Source: Callorhinchus milii
Lineage: Eukaryota
Reading direction: 5' to 3'
Assembly (NCBI RefSeq): GCF_018977255.1
Contig: NW_024704742.1
Span: forward strand, 29,080,001-29,144,000
Length of the DNA: 64,000 nucleotides
The position numbers were made by a program, and so were the translations under genes. The notes under the pieces are model-generated. The model had not been told where the DNA came from and did no database searches. It worked only from the letters and a program-made list of their open reading frames with translations. Of this stretch, positions 1 to 64,000 are shown piece by piece; positions within the stretch are counted from its first letter, which is position 1; the number at the start of each line of letters is the position of its first letter.

Positions 1-310
1 CTGGCTTCCCATCACACAGAGGATACAGTTCAAGTTCCTGGTCCTCACCTTCAAAGTTCTCCACGGTCTTGCTCCCCCCTACCTCTCCAACCGCCTAACC
101 CCCTACCACCATGTTCGCTCCCTCTGCTCAGCGGGCTCCGTGCTGCTTCACATCCCCCGCCTTGCTTGCCACACTATCAACAGGCGAGCCTTTCACCATT
201 CTGCACCCACCCTCTGGAACTGCATCCTACATCTCACCCCCTCCCTCGCCACCTTCAAAACCCACCTCAACACCTCCTCTTCGACTGTGCTTTCAATCTC
301 CCCCGATGAT
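1..310 (+). mobile_element. L2-clade LINE, 3' fragment running off the window start
   Basis: Translates to WLPITQRIQFKFLVLTFK and RAFHHSAPTLWN, the ORF2 C-terminus shared with the other L2 copies in this window. Confidence 0.85.
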
Positions 311-2649
311 CTCTTCCGATGACAAACACCACACGATAATTCCACAGTGTTATCCTGTGAGTCACCATCCTTCGTAATGAGTCACACAATCTCATGCACA
401 GTCACAAAGCAGCAAGGGGTGAGATGTGGACAAACAGGCTTAATTGGATTAGTACTATAAAATAGGAAGCAAATGCCACTGTGCAATACAAATAAAGTGT
501 AATAGAACTCCTATATGGGTAATAATCCCGAACATCTGTTCTCTCTGTATGCAATGTACCAACTGAACTGAAGTGTTGTGAGACAGCATTGAATGGCACC
601 CAGTATGTCACCTGATATTCTGATCATTTGGGTAAAGCAGCATAATGAATTGTAACACCCTTCTCCTTCACTATACACTTAAACTTCATAACTAAGCTCA
701 AAGGGTAAAATATTCAGTCGTTAAAAAAAAGTGGCACATGTGTGGCCAGGAGCTGACAGCTGTAGCCTTTATATTAGTTTTATTTGACACTCATAATCTG
801 TAAATCGGTTACCTAAACTCTTTGATTAAATTACAGCCTTACACTTCTCCCACTCAACTATTATTTTATACGTCTTGAGGTTTGATATCAGGAAGGTACT
901 TTTTTTTTAAGTATCAATAAAAATTAGTCTATGCTTACAACATCCCACTTCTGCAGCTGATCTGCTAAAGCCATTGCTTTAATAATAATAATAATAATAA
1001 TAATAGCCATTGCTTTTCCCAGCATTTACCCGCTGGGAAACCAGCTATTAAACTTTGAGCTATTCTAAGTGAGATCAATCTTTGTGTAAATAGGCAATGT
1101 CCATTGGTGGCAAATATAGCATGTGAATCTTGGTAGAAAAGCTGGACTACTCAGACACAGTGACATGCCAGCGCCATGAACAAATTATTACTGAGCGGGA
1201 GGTTGTCAGTCATGACACACTGACTATGCTGCATTGTGGAAAGTTGAATTTCAGGACATTGCTGTCAACGTAAAGGTTGCCAGTTCCAAAGCACATGAGT
1301 ATAGGCTTTGAGTGGAAGTGCTCTCCTTTGTATGTCAAGAACCCTTCTAAATGTCACTGTTCCAACCTGTCATTTGTTTCTCAGTCAATGCCCTCCAATG
1401 GAAAAGAATAATGAAAGAGGAGAAAACACATGCACTATCCGACTGAATTCCATTCAATATCCAACACAGCATCTATCCCCTTTCTATCGTCATATTCCTG
1501 AAAGGAAAAGGTGAAAAATAGTTTTTAAAAAAGCCATTGGAACTTCATTGTTTTATTTCAGTCACCTGGAGTACATGGGCTGCTCGGACTGAAATTGCAC
1601 ATCTAACAGCATCATAGAAGTGCAAGAGGGAGAGAGATTGTGTTTGTGAAACAACGATTTGTGTGCAATAGACAGAACATTGTTTTGGAAAAACAAAATA
1701 TGTGCGTGTGAGCAGGAATGAAGCTACATCACTGTGCACAAAGTGGTTAGAGTAGTGACTGAACAATCAGTCCTGACAGCTGCGGGAGAAATAGCTTTCT
1801 TTATAACTGTTTTAGATGCATTACAATTCTTCGATTTGAGGAATCACTTTGGCAAACTTCACAAATGAGTGTAATTGCAGTATTTCTTATAATTATCGAA
1901 TTTTTCTTGGGCGAACACAAAATGTGACAAAATAGTATTCTGAACTCATTTATGAAATTGTTTTGACTCTGTAAGGTGGTAGGGTTGGCACTCGGGAATA
2001 AATAGGACCATATAGAATGAAAGGCCTTCTTCATCTGAATCTCTTTTATGTTTTTATAACCTAGTGGACAGAAGTGCTTCACTAATACCATGAGCAGCAG
2101 ACGGAGGGAACAGAACAACCCTCTACAAATAAGTGGAAGGCAATTTACAAAACATCAAAAACATTTTGCTGCCATGGATCATAACTGAGTATTTATGTGT
2201 TGTGGAGGAAAGGATCATAGTCATACCCTGAACTGAAAATTTCTGAACACAGCAACAACTTGCATTTATATAGTTCCCTTCGCTCGGGTAGCATCAACAC
2301 AAATCAGAATTGGGGAAAGTGACTTTCTGAGAGATTAAATATTAAAGAAAACTTAGTTTTGTTTGCTAATATCCCCTCTTCTCCCTACAAGCATTCCATG
2401 CAATGGAACAGTAAAAACTCTTCATCGCTTCTTCAAGGAAAGAAAGACTGGGGTGACAATTGAATGCAGTTGAGTGAAACTTATAAGCTTGAGATATAGA
2501 AATTCACCGTCAGATGAGAGGACAAAGAGACCAAGACCTATTCTGTCTCGCCTGAGGTTGAGACATCTTCACTTACAGAAAAGACAAATGACTTCAGACT
2601 TTTCCTCCACATCACTTAAATGACTCTCTTATCATCAGACCGGTTGATA

Positions 2650-3330
2650 AGAGGTTAGGAGGTCGTAGACATGGGGGGGGGCAAGGCCGTGGAGCACCTT
2701 GAAGTTGAGAATAAGTATTTTGAACTCGATCCTCTGAGGGATGGGGAGCCAGTGGAGTCGCGCGAGGGTGGATGTGATGGGGTCACAGAGTCCCGTGTGG
2801 GAGAGGACATGAGCTGCAGAGTTCTGGATGATCTGCAGCTTGTGGAGGGAAGAGTTGGGAAGGCCGACAAGTAGGGAGTTGGCACAGTTGAGCCACTGTC
2901 CAAATTTAATGAAATATGAGTGTTTCAGCAGCCTGAGGGGTGGCAGTGGCGAAGTCGGGCAATATTGCAGAGGTGGGGGAAGGCAGAGCGGATCTTTGCA
3001 CGGATGTGAGGAAGAAAGGACAGTTGAGGGTCAAAGAAGACACCCAGGTTCCAAACTAGCTTGGTGAGATGGAGAATTCATCCATGGATGCTGATGCTGC
3101 CAGTGCCTGAGGTGCGGAGGCGCTGGCGCGAGCCAATCAGAAGAGCCTCAGACTTGTTGACATTCAACTGTAGAAAGTTAGCTCTCATCTAGAACTTGAT
3201 GTCTGACAGAGAGTCTGTCAGGACATCAGTGATCCTGGAATTGAGGGTGGAGGCAAAGAGATACAGTTGGGTGTCATCCGCATACATGTGGAAGTTGACC
3301 TCATGTTTGCAAATTATGTCACCAAGCGGG
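2650..3330 (-). mobile_element. L2 LINE fragment (RT to C-terminus), degraded
   Basis: Minus strand encodes [12 protein letters not shown] at about 3260-3300; homologous to the copies at 40714 and 52652. Confidence 0.85.
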
Positions 3331-3344
3331 TGACATAAGTATAT

Positions 3345-3645
3345 CATCTATACATGGAAATTTCCCTTTGTCTGTAATGGAATATGCATCCTTTCCCGGG
3401 GGTTTCTACCCTGCTTAGCTAAATCTGGATAGTTTTAGGTGCAGGTTGGTAAGATCCAAGCCTTGGGGACCCCAAGGTGTATGCTGGGCTACTGCTGGAA
3501 TCTAACCAGCTAACACCGTGTATCTTGCCATTGAGAGCATAGTCTGGCAAGCTTTCTCGCTGCTTGTTCAACTCAAACCATCCTACCTGTTGGATCTTTG
3601 AAATGCAGGGTTAACAGGAGCTGAGTGGGAAAAATCCCTGCTCTC
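3345..3645 (-). mobile_element. Unclassified structured retroposon, partial copy
   Basis: Reverse complement aligns by eye to about 27680-27970. Confidence 0.7.
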
Positions 3646-4375
3646 CTCATCCTTAGTGCATTCTTAAGTCAAACCTCTTTAAAGCCCTCAATGGAAAGGT
3701 TGCCAGTTAATGCCTAGCTTGGTAAGTATTTTTGATCCTTGAGTGTCTTTTCTTTTACTGTGTGAAAAATGTCACATTTTAATGGAACTCTTAAATGAAA
3801 ACAAGCGCTGTTCATCAAATCTACATCCAGGTTACGTACTTCAATGATGGGGACAGGCTAACACTTCAAAGCAAAGTAAAAGTCAATGCTGAAAGGTCAC
3901 TCTGGGTTTGGCTGCTTCACTTTCCAGCAAAATCGAGGATGTCTGTTTCCTGCATCATGTAGCCACACAGAAAAGTAGCTTACTTTGTGTATGCTAATAT
4001 TGTACCTTAACAATGTTTGAATAGACAGGAGTTACAATTTGTGTCATGTTTGTAACTGTTCAAATGGTATAAATATCAAGTTAATATTAGCATTGCCGCC
4101 AGCTAAAAGAAATCAAAGTCTTTCATAAAATAATCATGTCTTGTTATACCCAAGGCCCTTTACATTCATTTGTTTGACATTTCTTAAAAGAGGGGCAGCA
4201 TCGATATGTGAGAGAAAGAAATTTGCTCAGATTAAATAATGGCCACCAAGGTTGTCCACAAATCCTATAAATCAAACATGTCAATTGGTGTAGGACACCT
4301 TTTTGACCTTCTGTACCTTCTTTCAAAAGTCCAATCACCATCTCTCCAGAGAATGGCTTTGGACACCTGTAGTAA

Positions 4376-5175
4376 CCCTACAGCTAAATTTAATTGTAAC
4401 AGGTGGAAAGTATGAACAATGTAGCTGGAAACAAAAAAAATTGGCATCAGTGCATGAATTGCCTGGTTGTTCAACAAAATCCATACAAACACTTACATAA
4501 TTTTGCAGAATTGGTTACAAGTTGACTAGCTATTTCGATAAGGGAAAAGAGTTATTCATATTGAATAAGCTCTACAACAACAACATATCACATTTGCATA
4601 GCACTTTTCACATTGGGAGGATGTACCAAGGCATTGGAGTGTCAGGGATTTGGACCCTAGCAGGGGGTTGGGATCAGGAGGCATGGAGGGCAGGGAGAGT
4701 GGTGTAGGAGGGTAGTTGAAGACATGGTTGAAGAGGAGGGTCTTGAGATGTGCTTTGAAGGAGGCAAGCGGGTGAGCAAGGCGAAAAGACTGTGGGATGG
4801 AATTCCAAACGGTGGGGGCAGAGAGGATGAAGGCCCAACTGCCCGATGGGGGAGCGGGCCATGCAGAGGACTGGAGCAGTTTGGAGCCTGCTGAGCGAAG
4901 GGAGTGGGCAGGTTGATATGCCATTAACAGGTCACAGAGGTGGGAAGGAGCAAGGCCATGAAGGGCTTTGAAGGTGAAGACGAGGAACTTGAAGGATGAG
5001 GGTAATAGGGTCACCGAGCCTGGCGCGGGAGAGGACAAGAGCTGCAGCAATTGTGCAAAATTACTGAAGTGTTCATATGGATTTTATTGAACACCATGTA
5101 CTGATGCCACTGGTTCTTTGTTTCCAGTTTCAATTTTCATATTTTCCATCTGTACAGTTAAATTTAGCTGTGGGG
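4376..5175. mobile_element. Palindromic MITE-like element, possibly piggyBac-type, with an L2 in its centre
   Basis: Arms at about 4376-4515 and 5048-5175 are imperfect reverse complements; ends read GTAA|CCC...GGG|TTAA. Confidence 0.65.
4574..5047 (-). mobile_element. L2 LINE 3' end, 5'-truncated
   Basis: ORF 4556-5050 contains FKFLVFTFKALHGLAP and SAPTVWNSIP; (GTT)n tail near 4574. Confidence 0.9.
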
Positions 5176-5931
5176 TTAATACACTCTAACAAAATACCTA
5201 AAAATTGCTAAAAAGCTCCTACCTGCTTGTTGAAAAAAAAAGCATTTAGCATGTGAACTCAAATTAGCCTTTCTTTCATTAGCAAAACAGTCATTTCTTA
5301 AACACGAATGCAGCTTGATCCCTCCTACAGTGGATGGATGCTCTTCCATTACTCTTGCAGTGGTTAATTATGAGAGAATGCGTGATTGCTCAAAGTCTTT
5401 AATCACATTTAGACAGCTTGCCTTGTTCTATATTAAGATGGAGAGAGTGCCGTTTGTATTAAAGTTATGCTCTCTTGTTGGTTCGCAATTCTAGCCATGG
5501 TAATCCCTTGCTGATTGATTGCTTATTTATGTATTGAATATGTAAAGATATCCGAGCAGTTTGCTTCTCCACTTCAGCAGCACGTGCCTGTTATTTTGAT
5601 GTATATGTACCTGTGTGTCCTTGTCTGCATGTATGCCAGAATTCATATATATGTATTGATTTGTTTGGATAATTGATGTGTGCATTTGCAACAACCTAGA
5701 TAGATCAGAAACAAAACACTGCAAAATGCGTCAAGGAACTATTGTTTGAAAAGAAACGAAGAGTACTTCAAAATGTCTGAACAAGAATGTTATTGAAGCC
5801 ATTTGCAGCACCGAGCTATTATGCAGATATATCAGAGAAAATAGGAAATTTAAATGTAACTCCAGAACAACAAAGTTCAGTATGTAAAACCATTTATCTT
5901 AAAATGTAAGATTGTGTTAAATTATGAAAAT

Positions 5932-6010
5932 TCTTAAATTCAGTCTTAATTTGGAAACTTGTTTTTTGGAACTGCAGAAAACAGTTTCCAAATTAAAACA
6001 GAATTTAAGA
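5932..6010. repeat. Imperfect hairpin, core of a palindromic MITE family
   Basis: TCTTAAATTC..TTAATTTGGAAAC pairs with GTTTCCAAATTAA..GAATTTAAGA; similar to the centre of 59424-59661 and to about 15505-15590. Confidence 0.6.
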
Positions 6011-6414
6011 CCAAATAATCTTACGGGGTAACACTAGTGGGAAGAAATTCCACCAAATGTTACTCTATTAGCTTAGCATTTTAGAGACGTCGGGATTTGT
6101 AAGTTGTTGAATTCAGTCATAACATTGACGTCTGCTTTCTGTAGTTCTTTGCAAAACAAGTTAGACTGTATTTAAGAATTTATCAAATTCTGAAGGCTCT
6201 GAAATGCCACATAAATCTAGATCCAATTAGAATTTGTCCATTTGGGTAGTGGTTCAAAGCTCTAAAGTCTAAAGATATAGGGATAATATTTGCAATGTGT
6301 GTTAACCTGTTCCTTGTGCTACTTAACACAAGCGTTAATAATCACCACACATATTATGCCATAAAGACTATTCTAGGTGATGGAAGTCATTTTATAACTA
6401 CATAATTTCAAAGT

Positions 6415-6590
6415 TTCTCCCAGTGTCCCAGCCAACCATGCCCCAGGTTAATTGTTCATTCACCTAATGGCTATTTGTGGGACCCTGCTGGTGCAAATTG
6501 GCTGCCACTTTTGCCTACAAACATAGTCACTACACTTGGCAATAACCTTGTGAAGTGCTTTGAGAAGTCTTAATTTGATAAAGCATTATA
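6415..6590 (+). mobile_element. Deu-domain SINE (SacSINE1-like), 3' part
   Basis: GGCTATTTGTGGGAC..CAAATTGGCTGCC motif followed by an L2-like tail. Confidence 0.7.
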
Positions 6591-6599
6591 AAATCATCT

Positions 6600-6840
6600 G
6601 CACTCCTTATCTCAATCCCTCCATCTTCCCCCTTCAAATCACACCTGAAGACTTTCATCTTCAACCGTGCCTTCAGTCACCTCCCCTCCCTTTCCAGTTT
6701 GGCGTCAAGCCACACAAATGTACAGCACCTTTTGCATCAGGAGGACATCCCAAGGCATTTGAAGTGCTGGCTTGGCACCCGAACTGGCAGTGGTAGCCGA
6801 GGGGGTTGAGGGGAAAAGATCATCAAAAGTGCAGTCAAAA
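6600..6840. mobile_element. Two degraded L2 3' remnants in opposite orientation
   Basis: + copy at about 6600-6715 and - copy at about 6715-6840 both match the L2 3' region. Confidence 0.55.
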
Positions 6841-7209
6841 TACACACAACTACTAGCTCATTTTTTTTTTGCTCAGATTCTTTCTCTCTGTCTCTCTGAA
6901 CAGGTAGAGAAAGCACACGTATGACTATCAGATCCAATGACTTTGAACTCTAGTACGTAGGTAGACTGCAGCTTGACTTTCTGCTGATTTTGGTTGTCTG
7001 AGGTTTGTTTCTCTCTATGCAGAGTGAAGCCTGCCCTACCTATATGTTTTGTCGAGTGTGACTCTGGCTTGGCATGTGACCTGCTGTGCTGACTCCTGGC
7101 CTGTTGCTATGTTTTAATGATCTGCTTGTATTTCACTAAACCGATTGCGCACAGCAGTGTTCCACAAACAGTCGTGGATTGAATGACCCAATTATTATTA
7201 TTATTTTTA

Positions 7210-7360
7210 AGGTTACCAGGAAGGGTGGTTGAAGCCAGGACTCTGGACTCATTTGAAAAGAAGCTTGACACGGTCGAGAATGATAAGGTGGGTATTCTAG
7301 AGGGATGAGAGCAGATAGGCTAAAGGGCTTTCTTCATCCAAAACCTTGTGATCTTGTGAC
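7210..7360 (+). mobile_element. CR1 LINE 3' remnant
   Basis: GGAAGGGTGGTTGAAG..AAAAGAAGCTTGA..TTCTTCATCCAAAACC..GTGATCTTGTG; same family as 20085-20420 and 48615-48835. Confidence 0.6.
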
Positions 7361-7994
7361 CTTCGTGTCTGCTGAACTGATATGTGACTGTAGCCCAACA
7401 TCCTGTTTCTATCTTAATCGATATAGTGAGCAATGATTCAATTAAAACCCCTCAGTCTGATTCAGCTTCCTCCTTTGGCAAATTCTATCCCATCCATGGA
7501 GTACATGTGCTTCCCATTTTGATCTCCTATATACATTATTTGTCTATTGTGGGCATGTTTATCATTTGCAATCCTGCCAGTGGTCTGGGACAACTTCTCA
7601 CTTACATGCCTTGTTCACCAATTCATCACATCTTGGCAAAAGCCTAACAAATGGATTTTTGAAGTAGTTTTGTTGGAGTTCAAAACACATCCTGAAAAAA
7701 ATCCACTTTTAATTCAAACAACACAAATATAATCAGAAGTTCACAAATATTTTTTAAAAAAAGCCCCATTAAGAGCCAAACATTCAAGTGGAGTACAATT
7801 GACAAAGCAGAAATAAGCTGACTGAGTCAGGCATTCATCATTCCAGGATCAGATGCCTGATCAGGTCTGAACAATTACAATATCACAGCAAAAAACCATG
7901 AAGGATGGAGGCATGGCAAGCCTGCCAAAAGTCACCCTGACCCAGTGATTTTCCAATTTGCCTTTTTGCCTTTTAATCTGTTAGTGAATTAAGT

Positions 7995-8360
7995 ATAATA
8001 ATAATAATATAATAATAATCCTTGCATTTGATATAGCGCCTTATCATGTTGTTGAGATGTCTCTAAGTGCTTCACAGTATATTCTGTAAAGTGAATTGAC
8101 TTTGTATTTTGTGGATGAAACATAGTAGCCAATTCGCATAGCAGTGTCCCACAAATAGTCGTGGATTGAGTGACCAAATTTATTTATTTCTGAGAGATTG
8201 TTACCCCAGGAAAGCGATCTGCCACTCGACTAACAACCAGATTCCTACTTACTGCTAGGTAAGCAGATTCGTGTGGAGTAAGGAAACTTGTCTAAGGTTT
8301 TGCCGGGAATCGATCCCGGGACTTCTCGCTTGCTTGCTAACCACTGTGTTATGGGACTCC
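7995..8360 (-). mobile_element. tRNA-Ala/CORE-like SINE with (ATT)n tail, near full length
   Basis: tRNA-like head near 8300-8360, CORE-like block, Deu-like 3' body, tail GGCGCTATATCAAATGCAAGGATTATT. Confidence 0.85.
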
Positions 8361-9039
8361 GATCTGCATGATTTAAGAATAACCTCCCCAAGTATGTACA
8401 TTTCAAAGTGTTTAATAGATATGATAGGAAGCACCGAGCAGGGAGAATTAACGATGTTGAGCAAAAACACATCAAAGAGATATGCTTTTTAAGAAGTGTT
8501 CTGATGGCAGGAAGCATGGCAAGAGTGTTCCAGAGATAGTTGCTACCAACTGAGCCAGGCTGACACACAAGACAGGTTGAGTTGTTGTTCTGGTCTTTGT
8601 ACAATTTCTCAAACTAATTAATAAATATCTACAAACTTCATCACAGTTCTTTTTTGCCTTCAGGGGATAAACATTCTCTTCTGGTCATTAGAGTGAAAAG
8701 AACGGTACTGACTAAAATAAAATTCATCAAGTTTCTCGGAAATAATTTGCCCCCGCCCCTTCTTAAACTAAGATACTCCATCTGTATAAACCACTTGAAT
8801 TAGATTGACGAAAAGGTTTGTGAGCAGTATTTGATTGTCTGAGCTCTGAATGTGCATTGCCTTAAAATGGACCTCATCTACCTGGTGCTGATAATTAAAG
8901 AACCTAGAAATGCTGCATTGACCTGTTTTGGGAAAAGATATTTCAAGAAAATCAAGTGGTTGTGTTCATTTGCAGTAATTATCAACTCGGGGCACCAAGA
9001 GGAGTAGAATTTCCCATCTTGCAATAATTGTCACATCCC

Positions 9040-9400
9040 TTCGGATGAGATATTAAGCGGAGGTCCCGTCTGTCTGTTCAGGTGGACATTAAAGATTCTA
9101 TGCTACTCCTTGAAAAAAAAAGAAGGGAGTTTCTCCCAGGGTGCTGGCCAACAATCCCTCACTCACTTCAACAACAACTTGCATTTATATGGTGCCTTCA
9201 CACTGGGTAGCATCCTGGAGCGCTTCACAGTGGCGGAGTCTGACAACAAGCCAGGGAGGGAGGGGGGGAGTTGACCGTAAGCATTTCATGGCTGTTTGTG
9301 GGACATTGCTGTGTGTATATTGGCTCCCGCGTTCGCCTACAGAACACACAGTTAGTCCACTTTACAATGAAGCTCGTTGAGATGTTCTCCTGGTATGAAG
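9040..9400 (+). mobile_element. Deu-domain SINE, interrupted by a short inverted L2 tail (about 9168-9270)
   Basis: TTCGGATGAGA..GTTCAGGTGGAC..AAAGAT..GGCCAACAATCCC..GGCTGTTTGTGGGAC. Confidence 0.75.
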
Positions 9401-10179
9401 GATTTTCTTTATTTTATCACATATTGCATTTTTCACCCACAGATGTCAGCCTGATGGGAAATGTAGCAGATCGGATAAGAAAGGAATTTACAATATTGTA
9501 TATACTACACTCGAGAAGAAATTATGGCTCTCAGAAGAGATGCATATGTTGGCAAATCAAGCAGCAGCTTTAATGCTTTAAAATGAGGCAACCAGAGCGG
9601 ATGTGGCCCCCTTTAATATCTTTAGAAGAAACTTGATCCAATATTAGTGAATGGAAAAGAGGGAAACTGAAGTCACCTCATCTCACCATTCACTTATAAT
9701 AACATAACTGATTAAAACATTGTGTGCAATAATATAAATGCACTTCCTGCTGTTCCTGTAACATCAACATGATTGAATTAAAACTGTGTCTCTGTGGAAG
9801 CCTGTCTGCTTTATGTTTTATTTGCAACACCCCCATGGATACATAAATTCACCTTTGTGATCCTGGTGGCCACAATCAGATTCCACGTGTTCTATTGCCT
9901 CAGATTAAATTACTCTGGCACCAGCTCATTTTTCTCAGTCACTGTTGGAAGCATAGGCAGCGGGTGAAAATATTCTTGGGGGGTGCTGAACTGAGCTGCG
10001 TTCTCCTCGTACATCCTGACCACGCTTTACTGAAGCCTGCAGAATGCTCGTGTGTCTCTGTCTGCTTGTGTGCCCAGCACTGGATCCAACTCCTGCTCAC
10101 TCAACTGATTGACTGCTACACTCACTTTACTTCAAATCCCGTTACACAACAGCTGCAACATCCTATTAGCCAAAGGGAT

Positions 10180-10410
10180 ATACTGTAACATTGTTTGACT
10201 CTATTTTGTGGGTGAGATGTGACAGCCAGTTTGTACACAGCAATATCCCAGTAACAGCCATGGAGTGAGTAACCAATTTTATTTGGGGGATTATTGGCCA
10301 GAACACCTGAAGAAACTCCCTTCTCTTTTTAAATAGTGCCATGGGATCTTTAACTTCCACCTGAACAGGCAAATGAGACCTTGTTTTAACACCTCATCCG
10401 AAGGACAGTA
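10180..10410 (-). mobile_element. Deu-domain SINE fragment
   Basis: Matches 51190-51630. Confidence 0.75.
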
Positions 10411-10580
10411 CTGTGGTACTAAGAAGAATTATGGGAGAAGTTCCTTAGAATTGTCAGAAATTTCCGTATTGTTGAATTTAATTTTTAAAACCTTTTTTTG
10501 CAGTGCTTAAGATAACTTGAAAACTGTAATTAAAAAACAGCCAATTCTGAATGCTCTAAAATGCTAATAAAAGAGTAAAA

Positions 10581-10945
10581 TGGAGTCCTATAGCATAGTG
10601 GTTAGAGAACTCCTCGCAATTTCGATTCCCGAGCAGGGCAAGTTCTTAGGCAAGTTTCTTTACATGCCACTATTTACCTAGCAGTAAGTAGGAACCCAGT
10701 CGATAGTTGATTGGCAAATCGCTTTTCTTGTGGTAATAATCCCTTCAAAAAAACTAAAACTAAAGAAAAGTAATAATAATTTGGTCATTCAATCCACGAC
10801 TGTTTGTGGGACACTGCTGTGCGCAATTGGCTGCCACGTTTCACTCAAAAAATATAGTCTTCACTTTACAGTATATTCTGTAGGTGTCTCAACGATGTGT
10901 CTCAATGATGTGATAGGGCACTATATCAAATGCAAAGATTATTAT
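10581..10945 (+). mobile_element. tRNA-Ala/CORE-like SINE, near full length
   Basis: Head GGAGTCCTATAGCATAGTGGTTAGAG..TTCGATTCCC; tail CTATATCAAATGCAAAGATTATT. Confidence 0.85.
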
Positions 10946-12339
10946 AAAACCAGACCCAAGTGGAATTTCAATCCACATACAAGTGCAAGTTGTTGCTGTT
11001 GAACAACGAATGATTGTGTTGTCAAAAAATGACCAAGTCACACAAAAGAGGTAGACACTGTAGATAATGAAACAGGCATGCTTGATGATTATTTTGTACA
11101 ACAAAAAATTGAAATGTTTTTGAATGTTCCAACTGATCGTGTACTTGGCCCCAGTACGGTGAAAAGGCAGCAGACTGATAAAGAACATAATGGTAAGAAT
11201 CACCTTTCATTGTTGAGTGTACTAGTGACCATCAAGCATGACACAGCACACCAGCCACGCAATGACAAGTGGAGACCACTCTGATCTCCACGTGACTCAC
11301 TGATGGAAATCCACTGAGGACAAAGGGTGAGTGAAGAAGATCCTCTCTTCTGTTTCCCATCACTCCCGAAAATAATACAGCTAAGGTTTCACTGTAGCAA
11401 CTTTTTACAGATGTGAAAAGCTACCTATGTGCTTTCACTCCATCATCTAATGCTAATCGGTTCAGGGTTAATTGCCATAATCTGGCACCACAGCATTTGC
11501 TAACTGACTTTATGGGAAAACAATGAATTTGCTAATAGCAGAAGGGGCATAGCATCTCATCTTGAGCAATTAAATATTAATGTACGTCTTTCTTTACAAT
11601 TAGCCCAATGATTTTATTAAAGTAGTTTATAAGAGAGAAAGAAAGCAATAATGAATGATACGCTTTGTGGCTGTCATGGGTTTTAATGCAGCAGTGATTT
11701 TTTTTAACCACGAGATGCCAAGTTCTAAAATGGATACTGAGGAATAAATCTGATGATAGACGTGCACTTTGAGTGCATTAGTGCCCTTAGACTGTATGTG
11801 TGCGCGTAATATTTATTATCTCATTAATAGTGCTGCATTTCTATCCAATTGCTTTCAGTGATTCTGTGGCATTCACAGCAGCAACTCTAAAGTGGACAGT
11901 GAGCCTTTTGGAGGCTGATGTATTTGGGGAAAGAGAAATCAGTTTCACCTTTACAATTAGCCCTATATTTAAGGAGCGAAGTTGAGATCAGCAGGCACTG
12001 TTACTTCTACTTACCTCCATACACCAGCACTGATGCAGTGGTAAATACATACCTTGTACTTTCCCCATGACTAAAACCCGATTTTATGATAAGCACTTAT
12101 CAGTCCTCTACTTTCCCCATCACTAAATGGCAAATAACATTTCTTGTTCTTCTTACAGTCTCACTGAAGGACAACATTAATGTTAAGTACACACTTTTCC
12201 CTGTTCGTACCCCATACTAAGGTTCCTATTTAAAGCACAGTTTGCATTATTTAAAAGTGTTCACAGTTGATGCACTCTATCTAAAAATCTCAGTTTTTCC
12301 CTTTTAGACAGAAAATGTCAAACATTCACCTTGAAAGTA

Positions 12340-12595
12340 AGCCAGGTGTCTGACATATGGAGAAACCCTTCAGTTTGGGTATCCAAACCAGACTGAGAAT
12401 TCTACATATGTAGCCCAGAGGACACCCTCTGCTTACCTAATTCCATAAAGTATTAGGCACAGATTAATGAAAGTCAATGCTCGGGCTCCTGCATTGGGGT
12501 ACTGCTTGAGTTTATCCAACTAAATCCATATAGCTTGCCATTGAGAACACTATCTGGCGAGCTTCCTGTTGTGTATCCAACTAGGATATTCATTC
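12340..12595 (-). mobile_element. Unclassified structured retroposon, degraded 3' half
   Basis: Contains CTGCTTACCTAATTCC and GCCAGGTGTCTGACA, reverse complements of family motifs. Confidence 0.65.
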
Positions 12596-12669
12596 CCAGG
12601 CATGGCAGCTTGGAGCCAGCTCCATCCCAAGGGGATCCTGCTTACCAACACCCCAAGGAGGATAGTCAC

Positions 12670-13350
12670 TAGTTGGCAAATGAAGTTTAATGTGGGTGGC
12701 AAATGAAGTTTAATGTAGGAAAATGCGAAGTAATTCACTTCGGCAGAAAAAATAAAGAAGCAGTGTATAGTCCAGATGTAGGGAACTAAGAGGAGTAGAG
12801 AAGCAAAGATATCTAGGCATTCAAATCCACAAATCTCTAAAATTAGCTACACAGATAGACTAGGCTATATTTTTTTTAAAAAAGCCCAGTGGGATCTTGA
12901 GCTTTATATCCAGAGGGATAGAGTATAAAACCGAGGAGGTAATGTTGAATTTATAGATTTTAAGACATTTGGGACATTTTGAATATTGTGCTCAATTTGG
13001 TTCCCTATAACAGAGATGAAAGGAGTGCAATGTAGATTTATGAGGATGGTACCAGGCTGGCAAGTTACTGATATCAGGATAGACTGGATAGGTTAGGCCT
13101 TTTTCACAAGAGAAGAGAGTTTAAGGGGGACCTAATAGAAGTGTTTAAAATTATAAAAGGATTTGGTAAGGTTAACAAAAATCATCTGTTTCCACTGGTT
13201 GGTTGTCTATAACCATGAGGTACAAATACAACAGCAATTAGGGGATCTAAAAGAGAATTTAGAAGGAACTACTTCAAACATGAGATTGTGGAACTTGCTG
13301 CTTGAAGCATTGGTTGAATCAGATATTATACATACATTTAAGAGGAAGCT
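12670..13350 (+). mobile_element. CR1 LINE ORF2 C-terminal remnant
   Basis: WQMKFNVGKCEVIHFG-like, EYCAQF-like and RGDLIEVFKI motifs with many stops. Confidence 0.8.
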
Positions 13351-14134
13351 AGACATCCAACAAGTACAGGTGTGAGCCATCCCTAGGTGGACAATGGGTA
13401 TCAGAGCCTTTTGGTGAGCAGCACAACTCATCAAGACATGCGTAAGAGCTTTGCCTATCCTCCTGCCCACAGCTCAGACACACATCTGTACTCAATGAAC
13501 AATAATTCCACCAGTTGGAAGCTTCAGCAACACCTGCTTACCTCTCTGCAAATCAATCAAGATAGATACCAAGCCCTGAACATATGAGTGTGTGTTCATG
13601 AACCTGAGCTCCAGGTAATGCCTCCCAGCAGCTGTTATCCCAATCCTCAGAGTTTCCCCTGAGGATAAAAAGCTCAACAGACATTTGCCTGAAAGCAGTG
13701 TGATGGAAACCTATATGGGTCAACTTGTAATGTCTCAGTCACTTTGATGCTCCAGAGGTCCACGTCGAATACCAAGTAGCAGGTTTGTGCAACACTAACT
13801 GCTTAATCCAGGTAGTCATATGAAGGGCCTTAGCAAATAGATGAGGCCATTATAAAGCCATCTCCAGGTTGCTGAGCATCAGATCAATGTAAGTCAGAGC
13901 CCTCTCTCCCTACAGCCACTTCCCATTTCGATCACAAATTCATCTAACTGGACTTAGCAAATGGGCTGAAGAGTATCTCCTCCACTGCATTCCCAGGAAC
14001 TGGAGACCATGAAGGATAACTGGCAGGACATTTTATTTACACCACAATCGTCACCTGTTTTACTATCATGAAGTGCTCCAGGACGCTACCCCGCATGAAG
14101 GGCTCTATAAAATGCAAATTGTTGTTGTTTTCAT

Positions 14135-14290
14135 TGTCTCACTCAGTTGATAGCAATCTGGCCTCTGAGGCAAAAGGCTATGAGTTCAAGTCCCATGTCA
14201 GGACTTTCAACTCAAGTAGTCTAAGCTGATGTTCCAATGCAGTTCTGGGGTCTATTGCATTTTCAGAGGTACCATCCTTCTTCCCATCAT
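14135..14290 (+). mobile_element. Deu-domain SINE 5' head, degraded
   Basis: CTCAGTTGATAGCA..GAGTTCAAGTCCC..GCTGATGTTCCAATGCAG. Confidence 0.55.
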
Positions 14291-14454
14291 ACAGTATTTA
14301 ACTGCAAAATATACAGTTATTACAGTAAAATTAAGACATGTTCCCGAAGTGAGTGGAAGGTTTATAGGATTATCAATATCCTTGAAGAGAGACGACAATT
14401 TTTTTTGTGTCCTTTTCACCCTTTCATAATGTGAATAATAATCCTTGCAGTTGA

Positions 14455-14600
14455 ATAGGGCAAGGATTCCCAAGAAGAGCATGTGAGAGGTTAAGGGACG
14501 TGAGGCAAGGGAGGAAATTGGACTTGAGGTGCAGATCAGCCATGATCTTATAGAATGACGGAACAGGCTCGAGGGGCTGAATGGCCTATTCCAGTTTCTA
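14455..14600 (+). mobile_element. CR1 3' end remnant
   Basis: GATCAGCCATGATCTTA..GGCTCGAGGGGCTGAATGGCCTA, as in the 3' UTR of the 25401-27475 copy. Confidence 0.7.
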
Positions 14601-15596
14601 AGAGAGATTCACCCACAATATAAAGGGGGAGAGAAATGAGAGAAAGGAGGCATAAAGTTCGAAAGATGAGATCTTTCAGTGCTCATAGACTGATGACCTA
14701 ATAAATCTACATTAAGCTTAATGCACAGATGTCATTTTGAGTTCTGTAAATGATGTTTAGGATGTCAGGTCTGAAATCTTTGTGAAACATCAGAAGCAAA
14801 ATTAGGAGGAAGGGGGAGTTATTCATTGATTGCATCTTTCCAGAATCTAAACAGTACTTGGAATCTTGAAGTGGGAAAATCAATTGCTAGTAAAAAGCCT
14901 CTCTTCCAAGGGTAGATAGCCAGTGTAAATCTACTTAAGCATTTAGCCCTGTGCCAAGTGCATTGAAGTTCAGGTTGGGGTGACCCAGACTGAATGCCAA
15001 TCCTAGGGTTTATGCGGACAGATGTCCCAATGAATTTTTCAATTCCATCTGAAATTTTTGAGAGATTCACATGAGTTTTTGTACAAGTCTCAGGGGGATT
15101 CGATTGCCTCTGAGTTCTAGCAAACTGGAGCAATGAAAAAGGCTTAAATAAGCACCAACAAGTATTTTAGCCTGTAACATTCAGCTCTTTGTGAAACTGC
15201 AGCTAACACTCCTTACCACAGAATAGTGGCTGATGTTCCTTTCACTGCTATTGAATAAACACTTCAACTCCACAGTCCCTTTACTGCTAAGAATATCTAG
15301 ATAGAGATTAGCCACAAATGTTTAGAGATCAGACGCAGACACTGAACCAATCTAATCAGTTTCATAAATCCACTTTCATCAGGTGCAAACCTGAATCCTG
15401 ATCTCCTGTAATGGAATCTGAGGCCCAAAATGTCTCATGATCTCAAGTCTTAAATCCAGTGTCTTAAAATGTAAATGCGTTCTTAAAATATAATGTTGCA
15501 CAGCATTTTGGAAAATTCTTAAGTTCAGACTTAATTTGGTAGCCAGTTTTCCACTGTTCTTGGAACTATGAAAAATTCCTCACAAATTTAGGGTCT

Positions 15597-15725
15597 CATT
15601 TTGGATAGTCAAGTGTCTAACACGTGGAAAACCATCACCATGCTTAAGAAGATCCAACCAGCTTAGTGTTCCATATATGTATGCCACGTACATATGGAAA
15701 TCTTCCTTTGTCCTGAATGGAGTCT
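15597..15725 (-). mobile_element. Unclassified structured retroposon, 3' end
   Basis: GTGTCTAACACGTGGAAAACCATCACCATGCTTAAGA is the reverse complement of the family 3' end. Confidence 0.6.
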
Positions 15726-16734
15726 CACAGATTTCTTTCATGCACAGCTAATCAGTGGGCTGTGCACCCTGGTGTTACGGATCAATATGAAATGATCAAT
15801 GATCAATACACAGAATTGTGAAATGGCATGTGATAATTACCAGATTGTTGACCTGTAAGTAAATAAAGACTAATCATGTGTGTGATTTCCCCCCCCACAC
15901 CCCCATCCCCACCATCGCCATCCCTGCCACATTATAGCTGCCAAGCAAACAGTGTGACATTGATTGTAAGATAGCACCTTAAGCAATAAAAATAATTAAA
16001 GTTAAGCACTCAATTGACACCGTGTGTGACCATCGTTAAGTATCAACTGATCTCAAGAGTAATTATCAAGAATATGAAACATTTCACTCTTGTATTTGTT
16101 CCGTTCAACGTTTTCAGAAGGAGCCTAATATTCAGCAATTCCTTTGCAGAAATCATCGATTAAACAACTAGCATTGGAACATATATATTTCCTGTGAAGA
16201 AGATGGGCAGAGCAGTTATGGGCTCGGACACCTTTGTACATTAATCCTACTGAAATTAATTTCCGGAATTTGATAACTGAGAGGTTTATCAATATGCCCA
16301 ACGAAGTTTAGTCCAAAAACAGATTGAGATGCTGGTACCTCTTTGTGTCAGGGTCAGGTCTTGTGTTTCATAATTTGTGGTTTGATATGCTGGAGCAAGA
16401 TGGATATTTACAGGCAAAACATTAATTTGTAGCTTAACAGGAACTCATTCACTTGATTTAAAGGTGGGAGGGATCCCATCTGTTGTTATTTCCCTGAGTG
16501 CCTCTTCACTACATGCTTTTAGAAGTGTTACTTCAACACATTATTTTTTCCCTTGACCTTAAAAAGGTCTTGATCACTTAAAGTGGGAATGTTTGCTCAT
16601 GTTTATATAGGCTGTGAGTATATGATCACAATATTGGCTTGGCTGAAAAAGGCTCCTCAGCCCATCTGATCTTATCCTTCCAGAACATTCACTCTACCTT
16701 CCCCTCATCACAACATCAAGGTGCTTTTCAAATG

Positions 16735-16970
16735 AGATGTTAAAGATCGCAATGGCACTATTCAAAAAGAAAATATTTTCTCCCGTTGTCCTGGCCAACA
16801 ATCTCACTAATAAAAGTGTTCATTCACTTCATCACTTCTTGTGGGACATTGCCGTGTTCAAATTGGCTACCACTTTTGTCTACAAAATATAGTCACTACA
16901 CTTTAAAGCAATATATTATGAAATGATTTGAGATGTCCTGATGTGAAAGGTGCTATATCAAATTCACTAT
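16735..16970 (+). mobile_element. Deu-domain SINE 3' part
   Basis: AAAGATCGCAATGGCACTATTC..GTCCTGGCCAACAATC..GTGAAAGGTGCTATATC. Confidence 0.75.
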
Positions 16971-17207
16971 TAGTTTTACTATTATCTGAGGACATTGGAT
17001 GCAATTTTGCAGTGCAATCTAACATTTCATGTCAACATGTGTGTGTGACTTGAAGGTTAGATGGGGAAATTCACTGGTAGTTGTAAATTTATGAACCTTG
17101 CTGTTGGGAGCTCTGTGTGGGACTCGCTATCTATGGTCGTCTAAGTGAAGTTACTGACAATCAAGCAATCAACTATTCCTTTCTCCGCTTGTTAAAAATC
17201 AGCTTTT

Positions 17208-17570
17208 ATAATAATAATAATCTTTACGTTTGATACAGCATCTTCCATGTCAGGAGGACATCTCAAAGACCTTCACAGAATATACTGTAAAGTGTAGTGA
17301 CTGTGTATTTTGTAGGCAAACATAGCAGCCAAACACAGCAATATCTCACAAACAATGAATGACTGAGTTTTATTCATGGGAATTTTGCCCTTGACAACTG
17401 GAGCAATCCTCCTCTCTTTTCAAATAGTGACCTAGTATCTTTGAACAGGCAGACGGGACCTCGGTTTAAAGTCACATCCAAAAGATACTGGAGTGTCAGT
17501 CTGAACTGTGAGCAGAAAAACCTGAGGTGGAGTGTGACTCAGATGCTACCAACTGAGCCAGGCTAACACA
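17208..17570 (-). mobile_element. Deu-domain SINE, near full length, degraded
   Basis: Head (CTACCAACTGAGCC on +) through to an (ATT)n tail. Confidence 0.75.
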
Positions 17571-18019
17571 CTTTTTTAAATTAACATCTATTTTGGGGGG
17601 ATAGGTCACTAATGTCATTCTAGTCACATTTTACAAGGAAAGGCCTTGCAAAAATAGATTTTTTTAAAAAACATAATGGTGTTTCTCAAGCGCTTTTCCA
17701 TATCCAGACACAATGCCACCCCTCAGCAGCTACTATTGCATATTTCTGTTTCTGTATCAGGTTAAATTGTAGTTATAACTTCTGTCATCATTTCTCAGGT
17801 TTTAAACTGCAATATTCAGCTATCTTGCAAGGTTTATGGTGTGAAATGCACAATACAGTTTTAAGGACCTGGCTAGATTCAAGAATATAGATTAATGTTG
17901 AAAGCCCTTGTGTAAGATTGATTGCTATCCCTGTGGGACAAGGTAATCTTGAGGGACCACAAACGATCAAAAATTATAATTTAAATCATAGAGGCATACA
18001 TGACTGTCAATACCTAATA

Positions 18020-18192
18020 CAAACGCTGTTTGTGGGACATTGCTGAGCCCAACTGTCTGCGCTGTTTTGCCCACGAAATACACAGTCAATCCACTTTACA
18101 GTATAACCTGTGAAGCGTTCTGAGATGTCTCAACGACGTGAAAAGGCTTTATAACAAATGCAAAGATTATTATTATTATTATTGTTATTATT
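18020..18192 (+). mobile_element. SINE 3' part with (ATT)n tail
   Basis: Shared Deu-like body and tail. Confidence 0.8.
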
Positions 18193-18554
18193 ACAAAGCA
18201 TAAAACTGGTATATTCACTCCAAGTATAGTCTTAAATCACAGAAAACAGAATTAGGTCAATCTCCCTCTGTAGGCAGGTATCACGTCTCCCAAAGGAATT
18301 ATTTTTCCTCAGAGAAGAGCAAAGTAAATACAGAGGGTCACCAGCCGTGATCTGATAATAGCTACAAGCCAATAACTTTCCAAACCAAAAAAGGAGTTTG
18401 CTGTTTCAGATGGATGTATTATTTACATATACAATATAATTACATTTTTTTGTATTTAGTATTTAGACATTTAGTATTAAATGTCTTTTGCATTTAGTAT
18501 TCATTGCTCATTCCAAGAGGCATGCAAATATGCCAAAATAAAAGTGGTAAAATA

Positions 18555-18797
18555 ACATAGAACCCGGTTATTAGTCAATTGGCAGATTGCTTTCTCGGAT
18601 TAATAATCCCTTGAAAAAAAATATTAGTTGGTCACTCAATCCATCATCGNTTTTTGGACACTGCTGTCTGCAATTGTCTGCTGTGTTTCGCCCACAAAAT
18701 ATACAGTCAACTCACTGTTGGTATATTTGTGAAGTGCTTGGAGACATCTCAACGACATGATAAGGCGCTATATCAAATGCAAGGATTATTATTATTA
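18555..18797 (+). mobile_element. tRNA/CORE-like SINE, 5'-truncated (contains an N at 18650)
   Basis: GAACCCGGTT..TTGGTCACTCAATCC..ATAAGGCGCTATATCAAATGCAAGGATTATT. Confidence 0.8.
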
Positions 18798-20084
18798 CTA
18801 AAATAATCTCTGGCTGCTGGTCGGGTACAGCAGATCCGAAGTGGAGGACTGATAACATCATAACTGTTAAAGGAGAGCAGCAGAGTCTTTCAAAAGAGAC
18901 TGTGCTGATGTAAGTGGGATGCTGTTTATTTTGGGTTCATTTTTTTGCAGATTATATGGGACTGATTGACTGAGTGCTGTTTAAGAAATTACTCCAGTGG
19001 AAAATTCGCAAAGCTGGTGGAATCCAATAAGTTATAAAACAGTTGTGCTTTTGTTTCCTCTCTTCATGCAGGTCAATTTTGTGACTTGGTTTTATTTGCG
19101 TGTTCTAACTTGCCTGGTTTTCCCCAGAAGCAAGCCAAATATTTTGTTTGCTGAACATAACATTTGTGAAAAAAAATACATGCTAACATCTAAAACTATT
19201 GGACAGTAGAGAAAAGAGAGATCTTACAAGAAAAATGATGTTAGAATGATGTTTATTGGAACAAGTGTGATTCAGTGCCGAAGAGGTAAAGCTTTCTAAT
19301 CAGCATTGTACCAACTTTAGTACAAAGTTTTGATCAAACCAGTTTTAATAATTGTCAACATTTTACATCCGTATAATAATGGCATAGTCAAAGTTAATTT
19401 AAAAGTACTTCACAAAAATACATTTAGCAGGTTTTCATGTTTGTAGTGAAACTATGTTACTTACCAAATATTACACTTCAAATAATAATAATCCTATAAT
19501 CTTTGCATTTGATATCACACATTATTTCTTTGTTGACATATCTCTAAGTGTTTCATAGGATTTTACTGTAAAGTGAGCCATCAAGTCTACCTTCCTCACA
19601 ATACACAGCTATATATTATTCCTAAGATTAGATACTCTGTCCCCATCCAGTGGAGCAGAAAACCAGAGAAAGAAACAAAATGGCAAATTGGGTGAGAAAT
19701 AATTTACCTGAAAAATTACTCTCAGACTTCTGAAGGCAGTCACATCAGTGATATTATAACTACATAAACTTTCTTCAAAATTCCTTCAAAGTCCACTTTC
19801 ACAAATTGTCTCCAGTGACAATTAAATTAGTCATTAAGGTTGTTTGCCTTTGCTTCTTTCAGGTTAGATGCCTTCCATTTATGTTTGCTACAGAAAGCTT
19901 GTCTTTATAGTTTTACAGAATGCTTGTCATTCTCAGCTTTAGTTGGCAGTCTTGGAAGCCAAGTATACTTAAAGAAACCATATCTCAGAATCCCTTTCAC
20001 TCTTAGTGCCACAATATAAAGCAATTACCCAGGCCCCAGAGGCAGAGAAATTAGCATGATCACACAGTGCTGGAGAAATAAGGT

Positions 20085-20420
20085 ATGAGCAACGATTAGA
20101 GAAGCTAGGCCTCTTCAGTCTTGAGAGACGATGTCTCAGAGGAGATCTTATAAAGGTGCATAAAATATTAAATGGGATTCAAAAAGTAACCCTAGAACAA
20201 TACTTTAGGATGCACCAATACAGCATCAAGAGCACATACATTTAGAATTACAAAGGACAATTTTAGGATAGATTCCAGGAAGTTTTTCTTTATGGTAATT
20301 AATGACTGGAATAGGTTCCCAGGAAGGGTGGTTGAATCTGCGATGGATGGGGGAGTATTCTAGAGGGATGAGATCAGACGGGCCAAAGGGTCTTCTTCAT
20401 CCAAACCAATCTTGTGATGT
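20085..20420 (+). mobile_element. CR1 LINE 3' remnant
   Basis: Translates to YEQRLEKLGLFSLERRCLRGDLIKVHKIL. Confidence 0.8.
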
Positions 20421-20703
20421 GGCAGAAGTGATTCTTGGCAGAGGGATCAAAAATAAAGCAGTGAGGGAGAGATCAAGGTATTGGAATGGAAAATCCAATA
20501 AAGAGGGAACAAATGGAGATGGCAAGGCCATTAGCCAAGGCAGTTAAAATCGGCCAGTTGTTTTGCGAGGAATATCATAATATTCAAACAAATATATGGA
20601 AAATATCATGATTTCATAGCTGTGAGAGGCACTGATGGATCATAAAATTCCAATACTTCAGAGCAAACAAGATTTGTCACATGCACTTACCTAAAGAGCA
20701 TAC

Positions 20704-20880
20704 GGGAAGCTTGGCATGCAGTGCCTTCAATGGCAAGCAATGTGGTTTTAACTGGTTGGACTCCAGCCCATTGCACATTCTGGGGTCTCCAAGCTTTGGC
20801 TCTTGCCAACCTGTGCCTAATACTCTCCGGAATAAGGTAAGCAGGATGTGTCCCACCAGGGAGAGAGAGTGCATTGTTTA
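20704..20880 (+). mobile_element. Unclassified structured retroposon, internal fragment
   Basis: GGGTCTCCAAGCTTTGGC..CCTAATACTCTCCGGAATAAGGTAAGCAGG. Confidence 0.7.
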
Positions 20881-22024
20881 TAGTGTCACCAGAATTTTTT
20901 CAGACACAATTTGCACCCCCCCAAAAAAAGATTCCCTTCTAAATGTAAGGTCAGATGATAGATTTTAATTTGTGAATAAAAATCACTCTGTAGAGCGTTA
21001 AAAGCAGAAATAACCACATCAGAAAACCGATTAATTGATCTATTGAAACATCTCCATAAACTTTCAAAATGGGTTTCATTTGCAATGCAGTCCTCGGTAA
21101 GAAGCACAACATTTTAGTTATACAGCATTCCTTTACATCATTTAGAAATATGTGACAATTTGGTGGAGTACACATAACTGGAATAAATTTCTGCGTTATT
21201 TTTCATTAGCAAGGAGATTGTACTGTAAACAAATGTGAAGTAAAGCTAAACATAAAATAAAAATGTGGCACCATACAATGACGCCAAGGTGATCAGTTTG
21301 CTGCTTTTTCATGGCCTCCTGGGATATTTCGGACATTGAAGCATTGACACTAGAGCCATTACGTTTGAACTGTTTTAACATTCATTTAACTGCCGAGCAA
21401 AAATTATGTACATTAGGCTACATGTGCTCTTTATGGTAAATTGCCCCCTTATCCCATTTTCTTTCACAAATCGAATGCACTAATAAAGGCTTGCTGTAGA
21501 TCAGTCAACTAAACACGCCACCAACAACAACAACAAATTGTATTTGTATAGCAACTTTCACACCCGGAGGGCTTTCCTGCAATGTGGATAACTTTTAGGG
21601 GGTACATGGTGTTCATTTCAGTTGATCAGTCATTTGGTGATATTTTAGGACGCAGGCTCCCTAAGTCACAATGCATCAGGTTCTACTTGTGAACCCCAGA
21701 GACTCGAAGATGAAATAACTCATTCCAGTGGCACTCAGCTGACGGCAAAGCAGACAAAGTTATCTGGTTCCACAGGGACGATAGAGATATTTTGGGAGCT
21801 GATCACTGCCAGACATGCAGTATAAATGGAGGATCATGCACCGTAAATCACTGGATGGGCATTGTCTCAATACCCATCTAAACACTTCTCTCTACATCAG
21901 TGCCTTTGGCCTCTATTCCCTTACCTCTCTTGTCTCTCTCTCGCAGTTGGGGCTCCTGCTAAGTCACCAGATGAAACCTAGGTCACCAGGACTGCATACG
22001 TTGAACTATGCATTCCATATACAT

Positions 22025-22150
22025 TATAATTGGCTGCCATGTTTCGTCTGCAAAATATAGTCAATTCACTTTACAGTATATTCTGTGAAGCACTTTGAGA
22101 CGTCTTGAAGACATAAGGCGCTATATCAAATACAAGGATTATTATTATTA
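22025..22150 (+). mobile_element. SINE 3' part
   Basis: AATTGGCTGCC..GGCGCTATATCAAATACAAGGATTATT. Confidence 0.8.
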
Positions 22151-24002
22151 ACCAATAGTAAAAGGGGTGCTCTTTGAATGGGAGATGAGAAGATCAAGGA
22201 AGAAAACATTTTCCCCTAAGATAGAGGTGTTCATTCCCAAATATGCCAAGGACAAATATCAAGGGCATGTTTTAACTGCAGTTTATGTAGCATCATCCCA
22301 GTCAATAATCATACAATGAAATGAATTTAAGTATAGTTTTCACCCTGAATAGTATAAAATACAAACTGAACAGAGAAGCAAGAGGAACTTTTGTTAAAAA
22401 AAATTCACTTCAATGTAAAATTGTTAAAAATAGCTATATGTGAGTACAATAGAGTTAATAATATGGCAATAAATGTGCACCTGGCATCTAAGTGATAATG
22501 ATGCTGTAACTTTTAGCTCGATTTTGTCATCACTATGTGATTTTTTTAAACAAAAATGCCTTTCCAAGGAGCCTGGAGCTTACTTGCACTTACCAGAAGC
22601 CAAAAGAATTAAATCCAGACACTTATACCACTCCCTTTAAAACCAGGCAGATATTGGAGTGGAACATGAGTATTTAAACCTTGCTGATGCATTAAAAATC
22701 ATCTTGAAGTGACACAATCAATGCTTACGATGCTGCTTCTTATTCCAGTATAAGCAACAAAGCCATTATTATAACATAACATTACACAAGCACATTGTTC
22801 TGAATGCACATTGAAGGAAATTTTGCAATTACAATGCTTTTGTGGAGAAAATAATTTCTATGGTTCAAGTGACACTTGTAAATGAATGCATTGATGAAAG
22901 ATTAACACACAAGCTTTTAGCTGAAGGCTGTACACACCAGGCTGTGTTAGATCCTAATTAACTGTGATACAGATGGTAACAGAAACTATAGGCCCAGTAA
23001 TAAAAAAAATTGTTACTCAAGGCACTAAAACACAATAACTACATTGATCTCAACTGTATACGTGAGACAGTCTAAAATATACAACTAGATGAGCCCAGAT
23101 TCTGGTAATCCTATTTCCATTGACCATGAATGAGAAGTTATGGTGCAAGTGAATGATCCTAATGATCTCTCAATGTACTGCAAGAAGCTTGTTTTTCTAT
23201 TTCCCCTTCAGGGATTCTTAATGCTTGTGTTAGACGTCTTCCTTCCTCTGCAGGGAAAGAAAATCAATTGGGTTACAGCATGAACAACATTGAGGAAGAA
23301 AGAGGACATTGGCAGAGTGTTAGTATCTGCCCTTTCGGAGTGAGCTCAGGTGACCAGCCAGACAGAAAAGTAGTCACGTAATGTTGTGTATTTTGATCCT
23401 GAGGTTTTGTAAAGAAAAAAAATCAAGATTCTTGGGAGTTTTATTTTAATTTCCTGAATATGAAATACCAGCACATAGCAAACTAAGCAAACAGTGTGCT
23501 TACAGTATTTGCAAATTGTACTTATGGAGCACACTTCAAATTGTATGAAATGTCTTGGAGAGTTTCACAACAATCACTGTGCTGGAAATGCTTGAGGTTG
23601 GTAATCAAAGAATTGGTAAAAGAGATAATTTGAAGAGGATTTTCTCGACATAAAGAGAAGGTGAAAGCAAAGGGAGTTTGGGAGAGATGCAGAGAGAGAG
23701 AGGATTAGAGGCTGAACGCTCAGTCACAGATGGTGAAACAGAGGGGTTGTTGATCAAGCAGTGCACTGAAGTTGGAAAAGGCTGCGGCCGTTACAATACG
23801 GATGAGGATGCCCTTCCTCTGTAACCCTTGTTATGGTATAGAACAGCTTCTCTTTTCCTGTGCTCCTCACATTGATTCAGAGTAGCTACTATTTCTCTAC
23901 AACCATCAAATTGGTAAAGTGGGATTCATCATCCACCCCAATGTGAAAGCAGCAAATTTTCCCTAATTGTTTATACTGGGATTTCATTTTGCAACCAAGT
24001 AA

Positions 24003-24280
24003 AAGAATCATAGAATCCTAGAGCACAGAAGAAAGCCATGTGGCCGATCATACTCTTTGAAAGAGCTATCCAATTAGTCCCACTCCCCCACTCTTTTCCC
24101 ATAGCCTTGCAATTTTTTTCTTTTCAGCGCTTTGGGACATCCTCCCGATGTGAAAGGCGGTATCCTTATTGAAATTATTGAATCTGCTTCCACTACCCTT
24201 TCAGACAGTGCATTCCAGATCGTAACAACTCGCTGCGTAAAACAATTTCTCCTGATCTCCACTTTGGTTCTTTTGCCAAA
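24003..24280 (-). mobile_element. CR1 3' end
   Basis: ORF 24074-24262 RRNCFTQRVVTIWNAL; (ATTCTATG)-type tail. Confidence 0.8.
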
Positions 24281-24684
24281 GAAATTTTGGTATTTTTAGC
24301 GATTGCTACGCGAAAGAGCTTGACATGTCTAGATACTGTTTTATCAGGACAGAGACTGTAACCTTTCAGAAAGCCAGAGACTGAATAATGAATTGGTCAT
24401 GCAGAGGAGGTCCAGACAGTAATGAGGTTACAACAAATTTTAGAACAATTTCATGTCTTCTAGACATCTCAAAGCGCTTCACAGAATATATTGTAAAGTG
24501 AATTAACTGTATATTTGCAAGACCAGTCCTTGGTGACACTGTGTTGACAGTGAAATGCAGACATTGGTGTGAAAGTTGTACGTAATTGGTTGAATGTTTT
24601 CAAAACAAGACTTGGGAGGGGAAATGCAGCATTCCTAAAAGCATTCTTTTCTTTAATTATCACTATTACTCACTGGTGATAATA

Positions 24685-24780
24685 GTAATAATAATAATCC
24701 TTGCATTTGATACAGTGCCTTATCACGTCTTTGACGCATCTCAAAATGCTTCACAGAGTATGCTATAAAGTGAATTATCA
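24685..24780 (-). mobile_element. SINE tail fragment
   Basis: ATAATAATCCTTGCATTTGATA on the + strand. Confidence 0.7.
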
Positions 24781-24789
24781 AGGACTTGC

Positions 24790-25005
24790 ATAATTTCCGC
24801 CCTCCCCCCAAAATTGTGGTTGAAGCAGAAAGTGTCAATATATTTAAGAGGAAAGCGGTGCATACATGAGGCATGAGATAATAAAGAGGCATGGAAGAGG
24901 GGAAATAAGAGTAATGGAAATTCATGTGGAGTATAAACACCATCATGGACAGTTGGGAACAAATGGCTTGTTTCCATGGTGCAATGTTCTACGTAATTCT
25001 ATGTG
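24790..25005 (+). mobile_element. CR1 3' remnant
   Basis: GTGGTTGAAGCAGA..TTTAAGAGGAA..TGGAGTATAAACACC..AATGGCTTGTTTCC. Confidence 0.6.
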
Positions 25006-25400
25006 TGTATTACCAGAATCAAAGACTATGTCAAATGTCTGGCACAGAATATTGAGAAGATTTGCAGTCCTTTCCTTCTCTGGCTAAATCAGAATTTTTC
25101 TTGGAAAGTAATGCATTCAGCCACTAATGGTCTTTGTTTTTTATTGAGTGCTATTTTGAATCGAGCCACATGTTTCAGATCATTAAATTCTTTCCTGAAC
25201 TTCCTTTGCTTCCTTTGCAAAACATTTAAAACCTTAAGAGCATAAAATTTCTTTGGGAACAGAAAAGAACCAGTTACAGCCAATATATTACTGGATATTG
25301 TTCATTACAATTACTCAAGTATTTCTGTTTTATTTAGCTGTCGAATTGGCTCAGTTGGTAGCACCCTCTCTCTATAGGAGTTATCCTCCTTTGGGGGGAG

Positions 25401-27475
25401 ATAACCATGGGAATATGGGAATTAAGAGCAGAAGTAGGCCATTCGGCCCCTCGAGTCTGCTCCGCCATTCAATAAGATCATGGCTGATTTTGTAACCTAA
25501 CTCCATCTGCCGGCCTTATCCCCATATCCTTTAATCCCTTTAGAAATCTATTAATCTCATCTTTGATTATGGTCAAGGCTGAGCATCTACAGCCTTCTGG
25601 GGTAAAGAATTCTATAAATTCATTGCCCCCTGAATGAAGAAGTGTTTCTTCAACTCTGTTCGAAAGGGCTGTCCTTTAATCTTAAGACTGTGACCCCTAG
25701 TTATAGATTCTCCTACCAGGGATACAGTCTCACGCTGTCTACTCTGTCAAGCCCCATAAGAATCTTATATGTTTCTATAAGATCACCCCTAATTCTTCTA
25801 TATTCTAGAGAATATAGGCCTAGTTTACTCCACCTATTCTCATAGGTCAGCCCCCTCATCCCAGGAGCGAACCTAGTGAATCTACGCTGCACCTCTCTAA
25901 GGCGAGTATGTCCTTTCTTAAATAAGGAGACCAAAACTGCACACAATATTCTAGGTGCGGTCTCACCAGGGCCCTATACAGTTGCAGCAAGACTTCGCTA
26001 CTCTTGTATTCTAACCCTTTGGCAATAAACACCAACATGCAATTCGCCTACCTAGTTGCTTGCTGTACCTGCATACTAACTTGTTGTGACTGGTGTACAA
26101 GGACACCCAAATCCCTCTGAACACTAACACTATCTAGTCTCTCCCCCTCTAGAAAATAATCTGCTTTTCTGTTTTTACTACCTAGCTGAATAACTTCACA
26201 CTTCCCCACATTATATTCCATCTGCCACATTCTTGCGCACTCACCTAGCCTATCTATCCCTTTGCAATCTTTTTGTGTCATCCTCAGCACTTACTCTCTC
26301 TCACATAGCTTAGTATCATCCGCGCAGTTAGATATTTTAAATTCTATGTCCTCATCTAGATCATTGATATAGATTGTAAATAGTTGAGGCCCAAGCACTG
26401 ATCCTTGTGGCTCTCTACTAGTCACATCCTGCCAATCTGAGAAGGACCCGTTTATCCCTACTCTGTTTTCTTCCCGTTAGCCACTCTTCGATCCATGCTA
26501 ATATATTGCCTTTAATTCCATGGGCCCTAATCTTGTGTGGCAGCCTTTTTTGTGGCACCTTGTCGAATGCCTTCCGAAAATCTAAATATAGTACATCTAC
26601 TGGTTCCCCCCTATCTAACCTGCTAGTTACATCCTCAAAAAACTAAAATATTTGTTAAGCATGACTTCCCTTTTGTTAAGCCATGTTGTCTCTGCCTAAT
26701 CATGTTATGATCTTCTAAGTACCCCACTACAACGTCCCTAATTAAGGATTCTAGAATTTTCCCTACCACCGATGTCAGACTAACTGGTCTATAGTTCCCC
26801 ATCTTCTCTCTCCCACCCTTCTTAAATAGTGGTGTTACGTTTGCGATCTTCCAATCAATGAGAACCGTTCCAGAATCCAGAGAATTTTGGAAGATCAAAA
26901 ACAAGGCATCCACTATCTCAGCAGCCACCTCTTTTAAAACCCTAGGATGCAGGCGATCAGGTCCAGAGGATTTGTCATTTTTCAATCCCAACAGTTTCCA
27001 AAGTACTAATTCTTTACTGATGTTAATTTCCCTAAAGTGCTCACTAACATTAGCTTCTTGGTTCCCCTCTATTTTTGGTAGGTTTTCAGTGTCTTCTAAT
27101 GTGAAGACAGAAGCAAAGTATTTGTTTAATGACTCTGCCATATCTTTATCCCCCATTATAATTCCTCCTGTTTCTGCCTGTAATGGACCCACATTCACTT
27201 TTGCTAGTCTCTTCCACTTCATGTATTTGTAAAAACTCTTGCAGTCTGTCTTTATGTTTCTAGCTAGTTTGCCCGGATAATCCATTTTTTCCCTCCTAAT
27301 CAGTTTCTCAGTTTTTCTTTGTTCGTCTCTGAATCCCCTCCTAATCCTCGGGTTTACTGCTTTTTTTGGCAGTATTATAGGTCTCTTCGTTTAATTTTAT
27401 ACTTTCCCTAACTGCTCTAGTTAGCTATGGTTGAACCACTTTTCCCGTGGTATTTTTGTTCCTCAAGGGAATATG
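25401..27475 (-). mobile_element. CR1 LINE, about 2.1 kb, 5'-truncated; ORF2 reverse transcriptase pseudogene
   Basis: ORF pieces KSSGPDRLHPRVLKE, DWKIANVTPLFKKG, NYRPVSLTSVVGK, QHGLTKGKSCLTN, ADDTK, WQMEYNVGKC, RPHLEYCVQFWSP, RGDLIETYKI; several frameshifts and stops. Confidence 0.95.
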
Positions 27476-27480
27476 TGATC

Positions 27481-28047
27481 GGGGAGTCCTTGGAGCTGAA
27501 CTGGCTCCAAGGTGACATGCTTAACAACAGAATGTCGGAATCGAGCTAGCATTCTGTTGCGGTCTCGGTAGTCCGGTTCCTGAGCCAGGCGGATCCACAG
27601 TATTCCAGGGACTGCTGATGTCAGCACAGATAGCCTGGCTTATCAACAGGACTTGGAAGGGCAGACCAGTCACTGGTGGTAGGAAATCATCCCACGCCAC
27701 TCCTGTTAACCCTGCAAGCCTAGCTGGACAAGCAGCAGCAGGAAAGCTTGCCAGACAGCAATATCAACGGCAAGCTACGTGGTTTTAGCTGGTTAGACTC
27801 CAGCAGTACCCCAACGCACACCCTGAGGTCCCCAAGCCTTGGCGTCTGCTAACCTACGCTTAATACTTTCCGGAATTAGGTAAGCAGGATCTGTCCCTCC
27901 GGGGGGAGAGTGCGCATTGCAATCCGACAATCTATCTCTGAGATATCCCTGCGTACATGGGATGTATGGAATTCTCAGCTTGGCTTGATACTCTTAAGCA
28001 TGGTGATGGGATTCCACATGTGCCAGACACCCGGCTGAACAAAAAAA
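27481..28047 (+). mobile_element. Unclassified ~570-nt structured poly(A)-tailed retroposon, apparently full length
   Basis: About 9 homologous copies in the window; starts GGGG then a 9-bp hairpin; ends GGCTGAAC(A)7; no long ORF. Confidence 0.8.
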
Positions 28048-28239
28048 TCTCTGCAGGAGGCCCTGCTTGCCTCCCCCAAGGAGGATATTTACTAGTTGGT
28101 CAAGTCACCTCAGGAATGGAATGATCAAATGCAAAGTAATGGTTCCCTCCTTCTGTTCCAACAATTTATGGTAGCTTCAATCCCTGCATGAGCACCCCCT
28201 ACTGCGCCAGTATCATATTTTCCCCTTTCACTCCACCCT

Positions 28240-28460
28240 CACTTATACAAATCCCACATGCCCTCATCCCTCGCTACCTCTGTAACCCTCTTTCCTACTC
28301 AATTACTCTGCACAGATAACTTGGGCCTCCTGTTCATTCCTCTCCCCAATCTGCATTACCTTCACAAGCCTAGACTCCAACCACTACCCTCTGGAACTCC
28401 ATCTCTAATTCACTCTGCCTCACCTTCCGCTGTTTACCTTTAAAAGCCACCTTACTCAAC
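28240..28460 (+). mobile_element. Old L2 3' remnant
   Basis: ACCCTCTGGAACTCC..TTTAAAAGCCACCTTA. Confidence 0.5.
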
Positions 28461-29477
28461 AATTATCTGCACAACTCATTTCCAGTTTTCCTGCTTCAAT
28501 TTAATTTGTTTTAACTAACTTATTATTACAAGTTACAATAGATCTAAAAATAAAATAATAATATTATTATTAATCCTTGCATTTTGTAAACTGCCTTTCA
28601 AATATTGGGAGGAAGTTTCAAAGCGCTTCACAGGATTTGCTGTTAGCAACAACAAATTGCATTTATATAGGACCTTTCACATTCCAAATTAGGTATTGTG
28701 ATTGTGTATTTTGTTGACAAATGCTAATCAGAAGTAGTTTAATTACTCAGTTTAGTTACTGTGAAAAGTACCTTCAAACTGGAAGTTCAAATACAATCTA
28801 GCAAGAATTGTATGGATTGATGCTTCCCAAGCATTAGTAGATGGAACTCCTACCAAGCCAGGACTGTCAAACGCCTTGGGATGTCCCGATGGGAAAGGTG
28901 CTATATAAATGTAAATTTGTATTGTATTGGAAAGCTGTAAGAAAATGTCATTACATGTACAAAAGTGTGATGAACCAAGAAGGCACAGAGTCCAATAATG
29001 GTTGAACCACAGTAATATCTGCAATCTGGTTATGACAATGTTTGCACAATAACTTTGAAACATCTTCCTCAAACAACTTGGCCTTGAGTAAACAACTTAA
29101 TAAAAGTGTAACAGGCTTGGAGTAGGAAGGTAATGGATATTGTTTCTGTAAATAGCCAAGCATGAACAGGGCTTGTGCTCAGTAAGTACAATGAACTGTC
29201 ATAAGGCAGAGAACCCAAGGGTGTGATTTCTCTACTACCAGTAATGTTTTTGTGCGAATGCTGTGTTCATCAAGGTGAGGGTTGTTAGTGCTATGGCATG
29301 TGGTAATTGGCCATCTAGGCGTTAATGTACATTTGCACCATTTTAATAATGGCTCATAAATTCCTACCCAGGTTTAACATGTCTGTAAATCTTTTACACT
29401 TGTAGAATAAAAATGGCAATTTAACCAAATAATGGGTAGGGGGGGAGGGAAATTAAAATGAGTCACCCTGTAAATTC

Positions 29478-29590
29478 CTTTCGCCCACAAATATACGGTC
29501 AATTCACTTTAAAGCATATTCTGTGAAGCGCTTTGAGACATCTAGAAGACGTGAAAAGTGCTATATCAAATGCAAGGATTATTATTATAA
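29478..29590 (+). mobile_element. SINE 3' part
   Basis: GTGAAGCGCTTTGAGAC..CTATATCAAATGCAAGGATTATT. Confidence 0.8.
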
Positions 29591-29689
29591 TTCTGAATAT
29601 TTATATGGTGTGCACTACTGGAATTGTAAGTCACACTTGGACCAGGCCTAAATCTGTGCCAGCAGTATGAAAGTTCTTAATTTCATGTA

Positions 29690-29990
29690 AATAATAATGA
29701 GCCTTGTATTTGATGTAGCATCTATGACATCGTAATGTCTCAAAATGTTTTATGAGGAATTACTGTTAAGTGTCGTGACTGTTTTGAAGGCAAAAATGGC
29801 AAGCATTTTGCATATAGCAAAGACCCACAACAAGTCATGAGGTGAATGACTGCTTAAACTGAATGATTGTTGGTCAGGATACCTGGAGAAACTCCCTTCT
29901 CTTTCTGATTGTTCTCATGGGATCTTTAATATCCATCTGAACAGGAAGACAGGATCTTGGTTTAAAGTCTCATCCAAACAATAACACCTC
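29690..29990 (-). mobile_element. Deu-domain SINE, degraded
   Basis: GGAGAAACTCCCTTCTCTT..CATGGGATCTTTAA..CTGAACAGG on +. Confidence 0.7.
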
Positions 29991-30084
29991 CTCTAATACA
30001 GATCCAAATTCTCTTCTACTTTGTGTCTTGTTTAGAAACATATGATGTTGATATATTATATTGATGTATGATGCGTACAAATCT

Positions 30085-30490
30085 ATGAGGGATAAATAGG
30101 GAGAAGCTATTTCCATTGCTTTGGGAGTCAGTGACTAGATGACTAGATAAAGTTTGCAGCGTTATGGGTTAAGAGTGGGGGAGTGGGACTAGTTGATAGC
30201 TTTTCAAAGAGCAGCACAGGCATGATAGGCTGAATGGCCTCCTTCTGTGCTGTAAGATTCTATGATTCTATTAGCAAAAAGGAGAATTTTGGAGAATTTA
30301 TTTTTCACAGAGAGGTTTTGGTGGTAGAGGCACAAACCAACACGGTATGTGGTATAAGTATCTGAAAGTTAGAGGCTTGAAGGAGTATGGAGGTAGGATA
30401 GTGCTGTGAGATTGAATGATAACTTTGCTCTGAAAGCTAATGCAGACTCAATGGTCTGAATGATCTCCTTCTGGGCTATAAATTTCTTTG
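30085..30490 (+). mobile_element. Two adjacent CR1 3' remnants
   Basis: GGCTGAATGGCCTCCTTCTGTGCTGTAAGATTCTATGATTCTA tail at about 30230-30270; second tail at about 30450-30490. Confidence 0.7.
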
Positions 30491-31084
30491 ATGAGTTTCT
30501 AAAAACTATATCCTGCTGCCTAATACTGCTATCTTGCATCCCGAACACACAGATTTGCTCAACCAAAAAGCAAAAGTTGATTAAAATTATTCCTGGTTTA
30601 TGGTATTTCAGGCTGTGGTTTGTGGAGAAATCAGAGCGTTGTTCTCTCATCCATTTACTTTACATTTAACATTCTTCATATGGTACCAATTATAACTGAA
30701 GCCCCACCAATATGTTGATCTGTTACTTATTGGTAATGCAGCACAGTTGCCCAATCTTTTAAGCATTTTCTTTGACTGAAGCTAATCAAGGGAGATCAAA
30801 CCCTGGCAAAAACAAATTGACAATTACTTTCCCTGGCATGTGCAGAGTGACTTGTAAAACTATTTTAGAAAATGGAGGTCATAATTTTGAATGTAAAATT
30901 ATTCCTGCCACAACTTAAGGATCATCTTTATCCTTCATTTGGAAATAACAAAATGGTTATCATGACCCTGAATTCAATTGCCCCCAACTTGATTTCAAAA
31001 CCCAAATGATTACTTGTCTTATTATAACTAAAAGTCAGAATTTTTTAAATACTTTGTTCAAGTTTCCATTATTCAGTGGGGTGT

Positions 31085-31300
31085 TGTGTTCTTCTTCGAG
31101 AGAGCCAAGCCTGGTCCCAACAGACACATGCAGACACTATCTATGAGTGATAACAGCATAACTTGCACAAGTCAGAGAATGCCAGCTGATCATCTCCTCC
31201 TTAGTCCAGGAATGCTGAGGGCAATTAGAGGAGTGCCCCACTGAGATCAGCTCAACACATATCAGTGAATAAATCCAGGGCATTTCTGGTCTGCACTGCA
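31085..31300 (-). mobile_element. Ancient SINE remnant, MER131-like
   Basis: Minus strand CAGACCAGAAATGCCC..GAGCTGATCTCAG..AATTGCCCTCAGC..CCTGGACTAAGGAGG resembles my recollection of MER131; not searched. Confidence 0.4.
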
Positions 31301-31989
31301 CCAATAAATTAAGGAAGGCTTTAAGGAAAATCTAAGCATTTTACCACCAACGCAAATTTAGTCCGATGTGTTGAAGTTTCCTCAGTTCAAAAATCTCTGC
31401 ATGATTTCTAACACATCCACAGAATTTCGTTCCAGGGTGTTAATAACAGCCCTAGGTCATTGAGTGAAGCAAGAAGGATAACTTGGGTTTTCTGTATCTG
31501 TACGCAGGGCATAAATGGTCTTCAAAGGAAACACTGACAGATATGCCTGCTCAGAGGCTGTTTCAGCCGCAGCAAAATTCCATTTACCTCCCCAATCAAG
31601 GAAAGATTTGCAGTCACGACATTCATTTATCAGTGTTGAAAGGTACAGATCCATTGAGATTCGAGCTCTCTAAACCAGATATGCGCCAGGCAGTATTGGA
31701 ATCTTCTGAGCTACTCAGGATCCGGGTATCGCAAATGGGGCCATTTTCAGTTATTTATCCCAATTAAAATAGGTCTTTGTGAAAGAAAGGATCTATCAAG
31801 CCAAAAATAGCAACATTTTTTTCAATGACTTCATTGTAAAATTTCCCATTAAAATAATGTCCTGAAAGATCAAGTAAATTGGGCACAAACAAATGCTAAA
31901 CCCTTTTAAATAGAAAGATTCTTCCTGTACATATATTTATATCTTGGTGGGTTGTAAGTAGGAAATAGACAGGAATATGAAATTTGGAA

Positions 31990-32117
31990 GGCTTGAAAGG
32001 TTCGGGGGATAAGACAGGGAAGTGGGATTGAATGAACAGCTTTCTCTGAGGGCTGGTGTAGACTCAATGGTTTGAATGGCCTCCTTCTGCACTGTAAATA
32101 TCTACAATTCTATGATA
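31990..32117 (+). mobile_element. CR1 3' end remnant
   Basis: GAATGGCCTCCTTCTGCACTGTAA..ATTCTATGAT. Confidence 0.65.
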
Positions 32118-34879
32118 GTCATCTGGTCTATTCCAACTAAAGTTGTAAGAGATACCCAAAATCTCTTAAGCCTTTGGGTGAGAGTATGCCGGACCCTTGG
32201 TTCTGTGTATATATGAGAGGGAGATAAATATGACAGTTCACCTGCAAGTATACACTAGATAATTGATTGTCAAATGAGGGTTAGATTTAGATTACATATG
32301 GGGGGAAGACTGACTAATGGATTTGATTGTTAGTGACAGTATAAAACTGCACATCTGACCAATTATAGACTTGTGCAATATGGCTTCATCTTTAGATTTA
32401 TAAAAACAAAATCTTACACCTCTTTAATTGCTAACAAACCTAAATATTTCTCCCAAGCTAAGATTGTTGAGTCCTTGTGTTGCTCTGTTATTCTGACACT
32501 TTCAGGGATTATTTAAGAACCTAATTCTACCTCATCACAGAAAGCCAGTTATGACTTCTGCCAGTTCATTTTAGCAAAGTTAATCCTTTCTCGTAGTTAT
32601 ACTAATTTGATTTCTGTTGAATTTCTTTCTGTCCCATTGCAGATGACCTTGCGGTCGGCATACACAACCTCTATAGATTCTTATTGCCTGCCAGTTGTTT
32701 CCTGATTGAGAAAGGTCCACATTTGTTTATTCATCTGCCATTGAATTCTTGCAATTTGAACCTCCATTTACCTAGCAAGTGGTGCAATATTGTCCTTTGT
32801 TGCAGTTATTCCCTCACCACAATCTACCTTCCACAATCATATGAAAGCGCACCAAACATTTGTTTCCAACACTTCAGTTATTGTTCCCAAACTTAGTCTA
32901 GTCCAGTAACAGGTAATTCTTTTAACATTTCGTCCAGTAAATCATTACTTGCCACAACCAAGACTAAAACCTAGCAGAAATGTCTTGATCCAATAATATC
33001 ATTTAGAATGGACAGAATGAAAGAGCCCAAGGTCAAACTGTGGCCTTAGCAATGACTTTGTGTCACCTATATTTATCTTTCTTTCAAGAGTGGGCATTTG
33101 TATTATATCTGTTTGGGTGTGATTAGATCTGAGGTCCCAGTGCTGAGAGAAGTATGTAGTAATCCATTTTACCCTCTAGATGTATCAGCAGAATCTTATC
33201 ATTTTCAGCTGTTCAGTTGCTCCCAGGACCTTCACCATCTATCTTTTTCCAGTCATGTCTATTTTACAGTTTGGATCTTCTCATTTACTTACATTATATT
33301 TCCTTTGGGGTCCAAGAGCAAATGAACTCTTCCCTGTACAATCACCCTTCAACTGCATTAAATACCCCACTACAGTACTTCAAGTTGATCCTCACACTGT
33401 ATAGGATAGCGGCAGGTCTGTTTGGGATTTGCACTGGGTATCGTGCAGATGTCCTTCAGTTCTCCCAAGTGTAAGAGAAATTACTTCACATCAATCACTT
33501 ATAACTACTCACCATATAAATGAGACCTCAACCACTCACTATCTACTTTCGAGGGCTGCCTGCACCCAGTCAGAAAGTGTTTGCCTCAGCAATATTGAAG
33601 GAATCTGGTTCATATATAATGGTTTTGATAAAATATAAATTTTAATATTGCAAAAAATGCAATATCTCTGAAAGTTAAGATTTGTAAAGTACTAAATAAA
33701 TCCCTACTAATTAATCCTACTAATTGCAGATTCCAACTGTGTTTTCAGATAGATTCGCTGATGTTCTCAGAAGATGAAGGTTATTTCTCCCAGAAGACAA
33801 AGTGAATAATGTTTATACTATTGGGAAATGATGGGAGTGATTGCAGGGGTTAATGAACCAGGACCTCTCTATTGTCTCCAGAGTAGAACTATCCAACATA
33901 GGGTGAAAGAACATTCCCTTTGTGAAACAAATCTTTGGCAATGTTTTCAAACACGCAATTTGTTATGATGGGATTTTGCATCATAAGCAACCAATGGAAA
34001 CTCCCCGGGGTCAAAATTTCATATACCCCACTGGATCCTATAGAAAGCAAAGGTTATTTCTAGGAAGTCATCATCTCCTAAGGGTGAACAAGCTATTTTA
34101 CAAGTCTTTTTGGGGATAATGCGATAAAATGTTGTGCCTTTTTGAACAATTCTCTCTCTCTCTCTTGCTCTGTATTACCATGTTTTCCTACTAATCTATT
34201 GGCAGCTTAATGTTTTGTGAATTGGTAGTAACACTATACCTGGTGTCTTCTGCAAACCAAATGAAGAACCAAATTATTTGTACTTTGAATTCACTTATCT
34301 TTGTTCCTCACTCCATCTTACAAGATAAAGAGTGAGAAAATGTTGATCAGTCCAAGGTGCCCAAGCTTCTACAGATTGTGCACAATTTGCACCCTTCAAT
34401 CTGATGAGAAAAATAAAACCTTCAAGAAGATATCACTCTGCAAAACATCAAGTTGATCACTTGGACAACATTGAGACTGCAACAAACTGCAACATCTCTG
34501 CTTGCAATTACAACCACCGTTTATCAACCTCACAAACTGCATTTCACAGATGGTGTTCCCAGTCGAGACAGTGTCCCTGTGGGAATGAGACCATAGTGTT
34601 CCATGAAGTATCTGACCCACTAGATCTATGCTTATCTCTTGTAGCCCTCACTCTCACTGTATGTCTTTATTGATTGTAATCGACCCATGTCACAAAATAC
34701 TAACTAAAATACAACAGAGTCTGCAACCTTCAAATGAACCAGAATTTTTCTTTTAAAAAAAGAGGATGGTGACATTCCCTCTTTAATGTCCTTCCAAAGT
34801 TTTGGCAAGCTATTGGTGCATTCTTTGTCAACGTGAAATTCATTTCAATGTTTTTTTATAATAAGGGCTTGACTGTGTA

Positions 34880-34993
34880 CTATAAATACACAGTCAATCC
34901 ACTTTACAATATATCCTATGAAGCGCTTTGAGATGTCTCGATGATGTGATAAGGTGCTATATCAAATGCAAGGATATTATTATTATTATTATT
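34880..34993 (+). mobile_element. SINE 3' part
   Basis: Shared L2-like tail plus (ATT)n. Confidence 0.8.
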
Positions 34994-35347
34994 TGAGATA
35001 ACATTTGGTCATTGACATAGATGTTACTTTCATATCCCATTTTTTTGAGACCACAACTCAAGATACTGCCACTTGAGACCCACATTTAGCTTTTGTAAAT
35101 GCTAGTACTGTTTCACGCCCCATGTCGGGATTTGGGGATCAAATAGTTAAGGTGACACTCCAATGCAGAATTAGTAGGTGTGCTGTGCTATTAGAGGTGC
35201 CATCATTTGGATCTTTTGCCATCTATCGAGGTCAATCTGCCTGTTCAGAGGACCTTAAAGATCCCATTGCATACTTTGAAAAGAGAAGAGAGTTTCTCCT
35301 GGTATCCTGACCAACAATCCCCTAGCTAAAGCTCCAGCTAAAATTAA

Positions 35348-36237
35348 GGGGGGGTCTCCTTGGAGCTGAACTGGCTCCAAGGAAGGTGACATGCTTATCA
35401 AAGAAATGTCAGAATCGAGCCAACCTTCTGTGGCAGTCTCGGTAGTCCAGTTCCTGAACCAGGTGGGTCCGCAGTATTCTACAGCACTGCTGATGAGAAC
35501 ACAGCCAGTCTGACTCATCTGCAGGAACTGGAAGCATAGACCAATCACTGGAGTAGGTCATCCCACTCAGCTCCTGTTAACCCTGCAAGCCAAAGCCCTA
35601 ATGGCTAGGGTGATCCTAGCTGGACAAGCAGTGGGAAAGCTTGACAGACAGCGATTTCACCGGCAAGCTTTGCGGTTTTAGCTGGTTAGACACCAGGAGT
35701 ACCCCAATGGACACTCTGGGGTCCCCAAACCTTGGCTCCTGTGGAGTCCTGTAGCTCAGTGATTAGAGCACTCGCTTTGCAAGTGAGAGACCTGAGTTCA
35801 ATTCCAGGCAGGGCGAAACCTTGGGCAAGTTTCCTTACTCCACACGCCTAATAATAATCCCTCCAAAAAATAAAGCAATTGGTCACTTTCAATCCATGAC
35901 TGTTTGTGGGACACTGCTGTGCGCAATTGGATGCCGCGTTCGCCCACAAATATACAGTCAATTCACTTTACAGTATATTCTGTGAAGCGCTTTGGGACAT
36001 CTAGAAGACGTGAAAAGCGCTATATCAAATGCAAGGATTATTATTATTATGACCTTCCTGAGCCTAATACTTTCCAGAATTAGGTAAGCAGGATGTGTGC
36101 CTCCAGGGAGAGAGTGCGCATTACATTCCAACAATCTATCTCCGGAATGTGAATGTCTAGGTGGGACGCATGGAATTCTCAGTTTGGTTTGGATACTCTT
36201 AAGCTTGGTGATAGGTTTCCGCATGTGACCCAAAAAA
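35348..36237 (+). mobile_element. Unclassified structured retroposon, full length, split by a SINE
   Basis: Same 5' start as the 27481 copy; ends in an A-run at 36232-36237; flanked by TSD. Confidence 0.8.
35741..36050 (+). mobile_element. tRNA-Ala/CORE-like SINE, well-preserved copy
   Basis: A-box-like TAGCTCAGTGA, anticodon arm CTCGC-TTTGCAA-GTGAG, B-box GTTCAATTCC, CCTTGGGCAAGT, (ATT)n tail. Confidence 0.9.
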
Positions 36238-37331
36238 CTAAAATTGATCATTCACTACAAGGCTATCTGTGAGACATTGCTGTGCGTAAATTTTCTGCCA
36301 TGTTCTTCCACAAAACACACAGTCATTACACTCCACAATATATCCTGTGAAGCGCTTTGAGACGTCCTCCTGAGATGAAAGTCACTATGTTAAATGCAAA
36401 GATTATTGCTATTACTGATTTATGCTATGATTTATAACGTGTGTGACTTGACTTCACACAGGAATGGTTATTGATGGCATAATAATAATATTAATAATAA
36501 TAATCCTTGCATTTGATAGGGCCCTTATCACGCCGTTGAGACTCTCACACTTTATACAAGTATCTCTCTGGATCTTTCAAAGACCTTAAACGGGAAGCTG
36601 TAAAAAGAGAAGTCCCTCTGCACAAACTTATGTTGCATTGACTTTGATACAGAGAGACAGATGCTGCTGCTCAGTGGTCCCGCAGGCTCTTATAGCAATG
36701 CACTTACTCACAGTGAAGAGAGCTGGAGACCGATTAGGTCTGCCATGATTTTTGAATCAAGTCTCCTGTAAAACCACGGCTGCCATGATTAGCCTGCCAC
36801 AGCAGTCACTAAAAACAAACACGCTGCTATATCAGCAGCTAGGAACCATACACAGCAATCTCTCCTATCATTCTTTTATTGCTGTGAATAAAGAGAAAAT
36901 CGATGACAAAGGGTTTTTAATTCTAAAAATCCAGCCTCAGCAAAACCCTGCAATGACATTAAGGCACCAACGTGGAGTGTTATACTAGTCCGGGTGCCCA
37001 AATCCAGGCATTTTCAATCCCAGTTATTATCCTGAATCTGTAAAGTGGATTTCAGTCATTCAAGTTTGTTCCATCAATGAAAGGGCACAATGAGAGGTTA
37101 CATGAATCACAGTGAGTTAAAGGCACAGTTTCTGGACAGAACAAGGATTCCAGATATACAGTACAACAGAACTATAGGGGTGGCATTTACAGTATTCCTT
37201 AATACATTCCTTGACTTACTTAAAGAACATCAGGAGTGACCCTCTCTAGGAAAGAGGCCTGCTCTTCTTAGTATCCTTTGGATGCTATTTGCTCAGAGCC
37301 TGAAGTTAAGGAACACTTTAACCCATTTAAA

Positions 37332-37478
37332 AAACTGCAGAGACTGGAAATCTGGAACAAAAAGAAAAACAAACAGCTGGATATCCGCAACAGGTTAACC
37401 AGCATTTCAAAGAGAAAGATGGATTAACGTTCAGTTCTGCTGAAAGGCTATGCCTGAAATGTTAACCCATCCTCTTTC
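37332..37478. mobile_element. Degraded copy of the palindromic hammerhead-bearing (Penelope-like) element
   Basis: Homologous to the reverse complement of about 60270-60370; has GTT-CTGCTGA-A-AGGC-TAT-GCCT-GAAA-TGTT-AAC. Confidence 0.6.
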
Positions 37479-38024
37479 ACACATTAGTGTTTTGCAATTC
37501 TGCAGGACCTTTTGGGTAAAAGGTAAAAGAATATCTGAAAGTGCCTGATAAATGTAGCAGTCGCAAGAGGTTCAACCATGTTGGCCAAAGGCAGTGTTGA
37601 AGAGACGCTGATTGACCTGCCGTGGATATCTTGCACATTTGTCTTTGTTGCAGATATACTACAACGAGTTTCAGGATAAATCAAACAGAAACCCACAAGG
37701 AATTCTAGTTTAATTTGCTCTAGCTTGGCACAGCATAAACCAGCTGTTGGATCTCATCGGAACAAACAGTTAAAAGATATCTTTTTTGTTTTTGTTTGTG
37801 TTTTAATTTAAATATCAAAATGAAAAATATAACATTTGATATTAAGATTATCACCCATTATAATTAGCAACGTTAAATGTTGCATTCTTTTAACTATTAT
37901 CTCTCTTATTTGTCTACGCCCTTTTCATATATTATCAAACTCTTTGAACATTAAACAGTTAACTGAAGTTAAGAAAATATCCTATACTGTATTTATGTGA
38001 GTGTGAACTCCTACTCTAGCCTAA

Positions 38025-39175
38025 CAATAGTCCTTGCATTCGATATAGCATTTTAATTCATCAAGAAAACATCTCAAAGCACTTCACAGGATTTAATAAT
38101 AATAACAATTCTTGCATTTGATACAGTGCCTTATCACATCGTTGCGACATCTCAAAGTGCTTCACGGGGTGTACTGTAAAGTGTATTGACTGTGTATTTT
38201 ATGGGCAAAACGTGGCAGCCAGTTGCACACAGAAACGCCCCACAAACATCCATGGAATGAGGGATCAATTTTATTTAGGGGATTGTTGACCAGGACACTG
38301 GAAAAAACTGCCTTTTTTGTTGAATAGAACCATAGATCTTTAACATCCACTTAAACCAGAAGATGAGACCTTGGTTTAACGTCTCATCTGAAGGATAGTG
38401 AAGTATAAAGTACATTTACTGTAAAGTGTAATGACTGTGTAACAGTGAATACGACAGCCAATTTGCACATAATATTGTCCCACAAATACCCATGACGTTA
38501 ATGACCAATTTTATCTTGGGGATTGTTTGCCAGGACAACATGAGAAACTCCCTTCTCTTTTTGAATAATGCAGTTGAATGTTTAATGGTCATATGAACAG
38601 GACTTGGAAGGGCAGACTCCTGGAGGCAGGGATTCTTCCCACTCAGCTCCTGTTAATCCTGCAATAGATAGTGGGGGCCAAGCTGGACAAGCAGCGGGAA
38701 AGCTTGCCAGACAGTGCTATCAATGGCAAGTTATACCGTTTTAGCTGGTTAGACTCCAGGAGTAACCAAACTCTCACTCTGGTGTCTCCAAGCCTTAACT
38801 CTTGCCAACCTGTGCTTAATATTCTCCAGAATTAGATAAACAGGATACGTCTCTCCAGGGAGAGAGTGCACATTCCATTCCAATAAACATCTTTAGAATT
38901 TTGATATGTGGATGGGATAGAACTATCAGTTTGCTTTGGATAATCATAAGCATGATGATGGGTTTTCGCATGGTCAGACACCTGCCTGACCAAAAAAAAC
39001 TGAACAGGGAGACGAGATCTTGGTTAAACGTCTCATACAAAGGATGACAATGCAATGCAACACTCCTCCCAGTACTACACTGGAGTGTCAACTTAAGACT
39101 ATGAGTTTAAAGACCTTGAAACCACAACCAACCAATTCACTCCAAAATGAGAGTGCCACAACTAAGTCAGCCTGA
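38025..39175 (-). mobile_element. Cluster of same-orientation Deu-domain SINEs; the last is split by an insertion at 38602-39000
   Basis: Tails at about 38025 and 38095, bodies at 38095-38400 and 38400-38600 plus 39001-39175. Confidence 0.75.
38602..39000 (+). mobile_element. Unclassified structured retroposon, 5'-truncated, with TSD
   Basis: TGAACAGG at 38594-38601 and 39001-39008; A8 tail at 38992-38999. Confidence 0.8.
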
Positions 39176-40713
39176 TAATTCTTAATCTTAATTAATTTTG
39201 ATTAATAATCTTAATTCATATTTGAAACATTTTCGGTGTCCTTCTTTGCTGATTCGAATGCGGGTTCATTATAACATGATCTCTGAGGTAACCTATGCTT
39301 CTTTTGGCTCTCTCAGCAATGACGAAAGTGTGTTACGCAGCCTTCCTAGGATGCGCAGTTTAAAACTCTGATACAGCATGACCTCTGAATTAACATGGGT
39401 TACAGATGGCCCTCATCAGAAGAGATCTACAGCTGAGCTGAATGAAGTTAGATTTTACCTGCAGGTTTTAAGTCTTCCTCAGGGCAATATGAAAGATCCA
39501 GAACAATATAGTAATCAATTTCAGATTTCATAGGTAGACTGACTCTTCTCACCAGAAGTCCCAAACTATTTGGATTCAGCCATCCAAAGTCAAAGGCACT
39601 GAAGTGTAACTTCATAGAAAACATGTATGAAACACCTCCTACGAGCATGTTCTCCTTCTAACATTCTCCTTAAATACCCACACTTCCTTTGAAAATATAC
39701 AGCAATATAAAAGGAATCCAGTGCATATCACGTGAATCAAATCAGCATAAAATTCAGTTCCTGATCACACTATCTGCAAAACCCACTGGCCTACTGATGT
39801 TTCATTTTGATCTCAGTGTCCAAAGTCTTTAAAGGGCATTTTTACATTTGTTTATTAACTTATGGAATGGCTGGCTCAGTCAAATTATACCTCAATGAAG
39901 TCTGTTTCATGTTTTCACCACAGCATTTTTACTTCATGACAGAGGGATCTCAGGCCTTCAAAAAGCGTCAGGAGAGTTCAAAAGCAAGCTCACAAGGGCT
40001 TATTATTCTCAGCACATGGAACAAGGAGGCAGAAGATTGTGAAAGGATCACCAGAGGGGGGTACGATATGCCAGGATTTTTGATATAGCAGGCGGCCACA
40101 CCACAAGGGAAGGGCAAAACTTCAAAGGTTAAAGTGCCAGTGGGTTTTTGTAAGATAAAAAAGTGATGAGTTAATACTGTCAAGATCAACCGAACAAAAC
40201 TACAGACAGACCAGTTTAAAATGACTGCATTAACTGCAGGAACCCTGTCAGTGAAATACGGCAGGTATTGTCTGCCCAGGGGATGTGGTATTCTGAGCAA
40301 TCTGGTTCTACTTAAGCAACATAAAACTCTTCATTCACTGTTTAACAAAAAAAACTGCAGAATTCATCTGTGCCCAACATCCTTTTATTGTTCCATTGAA
40401 GGTTACTTTGCCAGGGTGCCAGGGGAAACAGACTGGCAGTAAAATCAGGTCAATTAGAGGGTAAATAATGTACAGCATGGATAATTTGCAGGGGAAAAAA
40501 ATGCAGCCACGTATTAATACTCTGTCACTGGTGTGCAGCTCATAAATGCTTCTGTAAAGAGGAAAAATTGCTTTGAGGTGAATGTGCTTTCTTTGTAGAC
40601 ATCGGTACGATTGTCCCACTATCAAATCATTGTCAGAAATGCTTATAGTACCCTGTTGGATCATTTACAACAGGGAGATAATCAGCTTCAATGTGCCATG
40701 CCCGTTTGCAATG

Positions 40714-42300
40714 TGAACAACAACAACAACAAAATTACATTTCAATAGCTCCTTTCACATTGGGTGGACGTCCCAAGGCGCTGGACAGTCAGAGTTTCAG
40801 ACCCGAACTGGGGGTCGGGATCGGGGAGGGTGGAGGCAGAGGAAGAAGCAGGGAAATCGAAAGCACAGTCAAAGAGGAGGGTCTTGAGATGGGTCTTGAA
40901 GGAGACAAGGGAGGGGGCAAGGTGGAGGGACTGCGGGATGGAGTTCCGGAGGGTAGGGCCAGAGAGGCAGAAGGCCCGCCCACCAATAATGTGACAAGCG
41001 AGGCGGGGGACGTGAAGCAAGCCGGAGACCGCTGAGCAGAGCAATTGAGCAGGATGGCAGGGATTCAGGAGGTCACAGAGGTAGGGGAGAGTAAGACCAT
41101 GGAGGGCTTTGAAGGTGAGGACCAGGATCTTGAACTGTATCCTCTGTGTGATGGGAAGTCAGTGGAGTTGGGCAAGGAAGAGGATGATAGGGTCACAGAA
41201 CCTGGTGCGAGAGAGGACATGGGCTGAAGATTTCTGGATGATCTTCAGTTTATGGAGGGAGGAGTTGGGGAGGCTGACAAGCAAGGAGTTTGCATAGTCG
41301 AGCCTCGATGTAATGAAAGTGTGATTTCAACGGCCTGCTGTGTGAGACAGTAGTGAGCCGGGCAATGTTGCAGAGGTGGGGGAAGGCAGAGCAGGTCATG
41401 GCACAGATGTGGGATAAAAGGGATAGTTGAGGGTCAACCAAGATGCCAAGGTTCCGGACTGGCCTAGTAGGGTGGAGTGTGCATCCATGGATGGTGATGC
41501 TGTCAGCGCCTGAGGTGTGGAGGCGCTCAGGAGATCCTCGGTCTTGTTGACGTTCAACTGAAGAAAATTAGTTCTCACCCAGGACTTGATGTCTGACAGA
41601 CATTCTGTCAGGACACCCTTTGGGTGGAGGTAGAGAGGAACAGTTGGGTGTCATCTGCATACATGTGGAAGTTGACCCTATGTCTGCGGATTATGTCACC
41701 ATCACTTCATCTCCCTTAACTCCTGAATCCCTCTCCCTACCGCCATCCAACACACCTCCATCTCCTACCTCGCCTGAAAAAAATCCTTCTTGGTCATCAA
41801 GAGGGAGCATATAGATATTGAAGAGGAGGGGACCAAGGAGAGAGCCCTGAGGAATGCTGTTCAGCAGCAAGCACCTGTGGTTTAAGGTAGCGGATGTGGC
41901 TGGTCTACCGTGGTGGCTTACGTGAATAGGAGACGGTTCGGGAAGACGGGAGCAAGGTAATCAAGAATGGAGGAGAGGGAGCTGTGGAGAAGAGTGACTG
42001 AGGAGGATTTTTTTCCAGGTGCGGTAGGAGATGGAGGTGGGTTGGGTGACGGTTAAGGGAGTTGAAGTGATGGTCCGAGATCGCTTTGTCGATGATGGTG
42101 AGGTCCGAAATGGTGAGGCCCTGAGTGGTCACCAGGTCGAGGAGGTGATCGCAGATGTGGATGGTGGAGTGAATGTGGAGGGAGAGGTTAAGGGAGAAGT
42201 CAGCAGAGGTAGAACAGGAGGGGATTAGGCCAAGGTTGAAGATGCCTAGGATGAGGAGGCGTTCGGAGCAGAGGGAAAGGGAAAATAGGAGGGTGGAATG
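40714..42300 (-). mobile_element. L2 LINE, rearranged: 3' end to RT, internal deletion, then endonuclease-region piece
   Basis: (GTT)n tail at 40714; [11 protein letters not shown] at about 41640-41675; GIPQG-like at about 41845; ORF 41905-42312 has LILGIFN, LLDLVTT and ISDHHF (APE endonuclease motifs). Confidence 0.9.
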
Positions 42301-42569
42301 TGAAATACGCAAGAAACTTTGCTTTGCTGGAGGTGTGTAGTTTCTGACAGAATGTTTAAAATCAAGATTTCAATCCGTTAAATGCCAATGAAGGTGGCAC
42401 CATGCAATTCTCTCTCTCTTTTCCCCCAACCCCACCCCACCCATCCCAATTCATTGCCAACGAGACGGGAATATTTAGACCTGCTGATAGCAGTTAGCAA
42501 GCTGTACATTTGCAGAGTGCTGACACTGCTCCAGGACATTTTTGACAAGTCACAGGCTTTACAATAAAA

Positions 42570-42880
42570 CAATCCTTATGTTTGATATAGTACCTTATTA
42601 CATTGATCTACTCAAAATACATCACAGAGTTTTCCGTAAAGAGTAATGACTGTAGCAGTCAATTTGCACACAGCAGTGCCCCACAAAAAGCTATGAACTG
42701 AATGACAATTTAGCTTGTCTGCGTTCACCTACAAAATACAGTCACTACATTTTACAGTAAATCCTGTGAAGCGCATTGAGACTTACTCCTTACATGAATG
42801 GTGCTGTATCAAGTGCAAGGATTATTTATTGTTATTTATTATTTATCTGAGGGATTACTGGCCAGGACACTGAGAGTAGC
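42570..42880. mobile_element. Degraded SINE fragments in opposite orientations
   Basis: - copy at about 42570-42715 and 42845-42880; + tail at about 42720-42840. Confidence 0.6.
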
Positions 42881-43156
42881 TTTCTTGGGGATTACTGGGG
42901 AATCATAAATAGGTGACTGAGGGACTAGAAATGTTCCTGTTGACTTACAGACTAATAGATCTTGAGTGTTAAAAAAGTCAAGTTCGTTGCTTGTTGTTGT
43001 GTAAGGGAGGGTGGTCCAATAGGTCACTACGTGGGTCCCTGACAAGTTATTACAGGATGTAGGTTGGTGGGGAGGGGGCTGGGGAGTTTCTTGACATGGT
43101 ACTGCAGGTATTCTGGAAATAAAAGGGCAATTAAAAAAAATGTTTTTATACAGAGG

Positions 43157-43360
43157 ATAATAATAATAATCCTAGCATTTGATATAGCGCCTTACCACGT
43201 AGTTGAGACATGTCACTGTATATATTGTAAAGTGAATTGACTGTATGTTTTGCGGGTGAAATGGCTGCCAATTGCGCATAGTGGTGTCCCACAAACAGTT
43301 GTGGATTGAGTGACCAAATTATTATAATTATAATTTTCTGGAGGTATTATTACCCCTGGA
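43157..43360 (-). mobile_element. SINE, 5'-truncated
   Basis: Family tail and Deu-like body. Confidence 0.8.
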
Positions 43361-43439
43361 TGTTTGGAATGTAAAATTCGCTGCCACAAACCATAGTTTA
43401 GGGAAGTGGCAGGACTGGGGTTGATCATGCCCTGATGCG

Positions 43440-43597
43440 TATATTATACAATATACAATATACAATATATAATACATAATACATAATATATAATAATAAT
43501 GCATAATACATAATACATAATACATAATATATAATATATAATATATAATATATAATATATAATATATAATATATAATATATAATGTATATATTATTA
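43440..43597. repeat. AT-rich compound microsatellite (TACAATA/CATAATA)n then (TATAA)n
   Basis: Read directly from the sequence. Confidence 0.9.
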
Positions 43598-43717
43598 AAC
43601 ATGTTAGTTTATCATCGGGTGTTATTGGATCACATTAAAAACATTCCTGTTGACTTACAGACTAATAGATCTTGAGTGTTAAAAAAAGTCAAGTTCGTTG
43701 CTTATTGTTGTGTAAGT

Positions 43718-43927
43718 CAGGGTGGTCCAACCATCCCGGATGCCCTATTTGATACACGCACGCAGGCTGGATAACCAATATTTTTGTGTTTCCCTTCCAG
43801 AAACAGAGCATAATATTTCCGGGGTTATGGAGGGAACGGGTGGGTCACATGAAATGGAGTGGGGGCGCGGATAAAATTGGTCTGCAGCCGGATGCAACCC
43901 GCGGGTCACCAGATGGACAAACCACTT
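43718..43927. mobile_element. hAT/Charlie-like MITE, degraded
   Basis: Starts CAGGGTGGTCCAACC and ends GATGGACAAACCACT; GC-rich subterminal CCCGCGGG; no clear 8-bp TSD. Confidence 0.5.
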
Positions 43928-45623
43928 CCCTTAGGTCATTTGGTCAGATAGGAGGTTGGACACAACTTCTGAATACTTACATTGAACCCTAAAGTGCTGC
44001 AATCCGTATCAGCCTATAACATCTTTACATGTTGAATTTATAGTTGACCTTTGCCTGACACTTCCTCAAGTCAAAAGTACATCTCTGAAGGATTACTGTG
44101 GAGTGAGGCCGTTATCCCACCAGTCGAGCCCTGTGTAATCATAAACCTCCTGCATCCCAGGCCTGCAGCTGTCCACTACCTAATGTCCAGTTCTCACTCA
44201 TCTCTTTGGTCATCACTAAAATGAGGTTTAAAATCCCACAGGGTGCACTCCTGTTGAAAGGGAAAGCCTGATCGGTCATTTTCACAGTATATGTGATTGA
44301 TTGCTGCTTCGCTGTCAGACTAGTGATAAAGTGATAGCTGAAATCAAACAGGCATGGAATATAAATAAGTGAAGGTAGATACTGCTTATGGAAATGGTTT
44401 AGTGTATTTAACAGAAGATGATGGCATGAGTGAGCTGGTCTATTATTGTTTGTGTGCGTGGCGGGGTGGAGGAAGGGGTCAGAGATTCTTGCGAAACCCA
44501 GGTAAACTAAGTACAGGCTAATTAGTCTCAAAGCAAGTCAAATAAACACTTGCATTGAGGCCTAAATTGTGACAGTCCATATCAGCCTAACACACTGTTA
44601 TATGTTGCAATGGGGATTACGAGGGTACAGCTCATGTATTTCTATGTTTATAATGGGATTTAAAAATATTGATTTTGTATTTAGAAAAAGTTGAGTTTAT
44701 GTAAAATTATTTGATGGCCTATTTTGCAGTTGTTGGTAAACGGACAGCAAAATGTCATCAATTGTGTTCAAGCACATTATCACTTCAGTTGCTCCTGACA
44801 TCATCTCAACAGTAAATGATGCCGGCTTTGTCTCCTTGAACAAGAAAAGGCTGGTGGGGGGGAGAAGGAAGGGAGGAAGAACTTATTTTATGCACTGAAT
44901 TTTTACACCAACTTTCCACCATGCAGTCCGGAGATGATATTGAGGTGACATATTTGCTGGAACACTTTGGTGACATCCATTTATAATGGGATTTTCCATT
45001 ATCTGCGCAAATTGTCAGAGTACACTAAAAGAGCATCATCCCACGATGCTACGTCAGGTATTTATTCGTGGTATTGATTCTAGTTTGCAGATTCTGACAG
45101 GTTTAACATGGCAGCAAATCTTTCACACTGATGGACTAAAAGCATCAACTTCACCAATTATCAGCGACTGATCCAATTATCTTCAGTACTGCTGCTAAGG
45201 TATGTGGAGTACTCACTGGAATAATAAGTCATGCTCAGCTCAAACCATAATCTATATCCATAGACTAGATGTCAATACCATTCAAGTCATATTTATTTTA
45301 ATATCTGTCAGAATGTGCCACTTACAATGAGCGTGCGGGCCATTCTGATGCATATGAAGGCATCATGCACTAACACTAGGGACTTTCACTCACATCAGCA
45401 TGCACTACAATATATACAGCAAGCTTAACCTTGCACTTCAATGTATTTGTGCATAACTGTGGATACAGACGTTGGACTTGGAACAAAGTACAAGACAACA
45501 TCTACTGCATCAAACACAGCATCCAGTATAGTGATATACTTGGCTTTGCAATGAATAATGAACACCACTGTGATATCCATAAAAAGCATCTATTGCAAGA
45601 AGAAGCAAGCTGAGATCCCACTA

Positions 45624-45749
45624 ATGGGCTGAAATTCTACAGAGAGTTACATGTGGTGGCATTGACCATATTTGATGCTAATGGAATCAAAATGTAATCA
45701 CACATCGCCAAAGGCGCTAAGTGTAATGCGGAATGGAATTTCAGTCCAT
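45624..45749. mobile_element. Small palindromic MITE, possibly Harbinger-like
   Basis: TIR ATGGGCTGAAATTC / GAATTTCAGTCCAT (13 of 14 match). Confidence 0.55.
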
Positions 45750-47189
45750 GAATCTTTACTCTCAGCCTCATTTAAAGCCCTTCCACTTTTGGTGTGAAAC
45801 AAAACCTTGAGACCAAGTTGTAGACGTCCCTTCTGTGTATTACTTGGCGAATGTGACACGAGACAACTTTCAGAATTTCTGAAAAGCCCCAGTGTGGTCT
45901 TTCACCTCTTGAATGGGAATGGCCTGGACTGAGAACTCCATCACTGTTAGGTAAGTGCTGGAATAAAATTCAGCAATAGAACAATTACAGAGATACGGTA
46001 CAGAGCTTACTACAAAACTGTGTGCCACTGACCTGGTAAAACGACAAATGTGTCACTGCTAGCGATGGTTATCTCGGAGGGAGGGAGAGAGGGATGGGAA
46101 ATAGCATGAAACTTGCTATGTTTCTGTATTATTTTTAGGCCACATTTACACTTTGCACAGCACACAGGAAAGTGATTAAATCTACACAAAAACATTTGGG
46201 TACAAGAACTATCAGGTGCTGAGAGCCTTGCGGCAAGGCTGCAACTAGAGAGAAACGAGAAGGAACCGGAGAGAGAGAAAAAAAATCTTTAAAATTAAAG
46301 TCAGTACATTTCTGGAAAGGCAAGACTCCTGCAGGGATTGGTTAACCTTGACTTTGTTTGTGTAAAGCCTTATGGTTTCCAATGGGACCTCATAACAACA
46401 GTCAGGTTCGCCCTTTTTTTGTCTTCCCTAATCAAAAATAGATCCCAGTGTAACAATTAAACTTTGTATTTAATTGCCAATTTGTACAATAAGCCAGTTA
46501 CAGTGGATGCGGATTTATCCTGTTGCCTCGTAACAATAGGAGGAAAGGAGGGCAAGGCTGAAAACATCTGGAACAAGAGCAGATGCTGCACAATGCCTGC
46601 AGGTTAGTGCTAGTGGTCTATGCCCTGTGGTAGCAATAGGAAAATCGCAAGTTTCCTATAACTTAATGCATCTGCAGCAACCCTGCGCCAGTAACCGATG
46701 ATGATTAACCCTCTCACAGGAAGGGAGGAGCTGGGGAAATAATCCTCTAATAGAGTGGTAGGATGACGGAAAAAGAGATGGTCATCAAGCCGATTGTGGT
46801 GCTAGCTCTTCTACTGGAGCTATGTATTCTAACTCAATTCCCTGCTCTTTCCCCTTATGCTTCGATACAGTTCTGCAAACGTTTGTACAATTCTGGTTTT
46901 AACTTTGTAATGTCATTACATCCTCGGCTCCAAACAGCTTCTTTGCGGCAAAGCATTCCATGTTCTAAATGTCTGCTGACCTTCCACGCTGCTTCAATCC
47001 TCATCTTAGGCCCCATTATTCTTTACTGAAAAGAATTACCATCATTGGTAAAGTTAGCTACCTGGGTAGTTGAGCCTTCCTGAATCACTGCTGGCTGGTA
47101 CATTTACCACACACCAGAGAATAAGATAAGATCACCTGCCAAAGTTAGTCTCCTTACTGACAATGAGAGAATCATCCTTTGATCCCTGC

Positions 47190-47345
47190 ACTTAGGAACA
47201 GGAGTAGCCCATTCAGACCTTCGAGCCTGTTCCATCATTCAATTAGATTATGGTTGATTTGTACCTCAACTAATCCTGTCAATTCCAATTTCATGCTTTT
47301 TCCCCATATCCACCTTGATACTCTGGCCTACTAAAAATCTATCAA
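47190..47345 (-). mobile_element. CR1 3' end remnant
   Basis: TAGGAACAGGAGTAGCCCATTCAG..CGAGCCTGTTCC, same family as 25401-25560. Confidence 0.7.
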
Positions 47346-48614
47346 CTTACTATAAGAGACTTACCAATGTCTCACTTTGTTCCTTCCCCGCATCTGAGCT
47401 TTATCCTGCAAAACTCTAACCAGCACTTTTATAATGTGCACTTTTATAGCTCCTTTCAGTAGAATAACACATCAAAGCACTTTACACGTGGCAGTGCAGA
47501 CCACCGAAGATGGGAAGGGCAGTTATGGGCTTTTAAACTGAAAGCAGAATTAGAGGGATAAGATATTAGGATGGTTTTGAAGACAAATTATAATTTGCAT
47601 AGAGGAAAGAAAGTGAGGCTGAGAGGCCCCCAAGAAGCACTCAGATACAACCTTCTTTCAGAGCACTTAGAGATCAGCATGAGCTAATTCACAGGATCTC
47701 ACTTCCTCTTTAAAAAGCATGTGCTATCAGAACCACCATAAATCTGACAGCTGTGCAGTGGGGCTGTCATCACACTGCTTTAACTTTTCATAGCACTCAG
47801 CTGTTTGTTGACAGACTTCACAGCACAGCTTTATCTGCCAATTTCTGGCTAACACTCCTGAGAAACCAAGGTAAGATATTAGGAAATACTACTCCAGCCA
47901 CTGACCCGGGCATCTGACAGGAGCAGGTGACGCAGAGAGATTCACATGAAAAAGGCTAACAAAGTCATGTTAAGAACAGTTGCTCCTATTTACAGAAATT
48001 AACTGCACTGACGTCTTCCCGACATGAAAGGCACTATACAAATGTAATCTTGTTGTTGTTGTTGCACTGACTGCAGATGGACTGACAGACTCGCATGCCT
48101 TTGACACAAAGGACTAGGTGCTGGTTCTGTTCGCAAACAACTATTTTTTAGGCAGAAACAAAAAAAAGCAACATGTTTTCTTTGGTTGAACTAACTTTTC
48201 CATTTTCCCTAAGGCTACTTTGCCTGGGCAATATTGGGTCCGATTTAACCCAGTTCCCTCCAGATTCTGACCCTCTGCCGAGCTAATGTACCTTGACATC
48301 TTTTGAGAGTAAATAGTTCATAGGGCAGGAGTTAAGGTAACATTTCATGCTGGATGCCAGAGATTAAAGAGCAAAGGTCATCCATCAGCATCCTTTAAAA
48401 ATCAAATGATTTGAATTGAAAGAACTCCATCATCCTCCAGTTTATCTACATCTTTCATTTCAGTTAACTCATGTAAACAGTGAGAACAGGCAATCAGTAG
48501 AATTTGCTTGAAGTGGTGTCTGATACAAACAGTGGAGTCTAACTTTGCAGGAATTCTGAAAGATTCACAAATGCAGAACCTGGTTGGTCTGAGGAATCCA
48601 CTGATTTCCGACTT

Positions 48615-48835
48615 CACAAGATCCCACAAGGTCACAGGATTGGTTTTGGGTGAAGAAGAAGGCCCTTCAGCCCATCTGATTCCAGAACATCCACCCTCCC
48701 ATCGCAGCATCAAGCTTCTTTTTAAATGAGTCCAGTGTTTTGACTTCAACCACCCTTCCTGTCAATCTGTTCCAGTCATTAAATACCCTCTCAGCAAAGA
48801 AATACATCTCGGTTTCAGTTCTGAAATTGCCCCTT
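48615..48835 (-). mobile_element. CR1 3' remnant
   Basis: Same family as 7210-7360 and 20085-20420. Confidence 0.65.
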
Positions 48836-49080
48836 TAATAATAATCCTTGCATTTGATATAGCGCTTTTCACGTCTTCTGGACATCTCAAAGCGCTTCAC
48901 AGAATATACTGTAAAGTGAATTGACTGTATATTTGTGGGCTAACGCGTCAGCCAATTGCGCACAGCAGTATCCCACAAACAGTCGTGGATTGAAGTGACC
49001 AATTTATTATTGCCGGGAATCGAACCCAAGTCTCTCGCTTGCGAGGCGAGTGCTCTAACCACTGATCTACAGGACTCCAC
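48836..49080 (-). mobile_element. tRNA-Ala-headed SINE lacking the CORE block, well preserved
   Basis: Minus head GTGGAGTCCTGTAGATCAGTGGTTAGAGCACTCGCCTCGCAAGCGAGAGACTTGGGTTCGATTCCCGGC joined directly to the Deu-like 3' body; CpGs retained. Confidence 0.9.
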
Positions 49081-49092
49081 TTTTCAAACTTA

Positions 49093-49193
49093 CTTACAGT
49101 ATATCCTGTGAAGCGCTTTGAGATGTCTCAAAGACATGATAAGGCGCTATAGCAAATGCAAGGATTATAATTATAATTATTATTATTATTATT
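49093..49193 (+). mobile_element. SINE tail fragment
   Basis: Family tail plus long (ATT)n; inverted relative to 48836-48915. Confidence 0.8.
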
Positions 49194-51189
49194 AAGCCCT
49201 CTCCAAAGCCTCTCAGAACCTTTACTCTTTTCCTGCTGCAGCTTCCCCAAATGTTACAGCACTCATCCTTCCTCACAGAAGACTGGAACTTCTGCTAGCT
49301 TTGCTCTTATCTCTCATTCCACAGGTCTCTCCTGTACCTGCTGGCTGGAAGATATTGCTCCTGCTGCCCTTCCTGAGGCTCCTGCGCTCTGACCATTTTC
49401 AAGCCATGTTTAAAGCAAAATCTTGGAAAGCAGAGTACAAACCAAGCAGCACTTGATGCAATAGCCACGATGGGAATCAGTCTGGCACGTGGTACCTTCA
49501 TCCTTATCAAAACTGGCCCTGCCAGCTACCAATTGAAGTACTGATGAGAACGGGCTGCAGGAGTTGACAGCAAAAGGTATTTGAACTCAGTTTGCTTCCC
49601 CTGAACAACGTAATCCATATTCTGAAAGCATCCCAGGTATTCACATCATATCTCTATAAGCCCAAAGCAATCTTTTTACTCTCAGCTGGTGTGGTTAGCC
49701 CGGAGTCAAGGAGCAGAGAGGAAGTTGGCTATTTTTCTGCTCATACGCCTTCAGCAGAAACGTTGACTACAGCAGGGACAAGAACAAATTAGACTAGACT
49801 GGAGGTTTGATGAGCTAAAAAGTAACTAATAGACTAACATGCTTGGTGCGTTCAGTTTATTCACCTAGTGGATTTGGATTCAGTGCTGATGGTTAAATGG
49901 TAACTTGGGGGGTACGAGAGGGCTGGAAGCTGTTTTAGCGCAGTTGTAAATATTATACAGGGGTGAAAAGGGCAATTTATGATGTGATAGCCATTGCCGG
50001 AAACTACCAATTGTCAAACCAGCCGACAATTACATAACTCTGATTAAGTTAAGACAGTATCCAAGAAACACATTGAAAAACAGCAATAATATTGGTGATG
50101 CCTGGATACTGCAGTGGCTCAATCACTCTCCCAAAGTCATGGGGAGGTGAGTTTGCACTTAGTCAAAGGGATATGTTTTTCACAGGATTTTAAAGGCAGG
50201 GAGAGAAACAGGGAGGCAAAGGGATTATGGGGGGAGGTTATAGAGAGTGTGGGCAGAGTGGCTGAAGGCTCACTGTTGATGGGGTGAAGGACAAGCAGGA
50301 TAGCAAAATCTGAAGAGCAGGACAGCAGGAGAATAGAGTCAGGCTTGAGGTAGGGTGAAGAAACAAATAAGAAAACAATCTCAGGTATTAATGATCGGCA
50401 TGTGGTGTACTTCAATGAGGAAATTTTTGAACAGTTTAAACACACGGTTATCACAGGTAATGTGAAGGGGAAGTGAGCAACAACAAAAACATTGCATTTA
50501 TGTAGCGCCCTTCACACAGGATAGTGATGGTAATGAAAAGATTTGAACAGACTAATCTTTAGCACTGTGGTTGCTGAAATGAATAAATTTGATCTCCATT
50601 CATTAAGATTTGAAGTGTAGTTTTTGAGGTGCAAATATTTGTCAAATGCAATTCATGGAGATTTTGCAGCCATAATTTTATTCCAATTCTTCAAATAGAG
50701 TTTCTTCATTTCCTTCACAGGTGGAACACACAAATATTGCCTTTGTAACGTACTCCTGATGTGGAAGGAACTATATATATCTGCAATTTGTTGTTGTTGT
50801 TATTGATATTACCTTTGACGGCTATGGTCTTAATGCTTCTTCATCTATTGACAGTCACGGCCTCACTACCTCCACTGAATCCCAAATGGAACTCTTAACA
50901 TTAATTTCCTTTGGTAAAGCAACTTTCGAGAAGCAGTTTTCCTATCGTGCCAAATATTTCTTTCCCCCCTGTGACCGGTAGGGTCTAGTGGGGTCCATCA
51001 ATCAGGCAAGTCCTTTTGTCTTTGGCATTTAAGATCAAGGAAATGTTTGAAGCCATAATTAAATTGAATAGTGAATTAGTTAAAACGGTTTGGACTCATC
51101 TTTCTCCAGTTCAAAGGGACAAGCTATATCCGCAGCATCTCTATTATGCCATTTTTACATTGCAAGTTCATCTCAGGAGGTAAATTGTA

Positions 51190-51630
51190 ATGATAATAAT
51201 AATATTCTGTTCATTTGTTAAAATGCTTCATCACATTGTCGAAACGTCTCAAAGCACTTCACAGGATTTATTGTACAGTGTAGTGACTGTACATTTATAG
51301 GCAAAAATGACATCCAATTGGCGCACACCAATGTGCCACAAACAGCCAAGAGTGAATGACCAATTTTTATCTGGAAGATTGTTAGCCAGGATACCGGGAG
51401 AAAATCCCTTCTCTTTTTGAACAGTGCCATGGGAACTTTAAAGTCCACCTGAACAGGCAGATGGGGCCCCAGTTTAACATCTCATCTGAAGCACAGCAAC
51501 TCCAATAATGCATTACATCCCCAGCACTGCACTGGAGTGTCAGCCTAAGCTATGAGCACAACATGGGACTTGAACCCACAACTGCCTGACTCACATGTGA
51601 GAAAGCTACCAATTGAACCAGGCAGACACT
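51190..51630 (-). mobile_element. Deu-domain SINE (SacSINE1-like), near full length
   Basis: tRNA-like head (minus GTGGGTTCAAGTCCC), GCTGACACTCCAGTGCAGTGCTG, Deu core and L2-like tail. Confidence 0.85.
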
Positions 51631-51904
51631 TAGTGTTGCACAATGCCTCTGGATCTCTCATTTCCTCGGCCAGCACATGATCCAATTCAATAGTGAAAAA
51701 ATTGTGGATTTAGAGTTATTTGACCCGACAGCATTCCACACATGCACTGGCATCTCCACACCATTGTGTAAGACGTCAAGGCATTCACAAATACAAGAAC
51801 TGCCATTCGGATTTTATTGTTGTTGTTATCCCCACAACCCAAATTACGGTTGTGGAATATGGGGAAAAAAAGACAATATTCACTGGTCTCCCAATTGGGG
51901 CAAG

Positions 51905-53550
51905 CTAGGTAGGGGACATGAAGCAGGCGGAACCCGCTGAGCGGAGAGAGCGAGCAGGATGATAGAGGGTTAGGAGGACGCAGAGGTAGAGGGGAGCAAG
52001 ACCATGGAGGGCTTTGAAAGTGAGGACCAGATCTTGAAATGTATCCTCTGTAGGCTCGATTACGGAAACTTCCTCCTCATCGGTCTTCCCAACTCTTCCC
52101 TTCACAAGCTGCAGATCATCCAAAACTCTGCAGCTCATGTACTCCCGCGCACCATGCTCCGTGACCCCATTACTCCCATCCTCGCCCGACTCCACTGGTT
52201 CCCCATCACTCAGAGGATCAAATTCAAGATTCTCGTCCTCACTTTCAAAGCCATCCATGGCCTTTACCCCTCCTACCTCTCTGAGCTGCTGACTCCCTAC
52301 CAACCTGACCGCTCCCTCCATTCAACAGGTTGCGGTCTGCTCCATGTCTTCCGCCCGACTCGCCCTACCATCGGTGGCCGGGCTTTCAGCCTCTCTGATC
52401 CCACATTCTGGAACTCCATCCCACAGTCCCTTTGTCTCACTTCCTCCCTTAACTCCTTCAAGGCCGGTCTAAAGACCCTTCTTTTCGATTGTGCCTTCGG
52501 TCGCCCTCCCACCTCGCTGGCTACCCTCACCCATACCCCACCCCTCCCCCATGCTCAGGTCCCAACCCCTGACTGTCTAGGGCTTTGGGACGTCCTCCCG
52601 ACATGAAAGGCACTCTATAAATATAATTTTGTTGTTGTCATTGTCTCTGTATGATGGGAAGCCAGTGGAATTGGGTGAGGATGGGGTGATAGGGTCACGG
52701 AGCCTGGTGTGGGAGAGGACATGGGCTGCAGGGTTGTGGATGATCTGCAGCCTATAGAGGGAGGAGTTGGGGAGGCCGACAAGCAACGAACTTGCATAGT
52801 CAAGCCTTGATGTAATGAAAGGATATATGAGGGCTTCGGCAGCCTGAGGTGTGAGACGGTGGCGCAGTCGGGCGATGTTGCAGAGGTGGGTGAAGGCAGA
52901 ATGGGTCATGGTGCAGATGTGGAGCAGAAAGGATAGTTGAAGGCCAAACCAGATGCAAAGGTTCTGGAATGGCTTAGTAAGGTGGAGTGTGCAACCATGG
53001 ATGGTGATGCTGTCAGTGCCTGAGGTGAGGAGGCGCTGAACGGAGCCAATCAGGAGAGCCTCAGTCTTGTTGACGTTCATCTGAAGAAAATTAACTCTCA
53101 TCCAGGACTTGATGTCTGACAGACACTCTATCAGGACAGCAGTGGTCATGGAGTCAAGGAAGTTGACCACATGTATGCGGATGATGTCACCAAGGGGGAC
53201 CATATAGATATTGAAGAGGAGGGGACCAAGAACAGAGCCCTGAGGAATGCCACACGAGACAGTACGGGGGCTAGAGGAGAAACCGTTTGTGGAGATGAAG
53301 TGGAGACAATGTGAGAGGTACAATCTGAACCAGTCAAGGACAGAGCCATGAAGGGTGAGGTGAGAGGAGAGATGGTGGATGACGACGGTGTCGAAGGCTG
53401 CAGAGTGGTCAGGGAGGACGAGGAGGCAGTGGGAGCCCTGGTCGCAAATGGATAGAATGTCATTTGTTACTTTGACCGGGGCTGTTTCTGTGCTGTGGGC
53501 GGCACGGAAACCCAATTGGAGGGGCTCATGAAGGGAATGGCGGGACATTA
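51905..53550 (-). mobile_element. L2 LINE host copy (51905-52052 plus 52645-53550), RT pseudogene
   Basis: ORF 52577-53548: [36 protein letters not shown]; the YADD motif is deleted. Confidence 0.9.
52053..52644 (+). mobile_element. L2 LINE 3' fragment inserted antisense into another L2
   Basis: RLDYGNFLL..WFPITQRIKFK..WNSIP, (GTT)n tail, TSD CTCTGTA at 52046-52052 and 52645-52651. Confidence 0.9.
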
Positions 53551-54866
53551 CAGAGTTGCACCTTTATAAACTAATGTAAAGGAACCCCTTGTAAACTGTA
53601 ACCCCTTTAAGAAAAACAATTGCTTGCCCTTTAATAAGAAGATTCCCCATATTCATGGGCTAAAATCCTGTGCCCATGCAAAGTGAATTTCTCTGCTGTG
53701 AGGGAAATTTCATTTGGTGCAACATGCCTCTTTGACCTTCTCAAGGGCATGCAACGCTAGGTAAACCCAAGTGTTTTTATGGCTTTAGCAACCTCCTGAC
53801 CTGTTGAGAGGTATGCGTTATCCTTATTGAACTCTACCCTACCAAGATCTGTCAAGGTCAGTTTGTTTGGGCCACCAGCAGAAATTTCAACCTTGGTCTC
53901 TGGTCAAGGCAAAGAGACTTTGACGGAGAACTGCAGTCTCCTTTGCTCTCTCCACTGCTCATCCTCAACTGAAATACCTTTCAACTCCACCATATCATTT
54001 GCTTGCAACTAATTAGACATTGGGGATTAATTTATCCAGATTACTAAATATCCCATTATGGGGCTGTAGTGAAACAAAATTGCTATTATTAGCACAGCGT
54101 CAGCTAACTCCCATTATTCAAAGATTTTTTCAAGGATTTTACCACTAATGGTCTGTGAGGAGTTGTTTAACAGAACTCTGCAATGTTTATGGGAGAAAAT
54201 GATAAGGATTTTAGCTTGTGGTTGCTGCAGCTTGTCATCTCAGCCTCTTTATCGGGAAGACAATTACTATATTAGGGTATAATGTGGGGTAATGCAAATG
54301 TGAAATTTTCCTGTAACTGAAACATATCACATCAACCGATGGGAAATTCACTGATATGATCTCTTTCTGGAGCACAGTTTCCATAGCTCTACAGGAATTC
54401 TTATTAAGGAATCTCGTACAGAAATACTGCAATTCGGACCCTGTTTGTCTACAACATATGCAGGCACTACAGTTTACAGAAATCCTGTTAACCTTTTCAA
54501 GACATCATCCTGAAGTAAAAGGCGCTATATCAATTGCAAGGATTATTTTTCATTTAGTATTTATTAAGGATGAGGATTCATCGAAGAGCAAAGGAAAAAC
54601 AGCAAAGCAGGAAATGAGCACCATTGCACGAGTGCAGACCAATCCTGCAAAGACTCCTCAACACTTTGTGATTGTCTTTGCACACAATCATCAAAATCTG
54701 TGGAAGACATATTATTTCTCTATATATTACTACGAAGATGTGTAATTTATTATTACTATGAAGACGTTATTTCTCTATCTTTCAGATGGGAGTTTAATTA
54801 GTGGTATTTCTTTATGGGATGCCTTAATGTTATTCTACCCCATAAAACCTTTTATTTGTGTTACAT

Positions 54867-55065
54867 TGCCAACCTACGCCTAATACTTTCCAGAATTAGG
54901 TAAGCAAGATGCATCCCTCCAGGGAGAGAAGAAAGTGTCCCTTCCATTCCAACAATCGATCTCCGTGTAGGTGGGATACATGGAATTCTCGGTTTGGTTT
55001 CTGTACTCTGATGCATGGTGATGGGTTTCCTCATGTGTCAGATACCTGGCTGATCCTCCAAAAAA
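54867..55065 (+). mobile_element. Unclassified structured retroposon, 3' third
   Basis: CCTAATACTTTCCAGAATTAGGTAAGC..GCATGGTGATGGG..CAGATACCTGGCTG, then an A-run. Confidence 0.75.
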
Positions 55066-57489
55066 TTGTGTTACATTTCTGCAATCCAGAACATCTGACC
55101 ATTTACAGCTCATCTCTCTCGCCTGCCAGTTTTTTTTCCATCAGTAAGTTCCTTTATTTTATACCCATTAGAAAAGAACAGATGTGCAAGAGTTTATTAC
55201 TGTATAAGGCAGTCACACATGTTAGAGTTTAGGTAACCGAAAAACCTGAGTAACAAATCTAAGTTTATATAGTATCAATGGAATTCCTTGAGGCACTTGT
55301 CCCCAATAAAACAGTTACAAGTTATTGCTTGTTCTCTATCCTGTGAAAACGCTGCTGTGGTGAATATCAATCTTGCCAATTTGTTCAGTTATAATGACTG
55401 TGCCATTATTCTGAGGAGCCCAGGGAATGAGAGGCAACACGGTTTGCCAATGCCACAAAAGTATTCTTTGACATGATCGTTACTTTAATTTTCACTGCAT
55501 TGAAATAACTGTGCAGCAGGCAGTAAAACAAAGAGGCTGACAGAGAGCGAATTGAAAAATACTCTCAGAATCATTGTGTGCATGTGCCAGAGTGACATTG
55601 AAACAAAATTAATGATTCCAGGGACCACTTTTGATTTACTGATTGAAATTCAATTTTTGTACACAATTTGATTGTTCTAAATTAGTTGGGTGGGCAGTAG
55701 TCTAGCCGAAATAGCTCAATTTGAGCAAAACAATTTCAAACTACCTCAGGTGTTAGATTGTTACAAAGATTGAGTTGAATCACTTTCTGCCCGAGTTGTT
55801 CATAGATGGCACTGATCCAGATTAATCAGAAAGAAAATACCGGGGAAGGATTTTTTTTAACGTGAGGGCGAGCCATAAACCTTAACCCAGCTTTTCCCAT
55901 TAAGTGAAGCCCTTTAACAATGAGGCCCTCTTGGTTGCTCAGGAACAGTTTTTGTTTTTAGACAAAGGACCTCAGAGGTGAAAAGTAATGCCGAATTTTC
56001 ACAGCTTTGAGCCGGTGCTAAAGGGATTGTTTGAGTTGTCCAAATAATGCTCTCCCTCCTCTTTGAAATCCTTGGCTTCATTATTAAAACAGTGGATGCC
56101 AAAGATAAACACATTTCTTTTTGTTCAGTAGATTACAGCACGAAGCTTGGAATAACACTTAGTCGCCAATGTCAAAGTAATTTGAAAACTGCAGACTTTT
56201 CAAGCAGGTCTGGAATGCAGTAGGAAAATGCTATTTATTTGCTAATTTTAGCTAGCTTAAATCAGAAATGATGGATAACACAGAGCCTGCTTAGCCCATT
56301 AAATCTTTCAAAGTTCTCCAAATGTGCTTTCCCTTATCAAACCAAGAGCTTACACAGTTCACAGTTCTTAAATGGACATGATTCTTAAAGGGACACAAGC
56401 ACTTTAAGACGTCCTCCTGACATCAAGGGCACTACATCAATGTAAATTATATTGTATTCTTCAGAAAAATGTGTCTGGGAAGGATTTTTGAGAGCTGGGG
56501 AAGAAACAGAAAGGCAGTGTATAATTTCCCAAACCGTGGAAAGAACAGTGTAGACACAATTTAAGTCACAGTATTATGCATTTGGAAATATATAATGAAA
56601 GATTATCAAAACCATTTACATGAAGGAAGTGCTTCTTATACCCTGGGTGGGTCTGCTTTTTGAGCATTTCGGTAAGGGGTTTTTCAAAAGTATCCTGGTA
56701 ATCCAGGTAGGTTCATGATAACCCAAGACAGACACAAATGTAGAAGTATCCTCAAGTCTGCGAGCTAAAGCCCTAACAGGGTAGAACAGTCCTAGCTGGG
56801 CAAGTGCTGCACCTATTGCATTCTAACAGACTTTGCCATCTCATTGACATCATTGACACAATGTTTCCACATACACCAAAGCAGCAGAACAAGGTTTAGG
56901 GTTGCAGAAGGTATTTTCAGGACAGACACCAAGAAGTATTTATTTTTACAAAGAGGAATGATCAGCTGGAATGGGTTACCAGGAAGAGACCAGACTGCTG
57001 GACTTGTTTAAGAAACAGCTTGACATTATATAAGGGAAGAATAGTAGGTCTGATATGCTAGAAAGATGAAATGAAATGGAACCTATAGAGTTCAATACTT
57101 GGGAGAATCGGCCACAAGTGGCTACTCAAACCCTGACAAACATTTTGCGCACCAAGAAAAGTGTGCAAAGTGTTAGAAATGTTGTAATCTAAGCTTTCTC
57201 AATCGAGTTTTCCATTTTACAATAGTTTATTCATTTTGATTCATGTACATTTTACCTGTGCCGTAGGGCCCTCAACAATCAGTGCCACATGTGTGAATGG
57301 TTAAACTGTCATATTTTGCGAAGGCATTTTAAACATTGACTTGTGTTTATTTTTAAGAGAAAATAACATCAAAGTGGTCTCATTTCCAATCCTAACTTGA
57401 CTGTGTAAAACTGACAGTAACAAAAAACAGCCCTTTCCCATAGCACTATATCTCCAATAATTGAGCCCAGACCTGTTGGTCTGTGAGGG

Positions 57490-57615
57490 CTGGCACTAGG
57501 TTAGCACAGTGGCCTTTCACCTTTGAATCCTAGATTGAAATTCAACCCAGACCAATGGGACAAACATTCCCTATGTCTGTCTCTGGCTGCAAAGAGTCCC
57601 ATGCGAAATAAGTTG
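57490..57615 (+). mobile_element. Ancient SINE head, LF-SINE-like
   Basis: GCCTTTCACCT..AAATTCAACCCAG..TGGCTG..CCCATGCGAAATAAGTT resembles my recollection of the LF-SINE 5' part; not searched. Confidence 0.4.
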
Positions 57616-57719
57616 CCTTGAAATTATGATGCCTTGAGATCATGGACCTGCACCCGTCACTAACCTCGGCTGATATGCCCAACGTCAGGAGGTTCCTCAA
57701 GCCACAATCTGAAAATGTT

Positions 57720-57885
57720 AAATCCTGCCATTTGATATAGAGCCTTGTTATGCCTTTGAGACGTCTCAAAGTGCTTCACAGAATATATTGTAAAGTGGAT
57801 TGACTTATACTTGTGGGCCAAATGCGGCAGCCAATTGCGAACAGCAGTGTCCCCACAAAACAATCATAGATTAAGTGACCCAATG
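57720..57885 (-). mobile_element. SINE 3' part
   Basis: Family tail and body. Confidence 0.8.
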
Positions 57886-58010
57886 ATTTGGGGGTAGGAG
57901 GAATTATTATTATAATATTATTCAGTTGCTGGTTAGTGATTATCAGCTATTTATTAAAAACAAAATATTCAGAACAGCTGGTATTTTTCTATCCAAATAA
58001 TCCTAACCCT

Positions 58011-58090
58011 ATATATTAAATATACAATAATATAATAATAATATATTATATTATTATAATATATTATATTATTATTGTTATTATAAATAT
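58011..58090. repeat. AT-rich low-complexity quasi-palindrome
   Basis: ACAATAATATAATAATAATATATTATA..TATAATATATTATATTATTATTGT. Confidence 0.8.
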
Positions 58091-58574
58091 ATCACTAAAT
58101 TGACCCTATTAATACAGTAGAGAGGCTTTCTTCTGAAGCTGAGGTCTGAAGAACATCTAGCCATTGGATACATACACTGCACAGTGCTTTGTTTATTAAT
58201 TTTTAGGCTCAGAGGGTTTAAGAAGATGCCTACATGTGCCAGGTGCTGGCTTTTTTTTCCTGGTGAGTCTCCTTGGAGCCTCCTCAGCCCCAGAGAGACT
58301 ATTCTAATCTTAAAGGAATCAACAATCAGCTGAATTGAATTTTCGTGTAAAAAATGAAATGGTTTCCTGTCATAAGTGCACGTGGTACCTTGCTCTAAAG
58401 TTAGCCGAGTGACTGCTCTGGCCAGTGTAAATTCAACTGTTTTCACCTTATATACGTGTGAATGTATTATGTATAATACTTTCCTTTTATATATGTGAAT
58501 GCATTCAATATTAAAATGAATAACAGACCAGCTCATCAGATCATCAGGATTTGAAGGAGCAGATTGGAGGTGTG

Positions 58575-58920
58575 GATTCTTCCCACTCGTGTCAAATTAA
58601 TTCTGCAAGTCAGGGTGAGGTAGAGTAGTCCTAGTTGGAAAGTCCCAGTAAGAAGTTTGCCACTCAGCAATTCCTGCTTGGTTTTAATTAGTTAAACTAC
58701 AGCAAAACCATCAACACATACTCTGGGATCTCCAAGCTCTGGCTCTTTCTAACCTCCAGCTAAACATTTCAGGATTAGATGAGAAGCATGCGTCTCTCTG
58801 GAGAGAGAGTGCACACTTCATTCCAGACAAACAGAAATTTCTAAGCACATGTGGAACGCTCAGTCCAGTTTGGATATTCTCAAGCATGGCAATAGGACTC
58901 CGTATGTGTCAGATACATAC
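58575..58920 (+). mobile_element. Unclassified structured retroposon, old 5'-truncated copy
   Basis: GGATCTCCAAGCTCTGGC..GAGAGAGTGCAC..AAGCATGG..GTGTCAGATAC. Confidence 0.65.
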
Positions 58921-59423
58921 ACAAGTGACAAAATAAACCACAAAAAAATAACCTTACCATTTATTCTGTGACTTTCTTTCCCTCAAAGATTAACTCCCTG
59001 GTATTCTGAAATGAGAAATCTATAAAATTAGCTTGAATGGGCGCATTTACATGTGTGCGTGTGTGTGCAGCACTCTGCCTCACTGACACTGGCAATATGC
59101 TAATTTACCACTTATTTCATTTTCAGTTGATGACAATGTTCAGCTCGTTGGAATTGGTGGGTCAGACAGAGCTCTGTGTTGTATTTGCTTCCATTGATGT
59201 TACCCAAGAATTTGATTAATCTCATTGCTTTTCTATCTCTGAACACTTAAAATTTAACTTGGGTGTTTTAACGCAGGAGGGGGCGGGGAAGCTGATTGCT
59301 AACCCTTGTCTCACAATAATTTGTTGATATTATTCCGCTTACTGGCCTGAAATCTGACTGTTGTAGTGAACTGGTGTTAACCCTCTCAGAACCAAAGGGT
59401 TTTGTTTCCGACAAAGCTTCCAT

Positions 59424-59661
59424 GGCCTAAAATTTCACCTAGTCTTAGCCTGGTTGAGACCATTTTGTCCTCAAATCTAAGACTTCCCAGAATTGCGGAA
59501 ATCTCTTAAATCCATTTTAATGTGGAAGCTGATATTCTGCAGTTCTTGAATAGAACCGACTTGCAAATCAAGGTTGAATTGAACGGTTTTCCACAATCCT
59601 TAAATTTTAAAGGCAAAATGGTTTTAAACAAGCTAAGTAAGACTAGGTGAAATTTCAGTTC
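59424..59661. mobile_element. Palindromic MITE, possibly Harbinger-like
   Basis: Perfect 18-bp inverted repeat AAATTTCACCTAGTCTTA (59430-59447 and 59638-59655); imperfect symmetry continues to the centre. Confidence 0.7.
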
Positions 59662-60135
59662 ACACATATTTTCATGACACGGGAGATAATGGGATCCGCC
59701 AATGCTTTTGTAACAAACTATTACAAGCATAAGGAGAAGTCCTGCGGCGTCACATGTTGTTCTCTTGGGAGAGGGCCTTGACTCTTTCGCATTACTGTGT
59801 TTCAGAGAAGTGGTGGACAGAGCTAAATAGAACAAAGCAGGGTACAGAGATACCGGGAAGTCAAGATATTAATCAGTGCATGTCATGTCACAAATCACAT
59901 TGAAATTTAGCTCAGCCACACACAGATTCAGATCTCTCAGAGCAGACTCTTTACAACAACTGACGGAGTAATGTAACTTCACTCAAATCAAGAATTCTGC
60001 TTCATCTCTATTCCTTTTGTCAGTTACCTGCATGCGATTATTGGCAGGAAAATTAATTATTTTGCAATAGCATACATGTTTTTCACCAAGAAGGGAGTTT
60101 CTCCCGGTGACTTGGCCAAACAGATAAAATTGGTT

Positions 60136-60379
60136 ACAAAAATAGAAGTCACTGGGAACACTCAGCAGATCAGGCAGCATCTATGGAGAAAGGAAAGTGA
60201 GTCAACGTTTCGGGTCCAGAACCCATCATTCGGAACAAAGGGTTCTGATGAAGGGCCGTGGACCCGAAACATTGAACTCACTTTCCTTTCTCCATAGATG
60301 CTGCCTGATCTGCTGAGTGTTCCCAGCGTCTTCTGTTTTTGTTTCTGATTTCCAGCATCTGCAGTATTTTGCGTTTTGT
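60136..60379. mobile_element. Palindromic non-autonomous element (Penelope pseudo-LTR-like) with hammerhead ribozyme motifs
   Basis: Perfect 51-bp arms at 60152-60202 and 60276-60326; 14-bp TSD AGATAAAATTGGTT; CTGATGA..GAAAC core. Confidence 0.8.
60241..60279 (+). ncRNA. Minimal type I hammerhead ribozyme motif, probably inactivated
   Basis: GGTT-CTGATGA-A-GGG(CCGTGGA)CCC-GAAA-CATT-GAACTC; GAAACATT is a CpG-decay form of the GAAACGTT kept on the opposite arm. Confidence 0.6.
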
Positions 60380-60547
60380 AGATAAAATTGGTTGTTCACT
60401 TCATGGCTGTTTGTGGGATATTGCTGTGCGCAAAACAGTTGCTGCATTTGCCTACAAAACTGACAAACACTACACTTTACAATAAATCCTGTGAAGGTCT
60501 TTCGACATTGTGATAAGGTGCTATATCAAATTATTATTTTCATTATC

Positions 60548-60716
60548 AACAACAACAATAAATTGCATTTATATAGCGTCTTACATGTCAGGATGACATT
60601 CCAAGGCGCTGGACAGTCAAGGGTTTGCACCTGAGCTGACGGTTGGAATCAAGAGGGGTGGACGGCAAGGAGGATGGGGAGTAGGAGTTGGGAGGATGAC
60701 TGAAGGCGCAGTCAAA
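60548..60716 (-). mobile_element. L2 3' end
   Basis: AACAACAAC..GCATTTATATAGCG..CCAAGGCGCTGGACAGTC on +. Confidence 0.75.
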
Positions 60717-61714
60717 TGGGAATTCCCAAGTATAATTTGATCATCATAATACAACTTGAGAATCACACATCCCAAAATCCCATGCAGTCACATTTTGTAG
60801 GCATTTGTAGGCAACTACACATTCACTACACTTCATAGTAAATTCATGTGAAGTGCTTTGAGATGCCATGATGAAGCGTTGAAGCACTGTATCAAATGCA
60901 AGGATTATTATTATCAGTGTAGGGAGGAGAGTTGATAGAAGATCAAAGAGAATGCCCATTAAGTTTTGTATCTTACATCATTGCCTTTAGTGATTATGTT
61001 GAATGTCTCCAGGCTCCGGAGGCAAGAGCACAACAAATTAAAGAGTTTGTATCAGATGTGCTGACCAGCCCTCCCTGACTGGCCAGCCATCAGATCTCAG
61101 CATTTTTGCCTGCTCCAGAAGCAGCCCAGAGATTGAAGAAGCCAAATATTGCACACTGATTCTCATCGTTGACAGTATATAGCACCTCGGTTTCCACCCC
61201 ACAAAATATATAAATGTAATTTTGTTGTTGTTGTTGAAGGAGTCAATTACAGATTACGTGAGGACACGATTCTACTTCACTGTAGTTAATTGCAGTCTGC
61301 AAGCAAATCACCTCAAAATCAGAGGTAGAGTGAGGTCACCAGCATCCGAAGGAGAAAGACAGGGTAACATTTCAGGCATGACTTTTCATCATATTTTATT
61401 TCAAATTCCGATCTAATTATGGTCATTACACTGCAAATTGCTAATCAACCTCCAGCAAGATGATCCCAGCAGAAATACTGCTCTGAGAGTTATTGGAACG
61501 TAGAAAGCTTTCCCACAAGTGACTGTTCCGCCTGAGACCAGAACAATATTTAAAAGGCCTTCAGTTAAACGTTTGCAGAGGAACCACAGGCTCTAAAATT
61601 ATATGGGTTGCAACAGGATTCACTCATAGTGACTTTAGAAATTCCTGCATCGACTTCAAACACTTCGCAGGATTCCTGCGAATTGACAATGAGCTTTTGA
61701 CAGTTTGTGTGTCA

Positions 61715-62075
61715 ATCTGGCTCAGTTGGAAGCTCTTTCTCTCGCTTTTCAGTCAGAAGGCCGTGGGGTCTTGGAATTTATATAGACTAAGATGACACTC
61801 CAGTGTAGCGTTGGGGGTGTTCCACATTGTTGGAAGTGTCATCCTTCAGAAGAGACATGAAGCCAAGCCTCCGTTTTCCTATTCAGGTTTACTTTAAAGA
61901 TCCCATGGCACTGTTCAAAAAGTGAACAGTTTCTCCCAGTGTCCTGGCCAACAATCCCACAAATAAAATTGGCTGTTGTGGCACATTGCAGTGTGCAAAT
62001 TGATTGCAGAAATTTCCTACAAAATACAGTCACTGTACTTTACGGTAAATCCTGTGAAGCTCTTTGAGACTGTCA
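61715..62075 (+). mobile_element. Deu-domain SINE, near full length
   Basis: TGGCTCAGTTGG head, GACACTCCAGTG, AAAGATCCCATGGCACT, GTCCTGGCCAACAATCCC. Confidence 0.8.
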
Positions 62076-62144
62076 AGTGCTCCGGGATGCTACCCTGCAG
62101 GAAGGTTGCTACATAAATGCAAGTTGATGCTGTTGTTGACTAAC

Positions 62145-62285
62145 AACCGGGTTCCTACTTACTGCTAGGTAAATAGAGGCATGTGGAGTAAGGAAATTTG
62201 TCGAACGTTTCGCCCTGCCCGGGAATTGAACCCAGGTCCTTTCACTTGTGTGGCGCGTTCTCTAACTACTAAGCTACAGGACTCG
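62145..62285 (-). mobile_element. tRNA/CORE-like SINE, head and CORE only
   Basis: Minus GAGTCCTGTAGCTTAGTAGTTAGAG..GGGTTCAATTCCCGGC..TTTACCTAGCAGTAAGTAGGAACC. Confidence 0.8.
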
Positions 62286-62309
62286 AAGTATTATTATTTA
62301 TACTTCAGA

Positions 62310-63100
62310 ACACTGACAGCGTCACCATCCACGGATGCACACACCACCTTGCTAAGCCAGTCCGGAACCTTGGCATCTATTTGACACTCAACTATCCTTT
62401 CTACCCCACATCTGTGCCATGACCCGCTCTGCCTTCCCCCAGCTCTGCAACTTTGCCCGGCTCTGTCATTGTCTAACACCGCAGGCCCCCAAGACCCTCA
62501 TACACGCATTCATAACATCCAGGCTCGACTATGCAAACTCCCTACTTGTCAGCCTTCCCAGCTCCTTCCTCCTTCGGCTGCAGATCATCCAGAACTCTGC
62601 AGCCCATGTTCTTTCCCGCACCAGGCTCCGCGACCCTATCACCCCCATCCTCGCCCGACTCCACTGGCTTCCCATCACACAGAGGATACAGTTCAAGATC
62701 CTGGTCCTCACCTTCAAAGCCCTCCATGGCCTTGCTCCCCCCTACATCTGCGACCTCCTAATCCCCTACCAACTTACCCACTCCCTCCACTCAACGGGCT
62801 TCGGCCTGTTCACGTCCCCGCCTCGCCCGCCCCACCATTGGCGGGCGGGCTTTCTGCCACTCTGCCCTCACCCTCTGGAACTCCATCCCACAGTCCCTCC
62901 ACCTTGCACCCTCCCTTGCTTCCTTCAAGACCCATCTAAAGACCCTCCTCTTCGACCATGCTTTGGTTACCCTCTTCCCCCCCTGCCCCCACCCACCCTG
63001 ATCCCAACCCCAGCTCGGGTCCAGAACATTTATTGTCCAGTGCCTTGGGGCATCCTCCTGACATGAAAGGCGCTATACAAATGTAACTTTGTTGTTGTTA
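62310..63100 (+). mobile_element. L2 LINE 3' ~800 bp
   Basis: ORF 62419-63066 LIHAFITSRLDYANSLL..LQIIQNSAAHV..LHWLPITQRIQFKIL; (GTT)n tail. Confidence 0.92.
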
Positions 63101-63811
63101 TTATCATTTACAAGATCACAAGACAGGTTCAGATGAAGAAGGCATTTCAGCCCATTAAACCTCAACCTTCCAGAGAGTTACTGTCAGGATTTCCCACAAG
63201 GAAGCTGAAGCTTATTGTAAACCAGCACTTCTTAGTCTCTATTGTAAAATGGTTCAGGGAAGTAGTGAAGAACTGAGTTCAGAGCAGTTAGTTCCTGTTG
63301 GTTGAGCTGGTACCAGTTAAGGCTTGATGAACTGAATATCCCTTGCAATGCTGACATTTTTAAGTTTCAACCGCAAAGCATTGCTGTGATAGTGGAGCCA
63401 TTTAAGAAAAAAATCCTCACCTCTCCGTCCGTTCCCCTATTCCCCGCATCCGCCTCCACCCCCACCCTCCACACCCACTCCGATTGCTCTCATGTTGTCA
63501 CCAACAATACATCCATCTCTCACTGACTTCTTATGCCAGAGAGTAGCACAGAGTGAAGGTGGCTATCAATCAGACTGCTCTCCATCACTACTGTTACATT
63601 ACTTGTGCCAGTCCTGAGCAAAAACTCTTCTCCCTGAACAGAATGTGCAATCAGCAACACACTGTCAGTCAGGCCCATGATGGTATTGCTATTCAGATGT
63701 ATCAGCTTCTCACACTCTGAACCTGCCTCCCTTACCGTTTACCATCACTTCCTCCAACAAAAAAATTAGTCCGTTTCATGGCATCAGGAGAAACATCTGA
63801 ATCCAAATAAT

Positions 63812-63975
63812 ACTAATAATCCTTGCATTTGATATAGCGCCTTATCAAGACGTCGAAATGTCTTAAAGCTTCACAGAATAGACCGCAATGTGAATTGACT
63901 GCGTATATTGTGGGCACTGCTAATTGCGTACAGCAGTGTCCCAGTCATGGATTCAGTGACCAAATTATTATTATT
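63812..63975 (-). mobile_element. SINE 3' part
   Basis: Family tail ATAATCCTTGCATTTGATATAGCGCC on +. Confidence 0.8.
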
Positions 63976-64000
63976 TATTTACTTTTAATTTGAAGGGATT

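Follow-up and report, generated by a model that had tools for sequence, protein, structure and literature searches.

The closest described systems to the repeat family analyzed here are the 3' ends of L1/Tx1 LINEs, ORF-less derivatives of other LINEs, holocephalan SINEs, and retroposons that lack a Pol III promoter. L1/Tx1 elements generate target site duplications (TSDs) of 7–18 nt (available part of PMC6007223), L1 is known to carry a CCHC knuckle at the C-terminal end of ORF2 (as given in the accessible sections of PMC3821027), and a structured 3' region is expected of non-mammalian L1 (PMC7245038, in part). Clades reported to yield ORF-less bipartite derivatives include RTE, Ingi, Vingi, and R2, at least in the sections available of PMC5786205. 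Holocephalan SINEs (SINE2-1_CM, SINE2-1B_CM, and SacSINE1-CM) carry a tRNA head, a CORE or Deu body, and an L2 tail (PMC5499810, partial text). In a 64,000-nt stretch of Callorhinchus milii DNA, hereafter the window, we analyzed a repeat that is a real, old, and very abundant family of A-tailed retroposons of known kind, the copies of which are dead. It constitutes either the 5'-truncated tail end of a LINE or a short non-autonomous element derived from one, and in both cases ordinary genomic debris.

All nine copies listed in a preliminary description of the window are homologous to one another, as observed by blastn with copy 27481 as the query and by nhmmer (E-value of 4.8e-29 or better, for a model built from the same nine copies that were scored). 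A profile search of the window recovered 9/9 copies and added only two weak matches, namely the 5' piece of copy 12340 and a 50-nt match at 56753. Pairwise identity among the copies varies between 56 and 82% (34 pairs that share more than 40 columns), and identity to the window consensus between 73 and 89%. Five younger copies (27481, 35348, 38602, 54867, and 20704) show 86–89% identity to this consensus and four older ones (3345, 12340, 58575, and 15597) 73–79%. The family was active in at least two waves. The features of the family and of its surroundings are collected in Table 1. The window also carries a tRNA-Ala SINE family as well as LINEs that we take, by characteristic motifs, to belong to the CR1 and L2 clades. 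A 13-nt exact match to an arm of the 5' hairpin of the element was observed at 58264–58278, approximately 260 nt upstream of copy 58575, and is either a remnant or a chance occurrence. Two further local features are a 95-nt direct duplication with 93% identity (42926–43019 and 43636–43730) and a long hairpin formed by two inverted SINE tails (48871–49137, with a chance MIR395 match).

Table 1. Positions of the repeat copies and associated features in the window
Feature	Position	Strand	Remarks
Copy 3345, older	3333..3647	-	both ends truncated
Copy 12340, older, with 5' piece	12334..12676	-	internal deletion of ~200 nt; no A-run
Old CR1 fragment directly upstream of copy 12340	12677..13357	+	
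Candidate decayed LINE ORF2 C-terminal region	13358..14050	-	frameshifted C-X2-C...H-X4-C at 13480; orientation as copy 12340
CR1 tail piece	14486..14601	+	continues the CR1 of 12677-13357 in CR1 coordinates
Copy 15597, older short 3' copy	15599..15728	-	A4
Copy 20704, internal fragment	20697..20875	+	homology ends before 3' end
Left TSD of whole 27481 insertion	25369..25380	+	10/12 identical to 28048-28059
True 5' piece of copy 27481	25380..25405	+	small hairpin with G-run; severed by CR1
Later CR1 LINE splitting copy 27481	25406..27478	-	5'-truncated; RT-like frames, CR1-type tail
Body of copy 27481	27481..28040	+	lacks ~25 nt near 27718 carried by majority
A7 tail of copy 27481	28041..28047	+	
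Right TSD of 27481 insertion	28048..28059	+	
Inverted 5'-only piece of the family	28060..28100	-	inside tRNA-SINE head
Copy 35348, 5' part	35347..35741	+	starts at second G-run; TSD CTAAAATT
tRNA-Ala-headed SINE inserted in copy 35348	35741..36050	+	
Copy 35348, 3' part	36052..36239	+	A6
Copy 38602, 5'-truncated	38588..39000	+	A8; TSD TGAACAGG overlaps element sequence (microhomology)
Copy 54867, 5'-truncated	54866..55065	+	A6; 12-nt TSD
Copy 58575, older, 5'-truncated	58527..58948	+	73% to consensus

The abundance of the family was assessed with contigs from four of 24 sequencing runs, covering three organisms, which were aligned to positions 27421–28170 at 80% likeness. The four runs yielded 25,771, 5,580, 14,539, and 10,329 aligned contigs. 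In run X1 the depth ranges from 8,000 to 231,000 over the element and is 7.5 in the unique flank, a ratio of the order of 10^3–10^4 that is not to be equated with a copy number. Judged from these contigs, related copies are very abundant in all three organisms, of the order of 10^4. Scans for further copies gave no match in viral contigs, none in genome contigs, and two in metagenomes, both chance matches within bacterial genes. Five exact motifs of the element did not occur in the literature searched, nor was a description of the family found there, and a name for it may exist in Repbase or Dfam. Specifically, the family is absent from the portions available of PMC5786205, PMC6007223, PMC5499810, PMC7245038, PMC4494074, and PMC4350176, and likewise from those of PMC12952989, PMC13343379, PMC5203782, PMC4176376, and PMC3821027.

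Copy 27481 was originally about 600 nt long and was split afterwards by a CR1 LINE of 2.07 kb on the minus strand. In the window, the 26-nt piece severed at 25380–25405 has just two further matches, one with the 5' end of copy 12340 (p = 0.001) and one with the inverted piece at 28060–28100 (p = 0.0006). Moreover, the whole insertion, CR1 included, is enclosed by a TSD whose two sides agree in 10 of 12 letters (p = 0.005 over 81 offsets). The G-run at which two copies had been thought to start together is, for copy 27481, the CR1 junction, and its apparent start there results from this later insertion. The unit length of ~570 nt proposed earlier is likewise to be revised to ~620–630 nt, because approximately 35–45 nt more lie above 27481 and about 25 nt are missing near 27718. 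The case illustrates how nested insertions can fake a common 5' start. The target of the 27481 insertion was a tRNA-SINE head, with its A-box side at 25337–25370 and a B-box-like side near 28098–28110; this head already held, or gained in the same event, the inverted 5'-only piece, which is accordingly either an older copy or a by-product of the 27481 insertion. In the contigs, the opposite-strand joint between 27487 and 28059 has a depth of 630, compared with 7.5 in the flank.

A shared 3' end with A-tails, as claimed in the preliminary description, is found in most copies; in copies 3345 and 20704 the homology ends ahead of the 3' end, and copy 12340 has no A-run. The tails are pure A-runs. 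The two TSDs reported before are both present (8 nt, p about 0.01 each), and a further one of 12 nt flanks copy 54867 (p = 0.0015). Altogether, TSDs of 8–12 nt were found for four of nine copies, and none beyond chance for the other five. Three of the four begin with T and none with an A-run. Microhomology is present at the 5' junctions of copies 38602 and 54867. The 5' ends form a gradient, and seven truncation events average about 560 nt in length. The dispersal of the copies, their A-tails and TSDs, the gradient of 5' truncation, and the nested insertions are directly observed, and of these A-tails, TSDs, and 5' truncation back the earlier proposal of target-primed reverse transcription. 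By analogy with established LINE biology, the copies were probably inserted by a LINE protein in this manner, by priming on poly(A) and with frequent early stops. That the mobilizing LINE differs from the local L2 and CR1, as suggested before, is also supported.

The repeat is, at about even chances, the 3' terminus (620–630 nt) of a poly(A)-tailed LINE that is old and abundant, a reading that we slightly prefer over that of a discrete element. The parent LINE would have carried an ORF2 with a C-terminal CCHC knuckle, the L1/Tx1 group being the lead and RTEX or the I group being possible. Its own protein would nick the target, prime on the poly(A) of its own RNA, and copy from the 3' end. Most copies would halt early, at the mean length given above, and many at a G7-containing hairpin located 600–630 nt from the tail; the dead copies were later hit by younger CR1 and tRNA-SINE insertions. 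We infer this LINE, its clade, and the stop of the polymerase at the hairpin.

A candidate coding region upstream of copy 12340 lies beyond the CR1 fragment adjoining this copy, in a stretch of 46% GC on the same strand as the copy, with its knuckle motif at most 125 nt from the junction. Such a motif is expected 0.003 times per given 200 nt, and in the whole window it occurs at background frequency (3 vs. a mean of 1.7). With the CR1 removed, the second half of the knuckle falls in a frame that, in the 5' part of copy 35348, runs for 102 codons interrupted by a single stop; the agreement in frame has a one-in-three chance, and an open run of this kind is, by our estimate, not rare across six frames. 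Further residues around the candidate knuckle are presumably L1-like, as judged by eye against known motifs. The CR1 pieces flanking 13358–14478 are contiguous in CR1 coordinates (up to 1922 and from 1940), and the block may therefore have inserted into the CR1. Against such an insertion, the block lacks an A-tail where it meets the CR1, and the window contains a second short CR1 tail whose start coordinate is similar. The order of elements within 12334–14615 is repeat copy, 5' part of CR1, LINE-ORF2-like stretch with SINE pieces, and 3' part of CR1, an interleaving that simple nesting does not explain if both pairs belong together. An 18-nt tandem duplication is present at the 5' junction of the CR1, near 12677–12720.

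The preliminary description had foreseen the case of a consensus that runs upstream into a LINE ORF2. Here, 13358–14050 is a suggestive candidate for such an ORF that may be linked to the element; it has no database match. A protein search of the frames against 1.84 billion representatives returned a single match, an elephant-shark COPS5 model that carries a putatively exonised copy. Searches of Pfam, NCBIfam, PDB, and viral contigs gave nothing meaningful for the frames of the element or for 13358–14050, Pfam gave no zinc-finger-RT match for the candidate knuckle, and a plasmid search with 13366–14050 gave no match. The residues of the COPS5 model that lie upstream of the element do not match 13366–13460. 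No reverse transcriptase or endonuclease ORF of the L1/Tx1 kind is present in the window. As stated previously, the element has no long intact ORF, its longest stop-free run being 87 codons. A coding reading of the 5' half was not supported by the protein searches or by any third-position excess of changes (23/99, 29/95, and 28/107), so that the 5' 300 nt may be coding or untranslated, and a reading of the codons in the tail as an RTE ORF end was dropped on inspection by eye.

Several observations stand against a LINE tail and in favor of a discrete, non-autonomous element, which we regard as a serious possibility at somewhat less than even chances. This retroposon would be ~625 nt long, possess a 5' end of its own, and depend on the parent LINE for copying in trans. 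It would be either a bipartite internal-deletion derivative of an RTE-type LINE, in which a 5' UTR piece is joined to the 3' tail, or a LINE 3' end that became an element by itself, and its RNA would come from Pol II read-through or processing. The shared G-run start, on which non-autonomous status had been based, is the CR1 artefact described above; the corrected 5' ends still cluster, with 25380, 12676, and 28100 falling within about 10 nt and copy 35348 being truncated ~35 nt lower, at 35347. With a truncation rate of 0.0018 per nt, the chance of two further ends within a 12-nt window is 0.0004 if the ends are independent, and the chance of the clustering overall is 0.0004–0.006 under the same assumption, which the three ends may not satisfy. 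Most of the clustering is removed because it is the CR1 that determines where copy 12340 ends on its 5' side, and because the piece ending at 28100 and copy 27481 may be products of a single event. The TSD-bounded 5' end of copy 27481 is within about 10 nt of that of the 28060–28100 piece, with a chance of 0.02 per further copy.

The loose ends of the contigs bear on the same choice between LINE tail and discrete element. Behind 28047 they are A-rich and then random (agreement of 0.35). Above 27487 they show the G7 run and AGGTAAGC and then become unclear (0.49–0.51), compared with agreement of mostly 0.55–0.70 inside the element. Long low-agreement loose ends above 27487 occur in 450, 349, and 264 contigs of the three organisms, and their median length (231–255) resembles that of the unique 3' flank (255) and not that of internal ends (10–121), which argues for a discrete 5' end. 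Nonetheless, at the far end of the 30 nt displayed, the letters 22–30 nt above 27487 differ in the three organisms from the plain A/T behind the tail, and some copies therefore continue upstream. No foreign sequence joins the tail internally among the 24 loose-end rows listed (3,075 others exist), so that these rows give no sign of an abundant partner with only the last 100 nt in common. A further point against the LINE tail is that none of the four TSDs starts with an A-run. Mammalian-type L1 has an A-rich nick site; this is not required for Tx1-like groups.

An RTE origin of the discrete element finds some likeness in the tail. The last 30 nt before the A-run resemble the tails of AFROSINE3, BovB, and MAR1 in 18–19 of 25–26 columns by eye (sequences from the available part of PMC5786205), and a pattern derived post hoc from these tails matches copy 38602 and none of 100 shuffles. 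TSDs of 8–12 nt, three of four of them starting with T, fit the RTE ranges in the accessible text of PMC6007223; nevertheless, the same text gives microsatellite ends for animal RTEs, as opposed to the pure A tail seen here, and A-starting TSDs for the RTEs with A-rich tails. The element has no counterpart of the conserved core that marks the Ceph domain of the RTE 5' UTR (other RTE 5' UTR types were compared by motif only, in part), no HDV-like or hammerhead ribozyme was found, and a motif scan by eye revealed no RTE ORF piece in the window.

A more specific version, which we consider unlikely, is that most copies come from a headless and promoterless RNA of ~625 nt that consists of the folded LINE 3' end only, is released at a fixed point, and has out-replicated its parent across chimaeras. 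A longer transcript would be cleaved or processed at the G7 hairpin, beside the 5'-splice-site-like AGGTAAG, and the RNA thus released would have given rise to tens of thousands of copies that are SINE-like without a small-RNA head or a LINE 5' end. The motif GGTAAGC(A/G)GG occurs twice in the element (at the 5' end, equivalent to ~27466, and at 27878–27889) and once at 13541 on the minus strand; it resembles a 5' splice site, and the majority of organism B reads AGGTAAGT. An excised intron, with a 5'-splice-site-like start and a branch-point-like end, was considered and dropped, since the shared sequence extends above the GT. In run X11, the type of which was guessed as RNA, there are a few single contigs of depth 481–3470 with private indels unlike those of the DNA runs, and one deep contig joins the 5' piece to 27487. 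One dominant copy may be transcribed, although contigs of a guessed RNA run say nothing firm on transcription.

The origin from a structured RNA, one of the alternatives raised earlier, was not supported by any search. In this scenario the copies would be retrocopies of a structured cellular RNA from a conserved source locus, mobilized through an added poly(A), and we consider it very unlikely. The four stems named before are all present. Richness in hairpins holds for the consensus of the window copies, which folds better than shuffles (z of -4.5), and is modest for a single copy (z of -2.5 for the whole of copy 27481); only 1 of 27 windows of 150 nt is below a z of -2, compared with 5 of 40 random controls. 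Among the 33 majority letters listed (241 rows lie beyond), at least 7 restore stems by eye and at least one breaks an outer pair of the 27525/27550 stem; the restored stems include a perfect 10-bp helix (27612–27621/27640–27649). This helix interlocks by eye with another 10-bp helix of the majority sequence (27581–27590/27633–27642), with an overlap of 3 nt, and the two are pseudoknot-like or mutually exclusive. The reverse strand, however, folds almost equally well (z of -3.5), the suggested Rfam search returned no match for the element, and the suggested covariation check gave two-sided changes in only 2 of 17 pairs and an unfavorable covariation term (seven copies under neutral decay make this a weak test). 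Furthermore, the existence of old and young subfamilies and a copy number of about 10^4 speak for a lineage that propagated itself. The ancestral master sequence was rich in short inverted repeats, which may have formed a working RNA structure.

The remaining candidates, namely a conventional SINE whose 5S or tRNA head has degenerated, a hammerhead retrozyme, a Penelope piece, and a solo LTR, are largely refuted and highly improbable. Close to its 5' end the element has 17 nt that are similar to the 5S box A (14/17 by eye), whereas there is no 5S or tRNA covariance match, and a 5S-derived head is not supported. In agreement with the preliminary description, no tRNA head was found, and there is no pair of A and B boxes, both of which were detected in a neighboring SINE as a control; the element contains an internal T4 run at 27783. 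CTGATGA is present once, but there it is part of a stem, as one of the arms, with no GAAA to be found within 138 nt, and neither a core search nor Rfam found a hammerhead core in the element. A descriptor search found no HDV-like core in the consensus, and Rfam none; the single sense-strand core in copy 12340 compares with 9 of 30 shuffles that also have one. Furthermore, the element has A-tails and lacks TG...CA ends.

With the LINE tail as the preferred reading, the family is ordinary LINE debris and is of value when repeats are annotated in chimaeras; it is abundant there and already forms part of at least one gene model. In the elephant-shark COPS5 model, ~106 residues that are largely read from the repeat replace the normal C-terminus, which reflects either exonisation or a gene-model error. 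If the 5' end is discrete, a high-copy non-autonomous family is added to those of cartilaginous fish, and it would serve as a test case for the transcription of headless retroposons and for stall sites of LINE reverse transcriptases.

In comparison with known systems, the family resembles SINEU, Sadhu, and SVA, which are neither LINEs nor SINEs, in the lack of a Pol III promoter and in the internal oligo-T (PMC4494074, in the part available), as well as in mobilization in trans if the discrete-element reading is true; it differs in having no snRNA-derived or other recognizable head. The holocephalan SINEs introduced above share with it the kind of genome, a high copy number, and a similar range of divergence, and copy 35348 is interrupted by a tRNA-Ala SINE of this general type; none of their three modules is found in the family. 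Bipartite RTE elements (RTE-N1/N2_Lch, RTESINE2, WALLSI3, and MAR4_MD; PMC5786205, partial text) are of a similar size class, have neither an ORF nor a small-RNA head, and show short TSDs, and the tail of the family is like those of BovB, AFROSINE, and MAR1 by eye. In contrast to them, it has no Ceph-type 5' UTR core, ribozyme, or identified RTE partner, and ends in pure A instead of a microsatellite. Relative to L1/Tx1 LINEs, the family shows no visible reverse transcriptase or endonuclease, its TSDs lack A-run starts, its 5' ends pile up near 620 nt, and it does not share the single target sequence of many Tx1 families (available sections of PMC4494074). With the 3' ends of these LINEs it has in common the poly(A) tail and 5' truncation, TSDs within their range of lengths, inverted repeats comparable to the structured 3' region, and the candidate CCHC knuckle upstream of copy 12340.
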